Part shown: positions 1 through 61,791 of the stretch, piece after piece
Layout: every line of letters begins with the position of its first letter
Numbering within the stretch: position 1 is the first letter of the stretch
Notes under the pieces: generated by a model
Seen by the model: only the letters and a program-made list of their open reading frames with translations
Databases searched by the model: none
What the model was told of the DNA's origin: nothing
Position numbers and translations under genes: made by a program
From: Rhina ancylostomus
Lineage: Eukaryota
Length of the DNA: 61,791 nt
Direction: 5' to 3'
NCBI GenBank assembly: GCA_030265395.1
Contig: JARFYF010000022.1
Span: 21,725,442-21,787,232 of the forward strand

Positions 1-56
1 GCTGAGGACCAAAGTTTTAGACGGGGCAGAGTTTGTTAAGGGTGTCCAGGACAGAT
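1..56 (+). mobile_element. CR1 LINE ORF2 endonuclease fragment
   Basis: ttagacggggcagagtttgttaagggtgtccagga translates LDGAEFVKGVQ, typical of the CR1 APE domain; truncated by the window edge. Confidence 0.55.
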
Positions 57-65
57 GGGACCTAC

Positions 66-390
66 GTGCACTTTAGTCACCCTTTTCCACTTTATTTAAT
101 TATAGAAACTTTTACTATCTGTTTTTCTATTTTGTGCTAATTTACTTACATAATCTCTCTTCCCTTTCCTTATTACTTGCTTTGTGGTTCTTTGCTTTTT
201 AAAGTTTTCCCAATCTTCCAGTTTCCCATTACTCTTAGCGACATTGTATGCATGAGCTTTTAGCTTGATGCCTTCTTTTATGTCCTTAGTTATTCAAGGC
301 TGGCTCTCTGCACCCTTACTGTTCTTGCTTTTGACTGGAATATACTTTTGTTGAGCACAGTGAAAAATCTCTTTGAAAGTTTTCCACTGT
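66..390 (-). mobile_element. CR1 LINE ORF2 fragment (inverted paralogue of 5015-5340)
   Basis: Reverse complement aligns by eye with 5015-5340 (aaaactttcaaagagatttttcac...caacaaaagtatattccagtcaaaagcaag...catcaagctaaaagctcatgcatac...ctggaagattgggaaaactttaaaaa). Confidence 0.85.
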
Positions 391-1139
391 TAATCCCATA
401 CTGAGTTGTATTAATTTATTTGAATCAAGTTTTCTATTAAATCTTTAGTGCTTGTAATACTTGTTTTTGTTTAAAATGATGAGATTGCAAAGTGGAAGCT
501 CTTGGGCAAAATATTATTTACACCTTTGTGTTTTTATTGTAATGGATTGTGACAAAAACAGCAAAATGTAGGGGAAGAGAAATTTTAAAAAAGAATAAGA
601 CAACAGAATTTGTCTTATTGTTGTTTCTAAAATTAAGGCTATATTTAACCCTGTGTTAATGCGAGATATTTGTGCTCTGAAGTTTTTTTGGCTGGGGATC
701 AGAGCCAAGTTAATGAGCTATTTGGGATTTCAGGAAACACAACTCATGACTAATGCAAAAGGTGAAGAAAAATTGTGCATGGTGAAGTTTGGGCAAAAAT
801 CAAGTGAAATTTGGACATAAATTTCCTTGGAAAAACTCAGTGCAATAATGGCTGTCAGCTGGTTGCTATGGCCAAAATTATGAAGAAATCTCCATCCAGA
901 AAATACAATAGAATAATCATTTGAGCTGCAGAGCAAAACAAATTGGCAAATAGTTTGCTTTCTAATATGGACCCAGACTAATATCAGCAACATGATAAGG
1001 CAACTGCAAATTATCACTGCAGTGGAGAGATTTGTGATGATGCAAGATTTTAATGTTCCATTAACTTGTTTAATACCATATCATGATTTTGAAACCAATC
1101 CAATTTTTGACATGCAGTGAATTACTCTATGAACTGTTG

Positions 1140-1385
1140 TGAGTGTTGTTAAGAATCTGTAGCACCCTGTCTGTATGGAGCAAATATGGAACAAACATCA
1201 AAGGGAAAACTGTCCAATTTATATTTGCTTATTTTGATTGAGGCTAGCACATTAACTGGGAGATTATCTTGATCCTAGGAGAACTTGTTCTTTGAACAGT
1301 CCCATGAAATCTTTTCAACCATAATTATATGCAAATAAGACTTTGGTTGAATGTCTCATTTGAAAGACGAGTACTGGGAAGTTCA
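1140..1385 (-). mobile_element. SacSINE1/DeuSINE relic, Deu-domain part
   Basis: tttgaacagtcccatgaaatctttt...ttggttgaatgtctcatttgaaagacg resembles the reverse of the Deu core (cgtctttcggatgagacgttaaacc...aaagatcccatggcactatt); recognised from memory. Confidence 0.6.
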
Positions 1386-1589
1386 ATCCTAGTCGGCAGT
1401 GCCCCATGCTTATGATGTAGAATTGGAGAGCGCTTAAACTAATCGGGCAAAGAAATAGGGCATGGAATAAATATATGTGGATGCTGGTTGGGGGGGTGGT
1501 TTGCAGAGAGGCAGGGAGAGGTACAGTCAAATATAGAAGAAAAGCTGTCAGTCCAGTAGACAAAGCATACATATGTGTAATACAGCACA

Positions 1590-1803
1590 TTACAAGGAAT
1601 GCAAGGCTGCATTGCATCTGTTTTAACACATGGAGTCTGACTAGAAAGGCAGATGAACTGACGGTGTTAATTAGCAATGATAATACGATAGATAATTTAA
1701 CCATCACAGAGGCATGGGTGAAAGTGAGACAGGGAGGCACCTTGGTCAGCGTGGATGAGTTGGACTGAAGGGCCTGTTTCTGTGTTGTGTACTCTATGAC
1801 TCC
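1590..1803 (+). mobile_element. Internally deleted CR1: ORF2 N-terminus joined to the CR1 3' tail
   Basis: LHCICFNTWSLTRKADEL...LTITEAW (APE motif I) is followed directly by ttggtcagcgtggatgagttggactgaagggcctgtttctgtgttgtgtactctatgactc, the CR1 3' end. Confidence 0.75.
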
Positions 1804-1807
1804 AAAG

Positions 1808-2028
1808 ATGTTTTCACTAGGGTTGTTTGGAATTTGGAGCACAATCCCTGTGGGAATGGTGGAGGTAGCAATCCTCACAGTATTTACGAAGTATTTAAAC
1901 AAGCATGTGAACCACAAAGACAGAGAAGGCTATGGAGCAACTGCTAGTAAGTGGAATTAATAGAGATTGATAGTTGGAATGGACATGATAGGCCTAATAG
2001 CTTGTGTTTGTGCTCTATGACAATATGA
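1808..2028 (+). mobile_element. CR1 3' end fragment (older)
   Basis: atggtggaggtagc...atttacgaagtatttaaacaagcat...atggacatgataggcctaatagcttgtgtttgtgctctatgac. Confidence 0.65.
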
Positions 2029-2187
2029 ACTCATTGTACTGAGCTTTTGAATTTCAGTTCCATTGAATTTGCTGCAATATAATGCATTTAGTACTCCTAA
2101 CCAGGTATGAATTTCTAGGTGAAGATCAACAACAGTGTTCTGTCATTTCTGCATGGAACATCACACCAGATGACATGTTCATTTCTT

Positions 2188-2243
2188 GGAGTGGGATCTT
2201 TCACTCAAAGGTGAGAATGCTACCAAATGAGTCAAGTTAACAC
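2188..2243 (-). mobile_element. SacSINE1/DeuSINE 5' (tRNA-like head) relic
   Basis: ggagtgggatctttcactcaaaggtgagaatgctaccaaatgagtcaagttaacac resembles the reverse of the SINE head; probably the same element as 1140-1385, split by CR1 insertions. Confidence 0.5.
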
Positions 2244-3156
2244 TACTAAGCTAACACATACTATTTGTAAGGAGAAAGGTCAGGAAACTTGCAAGTTATG
2301 CAACATTTAGAGCTTTAGTATTGGTGATCTGCTTATTGTTCAGTGTCATAGATTTGATTAGAAAATCATGCTGGTGAGGTAACAAGAATCTGAGGGGCCA
2401 TCTGGAGAAATTTGGAAGAGATGGCTAGTTTTCAGTTTTCAAAACTCCACATAAATTGATGCTTTCAGTGGCAGAATAAAATAAACCAAAAAAGTAGAAG
2501 AAAGCATTAATTTAATGCAAGAAATGATTAGTTTATTTACAGATGTTAGCTGTAAGAATAAACAAATTGGTGAGGTTAGGCTTCAGGAAGTGTTCATGGA
2601 GCGTATTCAGGATGAATGCTCTTGCAGGAGTTAGGATTTGGAGTGGGAGATTTGAAAAGAGGTGAGTCTCTGTGCTCATGCTTGGGAGTTTCACCTTGCA
2701 GGAGTCCAAAAGAGGCACATTTGCACATTGTTAATAGTTGATTGGCTCATTGGCAAGTTAACAGCAACCAATAAGAAGAAGTAAAGGGTCAAGTGGAGCA
2801 GCCATAGTGAGAGTGGGCCAGTATTAGACTGGGGAGCTGAGGCTTTGGCTCAAGAGGCTTCAGCAAGAAGAGGCGAAGGAGTTGGCGACTTGGAGCAAAA
2901 GTGGGAGATTAGAAAAGAAGTGAGTCTTGTTGCTTGCTTGTGAATTTCACTTGCAGGAATTTAAGAGATAAGTCAGCTAATTGTTAGTTAATAGATAGTT
3001 AATTATCAGCAGTTAATAGAAAGTTAGGGTCAAGCGGAGTGGCCATTTTGGAGCAGCCATTTTGAGAGAAGGAGGGTGATCAGCACTAAGATAAGGGTAG
3101 GTTAGGTTCTTATTTATTTTTTCTGTCTCTTTATTTTCCCTCAAAGCTTTCTAGTC

Positions 3157-4094
3157 ATGCCAGGTGAGCTCAGACCCGTGTGATGCTCCTCCTGCGCAAT
3201 GTGGGAACTCAGGGAGGCTGCCAGTGTTCCTGATGACTACGTGTGCAGGAAGTGTGTCCAGCTGCAGCTCCTGACAGACCGCATGACCGCACTGGAGCTG
3301 CGCGTGGATTCACTTGGGAGCATCTGCGATGTTGAGAATGTTGTGGATAGCATGTTCTTTGAGTTGGTCACACCACTGTTTAAACGTCTAGGGAAAGATA
3401 GGGAATTGATGACCCAGCAGCTGGAAGGTACTGCAGGAATCCCCTGCAGTAATCTCCCTCCAAAACAGATATACCGCTGTGGACACTGTTGGGGGAGATG
3501 GCTCATCAGGGGGAGGAAGCAGTAGCCGGGATCATGGGACTGTGAGTGACGCTGCTGCACAGGAGGGCAGAAAAAAGAGCGGCAGAGCCGTAGTGGTAGA
3601 GGATACCGTGGTAAGAGGAATAGACAGGAGCTTCTGTGGCTACAAATGGGACTCTTGGTTAATGTGCTTGCTTCCCAGGTGCAAGGGTCAAGGATGTCTC
3701 AAAGTGGCTGCAGGGCATTCTGGAAGGGGAGGGTGAACAGCCAGTTGTCATAGTGCATGTAGGTACCAACCATATAGGAAAAAAGAGGGATGAGGCCCTA
3801 TAAGCCAAATTTAGGGAGCTAGGAGATGGAGTAAAAAGTAGGACCTCAAAGGTAATAATTTCAGGATTACTATCTGTGCCATGTGCTCATCAGAGCAGGA
3901 ATAGCGGCATAGGTAGGATAGATATTTGGCTTGAGCAGTGGTGCAGGAGGGAGGATTTCAGATTCCTGGGGCATTGGAACTGGTTCTAGGGGCAATGGGA
4001 CCTGTACAAACCAGACGGTCTACACTTGGGCAGGACTGGCATCAATGTCCCAGGAGGATTGTTTGCCGGTGCTGTTAGGGAGGGTTTAAACTAA
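3157..4094 (+). pseudogene. CR1 ORF1 (zinc finger + SGNH/GDSL esterase), disrupted
   Basis: ATG 3157, in-frame TGA 3181, CSSCAMWE...YVCRKC; RAVVVEDTVVRG, PGARVKDV, VHVGTN, ISGLL and DGLHL blocks across frameshifts; ends ggtttaaactaa. Confidence 0.9.
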
Positions 4095-4234
4095 TGTGGT
4101 AGGGAGATGGGAGTCCATGCAGAAAGACAGAGGGAAGCAAAGCAGAGACCAGAGCAAAAGTTGAGAAGAGTAAGAGTGGAGTTCAGAAAAGTCAAACACA
4201 AAGGACACAAAGGTTACTAGATTCTAATGGGACA

Positions 4235-6314
4235 ATGAGTGTAAGGGCACTTTATCTGAATGCCCGTAGTATTCAAAACAAGGTCAGTGAACTTGTGGCA
4301 TAAATCAGTACAAAGGGGCATGGTTTAGTGGCCATTACAGAAACATGGTTGCAGGGTGGAGACAAGTGGGAATTAAATATACAAGAGTATCAGGTAATAC
4401 TGAAGGATAGGCAGGAAGGTAAGGGGGATGGGGTAGCGATCTTAATTAAGGATGAGATCAGGGCAATGGTGAAAGATGATATAAGATCTAGGGAGCAGAA
4501 TGTTGAATCCATCTGAGTAGAGATTAGGAACAGTAAAGGGAAGAAATCACTAGTGGGAGTAGTCTATAGGCCACCATATAATAGTATTACAGTGGTGCAT
4601 GCAATAAACCAAGAAATATTTGATGCGTGTACGAATGGAACGGCAGTTGTCATGGGGGACTTTAACTTGCATATCGATTGGGTGAATCAAGTTGGTCAAG
4701 GCAGCCTTGAGGAAGACTTCATAGAATGTATCCATGATAGCTTTCTTGAACAGCATGTTAGTGAACCTACAAGGGAAAATGGTATCTTAGATCTGGTCCT
4801 GTGCAATGAGACAGGTAAAATTAATGATCTTCTAGTCAGGGATCATCTTGGAAAGAGTGATCATATTATGATTTAATTTCCTCATAGAAATGGCGGGTGT
4901 AATAGTTTGATCTAAAACCAGTATATTATGCCTAAACAAGGGAGACTACAATGGGATGAGGGAGAGTTGGCTAGCGTAGATTGGAACCACAGACTACAAG
5001 CTGGGACACTTAAGGAACAGTAGAAGACTTTCAAAGAGATTTTTCACAGTACTTAACAAAAGTATATTCCAGTTAAAAGCAAGGTCAGTGAGGGTGGGGA
5101 GAGCCAACCTTGGATAACTAGGGAAATAAAAGAAAGCATCAAGCTAAAAGCTCATGCATACAAAGTTGCCAAGAGTAGTGCAAAACTGGAAGATTGGGAA
5201 AACTTTAAAAAAACAATAAAGAAACACAAAGCAAGTAATAAGGGAAGCTAGATTAAGGAAGTAAATTAGCACAAAATATAAAAACAGATGGTAAAAGTTT
5301 TTATAATTATATGAAGTGGAAAAGGGTGGCTAGTGAACATTGGTCCCTTGGAAGATTAGAAGGGGGAGCTAATATTGGGTAATGTGGAAATGGCTGAGGC
5401 CTTGAATGACTGTCAGTCTTCACGGTGCAGAACACATCTAATATGCCAAAAAGAGACGTTATGGATGCGATGGGAGATGAGGACCTCGATACAGTTGCTG
5501 TCACTAAAGAGGTAGTGATGAGCAAACTAGTAGGAAGTAAACAAGTCTCCTCATTATGATGGGATGCATCCCAGGGTACTGAAAGAAATGGCAAAAGTTA
5601 CAGTAGAGGCACTTGTGATAATTTACCAAAATTCTCTGGACAGGTCCTGGTGGATTGGAAGACAGAGAATGTCACGCAACTGTTTAAAAAAGAATGTAGG
5701 CAGAAGACTGGTAACTAGAGGCCAGTTAGCTTAATGTCTGTAGTCGGGAAAGTGCTTGAAGCTATTATTAAGGAAGAAATAGCGAGACATCTGGATAGAA
5801 GTGGTTCCTTCAGGTAGATGCAGCATGGATTCAGGAAGGGAAGGACTTGTTTGACAAACTTATTGGAGTTCTTTGAGGATATCATGAGCACAGTGGATAG
5901 AGGTGAACAGGTGGATATTGTAGGCTTGGATTTCCAGAAGGCGTTTGATAAGGTGCCATATAAAAGAATTATCCATAAGGATGCATGGAGTTGGGGGTGA
6001 TGTATTAGCATAAATAGAGGAATGGTTAACCAATAGAAGGCAGAGAGTTGGGATACATGGGTGTTTCTCTGGTTGGAAATCAGTGGTGAGTGGGGTGCCA
6101 CAGGGGTCAGTGCTGGGCTCACAGCTGTTCACGATATATATTAACGATTTGGAAGAGGCGATCGAGTGTGGCATATCTAAGTTTGCTGATGACACCAAAT
6201 TGAGTGAAAAAGCAAATTGTACAGAGGATGCAGAGAAATATAGATAGGTTAAGTGAGTGGGCAAGGGTCTGGCAGATGGAGTACAATGTTGGTAAATGTG
6301 AGGTCATCCACTTT
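4235..6314 (+). pseudogene. CR1 ORF2 (APE endonuclease + reverse transcriptase), disrupted
   Basis: ORF pieces 4328-4516, 4553-4876, 5818-6000 and 6204 onward carry APE and RT motifs (FADD at ~6182-6193); multiple stops and frameshifts. Confidence 0.92.
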
Positions 6315-6540
6315 NNNNNNNNNNNNNNNNNNNNNNNNNNNNNNNNNNNNNNNNNNNNNNNNNNNNNNNNNNNNNNNNNNNNNNNNNNNNNNNNNNNNNN
6401 NNNNNNNNNNNNNNNNNNNNNNNNNNNNNNNNNNNNNNNNNNNNNNNNNNNNNNNNNNNNNNNNNNNNNNNNNNNNNNNNNNNNNNNNNNNNNNNNNNNN
6501 NNNNNNNNNNNNNNNNNNNNNNNNNNNNNNNNNNNNNNNN

Positions 6541-6632
6541 CCCTCCATGGTTGCTGCCTGACCTGCTGAGTTCCTCCAGCACTTTTTGTGTATTGCTCCA
6601 GATTCCAGCATCTGCAGTATTTCCTGTGTCTC
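6541..6632. mobile_element. Penelope-derived palindromic element, right arm (remainder in gap)
   Basis: gctgcctgacctgctgagttcctccagcac...agattccagcatctgcagtatttcctgtgtctc; near-identical to 44960-45040. Confidence 0.75.
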
Positions 6633-7335
6633 AATTTATTATACAGTGCATTGAGGTAATACAACATAAAACAGATTGCAGAGTAAGTGGTTCAGTTACA
6701 GAGAAAGTGCAGTGCAGGTGAACAAACAAGGTGCATGGCCATAACTAGGTAGATTGTGAGGACAAGAGTCCATCTTATCCTACTAGGGAACCATTCAATA
6801 GTCTTATAACAGTGGGATAGAAACTGTCCTTGAGCCTGGTAGTATGTGTGTTCAGGCTTTTGTATCTTCTGCTTGATGGGATGAGGGAGAAGAGAGAATG
6901 TCTAGGGTGGGTGGGGTCATTGATTATGTTGGCTGCTTTATTGCAGTAGCGAGAAATATGAGTTTCCATGATGTGCTAAGCTGTGTCCACAACTCTCTGC
7001 AGTTTGTCGCAGTCACAGGCAGAGCAGTTGCTATACCAAGTCGTGATGCATCTGGATAGGATATTTTCAGTGGTGCATCGATTAAAAATTGGTGAGGATC
7101 AAAGGGGACAGGCCATATTTCTTTAGCCTCCTGAGGAAGTAGCGGTGCTGGTGATCTTTCTTGGTAATGGTTTCTATGTGGTTGGACCAGGGCAGGCTAT
7201 TGGTGATGTTCATTCCTCTCACCTTCAGCACTGTTGATAGCAGCATGTATATCACCCCACTTCCTGAAGTCAATGACCAACTCTTTTTTTGTTTTGCTAT
7301 CATTGAGGAAAATGTTGTTGTCATGAGACATAATG
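6633..7335 (-). mobile_element. Rex1/Babar-type LINE 3' fragment
   Basis: Minus ORFs HDNNIFLNDSKTKKELVIDFRK, YFLRRLKKYGLSPLILTNF and AANIINDPTHPRHSLF...RRYKSL..TTRLKDSFYP. Confidence 0.85.
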
Positions 7336-7389
7336 TTCAGCAAATATGTTTTCCAGTGAGATAGAAAGGCTCTACGAGAAAGATGCACA

Positions 7390-7998
7390 TCCTTTGCTAA
7401 GTAAAGAAATTATGGATGGTATCAAACTGAAAGAAAATGTGTGCAATGTTGCAAAGATTAATGGTAGGGCAGAAGATTGGGAAATTTTGGAAACCAGCAA
7501 AAGATGACTAAGGATACTTCAAAAAGAGAAAAGATGTAGTATAAGGGTGAACAGACAATTAATACAAAAACAGACTGTCAGAGCTTTTCAAGATGTATAT
7601 GTAGGAAGAAAGTAGCTGAAGTAAACATTGGTCCCTTCAAGGCTGAAATTGGGAAATCAGGCAATGATTGAGATACTGGATAATTATTCTGGATTGGATT
7701 TCATGGTTAAATGCACTAAAAATATCCCTTCAATAATTGATAATCACAGCCCTGTATAAGGATTAACTTAAAACAAACTGTTGATGTTCTAGNNNNNNNN
7801 NNNNNNNNNNNNNNNNNNNNNNNNNNNNNNNNNNNNNNNNNNNNNNNNNNNNNNNNNNNNNNNNNNNNNNNNNNNNNNNNNNNNNNNNNNNNNNNNNNNN
7901 NNNNNNTCCTTGGATTCTGGAGAGGTCACCAATGATTGGAAAACTCCAAATATAATGCCACTATTCAGGAAAGAAAGGAGAGAGAAAACAGGAATCTA
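7390..7998 (+). mobile_element. CR1 ORF2 fragment (older copy; contains N gap)
   Basis: gaagattgggaaattttgg, gtaaacattggtccctt, tccttggattctggagaggtcaccaatgattggaaaact resemble the CR1 EN-RT linker. Confidence 0.7.
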
Positions 7999-8039
7999 AA
8001 AGTTCTGATTACTCTGAATGGGAAAAGGGGCCGATTCAT

Positions 8040-8730
8040 CTGTTCCTGCTTCTTGCATTCATCCATCAGCTCCATGCTCAATGACCACCATTGATCTCCA
8101 GCCTTGCCAGTATATTAGCTTCATATACTCCTCTTCATTTACAGCTCTATCTTTGTACACTTTCTCCACCCTATCAGTTGTCACCTCTGATCCTGGTGTC
8201 TTGTAAACAGCCCCTCCACCCATCCACCCAACTCTACTATTAGTATTGGTTTATTATTATCACTTGTACAGAGGTACAGTGAAAACCTCGTCTTACAAAC
8301 CAATAGTACAGGTCAATTCATTACACAGTGCAGTTACATTGAGTTAGTATAGAGTACATTGATGTAGTACAGGTAAAAACAATAACAGTATAGGGTAAAG
8401 TGTCACAGCTACAGAGAAAGTTCAGTGCAATAAGGTGCAAGATCACATCAAGGTAGATCGTGAGGTCATAGTCCATCTCANNNNNNNNNNNNNNNNNNNN
8501 NNNNNNNNNNNNNNNNNNNNNNNNNNNNNNNNNNNNNNNNNNNNNNNNNNNNNNNNNNNNNNNNNNNNNNNNNNNNNNNNAACCTAAACCTTTCAAACTT
8601 TCTTATACTCCCCTTCATATATATCTGTTCAAATTAGTCACTCTCAACTTTTCTATTGACCAGTATCTGCTCTGTAACATGCCTAAAGATGTTTTCCTCT
8701 TGTAAAGGTGCCACATTATTCCAAATATTA
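8040..8730 (+). mobile_element. Old L2 LINE 3' relic interrupted by a Rex1/Babar tail
   Basis: Pyrimidine-rich catccatcagctccatgctcaatgaccaccattgatctcc... and tail ctctgtaacatgcctaaagatgttttcc...gtaaaggtgc. Confidence 0.4.
8243..8480 (-). mobile_element. Rex1/Babar LINE 3' UTR
   Basis: ttggtttattattatcacttgtacagaggtacagtgaaaa...gtcacagctacagagaaag...aggtagatcgtgaggtc, homologous to 13157-13370 and 47480-47632. Confidence 0.75.
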
Positions 8731-9714
8731 ATTGAAACAGATATCCATGCTTTCTTTGAGCAATGTAGTACTATACTTCCAGTCAAGCACAATTGGTGTA
8801 CAAAATTATGTTGATAATGAAGGCATTGGTAATCTGAGTAGATGATGATAGACTTATGGACCTAAGCATGAAAGTTGACGCATGAGTCTGGCACTTTGGC
8901 CAGAAGAAATGATTCTGTTAGCATGATTTCCAGTTATCGCCTGACCAGTCTGACAAACACCTTTTCCAATTTAGTTACATGCCCTCAAATACTTCTGAGA
9001 AATTTGCAGTGTTGACTGAATGTGTCCTTGCTGTGTGGTCTGTCAAGATTTATCCTTATTATGGTCTTCTGAAGTGCTTTAAGTCTGTCAATCAATTGCA
9101 GTTAATGTGCACAATTCATACAAAGACAATTTGAAGCATTAATCCTGTAATGTGTTGACCTCGCATGTTAACAAAAATGATCAAATTTGCCCAGATTTTC
9201 TGCTCAGCTGCAAGCCACCCACACTCACTGCTGAATTCTAACCAATGTCACCTCCATCATGTTTTGGAGGGTGGAAGGAGATGACAGAACATGCAACGCA
9301 CACATAATGTTGCTAAAACTAGAATGACTAAGCCACATCCATTGGGTTTGGCTGTCTGTCAAATCACTCAATGTCTGACATTCAGAAACAGTCAGCACAA
9401 TTAAAAATTAACAAAGCCTTTAATTTTGAATAAATAAATCTAAAAATGCAGCACTTAATAAAAACACAAATACAATTACTTCTGAAAACATTATTTGTGC
9501 TCTAATGAAATTCTGATTTTTTTACTTAATCACAATTAACATTTTTAAACTGGCTGAAGTGAGTGGGCAAGAAAATGTGAGGTTATCCACTGAAATCCAG
9601 GTTTTGATACATTTAAGAGGTCTGCAGGACCATTTCAGATGATCTTTAATTGTCAACGAGATTATTTTATACCTTTGGTCACATAATGCCCTGTCCTAGT
9701 TAAAAACAGTTTTC

Positions 9715-9905
9715 TTCTCTGAAGGGCATTAGTTAACCAATTGGATCTTGACAATAATCCTGCAGTTTCATGGGCATCATTGTTGATATTAGTGTTTTTC
9801 TTTATTTTAAATTAATTTAATTAATTGAATTTAAATTCCACATCTGCTGTTATGGTATTTGAACTCACACCCCTGGATTATTAGTTTGATAATTTTAGCT
9901 ACACC
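9715..9905 (-). mobile_element. Old tRNA-derived SINE relic
   Basis: gaagggcattagttaaccaattggatc...aattgaatttaaattccacatctgctgttatggtatttgaactc contains a reverse B-box-like gagttcaaatacc. Confidence 0.5.
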
Positions 9906-9941
9906 TTTACCTTTTTTCATGGATTGGTTCCAGGGGTCATT

Positions 9942-9988
9942 GGGGGAGGGGGGGAGGGGGTGGGGGGGGAAGGGAGAGTTGGGGGTGG
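9942..9988 (+). repeat. G-rich tract (G-quadruplex-forming potential)
   Basis: gggggagggggggagggggtggggggggaagggagagttgggggtgg: more than four G-runs with short loops. Confidence 0.8.
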
Positions 9989-12697
9989 TGAGGATGAGAG
10001 AGACACAGAGAGAGAGTTAGACTTTGAAATGGGTGGAGTGTATCATCTTTTGATACCGATCAATTGTCAGAGCGGTTGGATAAGTATTGGCTGTCCAGCT
10101 ATTGGGTGAGGACATGGATAAATTGACATGGAGTCTTGAGTTGTATAGGGTTATGGTACAGGTATGCATATAATACTGTGTGGAGTTCTGGGGAGTATTT
10201 AGACTTGGTAGTTGGTGTGCAGTATGGCCTTTGCAGCTTGGTTAGGGATGGGATGAATGATAAGGGATGGTAGTCAGGAGTGTAGGGAAGACTTGTTGGT
10301 GGGTGGATGGGTGGAGGGCATGCGATGGAGCCCCGGTAGTTGTGGTGGACATTCCTGGTGATCAGGAGGTTGGCTAGAATGACTAACTGGATCTGTAATT
10401 TGATTGGATAGAACACAGAAATGTAGCAGAATGTCATGAAATTTCCAGCCATATATGCTTTGAGACATGTTTACTGGACTATCTGGACATTTTCTGCACA
10501 CCTTTCATTGGTTTTGATTCCTCTCTAATGGAAGTCAATGCTTTTTCAAATGTGAAATCCTCTTAGTGCATTGCTGTCTGACATTTTTGGTTTTATAACT
10601 ATATAACTTCTAAAACAACATGATTAATGTTAGTTCAGTTGTAGGGATGGGATAGGAAAATCAATGCAAAATAATCCAAAAATATGTTGAAACTGGGATA
10701 TTTTATTTTATTAGTGCTTTTAACTTTGGTTTCAAAATTAATGATTATGCCTGGCCTTCATTTAATTTTTGGAGTGTAACGGATGACCCAACATATCTGC
10801 AAAAGTAACAGCTGCTCCATGTTGCTGGTATTTACCTTCATGACTGTGAGAAAGCCAGGGACTTTGGTACAAGTGCAAAATTCCCAAACTTCCACAGAGC
10901 TGGTCCCTGTTATCATTCAATATGTACTGTGACAATGGAGCAAGAATTTTCCAATTTCTCAGCTGTTATGCTGCATAANNNNNNNNNNNNNNNNNNNNNN
11001 NNNNNNNNNNNNNNNNNNNNNNNNNNNNNNNNNNNNNNNNNNNNNNNNNNNNNNNNNNNNNNNNNNNNNNNNNNNNNNNNNNNNNNNNNNNNNNNNNNNN
11101 NNNNNNNNNNNNNNNNNNNNNNNNNNNNNNNNNNNNNNNNNNNNNNNNNNNNNNNNNNNNNNNNNNNNNNNNNNNTTAAGATTAATGTTATAATTTGTTG
11201 TTAATCTCTGAGGTTTTTTTTTGGAGAATGGTTGCTCTAAGGGAGTTACAGGCCACTGGAGTGCATACAATGAAAACTATGGGAATGATAATATGGGTGT
11301 TACACTGAGCAAGTCACATTCTTCCCATATTTCCTAAATTGCCACCTAACTGGAAGCTTGCAAGTGTAACATGGGTGAATGATCCCTCTGATTTTACTGG
11401 AAAGTTTGCTTTATATTGGACATTATAGATAGAGCCTGGAGTGGACAATTTGGGTTACTATCATTTGCCAACTGTTGTGACAACTCAGGGAGATGATTCA
11501 TTGCATAAATTGCTTTGAGGCATTGAGGCATCGAGGCATCTCAGTGTGAAAGGAATTTTCTCTGAGGAATTTCTACAAATGCATACCATTGCAGTTATAA
11601 AATGGTAAAGGATCAGAGAACTCCAGTTCAGTGCCAACAGAATTACAGGTTTGAGATGTGAGTTGTAACCTCCCCAGAAATATATTTTGAAATTGAAAAA
11701 TTGTGCCAGATTGAATCAGATCTGCTTCATGAATTGCTGATAGTTGATACTTAAGGATGCAGCTATTTTCATGGTGAATATGATAGCATACCGCTAAAAT
11801 TACAAATGCTAACTAGAGATGATCCAAAATTAATTTGCTATTGGTGTTTTTGTACTAATTAGTAAAGTTTCTGAATTTTGTTGGTTTGCGGTTTTATTTA
11901 TCTAAAGAGATCAAGGCTGATTTAAAATAGCATGTTGTGTAGAGGTGACTGAATTTCTTTGAAAGCAGGGCACTAATTAAATTAGAAACATTCTGAGAAT
12001 ATCACTAATGCAATATGTGAAAATGAAACCATTTGAATGGGGTCTCTATTTAAAGAGTGGCAAGAATAAATAGGTTTCCTGATAAAAATTCTGCAGGTGA
12101 CCTTTACGTTAAATAACTGTTAAGAAATATCCACTGAAATCAGTTTGACTAACAGTAAAATGCAATTTAAAAGGTCATTTGCTTTTTTGGTCTTTTTATC
12201 TCAAAGTTGTTCCCGTCATTCTGTAGTTGGTGTTCTGACCCACTTAGACCCAGAAAACCAGTCACAATGTTTGGTTTCAATGCAAGCTAGCTACCGAAAT
12301 TGTTTAATTTTCTAAATGTTAATTTGCAAATGTGGGAGATCAGGGAGAAGTCAAATCTCCCTAACAACTATGTTTGCAAGAAGTGTGTCCAGCTGCAGCT
12401 CCCCTCAGACCGCATGGATTGTTTAGAGCAGAAGGTGGACTCAGTGAGGAGCATACAGGAGGCAGAAAGTGTTATAGATAGGAATTTCAGATAGGTGGTC
12501 AACCACAGGTTCAGGCAGATAGATGGGTGATGGCCAGGAGGGGCAAGCAGGTATTGCAGAAGTCCCCTGTTTCTGTCTCTTACAAGTATTTTAAATTNNN
12601 NNNNNNNNNNNNNNNNNNNNNNNNNNNNNNNNNNNNNNNNNNNNNNNNNNNNNNNNNNNNNNNNNNNNNNNNNNNNNNNNNNNNNNNNNNNNNNNNN

Positions 12698-12886
12698 AGT
12701 CCGCGCCGCCCATTTTAAACCCCAAATTAACCTACCCGTACGTCTTTAGATTGTGGGAGGAAACCAGAGCACCCGGAGGAAACCCACGCAGACATGGGAG
12801 AACATACATACTTACAGTGACGGGAATCGAACCCTGATCGCTGGCGCTGTAATAGTTGTGCTAACTGCTACGCTACCGTGCCGCCC
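12698..12886 (-). mobile_element. V-SINE (tRNA head, CR1-tail subfamily), young
   Basis: Reverse of gggcggcacggtagcgtagc...gggttcgattccc...ttctcccatgtctgcgtgggtttcctccgggtgctctggtttcctcccaca; same family as 59015-59262. Confidence 0.9.
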
Positions 12887-12985
12887 TTTTGCACACCGTT
12901 GAGGATGGTAGCCTCCCAGCGTAAAGCAACAGCAACTCCTAGATCAGAGGCACCATGGCTAGTTCTGTTGTACAGCTGGGTAGGT

Positions 12986-13085
12986 TGACTAGGTGAGAGA
13001 GAATGTCTGGGCTGGGTGGGGTCCTTGATTATGTTGGCTGCTTTACCGAGGCAGCGAGAAGTGTAGTCGGAGTCCATGGAGGGGA
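12986..13085 (-). mobile_element. Rex1/Babar LINE internal fragment
   Basis: Minus translation MDSDYTSRCLGKAANIIKDPTQPRHSL. Confidence 0.75.
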
Positions 13086-13145
13086 CTCTATAGTCAGGGC
13101 ACAGACAGATATTCCTGTGGCTACTAGAAACACTTCAGGTGGTGT

Positions 13146-14190
13146 AAATCAATAAATTGGTTTACTATTGTCACATGTACCGAGATGCTGTGAACAACTT
13201 TGTTTTGCATGTTATCCACACAGACCATTTCATCACATCAGTATATAGAGGTAGTTCAAGGGAATAGCAATAATAGAATGTAGAATAAAGTGATACAGCT
13301 ACAGATAAAGTGCAGAGTAGGCAGACAATGAGGTGCAAGGCCAAGACAAGCTAGATTGTGAGGTTAAGATCTTATCATACAAGGCAACCGTTCATTAGTC
13401 TTATAACAGCAGAATAGAAGTTGTCCTGAGCCTGGTGTTATATGCTTTCAGGCTTTTGTATCTTTTTCCCAGTGGGAGGGGGAAAAAGGGACAATGTCCA
13501 GGGTGGGTGGGATCTTTAATTATATTGGCTGCTTTACTGAGGCAGGGAGAAGTGTAGACAGAGTTCATGGAGGGAAGCCTAGTTTTGATGTGCTGAGCTG
13601 TGTCCACAACTCCCTGCAGTTTCTTATGGTCTTGAGCAGAGCTGTTGCCATACCAAGCCATAATGCCTCTGGATAGGACACTTTCTGTGGTGCATCTATA
13701 AAAATTGAGAGTCTATGGGGTTATGCTGAATTTCTTTAGCCTTCTGAGGGAGTAAGAGCGTTGGTGAGCTTTCTCGGCCGTTGGACTAGGACAGGCAATT
13801 GGTGATGTTCACTCCTATGAACTTGAAGCTCTCAACCCTCTCAACCTCAGCACCATTGATGTAAACTGGAGTGTGTGCACTGCCCCTTTTCCTGACGTCA
13901 ATGACGAGTTCATTTGTTTTGCTAACATTGAGGGAAAGGTTATTGTCATGACATCGTGTCACTAGGCTCTCTATCTGCTTCCTGTACTCCAACTCATTGT
14001 TATTTGAAATTCGGCTGCAGATGAAGTTAGAGCAGAATCTGGCCACTCAGTCATGAGTGTATAGGGAGTAAGTAGGGGGTCTGAGGATATAACCATGTGG
14101 GGCACCAGTGTTGTGATTGTGCTGGAGTTGTTTTCTATCCTTGTTGTTGTCCATCCTTGTTGACTGTGGTTTGTTGGTCAGGATGCCGAT
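13146..14190 (-). mobile_element. Rex1/Babar-type LINE, 5'-truncated (RT C-terminus + 3' UTR)
   Basis: NTGAPHGYIL..YSLYTHD; CHDNNLSLNVSKTNELVID; WYGNSSAQDHKKLQ; tail ggtacatgtgacaatagtaaacc on the minus strand. Confidence 0.9.
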
Positions 14191-15570
14191 GATCCCTGGT
14201 GCTAGGATCAAGGATGTCTCTGAGTGGGGACAGGAAATGAGGCTGGGGAAGTGGTTGATATCCTGGTTGGGGACCAGTGACCATAATTCTCTTAGTTTCA
14301 AGATTGGACTGGTCATCAAGTTAAATTCCTAAACTGGGGGAAGGTGATTGTGATGGTATCAGATAGGAACACCCAAAAGTTGGTTGGAAGAGGCTGTTTG
14401 CAGATAAAGGGATGACTGGCAAGTGGGAGGCTTTTGAAAATGAAATAAAAAAAGTTCAGGGCCAATGTGTTCCTGTTGGAGTGCAGGGTAAGGCTGGCCA
14501 GATTAGGGAACCTTAGTCGACTAGGATTTTTAAGGGTCTTTTCAAGAAAGAAGGAAGCATATGTCAGGTATAGACAGATGAGATCAAGCAAGTCCCTTGA
14601 ACAATATAAGGGATGTAAGGAAATTAGGGCATTAAAGGGCCATGAGATATCCCTGGCAGATGAGATAAAGAAGAGTCCTAAAATATTCTTTAAGTATATT
14701 GAGCAAAGGGGTAACAGAGAGAGAATAGGTCCCCTTAAGGATCAACGTGGTAATCTATCTGTGGAGCCACTGGAAATGGACAAGGTCTTAAATAAATATT
14801 TCTTATCTGCATTTACCATTGCAAAGGAAATGAAAGCTAATGAGTTCAGGGGAGGGAACAGTGACGTTCCAGAGAATTATTAAGGAGGAGGTGCTGGAGA
14901 TCCTGAAATGCATAAAGGTGGATAAATCCTAGGGACCTGAACAAGTGTATCCTGGGATGTTATGGGAGGAAGTTGCTGGGACCCAAACAGAGATTTTAGT
15001 AATTTTGTTAGCCATGGTGAGGTACCGGAAGACTGGAAGCAAGCTAATGTTGTACCTCTAAGAGGGGCAGCAAGGATATGCCAGGGGCTTACATCAGTGG
15101 AGGGAAAGGTATTGAGGAGGATTCTGAGAGACAGGATTTATTTGCATTTGGAAAGGCAAGGATTGATTAGGGAGAGTCAGCATGACTTTGTGTATGGGAA
15201 ATCATGTCTCGTGAACTTCTTTGAGTTTTTGAAGAGGTGACCAGGAGGACTGATGAGAGCAGGGTGCTAGATGTTATCTACGTGGACCTTGGTAAGGCCT
15301 TTTACAAGGTCCTGCATGGAGCTCTGATTGGGAACACTAGAACACATGGGATCCAAGATGAGTGAGTGAACAGTATACAAAATTACCTTAGTAGTAGGAG
15401 GCAGACATGGTAGTGGAGATTGTTTTTCAGATTGGAGGCCTGTGACCAATAGTGTGCTGCATGGATTGGTGCTGGGTCCTCTGTTGATTATTATAATTAG
15501 TAATTTGGATGTGAATGTAGATGGCGTGATTAGTAAGTTTACAGATGACAACCAAAATTGGTGGTGTAAT

Positions 15571-16066
15571 CATAGACTCATAGAACAGTACAGCACAATA
15601 TAGGCCCTTCGGCCCAAAATGTTGTGTTGACCTTTAAACCTTGCCTAAGACTATCTAACCCCTTCCTCCTACATATCCCTCTATTTTAAATTCCTCCATA
15701 TGCTTATCTAGCAACCTCTTGAATTTGACCAATGTATCTGCCTCCACCACCGCCCCAGGCAGTGCATTCCATGCCCCAACCACTCTCTGCATAAAAAAAT
15801 CTCCCTCTGATATCTCCCTTGAACTTCTCACCCATTACTTTGAAGCCATGCCCTCTTGTATTGAGCATCTGTGCCTGGGAAAGAGGCACTGGCTGTCCAC
15901 TATATCTATTCCTCTTAATATTTTGTACACTTCTATCATGTCTCCTCTCATCCTCCTTCTCTCCAAAGTGTAAAGCCCTAGCTCCCTTATTCTCTCCTCA
16001 TAATCCATACTCTCTAAACCAGGCAGCATCCTGGTAAATCTCCTCTGCACCCTTTCCAATGCTTCC
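15571..16066 (-). mobile_element. CR1 3' fragment (young), inserted antisense in the host CR1
   Basis: ALERVQRRFTRMLPG...LERRRMRGDMIEVYKI, TRGHGFK; begins with the reverse tail catagactcatagaacagtacagcac. Confidence 0.9.
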
Positions 16067-17049
16067 ANNNNNNNNNNNNNNNNNNNNNNNNNNNNNNNNN
16101 NNNNNNNNNNNNNNNNNNNNNNNNNNNNNNNNNNNNNNNNNNNNNNNNNNNNNNNNNNNNNNNNNNNTTGGGTAGACAGAGTGGCAAAGAAGGCATACAG
16201 CATGATTGCTTTCATCAGCTGAGACATTGTGTTAGAGTTGGGATGTCATGTTACAGTTGTACAAAGCATTGTTTAGGCCACAGTTGGAGTATTGTGTGCT
16301 GTTCTGGTCACCACACTACAAAAAGTGTAATTGAGATATAGATTCACAAAGATGCTGCCCAGATCAGAGAGCTTGAGTTATAAGGAGAGATTGTATGCAC
16401 TGGGTCTGTTTTCCCTGGACCCAAGGATGCTGAGAGGTGACATGATAAGGCATACAAAATTAAGAGAACCATATATAAGGTAGATAGAAAGAGTCTTCTT
16501 TCCCATTGTTAGGGGTGGCCAAAACCAAAGGGCATAGGTTTAAGGTGAGAGGAGGTTTACTGGTGATCTGCAGAGTAAATTTTTCACACAGTGAATAGTT
16601 GGTACCTGGAATGAGCTGCCAGAGGAGATGGTGGAGGCAGGAATGGTAACACTTTTAAAAGGCATCTGGACAGTTACTTGAATGACCAGGGCACAGAGGG
16701 ATGTGGAATTAATGCAGGCAGTGAGATTTGTATATAGTTGTGATGGTTGGCATAAATGTGTTGGGCCAAAGGGTCCATTTCTGTGCTGTACAGCTCTATA
16801 ACTCTATACTCCTTGTGATTTCCCTGTTCTTTGTTTAATTGTTGTCTCACTTATGGGAGATCACTTACCTTAATCTCTGGTGGGGAACCCATGGATGTGG
16901 GTGGAATAATAGGTTTATCAATAATAATTTCTGTGTTGTGCAAAATTGGACAGTGTGTAGTCAGCATTGTGCATGATTGTATCATTTTAATTTAAAATGG
17001 CTCCTCATAATATGATGTTTGTAGTAAAGAATATGGTACACATTGTGTG

Positions 17050-17100
17050 TTGCAGTCACTGTTGCAATGTAGGAAAATGCAGCAGCCAATTTGTGCAGAA
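17050..17100 (-). mobile_element. SacSINE1/DeuSINE short relic
   Basis: gcagtcactgttgcaatgtaggaaaatgcagcagccaatttgtgca; reverse-similar to 60025-60070. Confidence 0.6.
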
Positions 17101-17749
17101 ACATTGTGGAATCACTTATTCCTTTCATCCTTCATATGCTGGATGTTAGATTGGTGTTCATGGATGTAAAGCTGTTTTAACAGAAACACTCAGATCATGG
17201 TTCTTTTCACTGAAATTATCTTTATAAGCAGATTGTATAAGAAACAAAGCACTTGAAAATGTATCTTTAGTTGATTGTGCTAAATGTGCCACTTTATAGA
17301 GGCAGCATATTGCACTCCACTTGCAAAATTCAGACAGGCAGAGTTCAATGCAATTTCACGCCATGGACTAGGTTTGAATTTTTAGGCAACCTGTCCAGGA
17401 TACTTTAAAAACCTGCTTGGTCAAACTAACAGTAACAGTTTCAATCTTCAGAACTCTTCTTCACATTGGACTAGGACTGATGTCCAAAGCACTCTCAGTG
17501 AGGAAAGTTTAAATAATCTTTGTGTCCAAGGATTGCAATTTAATTTTAAAATGTTGCAAAAATTTGTTAATATGTAATTAAAGGTAATTTTTCAAAAATA
17601 TAGAAAACAAACAGGAAAAAAGATGTGCAATATGAAGATCCTTCATGTTTGTTACAAGCACATCTTAATGAATTGATTCCTAGGTGTATGCCACAACTCA
17701 GAACTGTTCATAGTTGGTTCAAGTCTTATTGGGGTTACACTTACTGACA

Positions 17750-18560
17750 TGTATTGGGCATTCTATTTCAACACGGTACTAAATCACTTACCATAACGAT
17801 CCAAGATATATCCACAGTTACTACCTTCCTTGTATCCTTCCTTCCTAATTTGGACCCTGACTGCTCACGTTTCTTTAGCACAACCCCCTTTGTCCTATCT
17901 ATGTTGTTGGTCGCCACAAGAATTAAAATGACCCTATCATTCCCCTCCATGTCAAATTCAGTTCCAGTCCCAAGGAGATGTGCTTCACCCTCATATGGGG
18001 CAGGCAACACAGCCTTCGGCAGAGAAGCTAATGGCTGCGGAGAATAATATCTATCCCCTTAACCTTCCTGCCTGCTACTGTACACTACATTTCCTTACAG
18101 TGCCCAGCTTGAATGACCCCTGTACCATAATGCTGTGATCAGTTTGGTCTTCCATTCCACAGTCCCTGTGCTCTTCTCTACACAGACTGGAATGCCTGTT
18201 GGGCAAGTGCAAAGAATGAGATTCCTCTGATGCTACCCTCTGGATACTCGTACCTGCCTCACTCATAGTCAAACCACCAATTCCTCCAGTGTGCCCATTT
18301 CTACATTACCGAATCCAAGAGCTATGACTACCTCCTGAAACAAAGTACACTTTAACTTTCTACCTGCCTGATGCATCACTGTGTCCAAAATCTTGGAGTC
18401 CAGCTCATCAACTTTCAGCCAAAGTCTATCAAAGTACAAACACTTAATACAAATATGGTCACCATGGATCCCAAAAGTTTCCATCAACTTTAACATACTA
18501 CAAACAGTACCTGCTCAAACATGTCTGTTTAAAATAATTTATTTACTAATTTAATCAAAG
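17750..18560 (-). mobile_element. CR1 ORF1 relic
   Basis: Minus ORFs GDHICIKCL..LKVDELDS (zinc finger) and VILILVATNNI...GSKL (esterase block). Confidence 0.7.
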
Positions 18561-18994
18561 CTCTAACCTCACTCAAGTCCCTCACTTAGAAATCTACAGT
18601 CTGTTGCTGCACATTAAGGACACTATGCTCAAAAGATTCTGTATTTTCAGCTGACCCACAATCTTATTTCCCAATTACCATTACTTTGGAGTCAGAAATG
18701 GAATTAACCAATTCCAGTTGGTTACCCAAGTGCTTGGGAGACTAAAGATTACTTGTTACTTATGATTTTATATCATTGTAATTTTAATCTATAAGAGAAT
18801 ATAACTGTAAAATCAAATTATGTAAATACATGTTTTAAATTGAAAATAAAATCATTGCCTAATTGCCTTGTGCTCCAAAATCCGCACTCCATGGATACAT
18901 CTCTGAGGATTCTGCAGTAAAAACATGCTCTGCTTTTTAGCTGGTCCATAGACTTACTGCATCTCAGTGGGTTATTTGTTAAGTATTTTCTGAG

Positions 18995-19060
18995 AGGCAT
19001 ACAGAATGGAAACAAGCTATTCAGTCCACCACATCCATGCTGACCAGTGAGCACCCATAT
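18995..19060 (-). mobile_element. CR1-type 3' tail fragment
   Basis: catacagaatggaaacaagctattcagtccaccacatccatgctgacc. Confidence 0.55.
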
Positions 19061-19232
19061 TTATTATCTTCTTGGGCCTTTCTGTCCTGACCATGTGCAA
19101 TTCATAACTGGGACAGTTCAGTTTGGGAGTTTTTTGCATGTTAGCAGAAGTGAACCAACATCTACATGTTTGCTGTGTGATCTTTAACATGGAAATCAAT
19201 GACTTTGCTCAAGAAATACAGCTCTGGAATTA

Positions 19233-19445
19233 AGATATCTTTATTAGTCATGTGTACATAGAAACACACAGTGGAATGCATCTTTTAGCGTAGAGTGTTC
19301 TGGGGGCAGCCCGCAAGTGTTGCCACGCTTCCGGCGCCAACATAGCATTCCCACAACTTCCTAACCCGTACGTCTTTGGAATGTGGAAGGAAACCAGAGC
19401 ACCCGGAGGAAACCCACACAGACACGGGGAGAACATACAAACTCC
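19233..19445 (-). mobile_element. V-SINE (Rex1/Babar-tail subfamily), head in N gap
   Basis: V-domain ggaaaccagagcacccggaggaaacccac...ggggagaacatacaaactcc plus distinct tail tttattagtcatgtgtacatagaaacacacagtggaatgc. Confidence 0.88.
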
Positions 19446-22400
19446 NNNNNNNNNNNNNNNNNNNNNNNNNNNNNNNNNNNNNNNNNNNNNNNNNNNNNNN
19501 NNNNNNNNNNNNNNNNNNNNNNNNNNNNNNNNNNNNNNNNNNNNNNNNNNNNNNNNNNNNNNNNNNNNNNNNNNNNNNNNNNNNNNNNNNNNNNNNNNNN
19601 NNNNNNNNNNNNNNNNNNNNNNNNNNNNNNNNNNNNNNNNNNNNNNNNNNNNNNNNNNNNNNNNNNNNNNNNNNNNNNNNNNNNNNNNNNNNNNNNNNNN
19701 NNNNNNNNNNNNNTCTTTCTACAAGTACCACTATTTCTCTAGCCACCCATAACAGGAATTATTGGTGATGACATGCATCAACAACTACAAATGGCCCATC
19801 TTCAAGTGTTGGTCAGCGTGGAGACCACCATAATCCAAATGAATCTTGTATTGGCGTTGTATCTAAACATGCAAAAATGAACCTATGCTTTCTAAATAAT
19901 GACCTCTGTCATAAAGACAATCTGAAAGCCATAGGAAAGGATTTCCTATCCTTTCAAAATGGGGTAAAATTATATTTGATCATTTCACTCACCACTACAC
20001 AAACTATAACCCAAATCACATATCATTCCTGAAACTTTCCTAGTTTTTCTTGTTCCATGTCACTCTGTTGTGTTATTATTGAGTCATCAGAGATCATGGG
20101 TTCTTCATTTTGTATGTATACTGTATTTCATACATTGCAGAGGATTGGATGTAACAAATTGTAGAAAAATAATTAGTAGCTGAACCATAAAGTCAAAAGA
20201 TTTCATTTATGAAAATGTCATGTTATTAGTGTTATTAGTCTTACAGGTTTGGGAAACAAAATACTTTTGGCAAGTTCATTTTTCAGCAATGCATATGTTT
20301 TCATTCACATTGCATGTTATGCTTTTTCACATTTGGATATGCTAAATAAATGTGCTATTTCAATGTCAGCCATTTTCTTTCATGTTATCCTTTAATTTTT
20401 ATTCCTAAATTGTAATTGATTTGAGCACCAATATTGTTTTCACTTTTTGAGAAGTGAAATATAGCACCAGAAGAAAGGCTGGCTTATTGATGAAGAGGTT
20501 GGACATCCTGACAATGTCAGCATGGAGACCAAGAGCTTACATATAGTAACAAACGAAAGGCCACTTGTGAAGTCACAAAGGAGATGGTATGGAAATAAGG
20601 AATAGGAAAACAATGAGGAAGGAACAAAAGACATTTGTTCTTGATGTTAGGGCTGCACTGGAACTGCAAAGGGTAGTCCATGAAGCAGATCATTTATGTC
20701 AAATCGCAATATGCAAAGAGAAATGTACTAGACAGTTTGGAAAATACCAATGGTGACTTTGGTTCAGGCATTCCCAATTCATTGGGATTTAAACTGGTAC
20801 AAAACAAGGAATTGCATCAGAGATGGCCATATATTTGCAACGTATTCAATAAGTTCCAGGAAGAAGAGGAATTAAGAGAGAAAGTAGGAATTTGAGAAGA
20901 CAAAATGATTGAGGGTGAGATTTTTAAAATTGAATATTAAACAATGAACCATAATTTTGTGGAGCACGATATTTGAACTTACACACATCTCACCATTTTG
21001 TTGTACATCCTGTATGAATAACTATTGTTAGATATGAGCTTTAAGTCCTCATAAATAAGTGAACAAATTTATATAAATTGAATATTATTATTGAAAATTC
21101 AACTTTTATAAACATAGGGTTTCCCTTAGATTTATAAGGGCCAGCATTGAATTACTTTGTGCAAAGTCCAATTCAGGAATTTAATAAATGATAATAGTAC
21201 AGAATTCTTCATTCTGTGGTGAAATATTTTTATTTGAGGTTGAGAGATTACAGTAGCGTTAATTCTTCACTTTCCCTCTACCGGCCTCTTTACAAACTGA
21301 TCTCTGCATATCCATGACCATCTCATGGACCAATCCACCAATGATCTGATGACTCATGACTTCTCGCGAGGCTGACCCTTCTCCAAATGCATTGGTTTAA
21401 ATGGTCTGCTAGTCATCGTCTGCTGTTGACTGACGAGCCCACCCTACCCTGAATGGGCTGCTGAAAAGATCTTACTTTCAAAGTACAATCCAGTTAGCCA
21501 TTATCAGCTTTAATTGCAGTTTTCTTTAGATCGAATACTAAATTTCACACTCCCTATCTTGCAATCTAAGCAAACAGAACTTCAGGTTGTTCTATAGCCC
21601 CTCTGTTTGGTAACTGTGGTGCAATTTTAAAGTCACAACTTGTATTCAAGTTGTATTCTATGTGGTCAATACTTACACTGGGTTTACATTTACAACAGGG
21701 TTTCATTTAAAATAAGTAGTTACAAAAGAGTTACATATTTATGATGGGGTTACATTTCAGGATGGCAAATGCAAATTCCAAGACTTGTGTTCCTTTTGAT
21801 TGCACTCATTTTGTCATTCATTTGTTGAAAGTTTGAGGTAACACTGTTGCTGAAACATGAAATGCCTTGACACAGTGGAGTTTTGATTGTAGCAGCTTGG
21901 ATAGTTAAGGTACACTTCTAATAGTTTTTAACTCAAGAGCCTTATGACTTCTTTACTTTTCCAAAAGCTTTGAGCACAAAACCAAGCTTCTTGGTGCTCT
22001 TGTTCTTCTATTTTCTTAATGTTCTAGCTTTGTGGGTACCCCAAAACCACAAAGAAGAACAGTTGCTTAATGTTAGTAAATGCATTCTCTTTTTCTCACA
22101 GATTGTACATTTACAGAGCCCTTGATTTTCTTAGGGCATACTGCAATATTAAATTTCGGTCAATTTCTGGATATGCAGGCAACAGACTGCTTTACTGAAC
22201 AGTCATTCAGCTCTATAACTCTTGGTACATTTTGTCACATGCTTCCTGCAGACACAGATAAAAATAGAACCCTTATATTAAAATGTTCACAATTAATGTG
22301 GGAGATATATTAGAAATAGTTTCATCCATCAAAGTAGTTTTATATATTTTTCTCTGCAATTGACTCATCAAGTTGTCCAACACTAACTTAAGTAATATTA

Positions 22401-23662
22401 TTCTGACAATCATGAGAACACTGAGTCATTGTTTAAAACCAATTTAACTCTTTGTTTACCAGGGATAAAAAAATAAACCCTTCAAAATTACAGCTCATGT
22501 ACAAGTTTGAAGTAAGTAAGATTATGGTGAATAGAGCAATGTTAAATGACCACAGTAAAAATTTGTCTGCAAATATCTATGTGATTTCTATCTCTTAATC
22601 AAACCAAAATAAATATTCCTCTCAGAGAAGAGTGACCTGCCTTGTGTTTGTGAGGTATTTCAATCAATCAGATATTAGAATAAGTGGTCTTTATCCAAAA
22701 TGGGTAATGATCCTTCATTATATACCTGTTCTTATTCAAGTTTCAAGACAAGCAGTATCACTAGTAAGCATCTGTGGATGTATAATAAAACTTTAAAAGA
22801 AGTTTATGCTATTCATTTTTGTTATCATTGATTAAATCTTTTATTCACTCTGTTGGATTTCCAGAAGCCCTGCTTTAATAAAACCTTCACTTTAATTCTA
22901 TGTCTTTTTGTTCCTTAGCTACCATTTATGTCAGCAAAAAGTTACCATGGATAAGGAATCCATAAATAAACAACATTATATTTCCCAGTTCACTTTGCAC
23001 TTGACTGCAATAATGAAGCTAGCAATGGAAATGCTATAAATATATATCTTGATAGAAACTGACAGATGATACCCTGATCCTGAGAGCCATTACTGGAAAG
23101 TGTACTAGAAACTGTCACTTTATTGTCCATAATGTCCAGAAATGTATAATATAGAACTTTGCTGGCAGCTTACAAACTGACAGAAGTGTTATTGAATGCT
23201 GGATAAAATCATTGACATCAGCTTTGACGCATTCAGTAATACTGTTCAGATAAGACCTTATTCATTCAGGTACCTAGAACTTTTCCTACATCATACAAGT
23301 AAAAATTTCCCCAGGCTTTGCTTCATAGATTTTGCAGATAGCAGTAAAGTGTTGATCTTAATGATAGCTGCCCTTGAAGATTTACTGGGCTCTGTAGCAT
23401 TGCTTATCCCATTTCCAACGTATTCCCAATCTAGTGGCAGCAATTGCATCCAGGACTGGTGATGTCATCAAGCTGCATATGAAGCCAATCCATTTTCAGA
23501 ATCTCAGTCAGCAAACCAGGAGGTAAAACTAATAAAAAAAAACTTTAAAATGAAAGATCAGAATATAAACACAGAATTCAGGGAGAATCTGAAATATAAT
23601 AAAGTTTTTAATCATGCAATGAGAGGATGAAACTTCACACTTATAAGATTAGCAAAAAACCA

Positions 23663-23800
23663 TTCAAAGTCAAAGTCAGAGTTTATTGTCATTTGCACAG
23701 GCGCAGCAGCATCACAGGCAGATAGCATCATACAAGCAGCAGTCACAAGAAAAACATAAACTAAACATAAACTATACACTATCTCTACATTCAAAACAGT
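23663..23800 (-). mobile_element. Rex1/Babar-like LINE 3' end
   Basis: ttcaaagtcaaagtcagagtttattgtcatttgcacagg: short-repeat tail preceded by atgacaataaa on the minus strand. Confidence 0.5.
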
Positions 23801-24361
23801 TAAGTAGCTTTGGTTTTCACAGTAAAAATAAGGCATCAATGTTGAAGCATATCAAATCGCTGATTCTCAGCTAATTGAACCAGCACAATAGGATACGGTG
23901 TGTAACAGCAGAGAGTCTCTGATATTATCTTTCATATTTCTGTGTTTAATTGAAATGTGGTGCAAGAATTTTTACACAGTATTGATAGCTTAGCTGTCAT
24001 TAAAACTGAAAATTCCAGGGCATTGTATTTAAAATTATATTCTTTTGTGTGCACAAGGCCAAGCTTACAGAGAATAATAACACAGCAGCTGGAAAAAAAC
24101 ATAAATTTGAGAGACTATAGCCAAGAAATTCATCCCAGTCAGTAGTGCTAAAAGCATGATGTATTCTTATCCAGTGCACTTATGTCAATGCAATTAATTT
24201 TGGAGGCAGAGTACAATGCACTGATGCTGCTATGATATGATCTGTTTAATGTTACAAACCAGGGTTAACTTCCTGGGCGACTCAGCTTCGTTCTGTCACT
24301 TTCCTTCCTCTGGTCTCCTTCATCACTAACACACTCACAAAACCTACCGCTAATAAAAAAG

Positions 24362-24482
24362 ATCTGCAAACACGAGAAATCTGAGATAAAGACAGAAAAT
24401 GCTGGAAATACTCAGCAGGTCCAACAGTATATGTGGAGAGAGAAACAAACTTAACATTGCAGGCTGAGATCTTTCACAAGGC
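24362..24482. mobile_element. Penelope-derived palindromic element, left arm (old)
   Basis: acagaaaatgctggaaatactcagcaggtccaacagtatatgtggagagagaaacaaacttaacattgcaggctgagatctttcac. Confidence 0.7.
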
Positions 24483-24924
24483 TTGATTCCACCTGACTTA
24501 TTGTTAATACCTTACTCTTAATCCACGTGCATTAAAAAAACATAAGCGAAAAGTTAAAAAAAACCTTGGAAATGAGGGGAATGTATCTTTTAGTGTCTTC
24601 CCAATATTCACATCTACATCCCGTTCTGCGGAGACAAATCTTACGGTTGCCCCAATAACTCTGTGCCTAAGTTGCATGCACCTCTACCTTACGTACAAGT
24701 ACCCGCGCCAGTAAACCGCAAGGGATAGTCTATGCAGCATCAGATCCTTGTAGTCGAAACAAAAAGCTAAAAATAAACGGAAGAACCTCACCAAACTCGG
24801 AATCTCCCCCTTGAGACTACGAATAAAAAATCTTTTTTTTCGCCGAGGAGAGGTTGGGTTCTTGATATGCTCATGTTGCCCGCACGGTGGCAGTGGTGGC
24901 TTGGTGTTCGTCAGCCAAAAAGCT

Positions 24925-24964
24925 CCTTGGCCGACGCCAAGGGCCAATACAATTGACCAATCAG
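24925..24964 (+). promoter_or_regulatory. NFI-like palindrome plus tandem CCAAT (NF-Y) boxes
   Basis: ccttggc-cgac-gccaagg (24925-24942; spacer 4, canonical NFI is 5), ggCCAAT 24944-24948 and gaCCAATcag 24955-24964. Confidence 0.6.
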
Positions 24965-24999
24965 TGCTGAGACGATGGGAGGTAATCGGGTAATTGCAT

Positions 25000-26204
25000 T
25001 TTTTCCCCATCAAGAGAGAGAGGAAGAGTAAGTGTAAAGGAATAAAGAGTGCAAGCAGGCAGCTGCGCAAAGTGCACGAAGGCTTCAGACGGGAGCATCC
25101 ACGATCAACCTGGATGTTAATAAATAAGTAGAGGACATGTGGGCTGGAATTTCATGCAGTTGGCATGAAGCGCTGCTCCTTCTGGTTTTAAAGGAGTGCA
25201 AGATTTGCATCTGAAACTCTCTAGGATTTCTCCAACCCCCCCCCCCCCCCCCCCCCCCCCCCCGTCTCCCGTCCTCCCCGCGAAAACTAATTGACATTTT
25301 AAAGGTGTCAGCCAAACTGATGATGTTCAGAGGAGACATTAACTTGTCGATGGCGGTCTGGGAGATGGTACTGTGACTCAAGAGCCGCAAAGGGAGGGAG
25401 CGAGGGGGGAAGGAAAGTGGAAGGATTGAGCGTGGAATAAAACGAAAGGAAGAGAACTGGGAGGATCGCCCTGTGGTCTGATGGTGCCAAGACAGGGAGA
25501 ATGAAAAGCGAGGCAGAGCTGTGGGAAGGAGCCTGTTCTACAGTTGAAGGGAAGAGCAGAGGGGCGAAGGAAATCAGCGTCTCCGCAGTGCCTGGGCTTG
25601 GGTGCTGTGCTGTGCAGGAGGCGTGAGGTCGGAACAAGAAAAATGAAATTGAGGATTGCACCGGCCGATCTTATCTCTGATGTGAGATGAAAGAGCGAGA
25701 GAGCGAAAAAGAGGAGGAAAATTAAAAGGCCACAGGAAGCGAGAGAAAGAAAAACCCTTACCGCACTGCTTTGTGATTGGAAAATATAATCAGCTCGTAG
25801 AGGAGGAAAGAAAGTTGTTCTGGGAGTAACGTCTGTATATTTAAAGAAAAACAAACAGGCTTGTTGTCATTGAGACACGGGCAGCCGGGATAACACACTA
25901 AAAGATTCCGATTCCTTGGGATGGAGAGAGGAATTCCACTTGGAATGTGATGCTTTTTGAGTTTGGGAAGAAGAAATGAATGCTTCTGTTTGAAGAGAGA
26001 ATACGCTGCACGGGAGAGGGACCGATGGCCGGGCGAACACGGAGTGAATGAAGAGACGTGCCTTTTGGATATTTCTGCGGAGCGGAGGGGAATGCCATGC
26101 CGGAAATTGATTTGAAATTGCAGATGTGCATTTTTCTGCTGAGAGGAGAGGAGAGATTTGGGAACTAAAATAGACCTGGAAACGGGAGCAAGGGAAATCA
26201 ACCT
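25000..26204 (+). other. Putative non-coding first exon (5' UTR); start approximate
   Basis: Lies downstream of the CCAAT boxes, GA-rich, no long + ORF, ends at acct|GTGAGT (donor 26205-26210). Confidence 0.5.
25236..25263 (+). repeat. Poly-C tract (C28)
   Basis: Seen directly. Confidence 0.95.
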
Positions 26205-26225
26205 GTGAGTTCAGCTCGAAATTTC

Positions 26226-26227
<2 letters not shown>

Positions 26228-26258
<31 letters not shown>

Positions 26259-26268
26259 TTATTTATTT
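26228..26268 (+). repeat. (TG)14 microsatellite followed by (ATTT)3
   Basis: Seen directly. Confidence 0.95.
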
Positions 26269-28562
26269 GAGTTAAGTCCATTCATTCACCCAGCCACCAA
26301 ATAGAAAGGGGGGATGGAAATGCATATAGAAGGGGGCTAAGTTTCTTTCCGCAAGCTTTCGTGGTTCGTTTGGGGTTGAGAGCTGAAGTAGCGGATGGAC
26401 GGGTTTATTTTTCTCTCCGGGAAGTCGCCGGTTCGCTGCAGTTTCCTAATGAGCTGCAGATAATGAGACGGTCGGCTGTGCGGAACCCGCTTTTAACTCC
26501 CTTATCGCTGTCACTGCACACAGGCGCCAACGCGAAGCCCCTGTCATTTCTTCCGCTGTGCCATTTCAGTAAGCGTTAATTATTTAAATCAAAGCTTTGC
26601 AATCTTCGGCTTTCCAGCCAACAGCAAATTGCTGATAAGAGGTCACTTCTTTTCATAAGGAATTGCTAATTGGGGCAATTTTCTATGCGCATGAATTTGT
26701 ACTGAAGGGAATTCAACACGAGCCTCCTGCGTTATGAATTATTGCAAGGTGCTTGCAGGCGTATTTGGCGGGTGATCTGCGATGAAGGGTTGGATTCCAA
26801 AAAATGCCATTACAACACCCAACGCCCTCTCACTATGCCAGAAGCGTTTTCTGATCAGTGTAGATTGAAAATGGAATGTGGAGTTTTTAATCGCACCTAT
26901 TGTCAGTTTTGGTACAGTGGTTGTACTCAGTGTGAAGGGATCGCTGAACAATAATCCCATTATATTGACGCTCTCTCTTAAATATCAGTAAGCACCGTGG
27001 CTTCTCATCCCGATTGCTTACGGGAGTGCTAGATCAGTCTGGAAGACTCATTGAGAAGAAATTCTCATAAGAGGACTTCATTAGTACTGGGCATGCTCGT
27101 GCTCTCTGGATGATTGAGAATGCATCAGCCAGAGAGAAAACTGTCCATTTTGTCCAAAGTCCCAGCCAGAAATAATGATTTTGTGTTTCCACGGTTATGC
27201 TGACAAGGAGGAATAATGCTGAACAGGACAAATAGTATTAACCGTACATTCGGAAATCTTTTATCTCCAACTTTCAAAGAGCTGTTCTGATTGAGCATGG
27301 GATTAATACTTGAAGGGATGTAATGTGTTTATCCTAAACTGTGATTTGTAACTACATTGAAATATGTAAACACGTTGGTGCAATATTAGTCAAANNNNNN
27401 NNNNTCAACTCCTGGGATTCCATAGCAATTCATTATTTTTTTTGAAAATGGTAACTTCATCACTTTAATATGCTAATTAACAAAAATGTCAAAATAGTTG
27501 CATTTCGTTGCACATTTTTTATTTTCACTGTACTGAATTTTAAATATTTGATATTTCCATGTAACATTGTATGCAATGGCACTGAAGTTTGGATTTATTT
27601 TGCAAGGATATCCTCTTTGCCTTTTATTGTTCAGTTCTTAAAAAACTCTGTTCCTAAAATTTAGAAATTTTGAAATTCATAATCTTGAGATCATATGCAA
27701 TATTCTTAATTTCATTGTGAATTTGCACCATTTCACAAAGATGTGCAAAAGTAGATTTTGAAAGAAATATCAAAGTACAAGGTTATAAATAATCAGTATT
27801 TTTCCTTAATTATTCTTGGTATCATTTGAGAGTGAAATGCTTATTAGAATCCCATTTTTGATTGGTTTATCTCCTAAATTATCAGGGCCCTATTCAGACG
27901 TGTAATTAAAATCATTGTATTTTGGCTTCAAAGCTAATTAACCTAACTTTAGGTTATTTTGCACATGAGCTTCCAACATTGTATTGTGCAATTAAAGTTG
28001 TGCATATTCATAGACTTAATCTAGTTTAACTATTTGTATTCTTCCCAATGTTGTGAATGTGTTCATCAGAATTTAAGTGGCATTTCACTGCTCTGAGAAA
28101 TATGACCTATTTCTAGACTTCCTTGGTCTGCCATTGCATAGTAGAAATTAGAAAATGCTGCCAGCCATTTCAACTGCTGTGACCAGGAAGGAATCCTGAA
28201 ATGATCCACAATAACCCATGGATCCAACATTCAGTGACGGTACTTGGCCCCTTCTATGAATGGTATTCCTTCTGCACTAATGCCATCAAAACAGCAGCAG
28301 ACTTAATGCATTCCACCACCAGGCCAAGGAAAGATTGCCATCATGCAGGATGTTTTGTTCAGTTCTATTTCTTTTGAAACAAAATAACTTCATTTTAATT
28401 CTCTTTAGGGGTTTGACTGAGGTTTTATGTATAAATAAAGTGCTTCCTGCCCTTTAAAGGGGAAAAAAATAAGCTTGAATTTTAATTATAATCAGCATAT
28501 TTATGATATTTCTCTATATCTGAATGATCTCGGGTGGGGCATGTATGCTTAAGATATGCCAT

Positions 28563-28874
28563 TGTGGCAACTTACCTTCCACAAACCGGCTCCCAGGATC
28601 GCGAGCGTCGTCGGAGACCCTGACACAAGATGGCGCGGGGCACTCCTCCTTTGTTGGGTTAGTGGAGCCCGCGCGCGGGAAGGTCACGTGACCTGCGCNN
28701 NNNNNNNNNNNNNNNNNNNNNNNNNNNNNNNNNNNNNNNNNNNNNNNNNNNNNNNNNNNNNNNNNNNNNNNNNNNNNNNNNNNNNNNNNNNNNNNNNNCA
28801 CCCCAGTCGTTCATTCGACTCTTGGACTCCAAACAAGTGTCTCGTGTCTTTATTCAGTGTAGCTAGCCACTACA
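28563..28874. mobile_element. LTR (solo LTR or gap-collapsed element), probably Gypsy-type, young
   Basis: TG...CA termini (tgtggc...gccactaca) flanked by the 4-bp duplication ccat (28559-28562, 28875-28878); CpG-rich; internal 100-N gap. Confidence 0.75.
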
Positions 28875-29577
28875 CCATATTATTTTTTCTTCAATTCATT
28901 GTGATGACCCATCAACATGGAAATCTGGGGGGAATATAAATAACGTATTGAAATATCTTCATGTTAGCTTTATTAAAGAGTCAGAGGCTCTGTCTGTGTC
29001 CTTACTGTAAAGGTAAACCCAGATATCCCACAGAACATTTGGTTGAGGCCTCAGTATTTGGACTATAATTAAGAGAAATGTTTCTCTTTTCTACTGAGAT
29101 AAAAAGTTGCCTGCGTAATATGGAGATTCTTAAAGCCTAAATGATCAAAATCTTGAATGCTGGCACTCATTCGCAGGGAAATTCTTTTGCTGAAATTATG
29201 GGATGTTCTGTTTCATATAAAACACTATAACTTTTCTGGAGTTTGCCTGCAAAGAAATTTGTAGGATGTCAAAACAAGGGAGGAATACAGAGTAGATTGT
29301 ATATTGATCAATGTTCACTTAAAAGTCTTGTGGGATGACTATCTATTTATTTTCTAAAAGCAGTTTGTGTCGGGTGTATGTTTATTGGTCAAGGTCAATA
29401 AATCCACGAGGGAATTCAAGAGAAAAGATATGGAATTTGCTATTGCATAGTACACTTGAGGTAAATGGCTCAGATACATTTTCTTTAAAAGATCTATCAC
29501 TTTTTTTTAGGAGAAACTAGGTGGGGGATAAACAAATCTTATACTTAATGAGGGAGGAATTGGGTGTAGGAAAGTAA

Positions 29578-29680
29578 TTGGATGCTGAAAATCTGAATTT
29601 AAAATAGAAAATGCTGGCAGGGTAGGCACCATCTGTGGAGAAAAACACAGTTAACATTTCAGGTTGGTGACATTTCTCCA
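29578..29680. mobile_element. Penelope-derived palindromic element, left arm (old)
   Basis: gatgctgaaaatctgaatttaaaatagaaaatgctggcagggtaggcaccatctgtggagaaaaacacagttaacatttcaggttggtgac. Confidence 0.65.
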
Positions 29681-32600
29681 TTTCCGTTATTGGAAGTAGT
29701 CCTTAGAATCAGCATGGCTAATCCCATACTCCTTATGATCAATGAACTTTCCTTTACCGTGCGAATATGCAGTCATGTGATAGCACGTCTCAAGTCTCTA
29801 ACAATGGAAGCTCTGTGTTATATGAAGTGAATGCCAGAATTCTGTATGTGTGTGAGACAACTTGCACTTTTCCAGTCTTATTAAAGGCAGCTTGATTAAC
29901 AATTTATTGAGGCAAGATCTTGTGTGAATCATCAAACTGCAGTACTTTAGAATCAGTAGGTGGACATGAAATTAGCAGCAATAGTGCTAACTGCCGCCTT
30001 GGTATTCATTTACAAAGAAAACCAAAGCACTCCATGTTGACAGCCTTAATAACACAACCTTGGTTAATCTCCCTCTGATTTTGACCTGTTTAGGTTTGTT
30101 ATGCCCCTCCTTTGTTTGTCAGGTTGCCTGACCCAACTTAACCAAGGTGTTCCAGTTCCATTGTGCTCACCTGACCTTGTGCTTTCTAACCGGACTTCTG
30201 TCTCACTTACTCCCAATCCGGCGATGGCAATTAAACAAGTTAAAATTTCCTGCCAATGAACCCCGCTGAGCTCAAATAAGCAGGGCTATCCTAAGTGTAA
30301 TGGATGTGGGAAATCACTGGACTGTTAAATGAATTTCCTTCATCTCAAGCAGTCTGGTTTGCTTCATCTGATTTCCAAATCACATCTCGCAGTGCTGCTG
30401 TTCATAGTTTAACCCTTTCAGAGAAATATTTAACCTAATATTAATATTTTAGTATAAATAATTTCAAACTCCTGGCAAAAAGATCAAAGTTCCCAAAGGA
30501 CGGCATAACATAATTGAAGTGCTGCAGGGTGAATGTGATTGAGTTTTGTGGATTTGTGATCAATTTGAATACAGTGTTTTTAACCTACAGAGGTTTAATT
30601 CCTGTTATAGCAAACTGTTCACATAAGTTTAAAAAAAAGTGTCACTTTTCCTGTCAAAGTAGGAGTTAATTTGTGGTAGGAAAAATTCAGACTATAATTC
30701 AATAATCTCTAAAAACACTGTTTTTATATTAATGAAAAATTATCAAAATAGATTAGCCAGAAAAACCTCTATTGTAGAAGAGCCATCACGGAGTAAATCA
30801 CAATAGAAATATCCTGAGCGCCATGAACAGAACATTGCTAATATAATAGAAGAGGAGGGGTTAAACAAAACCTTTGATGTCTGAGTATGAGTGAAATGAA
30901 GTAATTCTCGGGTTGGGATAAGTAACAGACAATACCAGAAACATGTATTTTGTGGAAAGATGTTATTTTCATGTCTGAAGTTTTACTTTGAGCAAAGAAT
31001 ACATACCCTGATATCTTATTACAAGGTATCTAATTATAGATACCAAATGTAATCATCCTTTGCATTATGTGGTACAGATTGATAGTCGTTTAAGTATGCT
31101 TTAAGTGCGATGGGAGAATGTGGATTAGTGGTAATGAGACCAATCTTTTGAGAACATTTTCCAGAAGGTAAAAGAAAGATTGTCACACACAATTTAGATT
31201 CAACTAGTTGAAATATCACAAACTCTTAAAAATGGCATAAATTCTTGAAATAGGAACAAAATTGTTATCAAGGAATATGCTGTTTGTGAATTATGGCTTA
31301 GTGTACCATTAAAAACAGATTTACACTTCATAAATTTTTAGCGATTGTTACAGGACTTTGGAAAAGAGAAGGCTACAAAAACAATAATGAAAAGCAGGAA
31401 TTCACTCAGCAGGAATTTCCTCAGCAATGTCTGGATCTCTGCATTTAATCGTGGATGTATGTATTCTAGATTTATTGTGCATATTTTAAAATTTTCTCCA
31501 GCATAATAGTGAGCACTGAAAGCCTCATCGTTATTCTCCCTGCAAATTCCAGGGCAATAAATTACAATGTGGGAGTAATCTATTAATTCATCCAAGGAAA
31601 AGGTCTAGGTAATTTTGCATAATCAATGATAAATTTTCCACAAGACACATAATAAACAATATGCTGAAGTAGGTGATGTAAGTAGATATTGGAAGTTAAA
31701 GTAATATAAGTAAATTTCAACTTTTGTGAAGGGAATATAAAGAATGCGGTTCGTACCCTGGACAGTAATGAAGAAGAAAAATCATCCTTCCAAAAGTCCT
31801 CCAGGATTTAAACTCTAGAGAAATACTCTGAGTTGATTGATGGATTCCATTTATGATGGCTCATCCTTAAAATAGAGAGAGATAGCATAGCCTGCCAAAA
31901 TGACCCACTATTTTCTTTGAGATTTCTAAGAATGTATCAATGATGAATAAAAAGCTTTTGGACAACTTGCAAGATATCATTAGGTATCCCTCAAAATGCT
32001 GGGCATATGAATGCATCCCAGAAATGTATGGGGTTAATTTTATTGTTAATATGATCTTGACATTGAACATGTTGAGTAAGTGCAAATTTGATGTCCTGTT
32101 TTTGAATGTGATATGCAAGACATAGAAATTCATCAGGAGCAAAGGACATAATTCTGGTGCTACTAAGCATACAGTAGTATCAGAGGAAGTACAGGTGGCA
32201 CACACTTTACAGGGGCGCTGCGTTGCTAGAAAATGTCCATTTTGTGATTTTTTTCCACAAGGCAAAGCCACGTCATCTGTGCATGTATCAAGAAACACGA
32301 GTTGATAAAAATTGTGTTTATTTACTTTGTTCACATAAATTCCTATAAGAATGAATTTTATTCTGTATCTCAAGATTTTGGGTAGTGATCTGTGAATTCT
32401 ACAAGGGCCCATTTCCATTACTGAATGGGGGGGGGTGGGGTTGGTGAGGGGGGCACCTGTAAACAGATAAGAAGGCTTACATCTCGTAGTCTCACCATAG
32501 TTCTGCTGTTAGTGCAAAAGATTGGGATTGCTCCACTATTATAATTTAATATAAATAGTTTCTAACAGCCACTATTAAATGTAATTATCTAACCATGAAT

Positions 32601-32689
32601 AAAATGAAGTAAAAGAAATGAACTACTACATTAACTTCAACATCTTGTATCTTGTGCAGAGCTTCCAGTGAAGAAATAATTTCACATCC

Positions 32690-33105
32690 TCAACAAAAGG
32701 AAGATGAGTACCTGAAACAAAGATGACCGGATGAAGTGGAGGTGGGGTGGGAGGGGCGTGCGTGTTAGTGGTGGGAAGATCATGGGTTTTATCCGTAGGA
32801 GGTGTTCTGCACAGAGATCAAGAGGGGCTAGAGGAGCAGGAAGGTGAAGTGTTTGGCTGGGAATTCCATGTGGCAGGACCACTGTTGATTGAGAAACAAG
32901 TAATAATCATGAATAGAATAAGTGGAGAGACCTTTTGGATATAGTTGTACATCAGCCCAATAATTTTGAAGTTAATTTGCCAGGGGTCCACGAAGCAATT
33001 GAGCTGGGTGGGATCATAGTATTCTGGATTCTGCAGTGCAGAAGCCAAATCAAAAGTAGTGTTAAAAGGTGCCAGGGGCTCAATTGCAACCATAAACATT
33101 TCCTT
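32690..33105 (-). mobile_element. Old L2-like LINE 3' relic
   Basis: Purine-rich + strand with gggaattccatgtggcaggacc and aattttgaagttaatttgccagggg, as in reversed L2 3' ends. Confidence 0.35.
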
Positions 33106-33559
33106 TTNNNNNNNNNNNNNNNNNNTTAGTATGGATAATTACTTTAGATATGCTTTTTTAAAAAAAGATCATTACTATTCAGTTCAGCTCTGTGGTAACC
33201 ACTATTTGTGTTCCATTATTCACTAAAGAGCAATTATGCAGGTGACAAGCCCACAAGCTGGAGGTATGTAGAAGCGACTATGCTGTTGAAATGGCACTGA
33301 TGTAGCTAAATTCATGTGGTAACCATTGGCTCTAATGCCTAGTACATGGAGTTAACAGCAGGATGGGCCTCCCTGCCTGTCCAATACAAAGGGATAAATA
33401 ATTACTTTTAGGGTAGTTGCTGGAAAAAGTCTTTATCCAAATTTTTGTGGAGTTTTTGATATCTACAGAGTGGAGTTGGAGAAGGAAAGATTATGTGTCT
33501 TCAAGTTTGAGCAGGTTATTGCTCTATCCAAAGAAAGGTGCTGCTGTGACCATTCATCT

Positions 33560-34700
33560 TAGATTGCAGCATTATGAGGAAAATGAACTTGAGGGTAGGC
33601 ACAGCAAGGAGACCTATCAGAAGAGAGAAGTAGAGGAGATCCCTAAGTAGCAAACCACAAGTGTTCAGGAAGATGCCTCCCATACGTTGCTCAGTGAGGA
33701 GAAATGGCATAGAAGATTATGCCTCAGTAGGAGAGTTGGCGCAAAGACATCCTACACCCTGCAGCCACGTTGTCAACAGATTTTACAATCATGGTGGGCA
33801 TCAATTGTTGTACATCTGTATGTTTCCAGGCTATAACAGTTTGCAACTGCAATATTTTTCATTTTGTGATGCTGTGCAATGAAGATTAAGATGGCCTAGA
33901 CTCCAAGAGAGTGGAGTATATCATCTTCTGCCTCAGCAATGAGAAGCAGGGAGATTGAACACATGTGGTGCAGGGTGTTTTTAACTGCACCCACAGCAGC
34001 ATATTTGACTGCAGAGAAGAGCTGCATTGGCAAGAGGTCCTGCTCGCTAGATCTGCAGTTAGTTTGGAATGTACCCAACACTACATTGGTAAGTGTTGTG
34101 CAGTGTATTCTGGTGCTTTGCCTGTACTGATTGAAGAGCTAACAGTGTGTGCAAGTTCTGAGATGTGGCTTTGAAGCTTGGAGAAGCAATATTTGTGTGA
34201 GTGTGAATGGACTGTTTGTAGGATTAGTCCAAGTCCTGATTGACAGAAATTGTTAGTGTGTGATACACTGAGCAGCATGTAGGGCGAGTGATACAGTGTA
34301 GAAGAGCATCATCTCAAGGTGCATTCTTTGTTCTTAATTACCATTGTTAGGCTATTGAACTTTTGTTGCATTGCATCTTTTTCCTTGAGGTTTCATTTCT
34401 TGCATAGCCCGGAACGACTCTCTCCTATTTCCACATTAACATCTGCTTGGACAGCTCCTCAGTTTGCGGTGAGCAAAGGAACTCTCTCTTCCCCTTCACA
34501 TCATCCAACAAATGCTGCACCAGGAAATATAGGTGACTGTACTCACCTGTGTTTTGTCATCTCTTCCAAAAACCTGCTGATGCCTCAAGAATTACTTGCA
34601 CCATTAGTTCTAGCCACAATATTCCTTTCCTGTTGGTGATGTACCTGCATTCAATCATGGCCGGATAGTTGAACCAACATAAGACACTCCCAAAACTGAC
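33560..34700. mobile_element. PIF/Harbinger DNA transposon relic
   Basis: + strand 33681-33770 HTLLSEEKWHRRLCLSRRV...LQP and ~33799-33840 HQLLYICMFPGYNS resemble the HARBI1-like transposase N-terminus and the FPGSxHD motif with an internal deletion; the downstream extent is uncertain. Confidence 0.45.
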
Positions 34701-35989
34701 GTTAAAGGGCAGTCTACATTGTGATCATTGCTGACTTAATCACTAAAAATTTTGCCAATGCGTTAGCCACATATATTTCATCTGTAGCCTGTGTCAGATA
34801 ACATGTATGTGAGCAAATAACTCATTGCAATGCTACTGCACATTTTTACTATGATTCAATGTATCTCCCTTCCTCCAATTACAGAATCCCTTGTTTGAAA
34901 CCAAGCAATGAAATATTTGATTGATTGAAAGAATGAAAGGTTAAATACAAGACTTCTGACAGTCTTCTTATGGAGTACTGCTTTTTCCATTAGAGTGTAT
35001 TAGACCTGGATAAAAGCTAATCATAAAATTGCATGAAATAGAACATGAACATGCATGAGCATCCCAGTCTCCAAATGATCACTTTCAATACACTGTTAAA
35101 TACTTTGCATGAGCCTTTGAAGGAGAGAGATGAGAACTGAGCTTGATTTTGTAGCATTGGCATAGGATCCAGTACAATTCTTAGTGGATCTGAATTCACA
35201 ATGATGATGTTTAGTATTAATTTAGGACGTACAATTTAGGACTGAAGTAAATTGTTTCTGTCTTAAGTATTTCAATCTAAAAGATGTGGAAATTCTTAAT
35301 TATCTGCAAGCAATCGGTAATACTTATTTTGTATTCACTACAATTCACAGAGAACATCTTCACAATTTCTGTGCAGTAATGCTGAAGTTGCTGTCATTGA
35401 TTCAGGGAGAGTCCACAGCCTGAGCTGTTTGCAACCTTCACTCCACAATCAAAGAATAGATGAAAATCTTAAACTTTGTTGTTAAAGATCCAATTGAGAT
35501 TTTATTGGCAATCTTAAGCTGTAACTGCTGCTTGGCAATTTAATTGGTCCCAGATAATCTAATTTCATGTATCGTAATTCATGTAAATGTTTCCAAAGAT
35601 AATATGTTATAACATAATTGAACTGCTAAAAATATAAAATATTATAATACTTCAGATGAGACTTCAATTACTCTTGTATAATTCCATTCATTTTTGAGCA
35701 CACATTTTCATCTTAAGGAAGTTGATTAAGATTTGTGCATTTTGCATCTTATGTTATCAGTGAGAGATTTTTATTATTGGCTGTTGGATCAATTTGATGG
35801 CATCACAACTGCTGGATACTTGAAAAAGATGAAGTTCTTGCCAAAGAGATTGCAAGAACTTTGTGGGCAACTTTGTTTAAAGTCAGCTGTTTCTTTTGGA
35901 GTACAAAATTAGGGAAATCTTTCCACAGCTGTTTGTTTTGATGAACACTTCTTAGAATATTGCATACAGTTTTGATTGACTTCACTTAA

Positions 35990-36427
35990 AGAGGGATCAG
36001 AGAAGCTTCACTAGGTTGATTCCTGGAATGAAGGTTGAATGTTGGGCATGTGCTTGCTGGAGTTTGGAAGAATGAGAGGTGATCTAATTGAAATAGATAA
36101 GGTTCAAAGGGAGCTTGACAGGGCAGGTGCTGTGAGGATGTTTCTCTTCGTAGGGGAATATAGAGAACTAAAGAGCAAGCGTTCAGACTAAGAGGTGTCC
36201 ATTTCTTTTCTCAGAGGGCTATAAATTTACGAATCCTCTCCCCCAGAGAGCTGTGGAAGCTAAGTCATTGCATATATTCAGGGCTGAGATAGATTTTTGG
36301 AATTCAGAGTTCTGGGGAACAGGCAGGAAGGTGTCCACGATCAAATTGGCTGCGATCCTATTGAATGGTGAAGTAGACTCGAGGGACCTTGTGCTTCTTC
36401 CTGCTCTTATTCCTGATGTTCATATGT
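35990..36427 (+). mobile_element. CR1 3' fragment (second tail type)
   Basis: cagagaagcttcactaggttgattcctgg, gaagaatgagaggtgatctaattgaa, tail cttcctgctcttattcctgatgttcatatg. Confidence 0.8.
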
Positions 36428-37244
36428 GACTGCAAGATTTGCGCCAAAACTGTTTGATCATTAATATTAAATCAAGCCAGTGGGAATAACTTTCCGAGGA
36501 GGCTCTGGCAGCTATGGAACTTGTCTTCTGCCAACATGGACCAGAAAATCACAGTGATTTGCTTATGTACATTGGCCAAGGTTACGCACTGTCATACATA
36601 TTTGAAAGATTATTGCATAAATATGATTAATTTCAATGTGGTGACAAAATAAATATAGTGCACTATTGACCAAGAAATGTTCTTAAAATTTGTGTGTAGT
36701 ATAATTGGTATGAAATTTTAGTTATAGCCTTTGATATGTACATTCTCATATAAATGGCCAGTGGTGCAAATATAACATCCAGCAAGTAAATGAGTGTATA
36801 TTCCAGAGAAGACTAATCATGACAAGTGACAAAGTATTCAACAGGTATTACAGGTAAAGTGTACTTCCAGACATGAGAGTACATGAAATAGAACTGCTGA
36901 TTAATTGAAGTTGCACACCCTTGCAGCTAAATGTGGGATGGTTCATGGCCAGTTTGGACCTTGGCTTTAGTATGGGGCACTTTATAATCCATCAATCAGA
37001 GTCATATATGCTAAGTCCAGAGTTGCTTTGTACTTACCGGTGGAATTAATTTTCCTCCATCCTAAGTTTTGGAAGAAATCAGAGCTACTTTAAATATGGA
37101 ATAAATGTACCCAACTGTGATATAAATGGAGGACAAGTCATTGTGAGGGTAATAATTAAAATGATACAAGACAACTTGCAAGTCTGGCTGGTCCAGTGGT
37201 TTAATAATGGTATCAGTGGTATAAAAATTACTTGTTGAGATTTT

Positions 37245-37974
37245 TGATCTAAAGGAAATGTCTTTATCCAGAGGGAAATGAATCTTTGGGATTCTCAGCC
37301 CACGGGGAGTTTGCGGACTCGGTTGCAATGTATATTCTAGACAAAGATTGTTAGATTTTTGGATTTTAACAGTATCAAGGGGTTTGGGGTCAGTGTAGGA
37401 ATGTGGTATTACACCCAGTGTCACATTCTAACTATTGCATAAGATTGCATGGCTGGAGAGGGGGTGCAGAAAGAGGGCTTTAGATTTTTGAGAACTTGGG
37501 ACAGTTTCTGGGCCATGGGAAGCCTGTACTGGTCACACAGATTACACCCCAACAAGAATGGGACTACTTTCCACACAGTGGGTTTTGCTTGTGCTTTTGA
37601 GGAGGGTTTAAACCAGCTTGGCAGGTGGAACCTGAGAAGACAAACAGGAGTGAGAGAAAATAACATGAAAGTGGAAATTAGAAATGTAAGCAAAACAAGT
37701 AGGCAGCAGAAACAAAGACAAACAGCAAATACATTCAGAATACAGAAAAATTATAAAAGCCAGAGTTAATGGCACTGTATCTAAAAGTATGCTGCTGCAG
37801 CAATTAGGGAGGGAAATGGCACATTGACCTTTATTGCAAGAGGATTTGAGCCAATGGGTGATGATATCTTTCTGCAATTATCTAGGACTTGGGTGAGACC
37901 ACACTTGGAGTATTGTTTAATTTTGGTCTCCATACCTGAAAAGAGATCTTTTTCGTCAGATGGATTCATGAGGT
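37245..37974 (+). mobile_element. Patchwork of CR1 fragments (3' region, ORF1 C-terminus, ORF2 C-terminus)
   Basis: EGFRFLRTWDSFW...LHPNKNG (esterase end) and LSRTWVRPHLEYC. Confidence 0.75.
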
Positions 37975-38074
37975 NNNNNNNNNNNNNNNNNNNNNNNNNN
38001 NNNNNNNNNNNNNNNNNNNNNNNNNNNNNNNNNNNNNNNNNNNNNNNNNNNNNNNNNNNNNNNNNNNNNNNNNN

Positions 38075-38215
38075 TCACCCTGGGAAAAAGTCTCTGAGCG
38101 TCCACTCGATCTAAGCCCCTTATCATCTTGTACACCCCTATCAAGTCACCTCTCATCCTCCTTCGCTCCAAACAGAAAATCCCTAGCTCGCTTAACCTAT
38201 CCTCATAAGACATAT
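38075..38215 (-). mobile_element. CR1 3' fragment
   Basis: MSYEDRLSELGIFCLERRRMRGDLIGVYKMIRGLDRVDAQRLFP. Confidence 0.85.
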
Positions 38216-40289
38216 TAGATTTTAATTTATTAATTAACACTCAAAGTTAGAACTATGGTTTACAAATCACAAGAAAATAGGTAAAACAAAAACATGATTT
38301 TTAGATTCAAATTGAATGTAATTCCTCCAAATACTATTTTTGTCAACTCTATATAACTTCATTATATAAACCAACATTTAGCTTTTTAAAATGAACCTTT
38401 CTGTTCAGAGCACGATAGAAGTTTCAAATGTATTACATGAAATAATACTAATCTAGACCTTTAGAATGGCAGAACTGGTAGGCTTTCTTAAAACTTATAA
38501 TGACTGAACTCATCAGAACTTACCTCAGGTCGGAGCTCATAGCTTCTGCTTTTAACAAGACCAGAAATTATTTTGACCAAACAAAGTGAAGCTTGGCCAA
38601 TTTTGTCCTGCTTAAAAAGAGTTTCCACAGCTTCACAGCACATCCGTGAAATCTAAAGAGATACAACTATTAAACACAAGAATATAACAACAGAGTATCA
38701 TCAAAATAAAAACTCAATAGAATCACATTATTTTAGAACAAACAGAATCTGTCCTATCTTTCTGCATGGGCTGCTTGGTTCCTTTTCCTATATTTTTGAA
38801 AAAAAGATCATTTGAAATATTTTTTCACTTTCCTTTTGGAAGCTAACAAGTATTCAATTTTCAGCAGTAATTCCAGTAGGATGTATTATTTCATATGGTG
38901 TTTTGAAATTATCTGATCTTCCTGACATTTGGATGTTGGTCTTAGAAATACGCCTCTAGTTATCAACTTGTGGAAGTCCTTCCTCCTTTACCCAGATTAG
39001 TGGTTGTTAATAAACACCAAAGTGCTTGTGACAAAAGAAGGCTTCTGGCATTTTGGGTGACTGCCTTTCTTGTGTTTGTCCTTGGCCAGATTGCATGCTT
39101 CCCTGCACCGCTCTTTGGTTCCCAGCCCCAGCAACATTAAATCCTGCAATTGAATCATACATTATCAGAGCATGTTCTGTCTGATGGTGAGAATAAGAAG
39201 TTGAACAGTTATAATTGGAGCTTAGAACAGCTATTGTGAGTGCTGAACTTTGGTCTGAACTGGAAAAGAATGCGAGTCTCTCACAATTAAAAAAAATATT
39301 TTTTGAAACATTTAACGAACTAATTTGTAGAAAAAAATTCTGCAGAGATATTGGATTGGATAGCCTCATGATTTTATGGGGTACATGATTCAATTTCAAT
39401 GAAAAATCTATCGTAATGGAAAATAGTGGACTTAATGCGAGAACTCAAAGTTGGTGAACCTTTTGGATCCTCTATGCAGCAGACATACTAACAGACACAG
39501 GAGGCTGAATGTGCGCAATGTTCTATAATGGCACGCAATTCATGCTTGAACCCCACTTCTGGGGCTTGTCTCTGGTTTAACCCTCACAATTAGCTATAAT
39601 TATTCATCCCCAGCCACCCCAAAGGCTTAGCGACCAAGAAGCAGTTCCTCCCCACCCCTAGCCCATCTGATCCCCGACTGCTGACATTACTTCTCCCAGG
39701 TTTCTATCTCATCCCTCTGCCAACAAATCACTTGTGACCTGTAACTTAATCCACTTTGCATACATCACAGCCGTGAATGAAAAGACATGATCTTGTAAAG
39801 TAGTACAGGATAACTTGGCCTTCTGCACTGCTGAATTTTGCAACAGTGGGTCCTCGTACAAAATATGCATTGGATGTCTAGATAACAACCTTGAGTGCCC
39901 CTTTATCAGCAACTTTGATGAATGCAACAATCATGATTTTTTGGTAAATATATCAATTGATTTGCAGAATTCATAATGATTTTGTGATTTTTATCAGATA
40001 TTTCACTTGATCATTTGTTGTCATTCATTTACCTAAACAATTACAGTATATTGTTGCTGCAGGTCTGTTTAATCAAGAAATTGTTTTTGAAGAGTAAAGG
40101 CGGAGCCAGTTCTGCCTCAGCATCTTGAGATAACTTGGAAGCTTAGGTCCTGTGAAACAATTTTTGACTTTGTTTTATTGTCCAATTTTTCACCAAGTTT
40201 TGGAGTGGATTGTATCAAGAACACAGTCCGCTCCAGTTTTATGTCTGTATAAACTAGAGCTGACAGTGGCCTTGTGTTCAAAACTTGTT

Positions 40290-40645
40290 AAGCTTTATGT
40301 CTTCCTGACTCCGTGACCATTCCCATCCCTAAGGCCCTCTGAAAATCTTGTAATTATCCAACCTTCATGTAATTCTTCCACTGCCATCACTTGGCTTTTG
40401 GAGTTCCTGCCTTTTACACCTAAAAATAAGCAGTGCAAATCCTTAAATCTCCCTGTCACTTCAGTTTTTTTTTTCATTCTCTCTCTTTTGCTACTTATGA
40501 AGCTCAACTTTGACCAAGCTTTTGTTAAGCTTCTGAAAATCTCCTCCTTTGGTACAGACTCACTTTTTATTGATGGTGCTTCAACAGAATGCCATGGAAC
40601 ATTCCTCTACATGAAATCCTTTTATATAAATCAAACTTGCTGTTA
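40290..40645 (+). mobile_element. L2 LINE 3' end relic
   Basis: ctttgaccaagcttttg...atctcctcc and tail ggaacattcctctacatgaaatccttttatataaatcaaacttgctgt. Confidence 0.55.
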
Positions 40646-40919
40646 CTGCTACACTCATAACTCAAAACAACTGCTTTTAAGTTTGACAACAATTAACATT
40701 TTATTAAGTGGATATAAAAACAAATTTTCTTCCTTTTTAATTATTACATAGAAAGATGGCTATGTGTCAATGAGTTGTACACTTGACTGTGAGTAAGGAT
40801 GTTGTTGCCCAACAATGAAGTTCGCTACCGAAGAGCTGCATTGTTCATGTGAAGTTAAAACAAGAATTTGCCTCTTTTTTTCAACTTGAAACATAATATC
40901 AAGGAATTATATTTTTTAA

Positions 40920-41055
40920 AAAATAGCATGGGAACTATCCCCAGTGTCCTGTCCAATATTTAATCTATTTACGTATTGGTTAAGGAATATGTGCTTATTA
41001 TCACACTGCTGCACGTAGATGTTTTGTGTATACTTTGGTTGCCGCATTTCCAACT
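40920..41055 (+). mobile_element. SacSINE1/DeuSINE relic
   Basis: ccccagtgtcctgtccaatatttaatc...ttatcacactgctg...ttggttgccgcatttcc. Confidence 0.6.
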
Positions 41056-41579
41056 TGATAGAAAATTAAATTACAGACAAAATGGGAATCAAAGGTTATA
41101 AAGATTGAGTATGTAAGTGGAATTAAGGCCAACAATCAGATCAGTGTTGATGTTATTGAAATCCAAACAGACTGAGGAAATCTTTTGAGGCAGGTTCATT
41201 TGAGAAAGGTAATGATTTGTTATGAGCTCCCTCTATTGGTCAGATAATCAGGCAAAATAAAATGGCTTCACACATAGTAGCACGTGGTTGAACACTGGTG
41301 ATCTGAATGAAATGATTTTCCTAAATGTTTGCAAAAACAGAATGGTGCTGTTACGATCATTAGTAATAAGGAGTGGATAAGATGATTAACCCAAATGGAG
41401 TAAAAATGGCGGGCCTTTCATGAAACAATCGCTGAAAGGCAAGTTATCCTGATTTCTTTCACCCTCTCTTTGTTCATCACTGCAGATGCAGAGCAGTTGG
41501 TTTATTGAACCTGGGTTATATTTCATTAATTCAGTTTTTCTTTGCTTCTCTCAGTTGTGTTAAGCTATTATTCAGACTG

Positions 41580-44120
41580 GGATGACCAGAAGGGGTATTT
41601 TAGATTCTATTCATTCAATCAAATCATGGAATTAATGTTTTGAAAGAATGGAAAAATGTTTCTCTGCTAATGAAATGCAGAAAGGAAGAAGTCCATTTTG
41701 ATTGTGGCTTTGGGTTTTAAGACCTACACAGGCTGATTTTAAAAACCTGCTGGTTCCAGCCAGGTGAGGAGAAAAGATACCTGAAGAGTTGGTTAAATTA
41801 TTTGAATGGTATAACTGCCCCACCCCATTTCCATGGTACAAAGGTGGACACATCAACTGGGATCAAAATCCTGATAAAACTGTTGTAGATTTCATTGGCA
41901 GATTTGAGATAGTTTGCTGAATACATTGTGTTTGGTAAAAGGTTGGAGGTGATGTTGTGGGATTTTATAGTTCATGGAATTAATGATTGCTTCCTCAAAG
42001 GAGGCTTCTCAGTGAGAAGGAACGGAATGTCAAGCAGGTGCTTGAGATTGCCCAGGTAGTGGGGACTGTGATCAAACAAGCATAGGATTTTTAACAGCAT
42101 CAAGTGATGGCTCAGAGCATTAACACGTTAGGGTCTGACTCTTTGGCATCTTCTGGAAGAGTGAGGAACTATCTAAGGAGGAAATGTTATTGTTACAGTA
42201 GCATGTGATCTGGAGCGAATTGACTGAGGTGGACAGAGTCTGTTTGCAAATTTGTAATATCAAGGGACGTTTATCAATAGTTTGTTTGAAAGCAAAGCAA
42301 GACCATGGGAAGCTCAGGAAAAGGAGCAGTGTGAAACCCATTGAGAAGGGCATCAGATACTCACTGAAAAATGTGGTGAGCTGCATGGATCGTATAGATT
42401 GCCCATGTTATGTCAGAATTAGACTGAGCCTTCCTTAAGTCTCTGGAGATCATCTTGAAGGAAAGAGAGGCTGATGATGGAACTGGACACTGCTGCTGCA
42501 GTACTGGTAGTGTACCATCAGGAATTTAAGCCTGAAGATGAAGCTTGTGGAATCATTTACCTTTCTTTGTATCTACATTAGGGAAAGAATCAAAGTGATA
42601 GGAACATGTGAAACTAGTGAGAGCTTGTGGAAGTGAATCATGTCTTCATCTTCTGATTGTTCCAGGTCAAGGACCAAATTTGACGATCCAGAAACAGCTA
42701 TCAAGGGTAAAAATAAAAAAAATAGAAAATGTTGGTTATACTCAGCTTGTGAGGGAAGCATCTGTGGAGAGCAAAAAAAAATTAATGTTTTGGGTCAATT
42801 CCCTTTGGGGGGGAAACGTTAGAAATGAAATAATTTGAAAGTTTATTTGCAAATTTAAAGTCATTTGATTTCTAACTTTTCTCAGTCCAAATGAAGGGTC
42901 ATCAATCTATGATGTTAACTTTATTCCTCTGTGCCCATAGATGTTGCTTGACCTGCTGAGCATTTCCAGCATTTTCTGTTTTAATTTCAGATTTCCACAT
43001 CTGCATATTTTGCTTTTGGAAAGATAGAGTGATCAAGAGCATGAAGAAACTGTCTACTTCAAATATGTTCAGAGGAGATTTCTAAGTATTCAAGGCATGA
43101 AAGTCAACATTCACCTGAAGGAGACTGCTGCAACTCAGTTATTTAAAGCACTTTAAGTTTGAGGAAAAGACTGGGAAAATCTGAAGAGTCTCCAGGAAGC
43201 AGGTATCATTAAACTGGCTCAGGTTTCTGATTGGGCTGCAGTAGTTGTTCCTGTAGTGAAGACAGATGGCACCATTAGGATCTGTGGAGATTACAAGATA
43301 ACAATCAATAGGGTGCAAAGGTAGGAAGATATCCCTTAGTTCTGATTGATGATTTGTCTGCTTAGATAGGAGGACAGATCACCACAACCCTTGATATGTT
43401 GCATGCTCACCAGCAAGATTCAATGGAGTACTCAATAATAAATGCTCATTGTGAATTGTTCTAATATAATAGACTTCCATTTGGGAATAATATCAGCTCC
43501 AGGCATTTTTCAGAGAACAAAGTACAGTTTTGCTTTATATGCCAGTTGTTCTGGTTTCCTAGTTGATATATGGGTGCCTACAAGAACAGAGCAGGAACAC
43601 AAGGAAAACCTGGAATGAGTACTTAGATTCTGAGAAGCAGAAGATGGTTGAAGGAAGGCAAGTGTGCTTTTGCTGCTTCAGAACCTAGCCGTCTTGCTAT
43701 CAGAGATACTGAAGGACTTGACACAATTGAGGACAATGTGAACACAGTATTGGATATACTTACTCTGACCAACATGACAGAACTGAAGGTGTGCTTTAGA
43801 CTTCTGGTATCATTAGCATCATGTTAGGACCTCTTAGAGTTAGTGAATCACAAAACAAGTGGGAATTGGACAAAAATACAGGGAACTGCATTCTGAGAGT
43901 CGTAGCAGTTGTTGAGTTTACAAGCTGTTGCTTATTATGATCCAGTGAAGCTGTTGTTGCTGTTCTGGGTTATATTGCTTTACAACATTGCTATTTTTCC
44001 ATCACACCATCTAGAGAATGGAGATGAGAAGCAGATTAACTTTGCCACAAAGTCCACTTACAGAGGAGAGCAACAGTGCACCTAAACAAAAAAATTAGCT
44101 ATCATCTACTGACTGAAATT
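41580..44120 (+). mobile_element. Ty3/Gypsy LTR retrotransposon internal region (gag-PR-RT-RH), heavily decayed
   Basis: gag ERMEKCFSANE, LEVMLWDFIVHGIND..RRLLSE, knuckle-like ICNIKGRLSIVC; protease MELDTAAAVLV (42477); RT GIIKLAQVSDWAAVVVPVVKTDGTIRICGDYKITINR (43202-43312), YNRLPFG; RNase H YYDPVKLLLL...ENGDEKQINFA. Confidence 0.85.
42705..43020. mobile_element. Penelope-derived palindromic element, both arms, inserted in Gypsy pol
   Basis: Left agaaaatgttggttatactcagc...agcatctgtgg...gttagaaat is inverted against right atttctaac...atagatgttgcttgacctgctgagcatttccagcattttctg. Confidence 0.75.
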
Positions 44121-44880
44121 CTCTAAGTACTATGTCTGGTTAGTGTTAACTATTTCTGGTGGGCAAAATTGTAATTCCCTTTTTACTTAAGTTTGTCAAC
44201 CCCTAATTAAATATTGCCTTAACTTTCTCAGCCCTGAGAATAATCCTGGTTTCTCCTGTCTCTCCACAAAAATAAAGACTCTCAGCCAAAGAGAAAGCTG
44301 ACTAATTGGAAACAGAAAAAGAACAATGGGAAATTTTCAAAAGTTGTATAATGAACTATTTATGGATGAGACAGTTGATTTATCCCTTCACCTGGACTAC
44401 TTTCAAAGTGTATTAGGATTGAGACTGTCTGATGATTTTAGCACAATTTGAACTGCAGGATCTTCCTTGTGACCATGAACTATTTTAATGATTTCTGCTG
44501 GGTGTTGGATACCACTGAACAACTTCTGCTGGAAAGCTGAAAAAAGTAGCTGATGGTCTCAAGGGTTTTCTCAGACTACATTGAATTTACTCTATTTAGT
44601 CAGTATGAAGACTATATTTTTAACAGTAATGGCCCAAATCTTATTTATTTTCAATGGCAAATGATGGATCATGGTTCCTTCTAGTTTTCTATTTTGATAA
44701 ATTGTATTACTCTGAAAGAAAATGCCACTCGGAGCTTTATAAATTATTGCACAAAGAAACAAAAGATGATTTAAACTACAGTTTTGTCAGGTACACCCAT
44801 AAAATCTGATACAGCCATATTTTCAAGATACCAGATCGCCAATAAGAAGATGCAGTTTGGTAGCAGTACAGTTTTCACTT

Positions 44881-45040
44881 AAACAGAGCAAAAATCAAAC
44901 AGCTGGAGGAACTCAGCAGCATTGCATGACCTGAACTGTTGACATCCCTTTGTCTCCACAGATGCAGCTTGACTCACTGAGTTCCTCCAGCTGTTTGTTT
45001 TGTGCTTCAGATTCCAGCATCTGCAGTATCCTGTGTCTCC
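44881..45040. mobile_element. Penelope-derived palindromic element, short
   Basis: Perfect 21-bp inverted repeat caaacagctggaggaactcag (44896-44916) / ctgagttcctccagctgtttg (44977-44997). Confidence 0.8.
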
Positions 45041-45227
45041 ATCACACTGAAGTAGTACTGGGAGGGAATGAAAATGATGTTGCCCTGTAAGACTAGCAGC
45101 TCCTGTTCATTAATGATGACACCATAATCAATATGCGATGAGTAAGAAAATAATAGGAAAAGTGAATGGAATTGCAGAATTTGATTTGCCCACCCCCTCT
45201 CCCTCTACAAGATGATAATAATCTTAA

Positions 45228-45365
45228 AGTCACACTACACAGAAACAGGCCCTTTGGCCTGCTATTTCCATGCTGACTATAATTGCCCATCTACACTCAT
45301 TCCATTTACCAGCATGGCCTTCTTTGCCTTGACAATTCGAGCAAATTTCTGGATACTTCTTAATC
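45228..45365 (-). mobile_element. CR1 3' tail fragment
   Basis: cacagaaacaggccctttggcctgctatttccatgctgac. Confidence 0.65.
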
Positions 45366-46057
45366 TAATGCAATGAAAATAGAACTTGATTTATTTAGTC
45401 AGCATTAAACAATGAGTATAACTGGGCTCTGAAATCCTTAAAGCACCACAGAAGAGAACAGACAGTAATTTAATTTTGTCTCTGTAAAATCACAGCTCTG
45501 CCTTTGATTTTATTAGCCTTCCCAAATTCATATATTTGATATACATAATTAGGAGGAGCAAACACATACAGTCTATAAAGTATGTAATTTTTGGTAGACT
45601 TTCTTTCCTTGATGGACAGTGCATTGTTAGAGGTTGTAAATAATNNNTGGTATCTTTACAAAGTCCCTTTGATCCACGTGCTGATGTAAATGATGTGACA
45701 ACAATTGGAGCACTTAAACTCACACCATTCTCAACAAACATTATAAAATACTCCTCCTGACTCTGGCCCTGAAGATCTGGAAGCATTCTTTAAAGATATG
45801 TATCTAATATCCATCACGTCAGCTTTCAATCAACTGGACAGAATAAAATCTGTGTTGAACCACTATTAGGTTCACCAGATTTTAAAAGCTTGCTAATTTT
45901 TTTTATCTGTTGAATTCCTTTAAATGTTGCCCTCAGAAATAAATCATAGGTCTACCTGTAACAAATATGTGTTCTTATTCTAACTGCATGTTGTTGCAGG
46001 AACATAATGAGTCGTCAAGAGAGATAGAGAACTTAAAATGTATGCATCTAGGTTGCT

Positions 46058-46837
46058 CATAGTCATAGAGCTATAAAGTCATACAGCATGGAAGCAGACC
46101 TGTCAGTTCAACTGGTCCATGCCAACCAAGATGCTAATCTAAACTAGTCCCATTTGGCCTATATTCCTCTAAACCTGTCCTAACCATGTACCTGTCCAAG
46201 TTCCTCTTAAATGTTGCTAATGTACCTGCCTCAACCACTTCCTCTGGCAGCTCATTCTATACAAACCACCCAGTGAGTGAACAAGTTGCCCCTCAGGTCC
46301 CTTTTAAATCTCTCCCCTCTCCCATTAAAACTATGCCCTCTGGTTATTGATTCCTTTTCCCTGGGAAAAAGACTGAGTGCATTCACCCTATCTATGCCCC
46401 TCATGAATTTATACACCTCTATAAGATCACCCCTCATTCTCCTGTGCTCCAATGGATATAGTCCAAATCTGCTCAACCTCTGTCTATAACTCAGTCCCTT
46501 GAGTTATAGCAACATCCTCGTGAATCTTTTCTGCATTCTTTCCAGTTGAATGGCATCTTTCCTATAGCAGGGTGACCAAAACTGAACACAATATTCTAAT
46601 TGTGGCTTCACCAAGGTCTTGTACAACCGAAAAAATAACTTCCCCATTTCTATACTCAGTGCCCTGACTGATACAGGCCAATGTGCCAAAGCCACCTTCA
46701 GCACACTGTCTACTTGCAACGCCACTTTCAGGGAACCATGTACTCCTAGGTCCTTCTGTTCTATAGCACTCCCTAGGGCCCTACCATTCACTTTGAAAGT
46801 CCTACCCTGACTTGTCCTCCCAAAATGCAGCACCTCA
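46058..46837 (-). mobile_element. CR1 LINE, 5'-truncated
   Basis: LHFGRTSQ...EQKDLGV...LYKTLVKPQLEYCVQFWSP...LERMQKRFTRM; RRMRGDLIEVYK; TRGHSF; reverse tail catagtcatagag. Confidence 0.92.
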
Positions 46838-47479
46838 AGTTGTGGCTAAACCAGGCTCAGATGTACCCTGGCTATTCTAAGCACTTGTTACTATGCAGTA
46901 GTGTAACCTGTTGCAGAAGGTGGCATTGTACTGAAGTTCAGTAAATGTTTTCTATTGGAGGTGTCATTGCTAAACTTATGTACACTTGTAAAACTTATTT
47001 CTTCAATACTGTTTTGACATTTCTAACTGATGTGTCAGCTGCAGCATTTGGCACTAGGTGGTATGATGAAATAAGTATGTGCAAAATACCATTTTGTTTC
47101 ATAAAACACACATAGAAATGAACAAAGCAGAGAACCATCATCTGAGATTAACTCCACTGCTGAGCTGTGACATGAGAAAATGACTCTCAATTCTTTGCTA
47201 AGATGCTCTGCAGTAATATAGGATTCAACATGTTTCTTTTCAATCCGTTTAAAGTGACTATAAGCACTAAGAAGTTACACAATAGTTAACGCTTACTCTT
47301 TGTGATGATCTCATTGACCATTTTCAAGCCAATAAAGGTTGTCTTGGTAGTTTGATTCTGCAGTCTTGACAGTTGTCTATTTGTTCCTCAAGATCTTTAC
47401 TTAACCAAGGCCAATAAGCAAAACCACTGACAATTGCTTTTATGCTCACAACTCCAGAATATTCAATATAAAGATTCTT

Positions 47480-47632
47480 CTTTGTAACTGTAACACTATA
47501 TTTTGCATTCTGTTATTATTTTTCCTTTTGTACTACCTCAACGTACTTTTGTTTGGAATGATCTGTCTGGATGGCACACAGTACAAAGCTTTTCACTGTA
47601 TCGCGGTACATGTGACAATAATAAACTAATTA
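47480..47632 (+). mobile_element. Rex1/Babar LINE 3' end
   Basis: gtactacctcaacgtac...aaagcttttcactgtatcgcggtacatgtgacaataataaac. Confidence 0.75.
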
Positions 47633-49924
47633 CATTTAAAATAACTTCATTTCATTGACTGGTCATGTTATGGTATGGTCTCATCTTCATCTGGAGACTT
47701 GTCTAATTTGGTCCACACTTTTACCATTTTTCATGTGTGTATTTGCGAATGATGTATTTTGGTGTTTTCTTACAGTAAGCCTTTTTGTTGCCCTCCTGAT
47801 AGCATTCCCACCAAGCCTGGCAACCTCAAGGTTTCCTGTCCATTTGCTTTCATTACTACCCTGACTCGTTAACCATTGTGACTTTCTTAATACTTTTGGG
47901 ACTTGTCAGCAGCTCAATAATCCCAGTGGGTAGACGTTTTTGGAGTTGCTCCACTAGCTGCACCTTATCTGTGTAGCCTCGTTGATCTTCGCAGCAGTTG
48001 TGCCAGTGATCACCCAAAGGATTCACTCAGCAGCCGCTCAAGTGGCACTTGAGCTGCCCCTCTTCTACTGCAGAGTTTCTGCAAGCCCTCTGCCCACACT
48101 TGCTATTGCTCAGTCATGATTAGTTACTGTTATATTCAGCAATGCTCCAGCAGCTCAAATTACTGCAAATTACTGCTGTGGTGACCAATAGTTTTACCCC
48201 ATAGGCAGCCCTCCTGACTTGACACCAAGTCCATTTTTACATTCTAAGTTCTCTTCATGTTTTCATCACCAATTTGTAATATATGTTTAGATTCTTATTC
48301 TTATCGCACCCTGTAGTACTAAATATATAATGAATCATATAGAAATATGGAGTATCATCAAAATGCATGTCTTATTTATTGCACTCTTTACAGCAGCGCT
48401 GTGCGTTTCTGCTAATGTTATATGTATGCAACACATTTTCTTTCAACACATTTCTAATGCATTATTTATCATGGCAAACTCATTTTTTGGCCATGTGGTA
48501 GGATTGTTGTATCAGAACGGCTTGGATCTTGAGTTAGTTGAGGGTTTGATGTGTCATGGGTTTAATTGGAATACATTGTCTCAGAACTGCACTCAGTGTG
48601 TAAGTTTACAAGCTATTTCTCCTAAATATATTCATAGTTTCCTCCACATCCTAATGACTTCGCTTTTCATTGATGATCTTTATCAAAGAATAATGAATTG
48701 TCTGTTCCAAGCCTTTTTAAGTAATGTGTACAGCACAAAGCTTTGCTTGAATGCTAAATCAAATCCATTACTTTAAATTAAAATAGTGCCACTCATGGTG
48801 ATGGAGCAAGTGAAGAATTGGATTACTTCTAAAAGTGGCCACAAATTAGTAATTTTATCTCACAGTCTGAAGTAAATGCCTTGAATCGTTGTGGTCTATA
48901 AACCAATACTTTTCTGTCTGAAGGTGTATTATTACAGTTAAGTGCTGCAATGATTGTTTACCAAATTATCAAGCAGTGTTGAGACACCTCTTGAGGGCTA
49001 TTTAAAGGAAAAACTTATTTTATTACCCATTAGCAAATTACGTTCTTCAGATCTGGCTGTTCAAAAGACTGTGAAAGATTCTGTGGTATCTATGTTCTTT
49101 CTGTTAAGTTGGCGCAATTTTAGAAATCCTCATTGCATTCTGCTCATTGATAGAGACTGGTGCAAAAAGTTGTCATAGTAATCAGATTTGTCTTGCATTT
49201 TTTGACTTGTTTATAAAAGTAATCATAATGGATTGAATCACATGAAAGTGTTTCTTTTGCTGACATTAGCTTTGACATTAATAATTTAATACAAAACCGT
49301 TGGAGCTGAGAGCAGGTTTGTGAATTTTCATCTGTTTCTTGGCATCACCATGTGGTGTAAGAGGCCTTCCTTTTTAAGATCACCTTGTTATTTCATCTTA
49401 ACCACAGGTGGAGTTCTGCAGTCATGCTGGGCATGACATGACTGCTTGATTTTTTTGCTCCACATCCCAGCACCTACAGTCTCCTTTGTCTACAGTGACT
49501 GCAATCACGTGTTCCAACAACACTGAGAAAGTCATGTTGCAATAAAGGAATTACCTAGAAATTGGACCTGTTTATTTTTACATGGCCATTTCTATGGGAA
49601 ATAGCACCAATTGGGAGATGGGCTGGACACACTGGCTGCTATTCACCTCAGCACACCTTAGAACTCCACCCTTCTCTGGCATCAAAGCTACATCTACTGC
49701 CTTACAGGCTGTTGTACATCAATTTCAGCCCAAGGAGTGACCCTGCTGGAGTTTTAAAAAAGGAAAGTGTAGTTCATATTCTTGGTGATAAACAATTGAT
49801 AAAGAGGAAGTTCTAGAAAGTCTANNNNNNNNNNNNNNNNNNNNNNNNNNNNNNNNNNNNNNNNNNNNNNNNNNNNNNNNNNNNNNNNNNNNNNNNNNNN
49901 NNNNNNNNNNNNNNNNNNNNNNNN

Positions 49925-51347
49925 TGTGATACAAGTGAACAAATTACCTTGTCCAAGCAGGATGCATCTTAGGCTGCTATGGGAAGTAAGGGATGAAATT
50001 GTAGAGGCTCTAGTCATAATCTTCCAAACTTCTGTAGATTTGGGGATGGTGCCTGAGCACTAAAAAAAAGTTACACCTCTGTTGAAAAAGACTGCAGGGA
50101 TGAACCCAGTAAATAGGCATCAGTCAGTTTAATTTCATCGCTTGGCAATGTTGTAGTAACAATAATCACAGACTGAATTAGCATTTACTTAGAGAAGTGT
50201 GGACTAGAGCAGCAAATTTTGTCTAACTGGTTTGATAGAGTTTATTGACGATGTAACAGAGCGTTGATGGGGAAATGCAGTTGCTGTCGTACGTTTGGAC
50301 TTTCGGAAGGTGCTGCAGAATATGCATGTCATCGTTTCCGAGGGCCATGGAGATAAAGTGGGGGGGCTACGTGAAACAGGGCTGAAGGATAGTGTACTGG
50401 CATTCCCAGTAGCAGGGTCACTACTTTTCTTAATATATATTAACGACCTGGACTTGGATGTATCAAGGACAATTTCCAAATTTACAGTTACACAGACTTG
50501 GAAACAGTGAAATAGACAGTAGTAGTCTTCAAGGAAATACAGACAGGCTGGTGAAATATAAAAAAAAGTGGCTGAAGGAACATAATGCTGGGAAATGTGA
50601 AATGCTGCAGTTTGGTAGGAAGAATGAGAAATGTCAATATAAACTAGACATCATGATTCTAAAGTGGGCACAGGAACAGTGAGATCTGGGAATGTAGATG
50701 CAGAGTTTGTTGAAAGTGTTACAGGTTGAGAAATCAGTTTAAAAAAAATAGACAGGATCATGGACTCTTTCTGAACAAGAGTCAATAAATCATGATGAAC
50801 CTATTATAAAACACTGGTTCAGCCACATCAGTATCCTTTTTTTTCCCAGGTGTTGCACTTTTAGAAAGATATTAAGGCTTTAGATAAAGTACAAAAGAGA
50901 CTTACAGAAAGATTCCATGGAAGAGGGACTTTAGTTAGCTGATAGACTAGAGAAGATGGGTTTGTTCTCATTGAAACAGAGGCAATTGCAAAGGGATCTG
51001 TTAGAATTACTTAAAATTATGCAGGGTAAACACACAGTAGATAGGGGGTAACTTATCCCATTGGTAAAAAGGTCAAGAACCAGGGGACATAAAATGAAAG
51101 AGATTGGCAAAAGAATCAAAAGTAACATGAGGGAAAACTTCTTTTGTGCAGCAAGGGGTTAGTGTCTGCCTTGCATCCCCAGCTGTGGCAGTGAAGGCAG
51201 GTTCAGTCAGAGCTCTCAGAAGGGAGCAGTATCTGAGAGGATGGCATTTGCAGGGCTGTAGGCTGGAGAGGGAAACTAAGTGGGTCTTGCATGGAGCAAC
51301 TATGGACTTGATGGGACAAATAACCTTTCCTGTAACCATTCTGTGAT
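49925..51347 (+). mobile_element. Old CR1 ORF2 RT/3' region
   Basis: LDFRKVLQ, LIYINDLD, ISKFT, KCEMLQFGRKN, RTRGHK; tail atggacttgatgggacaaataacctttcctgtaaccattctgtgat. Confidence 0.8.
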
Positions 51348-52305
51348 ATTTTTTTTCCTTGTGGCAGATACCATGTATCTGGGAAGCACACATGTACTCA
51401 GGGATTCTGAATTGCCAGATATTTTCCATGGTCAGAGGGATGGACTCTGGAAGACAAAGGTTTCCCATTACTCCTTTGGCTTCTCGTACCTACAGTATTT
51501 TCTGACCTCCACTATAGTGAGACCAGTGGAACCACCCAAATCGTTTTGGGAAACACCATGTGGCCTTTTGAGAATGTGCTTCCAGTTTCTACATCAGCCT
51601 GGGGGTGCCCTGTAGTATAAGCCCAGCAGATGCAGGGAGTTTATTGTTGTGTGTTACATGCTGCTCAACTTGGCAATTCAAAGACAGCAGCCAGTGCCAG
51701 AGGAAGAGCAGCATCCAGACACACAGCCTGTGGGACATGAGGCACAATCTGAAGAGCAGCAGGGGAGAGAGGAAGTCTGTAGCACATGCTGTTTGCTGTG
51801 TTGATAGACCATGTATGCATCATCTGTGCAATGTCAGACTTGAATAGCGTGAATTAATGTCTGTCAGTCAGCTTGGCTCCAAGTCTGGAGTTTGAAGCTG
51901 CAGTGGAGCAGAGTGAATGCCAGCAGACCTTTGCGCTTCTGTCTACTCAGGCCCGAGAGGTTAACTGGGGTGCTAGACATTCCCCCTCATGAGGGTCCCA
52001 AGCCCCCTCCTGTCATTGCCTCTTGGGCAGCATGCTCAACATGTCCCACATTTAGCTGTTCCAAACAGTTCCTCTTGTTGACCCTCGGCAACAGCCTGAA
52101 GCTGGTCCCAGCAAGAGCTGGTTGCACACCATTAAGGACAACTGACTGCACTTGGAGGGAAAGGGTGCAGCCTTCGAGCAGCCAGACTGCAGCCACATTG
52201 AGGCACTACAAGATGGTGCTTGGGCATATATATATTCTTATATGTAATGGAATGGGAAAGGCTCCAGACGTTTTATTTTGCTCAATATGGAATGACTTGG
52301 ATATT

Positions 52306-52583
52306 AGATATGTATTTACTAGTCATGTACACAGTGAAATGGGTCTTTTTGCATTGCTGAGAATGTGCTGGGGGCAGCCTGCAAGTGTCGCCACTCTTCT
52401 GGCACCGGCGTAGCATGCCCACAGCTCCTAACCTGTATGTCTTTGGAATGTGGGAGGAAACTCGAGCACCCAGAGGAAACCTACACAGACGTGGAAAGAA
52501 CGTACAAACTCCTTACAGTGGCAGAATTGAACCCAGGTTGCTGGAGTATAATAGCATTACGCTAACCACTACACCACTGTGCC
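52306..52583 (-). mobile_element. V-SINE (Rex1/Babar-tail subfamily), full length
   Basis: Reverse head ggcacagtggtgtagtggttagcg...gggttcaattc, V-domain, and the same tail as 19233-19330. Confidence 0.88.
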
Positions 52584-52634
52584 ACTCCATGGTATAATTC
52601 ATTTTTACACTGTTATTTCCATATTTCCATTTGA

Positions 52635-52745
52635 CATAGAAGGAGACCATTTGGCCCATTGAGTCTATGCCAGATCTCAGAGCAATCCCATTCCTCCACT
52701 TTGTTTCCCTGTAACCTATTCTCTCACACATGCCCATCAACTGCC
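52635..52745 (-). mobile_element. CR1-tail SINE/LINE 3' fragment
   Basis: agaaggagaccatttggcccattgagtctatgccag. Confidence 0.55.
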
Positions 52746-54529
52746 AAGAGATTGAGCAGAGCTCAAGACTAGTCAGTTTCTTGTTTCCATGAGGATGCCA
52801 CCAATTTTCCATTTAAGGTTGCTGTTGATACTTTCCAGTGGATTTTGGATTTTTTGTATGAAGCCCTATAAATGATTCATGAGAGTCCCACTGGGGAACA
52901 AACAGGTGTTAGCAAAGTTTTTGCAGCATTTTAATCATTCTTCAGATATTATAGATTGAAAACTTGTTCGAGGCTAAGTTGTCCTGACTTTCTCATAACA
53001 GTAGTTACTTTCTGAAGCTCTTAATTCATCTGGTGATTTTATCCCAGATAATCTATCAGAGTGATATCTTCCCCCGCCCATCTATGTTTCCAACAGACAG
53101 ATAATAGAATTACTGCTGACTTCTGCTGGTGACTGACAAGGAATCCCATCCCTGACAGCAGTGTCCACATGTCTGAGAGATTTTACCTCTGAGGTAAAAA
53201 TCTGCAAGCTGTAAACATCTGTTCATTGAAGCTTTCCCTTTTATCTAAAATCTGCAAATTCTTTGTCCCCTGACCTGAGCAAACAGGACTTCAGCTCTCT
53301 CTCCCATCTTCTGTCTGCTCTTTGATGCCACAATTTTCAATTACATTTTAGATACAATTTTGTTTGTTACAATGGGATTACACTTGCACTGGATTTTGGG
53401 TATGAAGGCAGTTTCAATGTAATTACATATGTACAATAGAATTAAATTTTGGGTGTGAAAATACATATCTCAAGATTTCCTAGTGTAGGTAGTTCTGCTA
53501 TAATGTGTGTTTCCATTATACAACTTGGTTACGATGCGATTGATGGATTAGGGGATTCTATTTGCATTACATGGGCTCCTTTGATTATAGTGCGATCGTG
53601 CTCGAGAAAACCTGTGGAATAGTTACGACCACAAGTGCTGTACAGGAGCTGGCATCTATTTATAAGTTTTATTCTGCACACAAAGCCACACATAAGTGTA
53701 AATCTAGATTCCTCCACCTCCACACCCCTTCCCCAACTGCTCTTCCACCCTGCCTTTAAACATTTCATACATGGTTGTCATTGCAGGCTTGCCAATACAC
53801 CAATCATGTCCATCAGCCTCCATCTTTTAGTTGAACCTTCAAAATGCTTATCCGTATGCTCTGGAGGTCATATGTGAGTCCTTACTCTCCAGGGAGCTGG
53901 CAACCAGACTATCTTTCTGTCCTATTGTCCTGGCGACAAGCCATATGTCCTGTGACTCACTCTACACAGATACCACACATTGTTAATTTCAGAACTGATA
54001 ACTCTTGGTATTTAGTAGCTGAGACTTGGCCAAAAGGGAAGTTCTTGACTATCTGAAAAGGATTGAGGGAGAGTTGTACTGAGGATTGTGTCTTATATGC
54101 AGCTAATAGATGCTTGAGGAATAGGAGTAGGTATGACCATTCTGATATCTTCAATGGATTCAATCCTATTAGTGGTCACTCACTCATAGTGGCTGCATAA
54201 GAAAGAGTCTGCACTCTCCAAGCCAGTGAGCCAAGGAACAAGGTCGTGCCTTGTGTGGTTTATGCCTGCAAGCATTGATAATACTCCACTTTCTCCTATA
54301 AGAGAGAANNNNNNNNNNGCAAAGGGTTAGTGAGTGCATTTCAAAATGGGTGATGTGTCCATGAAACATTAGGTGTATCTTTAAGTTATTAGACAGTAGT
54401 ATGAGTCTGGGAGTAAAGGGGTGAGCATGAAGAAGTGGGTGCATATGAATATAAGTAGAAGTCTTATTTGATAATGACTGTTGTTGGATGAATGATGAAA
54501 TATTCCTTGGAGCAGCATGTGAGGCTCTA

Positions 54530-54840
54530 GGTGCATTTGTGGGGAGATGGTATCTGCCATTGTCTTTGTTGACCTTGACCACATGTGAGGTTAATAAATG
54601 TCCTGCATCTATGGCCTTAGCTTCTTGATCCTGACATTACTCTTACCTTTCTACTGCTTCACTACAGATCTGCAGGGCTTCTTGAACCCTTGCAAATCGT
54701 CCCAGATCCAAAAAATTAGGGTACGTGCTCCTGCCAGTGCTCAGAAATCATTCCACAGTCTTGAGAAGATTAGACTTTCATCTTTAAAAGATGCAGTTAA
54801 TGCTTTCAATCAGCATAAAATGGAGCAAGCCATTGTGCCC
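54530..54840 (-). mobile_element. Harbinger-associated Myb/SANT-like ORF relic
   Basis: Minus aggccatagatgcag...tttattaacctcacatgtggtcaag resembles the RTWMQC..FNDLTRVVK motif; recalled from memory, weak. Confidence 0.35.
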
Positions 54841-56640
54841 TATGTACTCCCATTAAGTCAATAATCAGTGCGTTTAACACTGCCTGGATGCTAAAACCCT
54901 GATGACGAGATGGCAGCATGAATTTTGTGTGTGGCCTATGGCAGGTTAAATGGGCAACGGTTAATAATGCATTTTGATCCCTGCATCTTCAATAACATTC
55001 AGTTTAGACCCCATTATCTCTTTATAGCAATCTGTAAAAAATGATTCAGGGTTGTTCAAATGTCACGTATGTAATAAATTTCATTTCAATTCATTATGCC
55101 AGTCAGGAGGTTACTGTTAGAAATGCATTTTCTGTACTTATTGATGGCACCTGGGTTTACCACTGAAGCATTTTTCTGAATAATATAAATAGAATTATGT
55201 CATCTTGGGAATGTCACCTAACGACAAGTTCTGATAACCTCAAAAAAACCTCAGTTGTTGTAAGGTCAACACAAGAACCCAGACATGAAGAGAACATTAT
55301 ATTCTTTCCCGACTGTGTATTGTTTTTAAACATTATTAAAATGAAATGATACTTATAATACTTGGGAACAGGGCCAGAACGTGACAGGTGAAATACAGAG
55401 AAACTGTAGTGAGATCCTTGCCACAAGGTATCCTTGTAATGTGAATCATGTTGTCCTTTCAGTAGTTGAGCTCAAAAGGGAGCTGCCTCAAACTTGATCT
55501 GTTGCTGCTGGTATTTATTTTTATTGCACTGTTAATCCAGAACTCCATGCTAGCAATTACATGCTTCTAGATCTTTTTTGCTGCATATGAAACTGATGAC
55601 TGTCTAACCTCCATAATGTGCTTTTTTAAAGTGTTCTATAAAATAAAAACCTGGAAAGCACTGTATTCCAGTTCATCCAGTTCAGTAATTTAGACCAAAG
55701 ACATCTTCACCATTGTATTTACCAAAAGCAAAGAAACTCAAACTTAATTTACAATGCATATTGTACAAGTTGATATGCCTCTTTTTAATAAACATACCTT
55801 TGTTTCAGTATATAGTCAAGATTGTTTGTACAACTTGAACATTTATCATTTGTTGCTTTATAACCTACTATTTTAAAGAATTTAATTTTTGCAGAGTATC
55901 TGGCCTAAGAATTCTTTTGTGAAATGTAGTGATCATTGAGTACAAGGCAAAGGAATGAATCACCTGGCTGCATCTGAGCATGGAAGTCAAATATTATGTA
56001 GCGCACATTTGGAATGCCACTTGAGCAAACAACATTTGTATATTCAAGGCCCATGAACAACATTGACCACTGGAAAGGTGAGACCTAATTTGCCATAAGT
56101 TAATGGGGACCTGCCTTACCTAACTCATTGCTATTAATTCTGCAAAATAGATCTATTCAAATGCATCCCTTCATCCCATCCACTGCCACTGTCATTTGGT
56201 GGTTTGACCACTGACACTACCCTACTCCTCCTTGTTCCCTGGATCCTGGCCCAATCATGTGTCTGCCCTAATGTGAATCCCAAGCACCAGTCTGTGTGTT
56301 AGACCTCCAATGCTGTTCTTCCAATATTGCCCTGCAAATTATTCTTTGTCAAGTGCTTATCTAGATTCCTTTTGAAAGCTCTGACTTATTCTGTTACCAT
56401 CATCCTTAAAGAGAGAACCTTTTCAATCTCATAACCATTTCCTGTGCAAATATTTTTTCCTTTCACTTCCTTGAGTTTTGTTTCAAAACTTTTTAAATGT
56501 GTGGATCCATCTGCTAATGACAAGAGCTTCTTTCTGATTACCCAATCCAAGCCACTCATGATCTTGTGCACTTCCATCAAATCCCCTCTCAGACATTTTT
56601 GTTATTCCAGGGAAAACAACCCCAACTTCTTCAGTCCAAT

Positions 56641-56790
56641 GAAGACATAAGTGACTGCAGATGCTGGACACTAGGGCAAAAAAATAAGATGCTGGAGGAA
56701 CACAGTGGGTCAGAAAGCATCTGCAGAGGAAAATAGACAGTCAACATTTCAGGTTGAGACCCTTCATCTAGATTTTTTCACTTTCTTTCT
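56641..56790. mobile_element. Penelope-derived element arm with hammerhead relic
   Basis: gactgcagatgctgg...gatgctggaggaacacag...agcatctgcagagg...cagtcaacatttcaggttgagacccttcatc. Confidence 0.8.
56738..56774 (-). ncRNA. Degenerate minimal type I hammerhead ribozyme motif
   Basis: Minus: aatc-TAGATGA-agggtctcaacct-GAAA-tg-tt-gactg; GAAA intact, CUGANGA box mutated. Confidence 0.5.
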
Positions 56791-58857
56791 CCAGTCTAAA
56801 CCTGTAGCAGAAATCCCTTAGCCTTAGAAGCATTCTAGTAAATCTTGCCTACACCCACATTAGGACCTTCACTTCCTTCCTAATTAAGTGATCAGATTGG
56901 ATGCCAACTATTATTTGTATTGTAACCAATATTTTATACAGACTTAGTGTAATTTTCCTGCTTTTGTCCTCTGCACTTCTATTAATGAATTCCAGAAACC
57001 ATATGGTTTCCAACACTCCCTTAGCAACTCTACCAAAAAAAATTATTTAATTAGAGTAACATGTAGGCACTTACTAGTGCTGACCATAAAGTCACAAATT
57101 CAGATTGCTTTAGCTCTCTCTGAAGCTTTGTTTGTGAGTACATTATATTAATCCCAGGCCAGTGGCTTCTGTGTGATACATTCCATCTCAGAAAAGTGGT
57201 TAAGAGTACTCTCTTTTCATTTTGTGTCTTTTGTAGGCCAGTTCAGAAACACCAGTGCTTCCCTGCTGAAAGCAAACATATAACAGATTCACCATGGAAA
57301 TGTGTCCCTTACTTAATACATGAAAATTATCTGCACCTCAGGTTCTGAGAACTGAATAGAAAATATCCCCATGTTGCATTGCCCTACTCAACTCAGCTAG
57401 TAGGAGTAAGACACAATGGATTAATTTCTTTCCCGTGGCCCGATCTCCTATTGCGGTCACTGTGTTGTTGTGTGGCACTCTGTTTAGCTGCCTAGTTCAG
57501 AATTGCTAGATTACTGTCCTGTCACTGAATACCTCAGTACTGCAAGGATTTAGAATATCAATAAAAGATAATTAGAGTGCAGAGAAAAGCTGCAGTCTGG
57601 GAATTAATTAACACCATTAACAATCAGACTCATAAGAAACACACAAAGAGTGAACCTTTTGTTTATCGTGCTCTCTGATAATCTTCGACAATATTTTTCA
57701 CAGCATACAGAAAGTGACAAGAAAGATTGCTTAAACATTTCAAAAAAACCTGCAAATTAAGAAAAGCATTTGAGCAAGGCTCAAGCATCAATGTTCTTCA
57801 ACTAATTATCTAACATAAAAAGAGAAACTTCCCCTCTTTCTTCCTCGGCCCCTCCGTAGAATTTTCTGGGTCTTTGCTAATGTACAATAGGCCATATGTT
57901 TGCCATGACCAGACTTCATGCCTTGACTGGTTTTTTTAACTCTGTGCAGATAGGCTCATTGCTCGATCCCACCTCAGTCAAGTTTCAGTTCTTTTGACTT
58001 CAGCTGATCAAATACCTGTTTAGCAGCCACTTCCAATAGTCAATTCCCTGGAATTTCTCAGTGTTCCCATGAAATGTCACATATATACAACTGCATACAC
58101 ATGCACACCTAACAATCACTCCTGTTCTCCATCTGATCCTCACCAACAGAGATTTCCTCATCTCCAAGATGTTGCAGCTCCTGGTGACCTTCCAAGTCAC
58201 TGTCCCCTGTTCTTTAGTACTTCCTAACTATAAGGCTCTAACACTGTGCTTGGATTTGTTTTTTAGCATTACCAAAATTAAATCTCCCAAAAATTCCACT
58301 TCTGATTTCTGTTCTCCATGCTGGCTGATGACTTCATTGCCTTTCAGTCCTTTATTTTTTAGTTCCATTTTATCTCCTCTAATTGTGCATTGTAGCTGAT
58401 CCCTCTTATGACTCTATATTGTCCTTGACCCATTGTAACATCAATAGGAAACCCCATCTGTTCTGGCTTTCTCTGCCCCTGCCCACTGCCCTGGTGTTCA
58501 CACCATGGCCCACGCCCTATTCTGGGCACTTGATATCCTCTTGGTCATGACTTATTTTTCAGACAAAAAGAGATTCTTTATCACTTTGTCACAGAAATTC
58601 CTGGCTGGTTTCCTCCAGTTGAGTACCTCAATATTATATTGCCTGGTCTCTGATATGGTTTATTTGTTGAAGGCTTTAAACAGCAAAAACTGCAATTTCA
58701 GTAAAAGAATATGTGGATGAGGCACGTAGACTGTAGGAAAACAATGAGTTGTGGGAGAAAAAGAAAGATTGATAAACAAGGAATATTACCCAACAGATGA
58801 AAAACACGGTGATGCTGGAGGAACTCAGGCCAGGCAGCATCCTTGGAGAAAAACAGG

Positions 58858-58895
58858 CAGTTAATATTTTGGGTCAGGACCCTTCTTCAGGACTG
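58858..58895 (-). ncRNA. Degenerate minimal type I hammerhead ribozyme motif
   Basis: Minus: cagtc-CTGAAGA-a-gggtcctgaccc-AAAA-ta-tt-aactg; CUGANGA and stem II intact, GAAA changed to AAAA. Confidence 0.6.
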
Positions 58896-59014
58896 AAGAT
58901 AGGAAAAGGGGAAGCCCAAGAAATAGGAGGGGAAAAGCAGAGCAGTGATAGGTGGACAAAAGAGTGGAGGCGGGGTGGTCACAGGGTGGTGATAGGTTGC
59001 TGCAGGTAAGAGAT

Positions 59015-59262
59015 GGGGCGGCACGGTAGCGTAGCGGTCAGCATGACACTATTACAGCTCCAGCGATTGAGGTTCGAATCCCATCGCCGTCTGTAAGGAG
59101 TTTGTATGTTCTCCCATGTCTACGTGGGTTTCCTCTGGGTGCTCCGGTTTCTTCCCACATTCCAAAGACGTACAGGTAGGTTAACATGGGTTTAAAATGT
59201 GCGGTGCAGACTCTTTGGACCAGAAGGTCCTGTTACCATGCTGTAAATAAATAAATACATTT
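59015..59262 (+). mobile_element. V-SINE (tRNA head, CR1-tail subfamily), full length
   Basis: A box TAGCGTAGCGG 59027-59037, B box GGTTCGAATCC 59071-59081, V-domain, CR1-like tail ttggaccagaaggtcctgttaccatgctg(taaa)3; possible TSD agat. Confidence 0.92.
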
Positions 59263-60019
59263 AGATAGTGATAGGCAGGTGTGGGGGAGGAGGGGAGAGC
59301 AGATCCACCCAGGATGGGTCAAAGGTAAGGAGAAAGGGTAAAAAAAAAGGCTCAGAAAGGGAAGAAACATGGTGGTGGGGTTGGGGTTGGAGGGTGGTTC
59401 TCTGAGATATTACCCAACGGCCTTGGAGAACATAGGAAGAAAAGTTGGAGGTGAAAGCAGTATAACAGAAACAGATGTGCTGGTATGGAAAGGAAGAACT
59501 GCAATTTAGCAAAGAAGCAAAGAGCTTTTGGGAAAAGATACCTTTTGCATTTAATATGTCATAACCATTATGGAATTTGAATGTTGTTATCAGAAATGCA
59601 ATGATTTTAACATATCTGTATGCTAGAGTAACTCTTGGTAGTTAATTTTTAAATTGTGTTTCACTATTAACTATTTGCAATGTGTTAAAAGTGTTGAGGT
59701 TGNNNNNNNNNNNNNNNNNNNNNNNNNNNNNNNNNNNNNNNNNNNNNNNNNNNNNNNNNNNNNNNNNNNNNNNNNNNNNNNNNNNNNNNNNNNNNNNNNN
59801 NNTAAAAGTGTTGAGGTTGTAATTTTTTGTTAATGATAGGGCAAGCAGAAATCACATCCCAAACATCTGCCTTCTGAGGTGGATATAAAAGACCGGATGC
59901 ACAATTTGAATGCATGTAAGGTGGTTCCCCGGGGTTCTAATCAATTTTTACCTCTCAGCCAACATGATTAGCATCTAACTAAATTGTATCTTTTCTTCTT
60001 TGCTGTTTAGGAGTTTTCT

Positions 60020-60143
60020 GTTTTCAAATTTGCTGCCTTATTTCTCACATTGCAAAAGAGTCTACACTTCAAAAGCACGTAATTAGTGGGAAAGCAGCTT
60101 GAGGTGCTCTTATGTTTCAAAAAACATTATATAAGTGCAAATC
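60020..60143 (+). mobile_element. SacSINE1/DeuSINE 3' relic
   Basis: aaatttgctgccttatttctcacattgcaaaagagtctacacttcaaaagcac...attatataagtgcaaatc. Confidence 0.65.
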
Positions 60144-61760
60144 ATATTTTTTTATTGTTGTAGTATAAAGGAGAAACAAAGACATGCTTCTTTTTGTGAT
60201 GCTCATTATCCGGTTACATAGGTTGGCATGAGGCGATTACATTTATGATTAAATTAATGTATTTTTCATCCATAATTAAGAATATTACCTGTGATCAAAT
60301 GAAAATAACTTAAATGTGTGATAAATTCCAAGGAATATTTAAATTCTTCATCCTTCCCAGGAAACAGCTTGGTTGCAAATGATTTCAAAATGATCAAACG
60401 CAGCGCAGACTATAATGGTTCATGTGACATTGCAAATGACATGTCGCAGAAGGCAGTTTGAGCTGAATTGATAATAAGAGTAAGATTGAATGGATATTGC
60501 CGAGGTTTGTTTTAATTTGACTTTGGAATTGGGGAGAAAACATATTTTTTCTCAAATGTGTCAGATTGAAACCAGTTATGAATTTTTTTTAGATAAGTGG
60601 TTGAGTGATTATGGATGAACTTCCTACGTTTACCATCTCAGCACCAGTGATCAAAATGTAAATGTATAATGGATTAATAAGCATATTGAGCTATTAATAA
60701 CAAGCTAATTCAAGCCCCTTGTACAAACTGGATGAGTTAATCTGCAGTCTGTGGAAGAAATTTGCTAAGCTGCCTTTCTCCACAGTCAGAGCTGTTGTAT
60801 TGTTGCAGTAATCAACATAAGTACTTTGGTAGAAAGGAAGGATTTTGGAAAGCAGGAGTAGGCAGATCATTTGCATGTGCACTACAGCACTGTAGAAGTG
60901 AGGATACATAAACAAAACCATAAATAAATCTCAAACCCTTGGCAAGTACATATTTCTTCTAAAATGACTCACCCTTACAAAGAAATTATGCTTGAGGTTT
61001 TACAAACTTTAATGTTCTTCTCTTGCCACCCACTCCCAACCTGCTTCCAGCCCAATTTTTAAAGCTATGGCATGATGTAGGAGCAACTCAGGCCTCCTGG
61101 ATTTCTTATCTAAAATTGAAGTGATGTAATGTATTTCCTTGAATATTCCGTTTGTCCTGGTGTCCAAATGCCAAAAATCTCCTTGGTTCAGTCAGCTGCA
61201 GCTGCATATCTAAATGTTGCTGATGTTCAAAAAGAATTAAACATATTAATAATAGGAAAACAGTAATTATTAAAAACAATCATGAATATAGGAGAAACTA
61301 AAATACTTAAATTGTTCAATAAAATCAAATGTTTTGTTTTTCAAAAAATTCTTAAATCCATAGTTCCTCATAACAGTTCCCCTCCACTGAAATTGATGGG
61401 GTAGATTGTCCAGGTGTAACCTGGCACAGGTTGGATTAAGTGGTGGGGAATCTCTTCAACTTTGTGCTCCTATGCCAGTAAACAGCTGTCCACAACTTAG
61501 GGACCTCTATGGCCATGCAGCATGTACAGAGATCTTGAATTTCCCTGAACTTGTATGGGCAAATGCCAGCAATTATGTATAAACCGTCTGTATTTTCCAT
61601 CAAATCTAGGCCAGTCTCTTTAATACATAAAACAATTTTTAAATGACATTCAATGTCCTAGGTCTGTCATCTATTGGTTGTTTTGATATCAGTCAAAAAT
61701 TCCTTAGATGCAACAACTTTAAAAGCATCTGAGATATCTCTAGTGCATTATTAATGGATG

Positions 61761-61791
61761 TTCTTATTCCTGATCACCTTTTATGTGCAGG
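61761..61791 (+). other. Putative splice acceptor at the window end
   Basis: Branch-like CTGAT (61770-61774), pyrimidine-rich ccttttat, gtgcAG|G. Confidence 0.45.

Follow-up and report, generated by a model that had tools for sequence, protein, structure and literature searches.

A decayed minimal hammerhead motif in the end repeat of a truncated Penelope-like element, likely of Neptune type, in Rhina ancylostomus

The element and other repeats at the locus

The stretch of DNA analysed here, referred to as the window, comprises 61,791 nucleotides of Rhina ancylostomus contig JARFYF010000022.1 (assembly GCA_030265395.1, positions 21,725,442 to 21,787,232 of the forward strand). At 58795..59406, on the minus strand, lies a 5'-truncated copy of a Penelope-like element (PLE). 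It consists of about 360 bases of 3' UTR/pLTR, contains no coding sequence and is split by a later insert. The copy matches loci L017 and L143 at 89-90% over 59014-58795, and matches of 79-91% cover parts of 59379-59263. An identical 12-bp word, read as the target-site duplication, borders the element at its 3' end (58783..58794) and at its 5' end (59407..59418); an equally long shared word arose in 2 of 2000 random draws. The window element does not carry the optional tail of about 30 nt; in public contigs, the tail shows up at 58795 as a loose end. No match to reverse transcriptase (RT) or endonuclease (EN) coding sequence was found anywhere in the window.

The interrupting sequence, at 59015..59262 on the plus strand, is a SINE-like repeat with an A-rich end and a 4-bp duplication. 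Its later arrival is indicated by relatives of the element that are uninterrupted at this point and by other copies of the repeat in the window, and public contigs from four of four runs contain joints skipping 59010-59263. Kin of this repeat, presumably a V-SINE/HE1, are seen near 12698-12886, 19292-19445 and 52360-52512.

A profile of natural copies detects 8 remnants of the element's end sequence in the window; the reversed window gives no match. One of them, at 56640..56772 on the minus strand, belongs to an older subfamily, designated C below; it carries T3 and A4 at 56770-56769, retains G12, shows U11.1 and U15.2 from CpG decay, and its homology ends at the 5' edge of the core. Older remnants are located at 44926..44992 (plus strand, profile E 5e-10), as a member of an inverted pair (44887-45006), at 29616..29677 (minus strand, E 4e-7) and at 24395..24482 (minus strand, E 3e-5). 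Two more, also older, stand head to head at 42727..42805 (minus) and 42879..42975 (plus), together spanning 42727..42975 and recognised with the same profile, while at 6543..6592 (plus strand, E 6e-9) only the part downstream of the core is left.

The fold-back pair at 44887-45006 also matches Rfam mir-1756 (E 0.00025, 39.6 bits, far under the gathering score of 100), which is probably a hairpin artefact. Long inverted arms at 74-391 and 5016-5332, 85-89% complementary and about 4.6 kb apart, are probably two opposite copies of another repeat. Collinear copies of a repeat that we take to be LINE-like, 74-83% alike and about 6.6 kb apart, occupy 6831-7225 and 13281-13824. No tRNA genes were found in the window.

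The hammerhead motif

Positions 58858..58895 of the element, read on the minus strand, form a decayed minimal type I hammerhead motif of subfamily A, as judged from its letters, hammerhead numbering, family comparison and folding. An earlier note on this DNA had described these letters (58895-58858) accurately, including the CUGANGA box, that is, C3-A9, which is undamaged at 58890-58884. The box is followed by an extra A at 58883. Helix II, at 58882-58871, had been called a perfect stem; a paired helix is indeed present, and folding favours four base pairs with a 4-nt loop, as a fifth pair would leave a loop of 2 nt. Both the G10.1-C11.1 pair that closes helix II and the extra nucleotide after A9 are found in the window copy and in its subfamily. 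A15.1, U16.1 and H17 are present together with a palindromic 15.2-16.2: the family reads ACGU and then U, and the window copy AUAU and then U, with U and A at 15.2 and 16.2 (58866 and 58865) and self-complementarity retained. U17 is located at 58863 and position 1.1 is an A at 58862; the putative cut site would lie between 58863 and 58862.

Two features of the window copy depart from a working hammerhead. An A is found at 58870 where G12 is expected, and helix I, proposed previously as the stem cagtc/aactg, forms four of its five pairs, with C2.1 facing A1.1, so that the pair adjacent to the cut site is broken. G12 is the general base of the hammerhead according to the consulted part of PMC6155905, and either change, G12>A or G1.1>A, fails the hammerhead acceptance rules as excerpted from PMC3088659. 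To judge from the letters, the window copy is likely unable to self-cleave.

Relative to its own subfamily, the copy shows five changes in the 3' half, four of which are at CpG (58870, 58866, 58865 and 58859). The earlier claim that every difference falls on a CpG is contradicted by the fifth, G1.1>A at 58862, since the slot 17-1.1 reads TG in 97 and CG in none of the 100 matches listed (27 of 28 by script). Nor does the GUC triplet assigned to this copy apply: the predicted cleavage triplet of subfamily A is GUU, with U17 in 86 of 92 rows, and C17 is a feature of its sister subfamilies. At 15.2-16.2, the double change preserves the palindrome, and 20 of the 22 target pairs of the dimer are still predicted to form. 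Helix I of the subfamily A parent contains an A-C mismatch at a CpG, and CpG decay there restores a Watson-Crick pair, as at 58859 in the window copy.

A relaxed hammerhead descriptor gives one match in the window, and a strict one, which requires GAAA and a 4-bp stem, gives none across the window. An Rfam scan of the window, and of four loci whose cores are otherwise intact, matched no hammerhead family; being silent on such cores as well, Rfam is uninformative for minimal motifs and neither supports nor refutes the assignment. The missing Rfam match, together with the failure of the window copy under the strict core definition in the available text of PMC3088659, could be taken to mean that the resemblance to a hammerhead is due to chance. 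This is practically negligible as an explanation, because only 1 of 300 dinucleotide shuffles gave a match to the relaxed descriptor, a wider descriptor finds 2,836 intact cores in the genome against 24 in the control, and the location in a PLE end repeat is the one published.

Folding of six copies placed the catalytic dimer above the predicted energy minimum of the dimer in every case (for example, -19.7 against -31.5 kcal/mol). This agrees with the sections available of PMC4209133, in which such minimal motifs are reported to have low activity. On inspection of the subfamilies, the helices show one-sided changes and no compensatory double change.

At the 5' edge of the core, a pyrimidine tract ending in YAG (58893-58915, minus strand) overlaps the 5' strand of stem I and abuts the core. 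Reading this tract as an initiator relies on the consensus that we assume such elements to have. The interval from the GTAA at the ORF stop to the YAG, about 270 nt (about 390-410 in the C type), is a possible candidate intron, the initiator being the other possible reading of the YAG. A parallel for an intron acceptor is given by Drosophila virilis Penelope in the portion of PMC4209133 consulted. No intron-less genomic junction was found among 32 readable copies.

CpG decay across the family

The exact intact-core pattern of subfamily A has 816 matches genome-wide and none in the control; position 17 among the 100 matches listed is U in 96, C in 3 and A in 1. When four dinucleotide slots of the pattern are left free, 2,938 matches are obtained, again with none in the control. 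Among 100 of these listed, slot 11.1-12 reads CG in 39, TG in 36, CA in 21 and other in 4; slot 15.2-16.2 reads CG in 42, TG in 22, CA in 28 and other in 8; the stem I slot reads CG in 38, TG in 24, CA in 26 and other in 12; and slot 17-1.1 reads TG in 97, TA in 2 and GG in 1. A script count on 28 rows agrees with these tallies. Consequently, three slots show decay of the CpG type, and the fourth, 17-1.1, held no CpG in the subfamily parent. In public run X11, the family letter makes up 98% of depth at 58862 but 51-72% where the four CpG changes lie. Across subfamily A rows, where divergence outside CpG is 5.3%, G12 is kept in 65 of 88, U4 in 74 of 78 and G1.1 in 86 of 92, and most copies have the helix I mismatch A-C at 2.4/1.4 (C1.4 in 69 of 93).

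The earlier note had concluded that the catalytic core was killed by CpG decay. For the window copy this is correct as regards G12, which was lost at a CpG, but the family retains hundreds of exact intact cores. A stronger version of the same idea would hold that the ribozyme in particular is disarmed through methylation-driven mutation, which put an end to the activity of the family. Two CpGs do overlap essential positions (C11.1-G12 and C15.2-G16.2), G12 has become A in about 21 of the 100 matches listed, and both CpGs are kept in only 18 of them. However, CG is retained at 60 of 177 core slots and in 34 of 95 cases at a flanking CpG downstream of the motif (p 0.79; 99 rows not chosen on the core, some of which may represent the same place twice), and the two core CpGs decay independently (p 0.54). 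Equal loss inside and outside the ribozyme indicates that the decay is general and neutral rather than aimed at it, which refutes the idea in its strong form, and CpG decay targeted on the ribozyme is rejected on these two counts. The persistence of intact cores and the second lesion of the window copy, which is outside CpG, point the same way. For the anole element, moreover, the consulted part of PMC11167929 reports that in vitro insertion was not reduced by mutating the ribozyme and that protein was required for cleavage; by analogy, this would fit a dispensable cut. Specific disarming is thus highly improbable, and neutral decay is the reading adopted below.

Coding relatives and the class of the element

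A first look at the 2.2-Gb genome yields 1,685 candidates for the motif-bearing repeat, the best being 90-93% alike, and the longer relatives run upstream into a GIY-YIG-like frame. Among 30 loci chosen by the endonuclease protein alone, the motif is found on the same strand in 16, and of the 14 remaining loci many are gapped or consist of short contigs. The distance was measured at 12 loci; at 10 of these the motif is 270-335 bases downstream of the endonuclease. Among 30 loci chosen by RT, the motif occurs downstream on the same strand in only 5 within the stretch examined. RT, EN, UTR and motif are collinear and free of gaps in loci L163 and L179/L184.

The protein matches are modest. Locus L162 matches Pfam RVT_1 with E 2e-6 and 28.1 bits, against a curated cut-off of 29.6, and its first hits in the Atlas score 0.96-0.97 to RVT_1/HTH_animal clusters, in which these domains are found in 12-74% of the members. 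The GIY-YIG match to Pfam is weak, with E 0.045-0.071 in two of three EN pieces, below the curated cut-offs. A CX4CxxC linker can be read by eye ahead of the endonuclease in L129, L132 and L180, and a linker of the CX2-5CxxC type is also present in L025. Such a linker marks Neptune and Nematis in the sections available of Craig et al. 2021 (PMC8557442). The element likely belongs to the Neptune type, the choice between Neptune and Nematis being a tentative one based on the linker. The extra tail of about 30 nt is found in 25 of 50 readable copies and an inverted upstream partner in 9 of 32, after 20 of 52 copies adjoining N had been dropped from the partner survey; both are hallmarks of PLEs. 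No intact full-length ORF was found among the loci retrieved: the two candidates, with 1,150-aa "open frames", were interrupted by N, and the frames proved to be N runs. Nor did this gapped assembly yield a partial tandem with a pLTR upstream.

It had also been proposed that the repeat forms a non-autonomous family. On such a view, a separate retrozyme or SINE-like unit, short and with defined limits, would carry the ribozyme and depend on mobilisation in trans. Most copies are in fact short, the 5' ends of 10 of 32 readable copies (loci L061-L120) cluster within 0-6 bases upstream of C3, resembling a discrete unit, and tandem retrozymes are reported in one chondrichthyan in the accessible part of bioRxiv 10.64898/2026.07.22.740005. 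However, 5' ends are also distributed continuously to -688 and into the endonuclease frame, RT, EN and motif are collinear, the window contains no head-to-tail array of the element, and the same-strand copies in cluster L106 are spaced by unrelated sequence, save for one duplication by an assembly gap. A separate unit is quite improbable. Relatives with RT, a Neptune-type linker and GIY-YIG upstream imply that the motif copies are broken, 5'-truncated 3' ends of a protein-coding element and not a retrozyme.

Cluster L106 itself (G000:C1:9614526-9617560) contains four same-strand and further inverted element ends in 3 kb, with a 354-bp duplication beside an assembly gap. No tandem hammerhead units were found in the window or in four loci examined. 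A retrozyme at the window locus was considered and rejected, the locus being a lone insertion with target duplication and no array.

Subfamilies and the A4 core

Sorted by their downstream letters, the cores found with the wider descriptor fall into subfamilies A (A7 and U17, including the window copy), B (U7 and C17) and C. This sorting leaves 108 of 377 rows unclassified and a loose boundary between B and C, and B has only 6 unbiased rows, with A4 in four of the five readable. A4 is found in 25 of 34 subfamily C rows and in none of 78 subfamily A rows, which indicates that it was inherited from a parent element and does not represent scattered mutation. Cores with a letter other than U at position 4 number 934 against 72 in the control (among the 100 matches listed, A 69, C 26 and G 5). 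With position 4 left free, the C-type pattern has 3,169 matches and none in the control (A 72, U 22, C 4 and G 2 among 100 listed). With its A4 majority, subfamily C departs from the C3-A9 box; it is more diverged than A (8.6%), and several of its copies have endonuclease sequence upstream. Taken at face value, these counts describe an A4 lineage that is amplified with a non-canonical core.

The second motif copy, at 56738-56774, should be seen in this light. It is homologous to the window motif (73% over 81 columns) and had been described as keeping GAAA and having lost CUG. G12-A15.1 is indeed kept, but the loss is not simple decay: A4 is shared with most of its subfamily, and T3 and the missing 5' strand of stem I are private. 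Its closest kin, which were chosen on downstream sequence only and are 81-87% alike, have A4 in 16 of 21 readable cases. The consensus previously reconstructed from the two window copies consequently mixes two subfamilies with different letters at positions 4, 7 and 17: A supplies its 5' half, and its C17 comes from B/C.

The U4C change yields a weak but viable variant that is functional in vivo in a viroid, according to the consulted text of PMC3088659. No U4A hammerhead variant was found in the literature searched; one may be recorded in Lunse et al. 2017 (PLE hammerhead variants, via PMC6765202) or in the supplementary material of PMC4209133. The sequences are about evenly compatible, for and against, with the proposal that a PLE lineage spread to thousands of copies from an A4 parent that kept the remaining core. 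Such a lineage would be either an undescribed working variant or one that spread without efficient self-cleavage in an animal. The role of the PLE hammerhead is still described as open in the portions available of PMC8557442 and PMC11167929. If the proposal is true, matched sister lineages with U4 and A4 make the purpose of the PLE ribozyme directly testable. Both lineages have been widely amplified despite having different letters at a conserved core position, and they offer a simple natural comparison.

The same observations bear on the possibility that the motif hardly ever acted as a ribozyme in these lineages and was kept in the parent elements for a task other than cutting, for instance as a start site, a splice acceptor, a site of protein binding or part of a reading frame. 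Judging by the two free-slot patterns, amplification of the A4 subfamily has been about as extensive as that of the canonical one (3,169 and 2,938 matches). Most subfamily A copies carry the helix I mismatch, in A and C alike the core is preceded by a pyrimidine tract that ends in YAG, and the ORF stop lies within GTAA in 44 of 62 copies. Against this, every other core letter is the majority letter in A and C, as are the extra A, G10.1-C11.1 and the palindrome of stem III, two hypermutable CpGs included, and the viroid U4C variant still functions in vivo. The subfamilies are close kin, so the shared core letters may reflect inheritance alone. A non-cutting role is rather doubtful but carries appreciable weight.

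Proposed history of the window copy

The feature at 58858..58895 is very probably a minimal hammerhead that has decayed within the 3' end repeat of a Penelope-like copy, truncated at its 5' end, likely of Neptune type and likely unable to cut. The family belongs to the minimal hammerheads of Penelope-like end repeats; decay has cost the window copy two of their defining features, namely G12 and pairing between 1.1 and 2.1. In the history proposed here, the starting point is represented by longer relatives, which encode RT, a CX4CxxC linker and GIY-YIG, with the motif about 270-335 bases later. In an active parent, the motif would cut slowly after U17, either as a dimer through the palindromic 4-nt stem III or with the element protein, as suggested by the available parts of PMC4209133 and PMC11167929. 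Insertion with a 12-bp target duplication delivered only the last 360 or so bases, which were later split by the SINE-like repeat. During subsequent neutral drift, presumably driven by methylation, CpG turned into TG or CA in about two thirds of the copies, inside and outside the ribozyme, as the tallies reflect. Finally, G12>A and the broken 1.1-2.1 pair would each impair or abolish cleavage at this locus. The motif itself is ordinary, that is, a known motif in a known class of element undergoing neutral decay, and the A4 subfamily is the useful residue of the analysis.

Comparison with known systems

Minimal hammerheads in the pLTRs of metazoan PLEs, including Xena, Poseidon and Neptune of fish, are described in the consulted sections of Cervera and de la Pena 2014 (PMC4209133), and their arrangement is matched here. 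Shared features include type I topology, the lack of a separate helix III, the palindromic 15.2-16.2, the extra nucleotide between 9 and 10.1, G10.1-C11.1, a short helix I, and thousands of single dispersed motifs derived from truncated elements. In contrast to the Schistosoma motifs in that source, with a helix II of 7-8 bp, helix II has 4 bp here. The window copy also differs from the PLE motifs described there in lacking G12 and the 1.1-2.1 pair, and a sister subfamily differs in having A4.

As in EN+ PLEs of the Neptune or Nematis type, so far as presented in the accessible part of PMC8557442, RT is followed by a C-terminal GIY-YIG with a CX2-5CxxC linker, 5' truncation is strong, and an inverted 5' partner and an optional tail of 30-40 bp occur. 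Unlike those elements, the family has yielded neither an intact ORF nor a partial tandem with an upstream pLTR from this gapped assembly.

The Poseidon element PAc of Anolis carolinensis (Frangieh et al. 2024, PMC11167929, available portion) is similar in that its hammerhead, which has stems I and II, directly precedes two alternative 3' ends, corresponding to the tail. However, PAc belongs to a different clade and its ORF starts at stem II. Because subfamily A has A7, it contains no AUG at positions 6-8; subfamilies B and C have one. Non-LTR retrozymes, as described in the part consulted of Li, Clavereau and Pollet (bioRxiv 10.64898/2026.07.22.740005), share the type I hammerhead, the PLE origin and the occurrence in a chondrichthyan. 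They are tandem repeats with the motif in consecutive units, whereas the window locus is a lone insertion with target duplication.
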